A stretch of DNA of 32,000 nt from Candidatus Saccharimonadota bacterium. GTDB lineage: Bacteria; Patescibacteriota; Gracilibacteria; Absconditabacterales; Absconditicoccaceae. The stretch covers positions 870,001 to 902,000 of the forward strand of contig JAUIDC010000001.1 in NCBI GenBank assembly GCA_030429145.1, in the 5' to 3' direction. The position numbers and the translations under genes are program-made. Numbering within the stretch: position 1 is the stretch's first letter; each line of letters starts with the position of its first letter. Shown piece by piece: positions 1 through 32,000 of this stretch. Below the pieces are notes generated by a model. That model did no database searches, was not told where the DNA came from, and worked only from the letters and a program-made list of their open reading frames with translations.

Positions 1-174
1 TGTACCACCAACAAAGATGAGAAAGTGGATGAAATTGAGCCTTCTTCTTTGCAGTCCATCGATGGCAAAGAGCAAAAAGAGGATACTCGCTATGATCAGG
101 ATAAAGCTCAAAGGACTCATGTACAAAAATGAGAAAACACATATAAATAAGGATATATGTTGGTTTTTACTCAT
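1..174 (-). CDS. hypothetical membrane protein, N-terminal part (gene runs off window start)
   Basis: ATG at 174-172 with 58 codons open to position 1. Translation MSKNQHISLFICVFSFLYMSPLSFILIIASILFLLFAIDGLQRRRLNFIHFLIFVGGT is strongly hydrophobic. Same strand as neighbours. No family recognised. Confidence 0.3.
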   Translation of the reverse strand, partial: MSKNQHISLFICVFSFLYMSPLSFILIIASILFLLFAIDGLQRRRLNFIHFLIFVGGT

Positions 175-201
175 TTATAAGGCAATTGCAACGAAAAGGG
201 A

Positions 202-1383
202 TTAGTTCTTTTTCGTTATTTTTGCAGAAAATATTTGGTCGTAGACTTGGATATCTATCTCGTCACCTGGCTCCAGTTTTTGTACATTGTCTTTCGACAA
301 GTATGCTCCTTGCTGCATGAGCAATGCATAGCCACTTTGTAGTATCTTTGTAGGAGAGCTCGCCACGATCGTATGATACCACGCATCGATCTGGACTCTT
401 GTGTGTTGCAGTAGCCCTTTTGCAGCCCTTACTATCTGTCACTGCCAGAGATCTATGTTATCTCTCATACGTATCAGTTTCTCTGTGCTGAGCGTGATGA
501 TACTATCATAGAGCACAGTAATATTTTCTTCCCACTCTTCAAGGAGTTCAGTCAACTTATATGCAGCATCTGTAGGTGTTTTTGCTCCATACCAAGCGAT
601 GTCCTGTAAGACAGTTTTATCTTGAGTATGGCCTACAGCAACGATGACCGGCACAGGCATCAGACAGATCATTTTTGCTATCTCGAAATCATTCTGCCAG
701 GCCATCCCGCTACTCTCTCCTCCTCCACGAATGATCGCTACAGCGCTAAATTGTTCACCATCTTTTATATCTGTCATAATAGTAGTTAACTGTTCCTGGA
801 CCTCTGCAATAGCATTGTTCCCGTGCATGGCACAGAGATACTCTTTGTATTCAATATTATAGCCAGATTGTGCTGCAATAGTGTAAAAATCCTTTAGTCA
901 TGCAGCATCTTGCGCCGATATGATAGCGATCTTGTATGGTGGATATGTTCGTGAAAGATATTTATTGTTATAGATTATTTGTAGTTTTTGTAATTTTTGG
1001 AGAATATCCTCTTGTTTTTTTTGCAAATGGCCGAGTGTGTACTCTGCGCTGAGTTCATTGATGATAATGCTTATCCCATAGTCTTTATGAAACGAAAACT
1101 TCCCGTAAAAGAGCACCTTTAAGCCTGTCATCTCTGAAACGTCTCTCAGTTTTGTCTCACGAAGAAACTGTGCATAGATACTCTCTTGAAAGATACACCC
1201 CTTCACCTTCGCAACGATTTTTCCCTCCTCGTCGTACTCCACGAGCTCCGCATAGACATTTTTGCCTTTTTGCTGTATCTTTAAAATCTCTGCTCTTCAC
1301 CAAAAATCAAAGCCTCAAACAACAGCCTTGAAACTTCTGTCCAATATATCGAGCAACGCCGAAAGCGAGTATTGCATTTCCAT
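202..1383 (-). CDS. xseA: exodeoxyribonuclease VII large subunit
   Basis: Joins track ORFs 439..828 and 898..1242 through in-frame TGA (898-900, 439-441, two more near the N-terminus). 393 aa. OB-fold-like N-terminus (FWGRAEILKIQQKGKNVYAELVEYDEEGKIVAKVKG). Core IIRGGGESSGMAWQNDFEIAKMI...PVPVIVAVGHTQDKTVLQDIAWYGAKTPTDAA is typical XseA. Stop TAA 202-204. Confidence 0.85.
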
Positions 1384-1433
1384 AATTGTAGTATACAAAA
1401 AAGTGACTGCAAAGCCACCTTTTTGTTTTTCTC

Positions 1434-1988
1434 TTATTGATTTTTTACATTTGGGGAGAGATCGTAGATAGATCATGAGTATGGTCCGCACCAGTCATTG
1501 GTATCGTTGAGAAATTTTCGTCACTGCACAGCACACCTGTCGGGGTCGTTTGGGTTTTCGAGTTTTGTTAACAGATCATAGGTATGTTTCGGTGAATTAT
1601 AGACTCCATAATAGGTGTATGTTCTAGTTGTTGCTCCAAATGCTACACCACCAGGAGTGTTGATCGGATCGACAGGCACAGAAGTCATATAGCCACTTAT
1701 AAACGCTGACCAACCAGTACTTGTACTATATGTATAGTGATTGGTATTGTAACTAGCTCATGCATATGGTAGCGGATATGTCGTGTTATCAACAAAGTAT
1801 ATCTCTAACGCATTATAGATATTTCTCAGATCAGTTTTTCTTTTTGTATCCCTTGCTCTCTCCTGCACAGATGTCAGTCTTGGAACAAGAGCTGCAGCTA
1901 AAATACCGATAATCACTATGACTATCAGCATTTCGATGAGTGTAAATGTTTTTTTTCTTTGCAAAAAAGTGCAGATATTATCTTTCAT
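1434..1988 (-). CDS. type IV pilin-like protein, paralog A (184 aa)
   Basis: Class III signal MKDNICTFLQRKKT/FTLIEMLIVIVIIGILAAALVPRL. Track ORF 1758..1988 extends through TGA 1758-1760 and two further TGA to TAA 1434-1436. C-terminal part carries VPVDPIN and KLENPNDPDRC motifs shared with paralogs B-D. Confidence 0.8.
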
Positions 1989-2037
1989 TAATTCTCTTTC
2001 TAGGCAAACAGATTAAAAATGCAAGTAATCAGTTCCA

Positions 2038-2610
2038 CTAAAATGAATTAGAGTGAGGAGAATACTCATAGAGTTGTGGTGTTCCTCCATAAGGTGGACC
2101 ACACGATGCATAGAAACCATTAGGCCAAAATCTATACTGCTTGACTCCACATCTATCTGGATCATTCTTATTTTCCAATTGTGCAGTGAGATCATACGTC
2201 GTACCACCGACTACATTTCCGTATAAGTACATAAAATCTCCTGTCGATCGTGGATTACTTCCTATATTGATTGGGTCAACAGGCACTGATGTAAGGATAC
2301 CTGCAAAACCGCTAATTCGCATAGAAACACCATCATTGCTACCAACATAACAATAAGGACATCATGCTCCTCCATATCATGTGGGAAATGCGTCGTTGAC
2401 CGTAGTGGCGTAGAAACCATTATCAGTAAAGTGAATCTCGTTTGCATTATAAATCGTTCTCAAATCTGTTTTTCTTTTACTGTCTCTCGCTCTTCCTTGT
2501 ATTGCTGTCAACCTCGGAACAAGTGCCGCTGCCAAAATACCAATAATCACAATGACTATTAGCATCTCTATCAATGTGAAGGAGTTCTTTATGAACTTAT
2601 AAGCACTCAT
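2038..2610 (-). CDS. type IV pilin-like protein, paralog B (190 aa)
   Basis: MSAYKFIKNS/FTLIEMLIVIVIIGILAAALVPRL. Track ORFs 2377..2610 and 2038..2322 are in frame and join via TGA 2377-2379 and one more. Motifs VPVDPIN, QLENKNDPDRC. Ends YEYSPHSNSF, stop TAG. Confidence 0.8.
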
Positions 2611-2632
2611 TTCATGTAAGTAGTATAATGAA

Positions 2633-3199
2633 CTAATGTCTATTTATATTGAGTGAGTCAAATGCATAGGTCCACTTAGTCGCTGGATAAGCCACCTGTG
2701 GACACCATTGTAATCAATTTATAGGATCGTTAGCATGTGGATAATGATAGTTTTTTAGCTGACACCTATCTGGATCTTTTTGATTTTCTAATTGCGCAAA
2801 TAGTTGATAATCAGTCAGACTACCTGCCCCATCTACACTATAGTAGTAATAACTATACCCTCCTGTAAGCCTATGGTTGTCATTATTAATTGGGTCTCTG
2901 GGAACAGTTCCCAAAATTGCCTGTAGTCCAGTAATCCGATTAGCTGCACTGGTACTATGTGACTGTTGCAACATTAATTGATTTGCATAAATCCCATTAT
3001 CTATTTTATGAATCTGATTTGCATTATAGATATTTCTAAAGTCTGTCTTACGCTGTGCATCTCTGGCTCTTCACTGAATTGAGTTCAATCTTGGCACCAA
3101 AGCTGCCGCCAAAATACCTATTATCACGATGACAATAAGCATTTCTATAAGCGTAAAAGCTGTAGATTTGTTTCGAGAAAAAAAGAATGCGCTATTCAT
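2633..3199 (-). CDS. type IV pilin-like protein, paralog C (188 aa)
   Basis: ATG 3199. MNSAFFFSRNKSTA/FTLIEMLIVIVIIGILAAALVPRL. In frame with track ORF 2714..2974 and extended through TGA 2714-2716 to TAG 2633-2635. Motifs VPRDPIN, QLENQKDPDRC. Confidence 0.75.
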
Positions 3200-3256
3200 T
3201 GCATTCTTTTTAAAAAATTCTGCGAACAATACAAGAAGAAATATGCTCTCATACTT

Positions 3257-3826
3257 CTAAAATGAATTTGAATCTGGAGAGTACTCATAAATAAGTGGTG
3301 AATAGGTACCTGAAAATGTTCCAATGCACCAGGAAGTTTGTCACGTAGAAGAAAATTGAAACAAGTAATCTTTCAGTTCGCATCTGTCAGGATCTTGAGA
3401 ATTTTCCAACTTTGTCGTTAGGTCGTATGTATTACTAGGAGAACTGTATACATTATGATATACATAAGAGTATCAACGATCTATCCTCCATGGTTTAGTA
3501 TCATTATTTATTGGATCCACAGGAGCAGACGTCATATAATTTCATAAACCAGTCATCCAACCTCATTGATTCACACTATAAACCTTGTCAGAAGAATTAA
3601 TTGATCCTGTTCATGGTGTAAGATAAACACTATTATCTAGAAAATACAATGCAAGAGAATTATAGATTGTTTTTAAGTCTACTTTTCTTTTTGTATCCCT
3701 TGCCCTTCCTTGTATAGATGTCAATCTTGGAACAAGTGCTGTAGCCAAAATACCAATAATCACAATGACTATTAGCATCTCTATAAGCGTAAATGTTTTC
3801 TTTTTCGAACGATGAAACTTATACAT
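3257..3826 (-). CDS. type IV pilin-like protein, paralog D (189 aa)
   Basis: MYKFHRSKKKT/FTLIEMLIVIVIIGILATALVPRL. Track ORF 3611..3826 extends through 5 in-frame TGA. Motifs APVDPIN, KLENSQDPDRC. Ends YEYSPDSNSF like paralog B. Stop TAG 3257-3259. Confidence 0.8.
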
Positions 3827-3904
3827 AACACAAAGAACTACAATACTTCTTCCATAGGTTTATCAATTTCCGTAGGTCATGCAACTCTTTTTTGTTAAGA
3901 GAAT

Positions 3905-3932
3905 ACAAAAAAGTCATCCATGAAGATGACTT
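3905..3932 (-). terminator. rho-independent terminator downstream of pyk
   Basis: Perfect 8-bp stem AAGTCATC/GATGACTT (3911-3918, 3925-3932) with a 6-nt loop. On the minus strand it is followed by TTTTTT (plus A-run 3907-3912). Lies 40 nt after the pyk stop. Confidence 0.6.
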
Positions 3933-3972
3933 TCCCTTATTACAACATCATATAATTCTTTGACAGTTTCAA

Positions 3973-5397
3973 TTATATATCCTTGAACTTATATAGCTCT
4001 ATACCATTGATCAAATGGCCATTGCTTTCATGGTCGATCACGTCGCTGGCGTGCATGATAAGGATTTTGTCATCGAGTGAGATATTACCCTTGAAGATGA
4101 TACGGATGATCTCTTTTCCGATACGTTTTACATTTTCGTAGTCGAATGTGTTAGAGATCTTATAACCTTTCACTGCCCAAAGAAGATTAAGATACTTATA
4201 GGTGTCGTCTGTCTTCGTAAATGCAATGATAGGTATGCTTGGTTTCAATGTCGAGATTCTTCCGACAGAGTATCCATTGTCAGTAAATGCGATGATAGCT
4301 TTGATATCAAGCTCTTTTGATATTCTATATGCATTGTAGATGATATAGTCAGTGATCTGTTTCTCTGCACCGATATGTACATCACCCATAGAGAAATTTG
4401 TTGCTAGGTCAGCCTGGTATTTGATGATAGCATTGTACAGTCCTGTGATAGCCTCGATTGGGTCGTCACCAATAGCTGTTTCACTTCCAAGCATAAATGC
4501 ATCCACTCCACTCTCTAAATATCCCTTCACCATGTCAGGAGCAAGCGCACTCGTAGGATCTTTTTTCCCAACCTTTTTCGTAAAGTTTGCGGAAAGGATA
4601 AATGGCTTACCATATTTATTACAAAGGTTTACTACTTTTTCTTCTGTCATACTCTTTTTGGTAGTCAACTCCTCCATCTCGCCTTTCTTGAGAAGGATAC
4701 CGTCAGACGCATTGATAATCTGATCGATATTATCAACAGCTTCTTTCGTCTCAATTTTTGATATTACTTTCACATCTTTACCTTGATGCTGATACAAAAA
4801 CTCACGGAGTTCCAAAATATTATTCTCATCTTTTACATACGAAACGACAAGAATGTTCACTCATGCCTGGATACCCCATACAATATCTTTTTTATCTTTT
4901 TCTGTAATAAACGGTAATATCGGTGTATAGTTCTCAAAAGTGATTTTCTTATTTGGCTGAAGTGTTCCTGCTTGCTTTACCTTACAGATCAAGTGCTCAC
5001 CTTCATTTTTCTGCACCTTCAATACGACGTCAGACTCAGCAAAACTGATCTCCGCCCCAGTAGACACATCTGCAATTTCAGGATAGTCGATGAAAAGAGT
5101 ATTTTTTTGCTCATCTTGATATTCTGAATATTCGATACGAATCTCATCTCCTTTTTTGAATTTCATATTGTCGACATTCTTTGATCTGATCTCAGCACCC
5201 TTTGTCTCAAGTACTATGGTTTTACTATTATCTAGCTTCAAGATAGTATCAATATATTTCTTCTTCTGATCATCGAATCCATGTGAAAGATTGATGCGGA
5301 ATACATCAACGAAGTTGATTATTTTTGAAAGCACCGTTTCCTTTGCTAAAGCAGGACCAACAGTTGCAATAATTTTTGAATAGTGGAATTGTGACAT
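3973..5397 (-). CDS. pyk: pyruvate kinase (474 aa)
   Basis: Track ORFs 4861..5397 and 3973..4860 are one frame joined by TGA 4861-4863 (...WGIQA-G-VNILVVSYV). N-terminus SKIIATVGPALAKETVLSKIINFVDVFRINLSHG and MLGSETAIGDDPIEAI are pyruvate kinase signatures. Stop TAA 3973-3975. Confidence 0.9.
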
Positions 5398-5430
5398 GTG
5401 TGTTTTTATAAGTTTGAGATAATAAAGGGT

Positions 5431-5613
5431 TTATTGTTGGAGAGATTTGGCAAGATTTTTAGAAGTATCGGTTTTTACTCTATTAGTTTTTTTTGTAACA
5501 CTTCCTAGTGTTTTGAAGAGTCTTAGAGCTGCCTTCCCCATATCCATGGGTCTTCTTCTTGATCACCAGCTAGCCAATTCTTCATCGGTCAATGATTTGC
5601 GAATTAATACCAT
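5431..5613 (-). CDS. small basic protein, 60 aa, function unknown
   Basis: ATG 5613, one in-frame TGA, TAA 5431-5433. Translation MVLIRKSLTDEELASWGSRRRPMDMGKAALRLFKTLGSVTKKTNRVKTDTSKNLAKSLQQ. Fills the gap between two minus-strand genes. The competing plus-strand ORF 5447..5635 is antisense to the local gene direction. Confidence 0.35.
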
Positions 5614-5642
5614 CCTTGGAACTGATATAGAATAAATAGAAT

Positions 5643-6977
5643 TTATCTTCTCTTTCTCCTTGGTCTTTTCGCTCATCACACTTTTCTGTCAGGCTTCTTG
5701 CCCTTCATCATCGTATAGCGAAGATCATCATTATCATCATAGATGTTATCATCAGTGAACGACTCTTCTTCCATATCGCTATGATCACGGAGGCTTATAC
5801 TGACACCGAGTTTTTTCTCGAGCGCCTGTATCTTTTCTCCACCTTTACCAATAATTGCACCTCTTTCTGTTTCATCAACATAGACCGTGATACTTCCCAG
5901 ATCATTGACCACTACTGTCGCGTGTACGTTTAACTTTTTCTGGAAGTAATCTTGGAGGTAGTATGAAGCAAAAGTTTCAACAGGATTTCCTCCCTTCTCC
6001 GCTTTCATAGCATCGACCTTTGCTACTTCCATCACGACGATCTGTTCGCCAAACGTATAGATTTCGTACATCAGTTTCTTCGTCACCATAGATGAGACCT
6101 GGATAACTGGACGAGCAAGATCTTCTGACATCATACCATGTGGTACTTTGACTACAAGATCAAGCACCAATACTTCATCTATCTGTCATGCTTTGATAAA
6201 GACAACCGTATCTATCACCTGTGGGATGATACCAAGTTCAACATGTCACACAAAACGTTGGATACTATCAACTGCTTTGGTAGCATGTGTTACACCGACA
6301 AGTCCGATACCAGTGAGTCTGAGGTCTGCGAAGAGTTCAAAGTCATCCTTATTTCTCACCTCATCATAAAATGCAGCATCGGGGCGAGAAAGGAGTAAGA
6401 TATCACGAACTTCATCATGTCCTCCGTAGGTGAATGAGTACTGCACAACAGACTCAGGCACCAAGAGATCACGAGGTGATTCAAGCGTCTTTACAATCTT
6501 ATTAGCACTGCTATACTGCTCTGCGAGTGCTTGTGCAAAAGTTGTTTTTCCTTCACCCGGAGAACCAGATATCAAGATACCTTTTGCTTTGTTCGTAAGA
6601 TGATCAGCAAGATCTTCATCCAGCTTATAATCTGCAAAAGTTAGTTTTTTCACTGGCCTCACTACAGTCATCTCTAACCCATCGGAAAGTGGTGGATAGA
6701 CAATCACGACTCTGTATGGTCCAAGCTGAAGTACTTTAGACAATGGCTTATCGATCTCTAGAAATTGCTCTTTTCCCGATTGCGTCTCTTCGAAAAGTTT
6801 GTGTATGAGCTCTTTGAGTTGTTGTTCTGAAAAAACCTCTTTGCTCAGCTCTGCCTCTCGTGCACCAGGGCGTCACTTTTTTTTCAGCACAGGAATTCAC
6901 TCTTTAAAGTGAACTGACATCACTCACTCTCAAAAATATTGATCTAGGGCGCTGCCCGTAGGTGTAAATCACTGCAT
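5643..6977 (-). CDS. PilT-like ATPase with C-terminal KH domain (COG1855 family)
   Basis: Track ORFs 6246..6743 and 5676..6170 join through TGA 6246-6248 and 6191-6193. Walker A GSPGEGKTTFAQALAE. Also ESPRDLLVP, LLLSRPDAAFYDEVR, VGVTHATKAVDSIQRF, KVPHGMMSEDLARPVIQV and KH-like GAIIGKGGEKIQALEKKLG. C-terminus reads through TGA TGA at 5673-5678 to TAA 5643-5645. Start is uncertain (ATG 6977 or 6920). Upstream in-frame stop at 6999-7001. Confidence 0.8.
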
Positions 6978-7158
6978 AGAGTAAACCTTTTTCAGGCCTT
7001 AGTAAATGAACGCGTTTATATTGATTTCTCGCCAAAAATCAATGAGAACTGATGAGTAAGCCCTATAAACAATTGGTTACAAGCCAAAAATCAGGGTATA
7101 AAATATAACTGAGCTACTATGGAGAGACACTGCGATCAGCAATGTCTTTTTCGTTTGA

Positions 7159-7180
7159 GCGGGTTTGTCTAGCAACAACT
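7159..7180. repeat. 22-bp direct repeat, copy 1 (candidate att core)
   Basis: GCGGGTTTGTCTAGCAACAACT, identical to 25594-25615. Followed 4 nt later by CAAGACTAAAA (7185-7195), which also follows copy 2. Confidence 0.6.
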
Positions 7181-7353
7181 AACTCAAGACTAAAAAGATC
7201 GGCTTCAAACAACTCCATTAAATTCGACAGACGGCAAAACTGAACGGGATGAAATGAGGGAGTTGTAGGTTGGAGCAGATGCCGTCTGTAACTGCATATC
7301 ATATGCAGGAAGAAGCCATAACTCTCTTTTTTTATCTCGTTTTTTTTGACCAC

Positions 7354-7494
7354 ATGACAGAAGTACAGCAAAGAACAACTCAAAGTATCGTCGGTGCAAT
7401 CGACTCGTTCCCTTTCCACAAGAAATACAACGAGTATGAGCCAACGTATACATACGATCAAGAAATTGAAAGAATGGAAAAAAACCTCGACTAG
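7354..7494 (+). CDS. small acidic hypothetical protein (46 aa)
   Basis: ATG 7354, TAG 7492-7494. Translation MTEVQQRTTQSIVGAIDSFPFHKKYNEYEPTYTYDQEIERMEKNLD. Preceded by a CTTTTTTTATC motif like other early genes. Same strand as the following operon. Confidence 0.35.
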   Translation: MTEVQQRTTQSIVGAIDSFPFHKKYNEYEPTYTYDQEIERMEKNLD

Positions 7495-7518
7495 TTTTAT
7501 ATCGTCCACCTGCCAATC

Positions 7519-8511
7519 ATGAAAACAGGCAAGAATGAGACTCCAGGATATTATGCAGTCATACCAGCTCCAGTGTTATTTGCGAGAAATATCAATGACA
7601 CGCAAAGAGTCTTATATGGCCACATATCTACTCTCTGCAATAAAAACTGAGAGTGTAATGCTGGGAACGAGTATTTTGCCAAAGCGATGAGCAAGTGAAC
7701 GGAGAAAAAGAAGGAGAAGGAGAAAGAGAAAATGAATGCCAAGTATATCAGCTCTCTCATAAACGATCTGAAAAAGAAATGATACATAGATACGAGAGTA
7801 GAAAAGGATCTATGAAACCAAAGGATAATCACTCTCACAGACCTGCTAAAGTTAAAAAAAGAAGTGATCAAGACTATCCAGAAAAAACAGGATAGCTATC
7901 CAGAAAAATCTGGAGAGGGGTATCCAGAAAAATCTGACCAGCCCTATCCAGAAAAATCTGAACATAATAATACAAGTGATAATAATACAAGTAGTAATGA
8001 TATTACAGAGCAAGGCTCTGACGATGAAAAATCTGATGAGGAGAAACCAAAAGAATATGGAAACAAGGAAATAAATGATCTCATAAAAAAACTCAGAGAA
8101 AAAGCATGAGAACTATGAATAGTTTACTCAACAGATTGAGAGAGAAACTTCTCTAAGCACATACTTTGAGCAAAAGACTTCTGACAACTAGCTGACGCCG
8201 AGAAAAAATCCAGAACTGCATTGGCGCTATGGATCATGGAGCTAAGTATGCAATACTGAGGAGATTATCCAGCATGATGACCGAAAAAGATCTATCTGAG
8301 ACGTTCAACAATACTCAATGCATACAAGCTCGAGAAGATAAAATTGAAATCAGCAGATCCAATATCTTACTTCATAGAAAACGTAGAAAATCGAACAATC
8401 AAACAGGATCTCATAAAGCGATACGATGGAAGGAAAGACAAAAAGCTACCAACCAGCGAAAATACAGTCAGAGCAAAATATGATGAAATGCTCGAAAAAA
8501 TGAAAAAATAA
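7519..8511 (+). CDS. replisome organizer / DnaD-like HTH replication initiator (330 aa)
   Basis: One frame (pos mod 3 = 1) from ATG 7519 to TAA 8509-8511 with 12 in-frame TGA, verified codon by codon. N-terminus YAVIPAPVLFARNINDTQRVLYGHISTLCNKNGECNAGNEYFAKAM...ISSLINDLKKKGYI matches the phage replisome-organizer winged-helix pattern. Central YPEKS repeats are encoded by iterons. Confidence 0.65.
7875..7960 (+). repeat. four direct iterons inside the initiator gene (candidate phage origin)
   Basis: TATCCAGAAAAA(A/T)C(A/T)G at 7875, 7897, 7921 and 7945. Spacing is 22/24/24 bp. The last three are identical 16-mers (TATCCAGAAAAATCTG). Confidence 0.55.
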
Positions 8512-8546
8512 ATACCCTTTTTTTATCCGCTCACCATAGCGAACCG

Positions 8547-9311
8547 ATGTTTGAAAAAGAAGCACTCAAAGAATTGTATGATACAATGCCAGTCCAATGG
8601 AAAATACAGAATAACTTTTCTAACGATACCAAAGCAATGTGTGTCGCCTATATCGATGCGCGTGATGTCATGGATAGACTCGACAAAGTAGTCTGACAAG
8701 ATTGTTGGAAAAGTGATTTCCGTCAAGAATGAAGCAATACTATCTGCACTATATCAATCAAGATCGATTGAGAATGGGTAGGCAAATCAGACACATGATC
8801 ATCAGGGAATGGAACAGAGAAAGAAAAGTCTCTAATGTCAGATGCTTTCAAGCGTGCAGCAATACACCGAGGGATATGACGCTTTCTCTACGACATGGAG
8901 AAAAAGATTATCAAAGTGAAAGTAGAAAAAGACTGAAATAGGAAGAAGACTACCCCGCTTGATGACCAATGAAATCAGATCTGGGATCTCACAAAATATA
9001 TCAATGAAAATACAAATAATACCTCGAAGAATGCAGAAGCATGAACTGGTGCGAAATGAACGGACTGATCAGGTGATACGGAGAAAGCAACTAGTGCACA
9101 AGTAGATTTTCTCACAAAGATGTTCAAGAAGCACCATATATCAGACGAGGTAAGGGATGCCTTCATCAAGAATAAGTTCAAAGTAGAGAGTATGTCTGAT
9201 ATACCAAGACATAGGATATCAAAACTCCTCGATGAAATGAAATCTAACGACGAATTTGCAAAACAATTCTGACTGTCGCAGACCAGCGACTCCAATTCTC
9301 CCAGTCAATAA
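8547..9311 (+). CDS. Rad52/Sak-type single-strand annealing protein (254 aa)
   Basis: ATG 8547 to TAA 9309-9311, 10 in-frame TGA, verified by coordinates. AYIDARDVMDRLDKVVGQDCWKSDF...ICTISIKIDGEWVGKSDTGS...EKEKSLMSDAFKRAAIHRGIGRFLYD is the Rad52-family core pattern. Confidence 0.8.
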
Positions 9312-9564
9312 AAGACAACGGTTTATAGCATGTGAAAGCCTTGAACAGTTCAAAGCTACCGCTCTCTGACTACGAGAGAAATGATATGAACGATTGTCTA
9401 GCTCATATACTCCTGAAATAAAAGAATACCGATACTCAGAAATACGATGACCGTATGGAGAAGACTTTGCACTGGTACTCAGAAAGGATAACAAGCTCGC
9501 ATCTTCCAGAGCTAGCAAATGCAGGAAAGAGTGAACTCCTGAAAAAACACTCTCCGATATTTAG
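9232..9564 (+). CDS. hypothetical protein (110 aa), start uncertain
   Basis: Frame open from 9187 to TAG 9562-9564. The only ATG (9232) overlaps the annealase 3' end by 80 nt. Otherwise a 270-nt gap would be unexplained in a tightly packed operon. No family recognised. Confidence 0.3.
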
Positions 9565-9582
9565 CCTTAACAACCACGACCT

Positions 9583-10248
9583 ATGAAACTCAACGACACA
9601 CTCAAAGACATTAACGAAGCAATAGAGATGCTCCAGATGATAGACGATGCAGAATATGTTGCTGCAAACGGGCTATCAGAAGAAGAAATCAATCAGTTCA
9701 AAAAGGATCTCGATGAGACCATCAAAAAAGACAAAGAAAATATCCAACAGATTGCATGATATGTAATCCACAAGAGACAGGATGCCGAGATGATGGTGAA
9801 CGGTGCAAAAGCAGAAATTGCAAGATTGCAGGATGTGGTATCTAGTCACGAGAGCAGAGTCAAAAAAGCAGACAGGACTCTCCTATGGATAATGCAGACA
9901 TTATACTATGCAGATATAGAGAAGAATGGGAAAGCAAAATTGATCACTCCCCTAGCGACTATTAACTATACAAAATCTGATAAGATGAAAGTAGAAGACC
10001 ACGGGATCACAGAATTACCTCACTTTCTAACAAAATGGACGGTGAGTGCCGAGGTAGATCCTTCAAAGAAGGATCAGCTCATGGAGCTAGGCTTTGAGCC
10101 GACACTACAAACAACGAGTCTAACTGACGTAAAGAAACGATACAAAGATCTCTCTCCAGAGGATCAGGAAAAACTCAAAGGGAAAGGTATCTATATCGAT
10201 GATACCCCCTCTATAAAAATCAAAGGAGCAAAATCCGACAAGGAATAA
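9583..10248 (+). CDS. Siphovirus Gp157-like protein (221 aa)
   Basis: ATG 9583, in frame with track ORF 9790..10248 via TGA 9757-9759. Coiled-coil N-terminus, then AEIARLQDVVSSHESRVKKADRTLLWIMQTL...GKAKLITPLATINYTKSDKMKVED...LP.FL. This pattern matches Gp157 proteins, which usually sit next to phage annealases. Confidence 0.6.
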
Positions 10249-10425
10249 TAACAGAGCCGTGTGGCTCTTAATGAGAGGTAGATGTGTCCTGCCCCTTCAC
10301 TAAGAGCTACGCACACTCTATGTAGAGTCAAAGTGTCTGAGAGAAATAGCAAAATATTGTTACGCCAGACTTACTTGGACGCTCGCTCTATAAATACCCT
10401 TTTTTACTTTTTTTATGTGTCACAC

Positions 10426-10779
10426 ATGAAAACAATGCTACTAAAAATCCGAAGAAAATGAAAATGATCTTTTATATTGTCTATCTTCTCTCTGATCCTG
10501 GTATCTGGTATTGTTGTACTAGCAAACGGGAAAGGAGAAAACATTGACATGATGATAGCAAGGATCTCTAACAACAGGGAGATCAAGTCATCAATAATCC
10601 TATCGATCAGTGGATCTGTTGATCAAGAACTAATCAACACTATGGATATGATTGATATCCCCGACGACAAATGGGATGAACTAAGAGAGATCAACAAACT
10701 CAATAGATTGATCAGAGCAGACAAAGAGTCTCTCGTGAAAAGAGCTGATCAAATGAGCACTGTGTTGTCAAAACAATAA
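10426..10779 (+). CDS. membrane-anchored coiled-coil protein (117 aa)
   Basis: ATG 10426, two TGA, then track ORF 10477..10779. MKTMLLKIRRKGKGSFILSIFSLILVSGIVVLANG is an N-terminal TM anchor. Stop TAA 10777-10779. Confidence 0.55.
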
Positions 10780-10979
10780 CGGGACAGCAACAGCCTCGCA
10801 CTGCCCCAGATAATATCGAGGCAATACAAAAAACTACCAGCAAATCCGAAACCTCGACAGTAAAGGAAAAGCCAGTAGTAACAGAGAAAATATCCAAACC
10901 AATAGACGAAGTCAAGAAAAACACTTGAGAGTATACTGTTCTCCACAAAGGGTATAAGCCATGAAATACAGCATACATA

Positions 10980-11456
10980 ATGTCGCAATACTACTTTGAA
11001 CGTGCAGTATACCACTACGGACTTGGTATCTATGGGACTTATGGAGCACTCAATATGGTGAAAACATTCAATCAAGAAAGTCAATTCAAGCATACTGTGC
11101 AGTCGTGATGCCATCGCGGATACATTACCAAGAAAAATACAGATGGAAAATATACGAAAGAGTATAGCTCATGCGCATCAGTAGGCATAAGAGAACAGAG
11201 CTTCTGAGTGTGTCAGTTAAATATCAGATGAAACGATAGAAAATCGATACTTGTATTTGGCAAACCATACGCAGAAGTAACAGCAGAAGATATGAAAAAT
11301 AAGAACTTCGCACCAAACTTTTCAGATCCATACAAGCAAGCAGATGTCTGTATCGAAGAATGGATCTCAGCACAAAAATCATGACATATGCCCTGGGCAG
11401 CGTTCAGCAATAAAGACAAAGCACCTATTTTAGTAATACTCAACACACAAACATAA
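10980..11456 (+). CDS. SLT-type lytic transglycosylase domain protein (158 aa from first ATG; frame open from 10707)
   Basis: Frame mod 3 = 0. ...NQESQFKHTVQSG...SFGVCQLN... fits the E-S...S..G..Q SLT catalytic pattern. C-terminus PWAAFSNKDKAP. TAA 11454-11456. There is no canonical start between 10707 and 10980 although that stretch is stop-free. Confidence 0.55.
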
Positions 11457-11677
11457 TGACAGGTTTCCTCATAGCAACTATATCGCACATTCTCTTTACA
11501 ACAGAGATCTACCTACCTCCAGAGTGAACAATCGTGAAAACAAACATTGCTCATTGTAAATCATGACCAGAATACTTTGACAACTTTGATCTCAGCACGA
11601 TCGTGATATTCAAAAACGATAAATACTCAGTACGTGATGCACAAGGTAACAAATACTTTTGCCAGATGAACAGATAG
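11456..11677 (+). CDS. hypothetical protein (73 aa)
   Basis: ATG 11456 overlaps the preceding TAA by 1 nt (TAATG). Two TGA. TAG 11675-11677. Hydrophobic N-terminus MTGFLIATISHILF. Confidence 0.45.
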
Positions 11678-11703
11678 ACGTCTTTATTCATAATTGTTTT
11701 ATC

Positions 11704-12285
11704 ATGCAGGATTATAGCTTCCATATCCAGAAAGCTGGGTATGACCAGAACAAATGAAATATAATTGAAATCAAGTTATTCAATATGAAGGATGAGATCT
11801 GACCAGAATATACATTCCACATATCTGTCCGTGACTCATGACTTTTCAACGCAGAGCCAAGCCTAGACTACCGTTTTAGATGATACGTAACTGAAACAAA
11901 GAGAGACGCATCTGACATAGTTCTCAAGTTGAGAGTATCTACAGAAGCAATCATATGGGTTTTGCAAAATTATACTAGGTTCTGACCTGAGGCTGCAATC
12001 ACTCTATCAACCGCCAATAGCATGCAAAAAGATATAACAGTCAGCATAAAATCAGTTGATGCAGAAGAAAGCAATGATAAAGACGATATGGTCAAAGCTG
12101 CAATGGAAATAAAAGTACACGGGAAAGCATCTGCTACTATGTTACAGAGAAATCTTAATCGATGATTTGCTCAGGCATCTCGTATCATGGATATGATAGA
12201 AGATGCTGGATTGGTTTGACCTCTTGAGTGATCAAAGCCGAGAGAGATATTCCATGAAAAACTTGATGAGTATATCAATGGATAG
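11704..12285 (+). CDS. protein with C-terminal FtsK-gamma (KOPS-binding winged helix) domain, no motor (193 aa)
   Basis: ATG 11704 to TAG 12283-12285, 8 TGA, verified line by line. C-terminus DDMVKAAMEIKVHGKASATMLQRNLNRGFAQASRIMDMIEDAGLVGPLEGSKPREIF matches the FtsK gamma consensus (..aSiS.lQR.l.iGYnRAariid.mE..GiVgp..GsKpReVL). Confidence 0.7.
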
Positions 12286-12682
12286 CCCACTATATGTCAA
12301 GATAACATTCTCGTGTCGTTGACTGGATCATGATTTTGACAAGCGACAAAAGTGTGAAGTATGCAATGATGCACGACGACAAGACGTAGACCATGTATAC
12401 TGACGTGAGTGACCGTTGATGCACGATCCGCGCTATATGATGTTGGTATGTAGGAGGTGTCATGCAAGAAAGTGATGAGAAGCTGAAAAGCAAAGATGCA
12501 TAGAAATCATAGCTGAGAGACTCCGATGGGAGTTTACAGACGAGTTTTTATCTGTTATGTATCATGTCTATGGAAAATATACGGTTGGAACTAGTGGATT
12601 GATCATATACGAAAGTGATGCTATCTTTGAACAGACAGAAGTATCGGATATCGAGGAAATTCTATGATCATTGTATGGTTAG
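12278..12682 (+). CDS. HNH endonuclease (134 aa)
   Basis: ATG 12278 overlaps the previous stop (ATGGATAG). CRGLDHDFDKRQKCEVCNDARRQDVDHVYGREGPLMHDPRYMMLVCRRCHARKGG gives the Cys4 plus H-N-H arrangement. TAG 12680-12682. Confidence 0.75.
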
Positions 12683-12771
12683 ATATCGATCTGATAATCC
12701 AGATGATGCATTGAGTTTCCGTGAATTATGCAAAAGAGTCGAATACTTTTGAATTCCTGTACTATAGACAC

Positions 12772-13917
12772 ATGAGAGTATTATCACTATTTGACGGTTG
12801 TGCTATGGCCTATCAAGCACTCAAAGTAGCAAACATATCAGTGGATAAGTATTACGCTAGTGAGCTTGATACATTTGCCATAAAGATCGCTATGAAAAAT
12901 CATCCAGACATTATACAGCTATGAGACGTCACTCAAGTCTCTGGAGATATGATTGATTGACCGATCGACTTATTGATCTGATGATCGCCATGTCAGGATC
13001 TCTCAATAGCAAAGAAGGGGAGAAAATGACTTCATGGTGAAAGGAGTTGATTATTCTGGGAGTATATAAGGCTTCTCAAGGAGCTAAAACCTAGACGGTT
13101 CGTACTCGAAAATGTAGCTAGTATGTCGAGAGACAGCATGCTGATCATTACTCAGACCATATGATACTACCCTATTATGATCAACTCTGCACTGCTAACC
13201 GCACAACAGAGAAAAAGATACTACTGGACAAATATACCAGGCATATCAGAACCAGATGATATGGGGATACTACTCAAGGATATTATCGAGGACGGCTTCA
13301 CGGAGAGAGACAAATCACTCTCTCTGACTGCTACCTACTCGAAGTGATGAAGTATGAGAGACTATGAGAAAAAACAAAGACAACTCATATTCACGAAACC
13401 TATCAATATCTGAAATATCAATCCATCCGGTAGAGGCATCAATGGTAACGTATATAGTTTTGAGTGAAAATCTCCCGCACTCACTACAAATAAATGAGAA
13501 GGTATAAAAGTTGCAAATACTCCTATCAGAGTGGGACAACTATGAAAGTGATGACAAGGAGATCGTGTATATAGCCCAACATGAAAAAGCGTATCCCTGA
13601 GTGCAAACGGATGAGGTATGTGAGCAAAAACATGATTATATGATATGAGCATCATCCAAAAAGGCAGATGATTTAACAAGTGAGGAGAACATACAGAGAA
13701 GTCGCCTACTGTATCATGTAACTCACGACAAGAAAACAATAAGCTCAAAGTTTGAGAACACATAAGAAAGCTAACGCCTATAGAATGTGAAAGACTACAG
13801 TGACTACCCGACAATTACACTGAGTGAGTCAGCAACTCTCAAAGATACAAGATGATTGGAAACTGATTTACTGTACCAGTAATCGCACACATTTTATCAC
13901 ATATACCTGATGCATAA
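12772..13917 (+). CDS. dcm: DNA (cytosine-5)-methyltransferase (381 aa)
   Basis: MRVLSLFDGCAMAYQAL (motif I). LLIGGSPCQDLS is motif IV, with both Gly encoded by TGA at 12979-12984. Also FVLENV, QRKRYYW, TPIECERLQGLPDNYT and GNGFTVPVIAHIL. About 25 in-frame TGA. TAA 13915-13917. Alternative GTG start at 12721. Confidence 0.9.
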
Positions 13918-13919
13918 AT

Positions 13920-14486
13920 ATGAAAAAGATCATGTTTTTCGATACTGAAACTACTGGATTATCACCTCTCACGGACTCTATCATACAGTTTGGTGCAATC
14001 TATGGATCTCTGGATGAGACCACAAACGAATTCTACGAAGAAAGAATTATCAATCAGTTTATCAACACAGACGTAGAGATATGAGAGAGAGCCTTTGCGG
14101 TTCACGGCATATCAAAAGATAAGATCTCAAATTTCGGGTATATGGAAGAATATATCAAGGAGATCCTGGCATACCTCAGAAAAACGGATCTCATAGTAGG
14201 ACACAATCTCAAGTACGACCTCGGCATGCTAGAATGAGAATGTCGTAAGCTAGATATCAAGAACGCCACTGATGGACTATCAACATTTTGTACCATGGTG
14301 TGATCGACACATATATGCAAGATACCTCGTGGAGGCGGATCATATAAGAGTCCGAAACTAGTCGAGCTTCATCAATACCTCTTTGGAAATGCTTTTGATG
14401 ATGCACATGATGCATTGGCCGACATAAAAGCGACAAAGGATTGTTTCATGGAGTTGATGAAACGTGGAGAAATACCAAAGTTCTAG
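13920..14486 (+). CDS. DnaQ-like 3'-5' exonuclease (188 aa)
   Basis: Exo I FFDTETTGL, Exo II LIVGHNLKYDLGML, Exo III HDALADIKAT. ATG 13920, TAG 14484-14486. Confidence 0.85.
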
Positions 14487-14512
14487 TTTTATCCTCTATA
14501 TACCAGACAACA

Positions 14513-15127
14513 ATGACACTAACTAAGTGCGAACAATGTGGATGAAGTCTCAAAAGCCATAGCATAGATCGGAGAAATGGGGAATGATGAATACTCCATC
14601 CATTTCCCCCAATACTCAAGAATAAAATCCCTACTCCTCTACATATCACAGATATAAGCAAAAAACTGATTGAGAAAGTATGTGCGAGATACTCCGGGAG
14701 AGCGTTAGCAATAGGGGTGTTACAGTGTGATTTCGAGGAGATCCTCACGGAGTATATGACTACAGCAACTCCTCCATTTGATCGGGATCGAATTTGTAAG
14801 TGGAGAGACCAACAAGGATTGTGAATATGACCAGACTATACTGTCCAAGCAAGGAAAGCCTATGATGCACTATACTCTACAATTGAGAAACAGACACCAG
14901 GGAGAGCAACTATATCATTGCCTAAATGAACTACCAACAAACAATTACAAGAATTTATAGAGAAGATCAGGAGGATAAAAGTCCCTATCCTAAATATGCA
15001 ATCCGACGAAACTGAAAGAACAACTTGTAAACATGACTATCGAGCAAAAGAGGACAATAGCAAACACTACAAAGAATGCAGAACATGCTGAGACATAGTA
15101 GTGATACAAGTCAAGACTCCAGAATAA
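14513..15127 (+). CDS. hypothetical protein with terminal Cys pairs (204 aa)
   Basis: ATG 14513 to TAA 15125-15127, checked codon by codon, 8 TGA. N-terminal CEQCGG and C-terminal CKHD...CRTCG suggest zinc ribbons. No family recognised. Confidence 0.5.
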
Positions 15128-15159
15128 CACTGTATTTATATCATACATATTATGTGCCG

Positions 15160-15531
15160 ATGGTATTTCCCATGAAGTTTGATACTCCCGCCGATGCAGT
15201 GAAAGCTATCTATGCTATGAGACAGAGCAATCTATCTGCTCTGATGAATATAGAGATAGATTGAACACCTGATATGGTCTTATATGCAGCGCCTGAATGA
15301 TTTTTTGCTTGCAGATGAAGCATTGAAGCAAGGCACTGTAAATCTATCGCTATCACCTCTATAGACAGCGTAGATCCGAAACTCACGGAGTGAGATAGAG
15401 TCCTCGATATAGTAGACGGAGACGAATGACATATCGTCAAGATCCTCTCATCATACTGCGTAGTACGTATATGAAATACAATGGAGTGAATAGCATTTTG
15501 AAGACTTGTGAAGCTACCAGACAACGTGTAA
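15160..15531 (+). CDS. hypothetical protein (123 aa)
   Basis: Extends track ORF 15076..15264 through 8 TGA to TAA 15529-15531. Start ATG 15160 (alternatives 15172, GTG 15154). Confidence 0.45.
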
Positions 15532-15557
15532 TCATTTACTTCTTTTACTGTGTGACT

Positions 15558-15929
15558 ATGGCAGAGATAATGTTCTATAGATGAGATATCGTGTATTATT
15601 CGTGAGAAGAATACGAAGTCTACTACTTCCATCCAAGAGGTGGCGGTGGAGAATGATGAGATGTAATGAGAATATGAAAGGATGGACTCAGTCTTGGTTT
15701 CAATACCATAGAAAGAGTAAAAGAGAAGGTTAGGTTGAAAGCAAGAGGGAAGAAACGACAAAGGTATACCTGAGACTATGAGAAGCTATTCTATGATGTT
15801 AAGGATAAAAAATGAAAAGTTTTTGAACACTGCCGACCGAATGCGTGAAAGTTCTGGCACGTAAAAACATGAGATGAAGTGCTTGACGTCGTAGAATATA
15901 GAATTGGAGATCAACTACCTATAAAATAG
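15558..15929 (+). CDS. hypothetical protein (123 aa)
   Basis: ATG 15558 to TAG 15927-15929, 10 TGA. Contains a Gly run RGGGGEGG that is partly TGA-encoded. Confidence 0.45.
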
Positions 15930-15956
15930 TTTTACCCTGTATTATATGACCTTATT

Positions 15957-16220
15957 ATGATAACTCTAAAAGTAGACTGAGTAAACACTCCAGAAATGAG
16001 TGTAGATATACAAAATGAATGAGAATTAGAAAAGTTTTTACTAACGGTTGGCTACTCTATGGTAGAAATGACAAAGGCTCTATGAGAAGATGGAACAGTG
16101 GAGGAAAAGAAAGAAGTGTGTCTTCGAATGCTGGACACAATAAAGAGTGCTGTATATGCAAAGATGAGAGCGGAATGAATTATACCAAAAGATGAGGTAA
16201 GTCTATCAGAGATAATGTAA
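15957..16220 (+). CDS. hypothetical protein (87 aa)
   Basis: ATG 15957 lies 22 nt after the TAGTTTTAC junction motif. 4 TGA. TAA 16218-16220. Confidence 0.45.
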
Positions 16221-16255
16221 GATTAGCTTTACCTGTATTATATAAGATACGACCA

Positions 16256-16735
16256 ATGGCAGAGAAAAAGATATTGGACGTATGTTGTGGTGGACGCATG
16301 TTTCGATTTGACAAATCGCATCCGCTCTGTCATTTCATGGATATGAGGTCACTACCAAAATGATCAATATCATCACGTCCAGACTTCCATATCGATCCAG
16401 ATGAAATATGAGACTTTCGCGACATAAAAGCCGATGATAAATCATATAAAATAGTTGTCATGGATCCACCACATTTGCAAAAGCTATGAGACAATAGTTG
16501 GATGGCAAAAAAATACGGCAGACTACCTAAAACCTGGAAAGAAGATCTACAAAAGTGATTTACAGAATGCATGCGTGTACTTGATGACTATGGTATATTG
16601 ATATTCAAGCGAAATGAGCACGAGATCCCACTTGCCAAGTTAATGAAACTATTCCCGCAGAAACCGATGATCTGACATCGTACGGGGAAAAACAACAAGA
16701 CCATATGGCTAATATATCTAAAACCTCCTACATAG
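16256..16735 (+). CDS. small SAM-dependent DNA methyltransferase, DPPH motif (159 aa)
   Basis: KILDVCCGGRMF (SAM-binding loop) and KIVVMDPPH (amino-methyltransferase motif IV). ATG 16256 to TAG 16733-16735, 5 TGA, verified by coordinates. Confidence 0.7.
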
Positions 16736-16765
16736 TTTTTATATTCATGACTGCCATTGATACAC

Positions 16766-17119
16766 ATGAAAGCATCACAAGAAGATATCGACAAGAGCGT
16801 CGATGACAATATCAGATTTATACGGTGATTTATCGATTACCGATATAATAAACGAGTCGAAAATACTCCTCGAAAGAGCCTCCCAACTGACCCAAATATA
16901 CGGTACGAGTCAACAAAGGAAGACCTTGCTAGATACTACCAAAACTACAAAAAACTCATGGTGATAGAAAAAAACACACTATCGCTCCATGCTATACAAA
17001 CATTTATGGAGGAGGAGGTGCTCGTGAAGGGCATCTATGAAAAGTGGCTTGCAGTCAGTTTCCCACAAGACTCCGTAAAACCGCAGAAAAAAGAACAAGA
17101 ATTCATCACAGACACATAA
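16766..17119 (+). CDS. hypothetical protein (117 aa)
   Basis: ATG 16766 to TAA 17117-17119, one TGA. An earlier ATG at 16746 is in another frame and stops after 33 codons. Confidence 0.45.
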
Positions 17120-17142
17120 TCTTTTATAACTATTGAACTACT

Positions 17143-17313
17143 ATGACTAATACAGCAGAAGAACTAACAGACGAACTAATGAAGATATTCACTCAGGCTA
17201 TGGCCAAGCAGTACAAACTCAAATACATAGCATTTAATCCAGAGAATAACCCGAAGGAAAAAATCCAGAAGGTTATAGAGACAGCTCTTAACAGAGACAA
17301 TAATCATACATAG
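17143..17313 (+). CDS. hypothetical protein (56 aa)
   Basis: ATG 17143, TAG 17311-17313. Translation MTNTAEELTDELMKIFTQAMAKQYKLKYIAFNPENNPKEKIQKVIETALNRDNNHT. Confidence 0.4.
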   Translation: MTNTAEELTDELMKIFTQAMAKQYKLKYIAFNPENNPKEKIQKVIETALNRDNNHT

Positions 17314-17342
17314 ATTTTATCTTTATTATGAAACAACTCATC

Positions 17343-17630
17343 ATGAAAAAGTTGATACCAGTCGAGGATCATGTATTGATCAAACCAGTAGCAGAAGACA
17401 CAACCGCTAGCGGACTTCATACTGGAGATAACGATCCTGAAAAACCAAGCAAGGGAATAGTCATCGCGGTAGGAATAGGAAAACAACTCGAAAACTGATC
17501 AATGTCTATAATGCAGATAAAAGAATGAGACACCGTATATTTTGAACACTACGTAGCCAAGAAAGTGGATGTTGATGGAGAGAGATTTTTCCTCGCTCGT
17601 CAACATGACATAACAGCAATACTCGCATAA
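17343..17630 (+). CDS. groES: co-chaperonin GroES (95 aa)
   Basis: MKKLIPVEDHVLIKPVAEDTTASGLHTGDNDPEKPSKGIVIAVGIGKQLENGSMSIMQIKEGDTVYF... fits the GroES fold pattern. Two TGA encode Gly. An in-frame alternative ATG lies at 17328. TAA 17628-17630. Confidence 0.85.
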
Positions 17631-17661
17631 CTCTATTTTATCCTATCAACTATTACTACTC

Positions 17662-19326
17662 ATGTCAAAAGAACTACTCTACTCAGACAAAGCTCGCAAG
17701 AAGGTATTTGCTGGTATCAGCAAAGTTGCATCAGCAGTAAAAGTAACAATGTGACCAAAGTGACGCAATGTCATGATCGGTAGATCGTATGGATCACCAA
17801 AGGTAACTAACGACGGAGTATCTGTCGCGGAAGAAATAGAGCTCTCTGATATCGTAGAAAATATGTGAGCCTCTCTTGTGAAAGAAGCAGCTGCAAAAAC
17901 TAACGACGAAGCTGGAGACGGAACAACATCAACTGTTGTATTAGTCGAAGCGATCGCCAAGGAATGACTATCATATGTAACTAGAAAGAACAAGCTGTTC
18001 TCACTTCTCGGAGTAGTGCCTATGCAAGTCAATCCTTTCTCTCTTGGAAGATGATTTCAAAAAGCGTTGGTAGAAACCAACAAAATACTCAGATCTATGT
18101 CTACTAGTATCAGTCTCGACAACAAAGACGAGTTGAGACAGATCGCGACGATCTCTGCACAGGACGAAGAAGTCGGAGACATTATAGCAGAGGTCATGCA
18201 TGAAGTAGGAAAGGATGGACTCATTACTGTCGAAGAAGGAAAGACTAACGGAGTAGAAAAAGATACAGTGAAAGGGATGCAGTTCAACAATGGGTATCTT
18301 TCTCCTCAGTTCATCACTGATCTCACCAAAAACGAAGCGTCAATCACTAATCCTGACATTATCATCACAGACAAAAAAATTGCAATGTTCAAGGATATCC
18401 TTCCACTACTTGAGTTATTAGCAAGAGAGGGAAGAAAGGATCTCATAATCATTGCAGATCAATTCGATAGACAAGCGCTAGATACAATTGTGATCAACAA
18501 AACAGTCGGCAAACTCAATGTCATTGCTATCAATGCACCTGATGCAGGATCGAGAAGGGCGGAAGCACTCAAGGATATAGCAGCCGTCACTGGTGCAACA
18601 GTCATTTCATCGGAGAATGGCCTGACATTCGAGAAAGCAGATCTCAGCGTAGTCGGGAAGGCCGACAAGGTCACAAGCACCAAAGATAGAACAACAATCA
18701 TCGGCGGAAAGTGAAGTCCCGAAGCTATCGAGTCTCGCCTACAGTCGATAGAAGCTGAACTTGCAGACAATACTGGTGGACAGTTTGAGGAGTCAAAACT
18801 CAAACAAAGACGCGCTAGACTCGTCGGTGGTATATCTGTTCTCAGAGTCGGAGCTGCAACAGAGACAGAGATGAAAAACAAGAAAGATAAGATCGAAGAT
18901 GCTCTTAATGCGACTCGTGCAGCTGTCGAGGAAGGTATCGTTGCTGGTGGATGATCTGCATTCGTAAAAATATCGAAGATGCTCGAACTGTTTCAAGTAG
19001 AAGACAATGATGAGCAAATAGGTATTGATATCGTAAGAAAGGCTATACTCTACCCTGCCATGCAGATTGCAAATAACGCAGGATATGATGGAGACATGGT
19101 GATCGAGCAACTCCAACTCAGAGGACGTACAAGAGAAAATATTGGCTTTGATGCTAAGACTGGAACATTCAAGAACATGATCCGTGCTGGTATTATTGAT
19201 CCAGTGAAAGTCCTCAGAACTTCATTGGAAAATGCTGTCTCAGCAGCATCAATGCTACTGACTACCGACGCATCAATTACTGTATCGTCAGATGAAAAAG
19301 CGAACCAGCAGATGCCAGGTATGTAG
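17662..19326 (+). CDS. groEL: chaperonin GroEL (554 aa), divergent
   Basis: Track ORFs 18067..18714 and 18979..19326 are in frame with ATG 17662. 7 in-frame TGA all fall on conserved Gly: VTM-G-PK-G-RNV at 17752/17761, ENM-G-A, KE-G-L, GR-G-F, GGK-G-S and AGG-G-S at 18952. GDGTTS and [12 protein letters not shown] are present. Stop TAG 19324-19326. Confidence 0.95.
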
Positions 19327-19354
19327 TAGATTTATTTCTATTACAAAAACGCAT

Positions 19355-19609
19355 ATGATCAAAAAGAATGTCAGAGTACATATTGCCAGGAGAAGCGACG
19401 GGAAACTTACAGCAGCATATAGACTCCCTACTCCAAATAATAGTGATCACCATCCCGTAGATATAATAGAGATCCCAGAAGATCAGACTGAGGCTATAGA
19501 GCTACTGAACAACTATATCATGTCTATGCTCAAATGATTGTTCCCATCTGGGTATAGGTTCATCATACGTTACTACACGGAAATATGACGTACAGAAAAT
19601 GAAATATAA
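19355..19609 (+). CDS. hypothetical protein (84 aa)
   Basis: ATG 19355 (the part of track ORF 19292..19537 downstream of groEL), extended through 2 TGA to TAA 19607-19609. Confidence 0.4.
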
Positions 19610-19808
19610 CACTGAATAATACAGCAAAATAATAGGTGATTTTTTGAGGGAGGAATTCTATGATAGGATTTTCTCCCCATGATTTCATCTGAAACTACAA
19701 AAAAAGCGATAACTACTATATATCTTAAATACACAACTGTCAATTGTAATTACTCGATCGATTACTATACAAGACGCAAGATCTCCTTCGTGAGATCTTA
19801 AAAAAGAC

Positions 19809-19822
19809 TTTCTAGCTAGAAA
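19809..19822. promoter_or_regulatory. perfect 14-bp palindrome (operator-like)
   Basis: TTTCTAGCTAGAAA abuts TGTCAA (19823-19828), which reads as TTGACA on the minus strand. Lies in the 420-bp non-coding control region. Confidence 0.4.
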
Positions 19823-19951
19823 TGTCAATACTATATGTTGTGTAAGTAGAGTATAGCAAGAGCCAAAACACAAACAGAAAACACAAGGGATCATGATATC
19901 TTTTTGTGTTTTTTGTATCTTGAAATGTGTTGAGGCGTGTTTTACTAGCCC

Positions 19952-19980
19952 TTGAAAAAACAGAACACTTGTTCTATAAA
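19952..19980 (+). promoter_or_regulatory. sigma70-like promoter with GAAC-N4-GTTC palindrome in the spacer
   Basis: TTGAAA (19952-19957), a 17-nt spacer, then TATAAA (19975-19980). The spacer contains GAACACTTGTTC (19963-19974). Sits 53 nt upstream of ATG 20033. Confidence 0.45.
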
Positions 19981-20032
19981 AGACTCAGAGGCAGGTGAAC
20001 AAAAGTGATTTATTTGATACACAACAGTTGAT

Positions 20033-32000: not shown

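Follow-up and report, generated by a model that had tools for sequence, protein, structure and literature searches.

GroEL is a double heptameric ring, stacked back-to-back via a left (K105/A109) and a right (R452/E461) contact, with K105 as the transmitter of negative inter-ring cooperativity; it typically, though not universally, ends in a tail of Gly-Gly-Met repeats, and in the mobile loop of GroES a conserved Gly typically precedes a run of three small hydrophobic residues. Among phages, T4 gp31 and RB49 CocO are GroES mimics that adapt the folding cage for phage proteins; gp31 partners the host GroEL and is not recognisable as Cpn10 by sequence. Phage co-chaperonins of this kind are cited in a study of viral chaperonins (Marine et al., 2017, ISME J, PMC5649160), in which 133 of the 337 contigs with a viral GroEL also carry GroES (63 in the order GroES>GroEL) and the most variable sites of viral GroELs line the cavity. 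Adjacent GroES and GroEL genes are also annotated in Flavobacterium phage vB_FspM_immuto, and the PHROGs hold families for both. The GroEL homologue of Pseudomonas phage EL, gp146, described as a 'distant homolog' of GroEL, has altered ring-ring contacts, no co-chaperonin and no GroES binding; with ATP, its double rings come apart as single ones (Bracher et al., 2020, PMC7185714). It sets a precedent for phage chaperonins whose rings interact in a remodelled way.

The locus described here, in a stretch of 32,000 nucleotides (the window), is a groES-groEL pair within a tailed prophage, and its products match the PHROG families phrog_3188 and phrog_5725. A sequence-only reading had called a full phage-borne pair unusual; this is not supported, since virioplankton contigs, immuto and the PHROGs already show such pairs. 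Phage chaperonin pairs are established auxiliary genes, to which the window pair adds an example, not a principle.

As in the marine virioplankton operons, a Group I chaperonin and its co-chaperonin lie on a phage genome in canonical order. Those operons, however, belong to uncultured marine viruses using code 11, whereas the window copy sits in a temperate prophage, carries a unique insertion in helix D and groups with the GroELs of code-25 bacteria, its best viral matches being ~40% identical in IMG/VR and <48% in INPHARED. With vB_FspM_immuto (Immutovirus, ~160 kb) it shares the adjacent pair and the PHROG families, at 42% identity in GroEL; but immuto and the Vibrio, Bacteroides and Cellulophaga phages with GroEL are large and of lytic type (160-195 kb), whereas here the pair rides on a prophage that has an integrase, in a CPR-type host with TGA read as Gly. 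Unlike EL gp146, the window GroEL has its own adjacent GroES and is 48% identical to sequences of the T. thermophilus class. Like gp31 and CocO, the GroES is a phage-supplied co-chaperonin; unlike gp31, it is recognisably a true Cpn10 (81 bits), and its partner is a phage GroEL. Chaperonin cargo goes unmentioned in the searchable papers on CPR phages (PMC10746230, PMC12911398).

The carrier prophage

Homology to the host relatives L025 and L027 stops at about window position 7044, and the element is absent from this site in close host relatives. The features found from there on are collected in Table 1. Contig L029 matches window positions 27045-32000 exactly and then, past the window end, continues into SU10_adaptor and Phage_capsid_4 genes, with the major capsid protein encoded at 2326-3285 of L029; the prophage extends over at least ~35 kb (window 7.2 kb to 41.9 kb-equivalent). 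Integrase, holin, fibre, capsid, adaptor and left host junction are all present, and the SU10-type adaptor suggests a podovirus. The LamG and collagen-like genes (25652-27386) match PHROG tail-fibre families with up to 126 bits, and their C-terminus is homologous to a 626-aa fibre of L030, a related phage contig that is collinear with the prophage and carries a cold-shock-domain gene in the chaperonin slot. The proposal that the pair is phage-borne and part of an early operon, with methyltransferases upstream and an integrase downstream, is thus borne out by Pfam and PHROG matches: early genes precede it, and integrase, holin, tail fibre, adaptor and capsid follow it on contiguous DNA.

Table 1. 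Features of the prophage and of its chaperonin cassette, in window coordinates.
Feature	Position	Strand	Basis and remarks
Left host-prophage junction zone, copy 1 of a 22-nt perfect direct repeat, GCGGGTTTGTCTAGCAACAACT	7159-7180	.	Candidate att core
Replication-initiation protein (HTH_36)	7519-8511	+	Pfam HTH_36; PHROG replication initiation families, E = 1e-12
Rad52/Sak-type single-strand annealing protein	8547-9311	+	Pfam Rad52_Rad22, 35.9 bits, cut-off 20.3
Siphovirus Gp157-like protein	9583-10248	+	Weak: Pfam Sipho_Gp157, E = 5e-4, below gathering score
FtsK-gamma domain protein	11704-12285	+	Pfam FtsK_gamma, 61 bits
HNH endonuclease-like protein	12278-12682	+	Weak: Pfam HNH, E = 0.003; gene call from L024
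C5 cytosine DNA methyltransferase	12772-13917	+	Pfam DNA_methylase, 155 bits; public gene call starts at 12664
DnaQ/RNase T-type 3'-5' exonuclease	13920-14486	+	Pfam RNase_T, 70 bits
Second DNA methyltransferase	16175-16735	+	phrog_954, 207 bits
groES (Cpn10)	17343-17630	+	95 aa; Pfam Cpn10; phrog_3188, 62 bits; public gene call P0246, 95 aa
groEL (Cpn60)	17662-19326	+	554 aa; 7 in-frame TGA read as Gly; ATPase site intact; no GGM tail
GroEL insertion	17989-18027	+	13 residues, N110-Q122; end of helix D, left-site inter-ring contact
Small ORF	19355-19537	+	28 nt past groEL; ATTTAT at the usual distance; 3' end uncertain (reaches TGA); no family match
Conserved non-coding region	19620-20030	.	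Between the chaperonin cassette and the Cys-rich gene and integrase; marks the cargo slot
Cys-rich 123-aa protein	20033-20404	+	32% identity to a 115-aa gene of L030, likewise upstream of the integrase; no Pfam match
Tyrosine recombinase/phage integrase	20395-21288	+	Pfam Phage_integrase, 90 bits; phrog_1, 114 bits
325-aa phage protein	21530-22507	-	Collinear with a 326-aa gene adjoining the integrase of L030; 24% identity over 256 aa; no family match
Holin-like protein	23485-23937	-	phrog_6384 holin, E = 1e-7; weak Pfam Phage_holin_3_3
Family-2 glycosyltransferase, moron-type cargo	23855-25555	-	Pfam Glycos_transf_2, 74 bits; phrog_13126, 162 bits
LamG-domain protein	25652-26359	-	Pfam Laminin_G_3
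Collagen-like tail-fibre protein	26361-27386	-	Pfam Collagen
1186-aa large virion-module protein	28313-31873	-	Self-match P0241; homologue in phage contig L030

The non-coding region downstream of the cassette is ~78% identical to L030 at the nucleotide level, whereas the flanking proteins share only 22-32%; it contains hairpins and promoter-like sites on both strands, and an Rfam search of positions 17000-21500 returned nothing significant. Neither the capsid nor the 325-aa protein, used as queries against IMG/VR, brought up a relative of the phage.

The 22-nt repeat was also considered as attL/attR of a self-contained element of 18.4 kb without structural genes. This was rejected, as the gene order is collinear with L030 across the repeat; rightward of copy 2, the genes run on into adaptor and capsid, placing this copy within the phage, and copy 2 overlaps a minus-strand terminator hairpin.

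Gene structure and genetic code

Both chaperonin genes are intact under code 25, where TGA is read as Gly, and fragmented under table 11. Under code 25 the sizes first assigned to them, 95 and 554 aa, are upheld, and both products score above the Pfam cut-offs (Cpn10 81.2 bits, cut-off 21.1; Cpn60_TCP1 238.5 bits, cut-off 34.3). The 554 codons of groEL contain no TAA or TAG stop; residues 1-546 align to a solved GroEL (4v4o_A, E = 5e-145), with the five in-frame TGA codons read there (aa 31, 34, 69, 102 and 131) opposite Gly in solved GroELs, and TGA codons 31 and 431 fall in Gly columns of the clade. For groES, an in-frame upstream ATG at 17328 gives an ORF of 100 aa; the start at M6 (17343) is favoured, as it fits the N-termini of host GroES proteins, the public gene call and the spacing of the upstream motif. 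GroES precedes GroEL, and the gaps, put at 15-35 nt in the sequence-only reading, measure 14 nt before the ATG at 17328, 31 nt between the two genes and 28 nt to the ORF at 19355.

The use of TGA among Gly codons is 0.17 in groESL, close to the 0.18 of host genes, and differs from the 0.39 of the other phage genes (p = 9e-4).

The motif TTTTAT had been proposed as a junction mark shared by the phage ORFs. It is real in the sense that it occurs 62 times against 35.6 +/- 5.7 expected and precedes 11 of 27 phage start codons by 15-23 nt, those of both chaperonin genes included. As a phage-specific mark it is ruled out, since (N)TTTAT stands at equal distance before the host groES and groEL genes of relatives; host genes of the lineage share it.

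Host and phage chaperonins compared

The genome also contains a canonical GroEL (P0002), which is 59% identical to the phage copy, retains 100% of the invariant columns and has the GGM tail; it lies on the same 936,577-bp contig that carries the PK, GroES, GroEL and 1186-aa protein of the window. In three relatives (L010, L011 and L012) groESL sits in a housekeeping locus, ligA-UDG-coaE-groES-groEL, with no phage context. The window groESL is therefore an extra, phage-borne copy; the alternative raised at the outset, that the cell's own chaperonin operon sits inside mobile DNA, is rejected on the same two grounds. What the sequence-only reading had named as refuting a phage-borne pair, that this be the only groESL of the genome, does not apply.

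With the host groESL (P0002, and P0005 on a contig of 1.1 Mb) the phage pair shares fold, gene order, genetic code, (N)TTTAT before the start codons and the clade-specific residues N50, M30, Y105 and VNPF. Unlike the phage copy, the host copies have no insertion, carry the GGM tail, Arg at K105 and Lys at E461, keep Y203 and GFGDRKK intact, and lie next to ligA-UDG-coaE.

The phage GroEL averages 55% identity to the clade, compared with 69% within it, and no member of the clade diverges more: its branch is 0.388 long, where the clade averages 0.293 (sd 0.047). In a neighbour-joining tree it is basal to the whole code-25 clade, sharing a stem with these bacteria; it shows no affinity to the described viral GroELs (virioplankton, Immutovirus, Vibrio phages). 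It favours the host subclade by a narrow margin (+3.2 points, against +0.5 to +1.6 for outgroup controls). No GroEL more than 60% identical to it was found in a search of 5.8 billion proteins, in IMG/VR, GTDB genomes, JGI metagenomes or INPHARED, nor in an exhaustive HMMER search of 1.84 billion representatives. One apparent second occurrence, via the cluster representative P0245, proved to be an artefact of clustering: P0245 is an unrelated 38-aa peptide, on a contig (L033) without GroEL.

The ATPase site is conserved. All 24 ATP-site residues checked match either the clade or E. coli (GDGTT, D52, D87, D398, GGG 414-416, D495 and others; E. coli reference checked against PDB chain 4pkn_G), the hinge glycines are retained, and GDGTTS is among the core motifs that had been recognised and are indeed found. 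Of 53 invariant columns 50 are kept, the exceptions being L276I, F295A and K300A; across the 101 columns conserved at >=98%, the phage GroEL deviates at 13.

The changes are grouped at the two inter-ring contacts, on the apical GroES/substrate face and in the cavity loop and C-terminal tail. At the left site, the inserted segment is hydrophobic and adjoins the K105-equivalent, and residues occur at this place in none of the 125 other GroELs in an alignment of 126. The insertion had been described as about 13 residues long, and it has exactly 13; the first six letters of the string then given for it (SYVTRK) align to host RYIRSG and are not inserted. The K105-equivalent, Arg in 117 of 120 clade members, is Ser; at the right site, the E461-equivalent, Lys in 118 of 120, is Asp. 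Both inter-ring sites are altered in this way (R to S, K to D), in addition to the insert. The C-terminus reads ...QQMPGM, where host copies have GMGGMM, which confirms the earlier note of a missing GGM tail. The geometry of helix D and of K105-A109 at the ring-ring interface has been described (PMC5941174). An AlphaFold2 model, built on a code-4 translation (P0244, with 7 Trp instead of Gly), has a mean pLDDT of 82.6; at the insertion, whose structure had been singled out for prediction, the same code-4 model has helix D running on as far as residue 116, at a low pLDDT of ~57. As judged from these residues, the remodelled ring-ring interface probably alters inter-ring allostery or ring stacking.

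In the apical domain, the phage copy is 0.505 identical, compared with 0.73-0.81 among host copies. Seven of the nine residues of the GroES/substrate set examined (Y199, S201, Y203, F204, L234, L237, L259, V263 and V264) are retained; Y203, which is Y in 120 of 120 clade members, is Q, and the V264-equivalent changes from L to I. Further, E257 is Q and GFGDRRK becomes DAGSRRA. The mobile loop of the phage GroES, aligned to 16 host sequences, reads SG-LHT-GD, with the conserved Gly present, where hosts have SG-IVL/IIT; its tripeptide is thus changed alongside Y203Q, E257Q and DAGSRRA in GroEL. A polar or charged residue in this tripeptide is found in 23% of viral GroES proteins (PMC5649160).

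Origin and role of the pair

The explanation that is rather likely to be right is that a temperate tailed prophage, residing in an Absconditabacteria-type code-25 genome of ~0.94 Mb, carries a captured and co-evolved groES-groEL pair of its own, for use on phage proteins early in the lytic cycle. The pair is the last large cargo of an operon for early replication, recombination and methylation. Clade-specific residues, host-like TGA usage and the slight lean to the host subclade suggest an ancient capture, either from the lineage of the host or from a code-25 bacterium related to it, since when GroES and GroEL would have evolved together to match each other. They would be produced early in the lytic cycle and may serve to fold phage proteins, for example the capsid and the large virion proteins, in a host that has a single housekeeping chaperonin.

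A further-reaching possibility, less likely than not and resting on the residue changes, is that GroES and GroEL of the phage form an orthogonal chaperonin system, with a single ring or altered inter-ring allostery. The GroES with its LHT loop would then bind only the phage GroEL (Y203Q, remodelled apical and cavity loop), and the helix-D extension, the changes at the K105- and E461-equivalents and the absence of the GGM tail would either do away with the stacking of the rings or rewire it. If this is true, a phage of an ultra-small CPR bacterium would have evolved, in nature and with GroES still required, a counterpart to mitochondrial Hsp60 or to SR1, an engineered mutant.

It is unlikely that the cassette is instead a moron for lysogenic conversion, expressed during lysogeny so that the host, with its one housekeeping chaperonin, better withstands stress or heat, with the benefit going to the cell and not to virion assembly. 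Its position, distal in the early operon and adjoining the integrase, would suit such a role, as would the host-like TGA usage and the presence of other moron-type cargo, a GT2; and the cold-shock-domain gene of L030, another stress chaperone in the same slot, fits lysogenic conversion equally well. But the cassette is tightly packed into an early lytic operon, with gaps of 14-31 nt, and has no convincing promoter of its own (9-of-12 matches only, no better than in shuffled sequence); moreover, heavy remodelling of the GroES-binding face, the cavity loop and the ring interface is unexpected if general folding capacity is all that is added.

That the pair is an ordinary second chaperonin of the host (groESL2), lying in a decayed, domesticated prophage or a genomic island, is very improbable. 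Several groEL paralogues are common in bacteria, which makes such a gene conceivable, and under this explanation may also be counted the unexplained pattern of the 22-nt repeat; however, none of the phage modules that can be seen is broken and their order follows that of an independent phage contig, the site is without the element in close relatives of the host, and no orthologue was found in other Absconditabacteria genomes or metagenomes (best match 59-60%), which argues against vertical inheritance.

Least credible is a decaying, non-functional capture drifting under relaxed selection: the copy is the most divergent of its clade, with 13 of the 101 most conserved columns changed (L276I, F295A and K300A among them) and the GGM tail lost, but its 554-codon frame and its partner gene are intact, ATP site and hinge glycines are kept, the changes are clustered at interfaces and not scattered, and the fold is confidently predicted.

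The carrier of the pair is noteworthy, being a temperate phage of a CPR, code-25 host of the Absconditabacteria type with a genome of ~0.94 Mb; genes in this code are invisible to tools that use table 11, as groESL illustrates. With the host GroEL on the same contig, host and phage versions can be compared as a natural pair, to learn how a phage re-tunes a chaperonin. The changes fall on mechanistically defined elements, namely helix D with K105, the salt bridge of the right site, Y203 and the tripeptide of GroES, and yield specific predictions on ring stacking and partner specificity.

The chaperonin pair and its prophage

Read in the standard bacterial code, the groES/groEL region splits into short fragments; with TGA as a sense codon it holds an intact Cpn10 gene and a 554-codon Cpn60 gene (Pfam: 81 bits for GroES, 238 bits for GroEL), the latter product aligning over its full length to GroELs of solved structure (top match 4v4o, E = 5e-145). 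The five in-frame groEL TGA codons whose aligned partners were read all lie opposite Gly (GPKG, NMG, EGL, RG), and those at aa 31 and 431 fall on Gly columns of the code-25 bacterial GroELs (hereafter the clade); this identifies code 25, the one used by Absconditabacteria and Gracilibacteria, and the best-named GroEL homologues come from these two groups too. The groES start at 17343 is the one that fits the N-termini of host GroES, the 95-aa public call P0246 and the distance to the upstream motif; an alternative ATG at 17328 would give a product five residues longer.

To the left, the ATPase-pyruvate kinase-xseA synteny is kept in relatives, two of which have 87-89% identical pyruvate kinases and 77-78% identical ATPases; homology ends at about 7044, and the prophage element is absent from both relatives compared there. 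To the right, L029, a Logan contig derived from the same sample, is an exact match to the window over 27045-32000; past the window end it encodes proteins of 936 and 718 aa, an SU10-type head-tail adaptor and a major capsid protein (Phage_capsid_4). In L030, a distant collinear phage contig, structural genes, fibre, holin and a 326-aa gene follow one another, and the integrase and early genes converge from the opposite side. These flanking early, late, adaptor and capsid genes, together with the collinear L030, therefore show that the pair belongs to a genuine tailed prophage with an integrase, where it lies towards the far end of the early operon; the sequence-only reading, which had proposed a complete phage-borne pair, is supported, by the integrase, holin and tail fibre as well. 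At the position of groES-groEL, 5' of a conserved non-coding region, L030 carries a cold-shock-domain gene (L030 21544-21744); the site where the early operon ends could be a variable one for 'chaperone cargo'.

Features of the window and their positions
Feature	Position	Strand
Host flank: xseA, four pilin paralogues, pyruvate kinase, KH/T2SSE-type ATPase	1-7000	minus
Tandem type IV pilin/pseudopilin paralogues	1434-3826	minus
GCGGGTTTGTCTAGCAACAACT, copy 1	7159-7180	
GCGGGTTTGTCTAGCAACAACT, copy 2	25594-25615	
Early operon, first part: replication initiator, Rad52-type annealase, Gp157-like, FtsK-gamma protein, HNH	7.5-21.3 kb (whole operon)	plus
Early operon, next: C5 methyltransferase, DnaQ-type exonuclease, second methyltransferase, small ORFs		plus
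Early operon, last part: groES, groEL, small ORF, conserved non-coding region, Cys-rich protein, tyrosine integrase		plus
groES-groEL cassette	17343-19537	plus
Insertion in groEL	17989-18027	plus
Conserved non-coding region	19620-20030	
TTGACA-17-TATAGT promoter-like site	19743-19715	minus
Convergent late genes: 325-aa protein, holin-like, GT2, LamG protein, collagen-like tail fibre, 1186-aa protein		minus
Family-2 glycosyltransferase (GT2)	23855-25555	minus
Collagen-like tail-fibre gene	26361-27386	minus
1186-aa virion-module protein	28313-31873	minus
TTTTAT examples	7495, 8521, 13892, 14487, 16737, 17122, 17315, 17636	plus
TTTTAT examples	22527, 23507, 31892	minus

The four pilin paralogues, between pyruvate kinase and xseA, share 69-78% nt identity over 171-nt blocks; in two relatives' contigs (L025 and L026) xseA directly follows pyruvate kinase, and the array is therefore an insertion or expansion specific to this genome. 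The tail-fibre gene has GYTGYTG-type repeats (9 copies of a ~119-nt unit, 61-72% identity); both independent Logan contigs end inside the gene (26772 and 27045), so that it breaks short-read assemblies. The 566-aa glycosyltransferase (phrog_13126, 162 bits), between holin and tail-fibre genes, has no counterpart in L030 and may serve lysogenic conversion by modifying the surface of the host. The 1186-aa protein has no Pfam or PHROG match and only two homologues besides itself among 5.8 billion proteins; two similar YHG(G)T segments, seen by eye in its C-terminal part, might be enzymatic (ART-like) domains.

A second GroEL, and the divergence of the phage copy

One 936,577-bp NCBI contig encodes the pyruvate kinase (P0121, 100% identical to the translated window gene), the 1186-aa protein (P0241), GroES (P0246), GroEL (P0244, a code-4 translation) and a second GroEL, P0002. 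This 545-aa protein, distinct from the window GroEL, retains 53/53 invariant columns and a GMGGMM tail, has 67% mean identity to the clade and nests in a 13-member subclade; judged by its sequence, it behaves as a normal host GroEL. Subclade members on long contigs have groESL in a housekeeping locus (pheT, rpoD, ligA, UDG, coaE, groES, groEL on to gidB). The window groEL is thus not the only one of its genome, the case that would have spoken against a phage-borne pair, and the alternative raised earlier, that the cell's own chaperonin sits in mobile DNA, falls with P0002 on the same contig: the window pair is not the cell's own chaperonin.

The best match of the window GroEL in any collection searched is 59-60% identical. 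Against 118 clade members it averages 55% identity, whereas these members average 69% among themselves, none of them below 61%; in a neighbour-joining tree it joins at the base of the whole clade on a branch of 0.388 (clade mean 0.293, sd 0.047). It has clade-specific residues, and its apical domain is the most divergent (identity 0.505 versus 0.73-0.81 among host copies). Its lean towards the host's own subclade (3.2 points versus 0.5-1.6 in outgroup controls) indicates a suggestive, not decisive, affinity. In phage genes 39% of the Gly codons are TGA, versus 18% in flanking host genes (p = 4e-6), with the highest shares in the Rad52 and FtsK-gamma genes (up to 65-67%) and the C5 methyltransferase gene (58%). 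groES and groEL are host-like in this usage (0.17, against 0.18 in host genes and 0.39 in other phage genes; p = 9e-4 for the latter comparison). An unrelated 38-aa peptide (P0245) stands as representative of the 90%-identity cluster of P0244, which hides this GroEL from representative-based searches; other missing self-hits in that protein collection may have the same cause.

Repeats and candidate regulatory sequence

The 22-nt direct repeat GCGGGTTTGTCTAGCAACAACT is perfect, its copies lying 18,435 nt apart (chance expectation ~3e-5), the first at the left host-prophage junction, the second within the phage, where it lies between the genes for GT2 and the LamG protein and overlaps a terminator hairpin of the minus strand. 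The repeat may represent an att core, a third copy then lying at the right end, which is out of view, or else a regulatory element present more than once. The non-coding region is ~78% identical in DNA to L030 21000-21470 (reverse strand), whereas the flanking proteins are only 22-32% identical; it has several hairpins (plus-strand fold z-score -3.98), a minus-strand promoter-like site and no Rfam match, and may be a regulatory switch, an ncRNA or the attP region. A plus-strand TTGAAA-17-TATAAA site lies 5' of the Cys-rich gene and integrase.

TTTTAT (broadly NTTTAT) stands 15-23 nt 5' of many start codons, with 62 copies window-wide versus 35.6 expected. It does precede both chaperonin and phage ORFs, as the sequence-only reading had it, but it is no phage mark, since the host groES/groEL of relatives (L009-L012) are also preceded by it; it seems to mark gene starts throughout the lineage, replacing a Shine-Dalgarno-type signal.

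Functional surfaces and known phage chaperonins

In E. coli GroEL numbering (reference identical to PDB chain 4pkn_G), 24/24 nucleotide-site residues and the hinge glycines are kept. Departures from residues (near-)invariant in 120 clade sequences cluster at the inter-ring interface, at the apical GroES/substrate face with the cavity loop, and in the C-terminal tail. At the first, the K105 equivalent is Ser (Arg in 117/120 clade members), G110 is Lys, followed by a hydrophobic insert of exactly 13 residues where 0/125 other GroELs have any, and the E461 equivalent is Asp (Lys in 118/120). Negative cooperativity between rings is transmitted by helix D (G88-A109) and the K105-A109 contact, and R452-E461 stabilises the interface (PMC5941174). 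In an AlphaFold2 model of the code-4 translation (7 Trp for Gly; mean pLDDT 82.6, pTM 0.73), helix D runs to residue 116, some two extra turns, at a low pLDDT of ~57. On the apical face, Y203 and E257 are both Q and the K277-K286 segment differs from the clade's KAPGFGDRKK. The tail has no GGM repeats; this loss, the insertion and the core motifs, all noted in the sequence-only reading, are confirmed. The GroEL-binding tripeptide of the window GroES is L-H-T (host copies I-V-L or I-I-T); polar or charged residues occur there in 23% of viral GroES (PMC5649160). With its intact ATP site and hinge glycines and its clustered departures, the protein looks like a constrained, working ATPase with re-tuned partner-binding and ring-ring surfaces and not like a decaying copy.

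Full phage-borne pairs, thought unusual at first reading, are documented: in a marine virome GroES is also found on 133/337 viral GroEL contigs, 63 in canonical GroES>GroEL order (PMC5649160); Flavobacterium phage vB_FspM_immuto has annotated GroES and GroEL genes side by side, like the window pair; and PHROGs has families for both, which both window proteins match. In INPHARED, 291 records have GroEL matches, all <48% identical to the window GroEL. Altered ring behaviour has a precedent in phage EL gp146, although this chaperonin, unlike the window GroEL, has no co-chaperonin (PMC7185714). The Absconditabacteria prophages of a published catalogue are all code 25, and chaperonins are not mentioned there (PMC10746230); nor does the word 'GroEL' occur in two CPR-phage papers found by literature search.

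From its operon position and these precedents, the pair would fold phage proteins in lytic growth. Phage-borne GroES>GroEL is an already known kind of phage auxiliary gene, to which the window pair adds a member; its moderate interest comes from the unusual host lineage, and the helix-D/inter-ring insertion is its unusual, testable feature.
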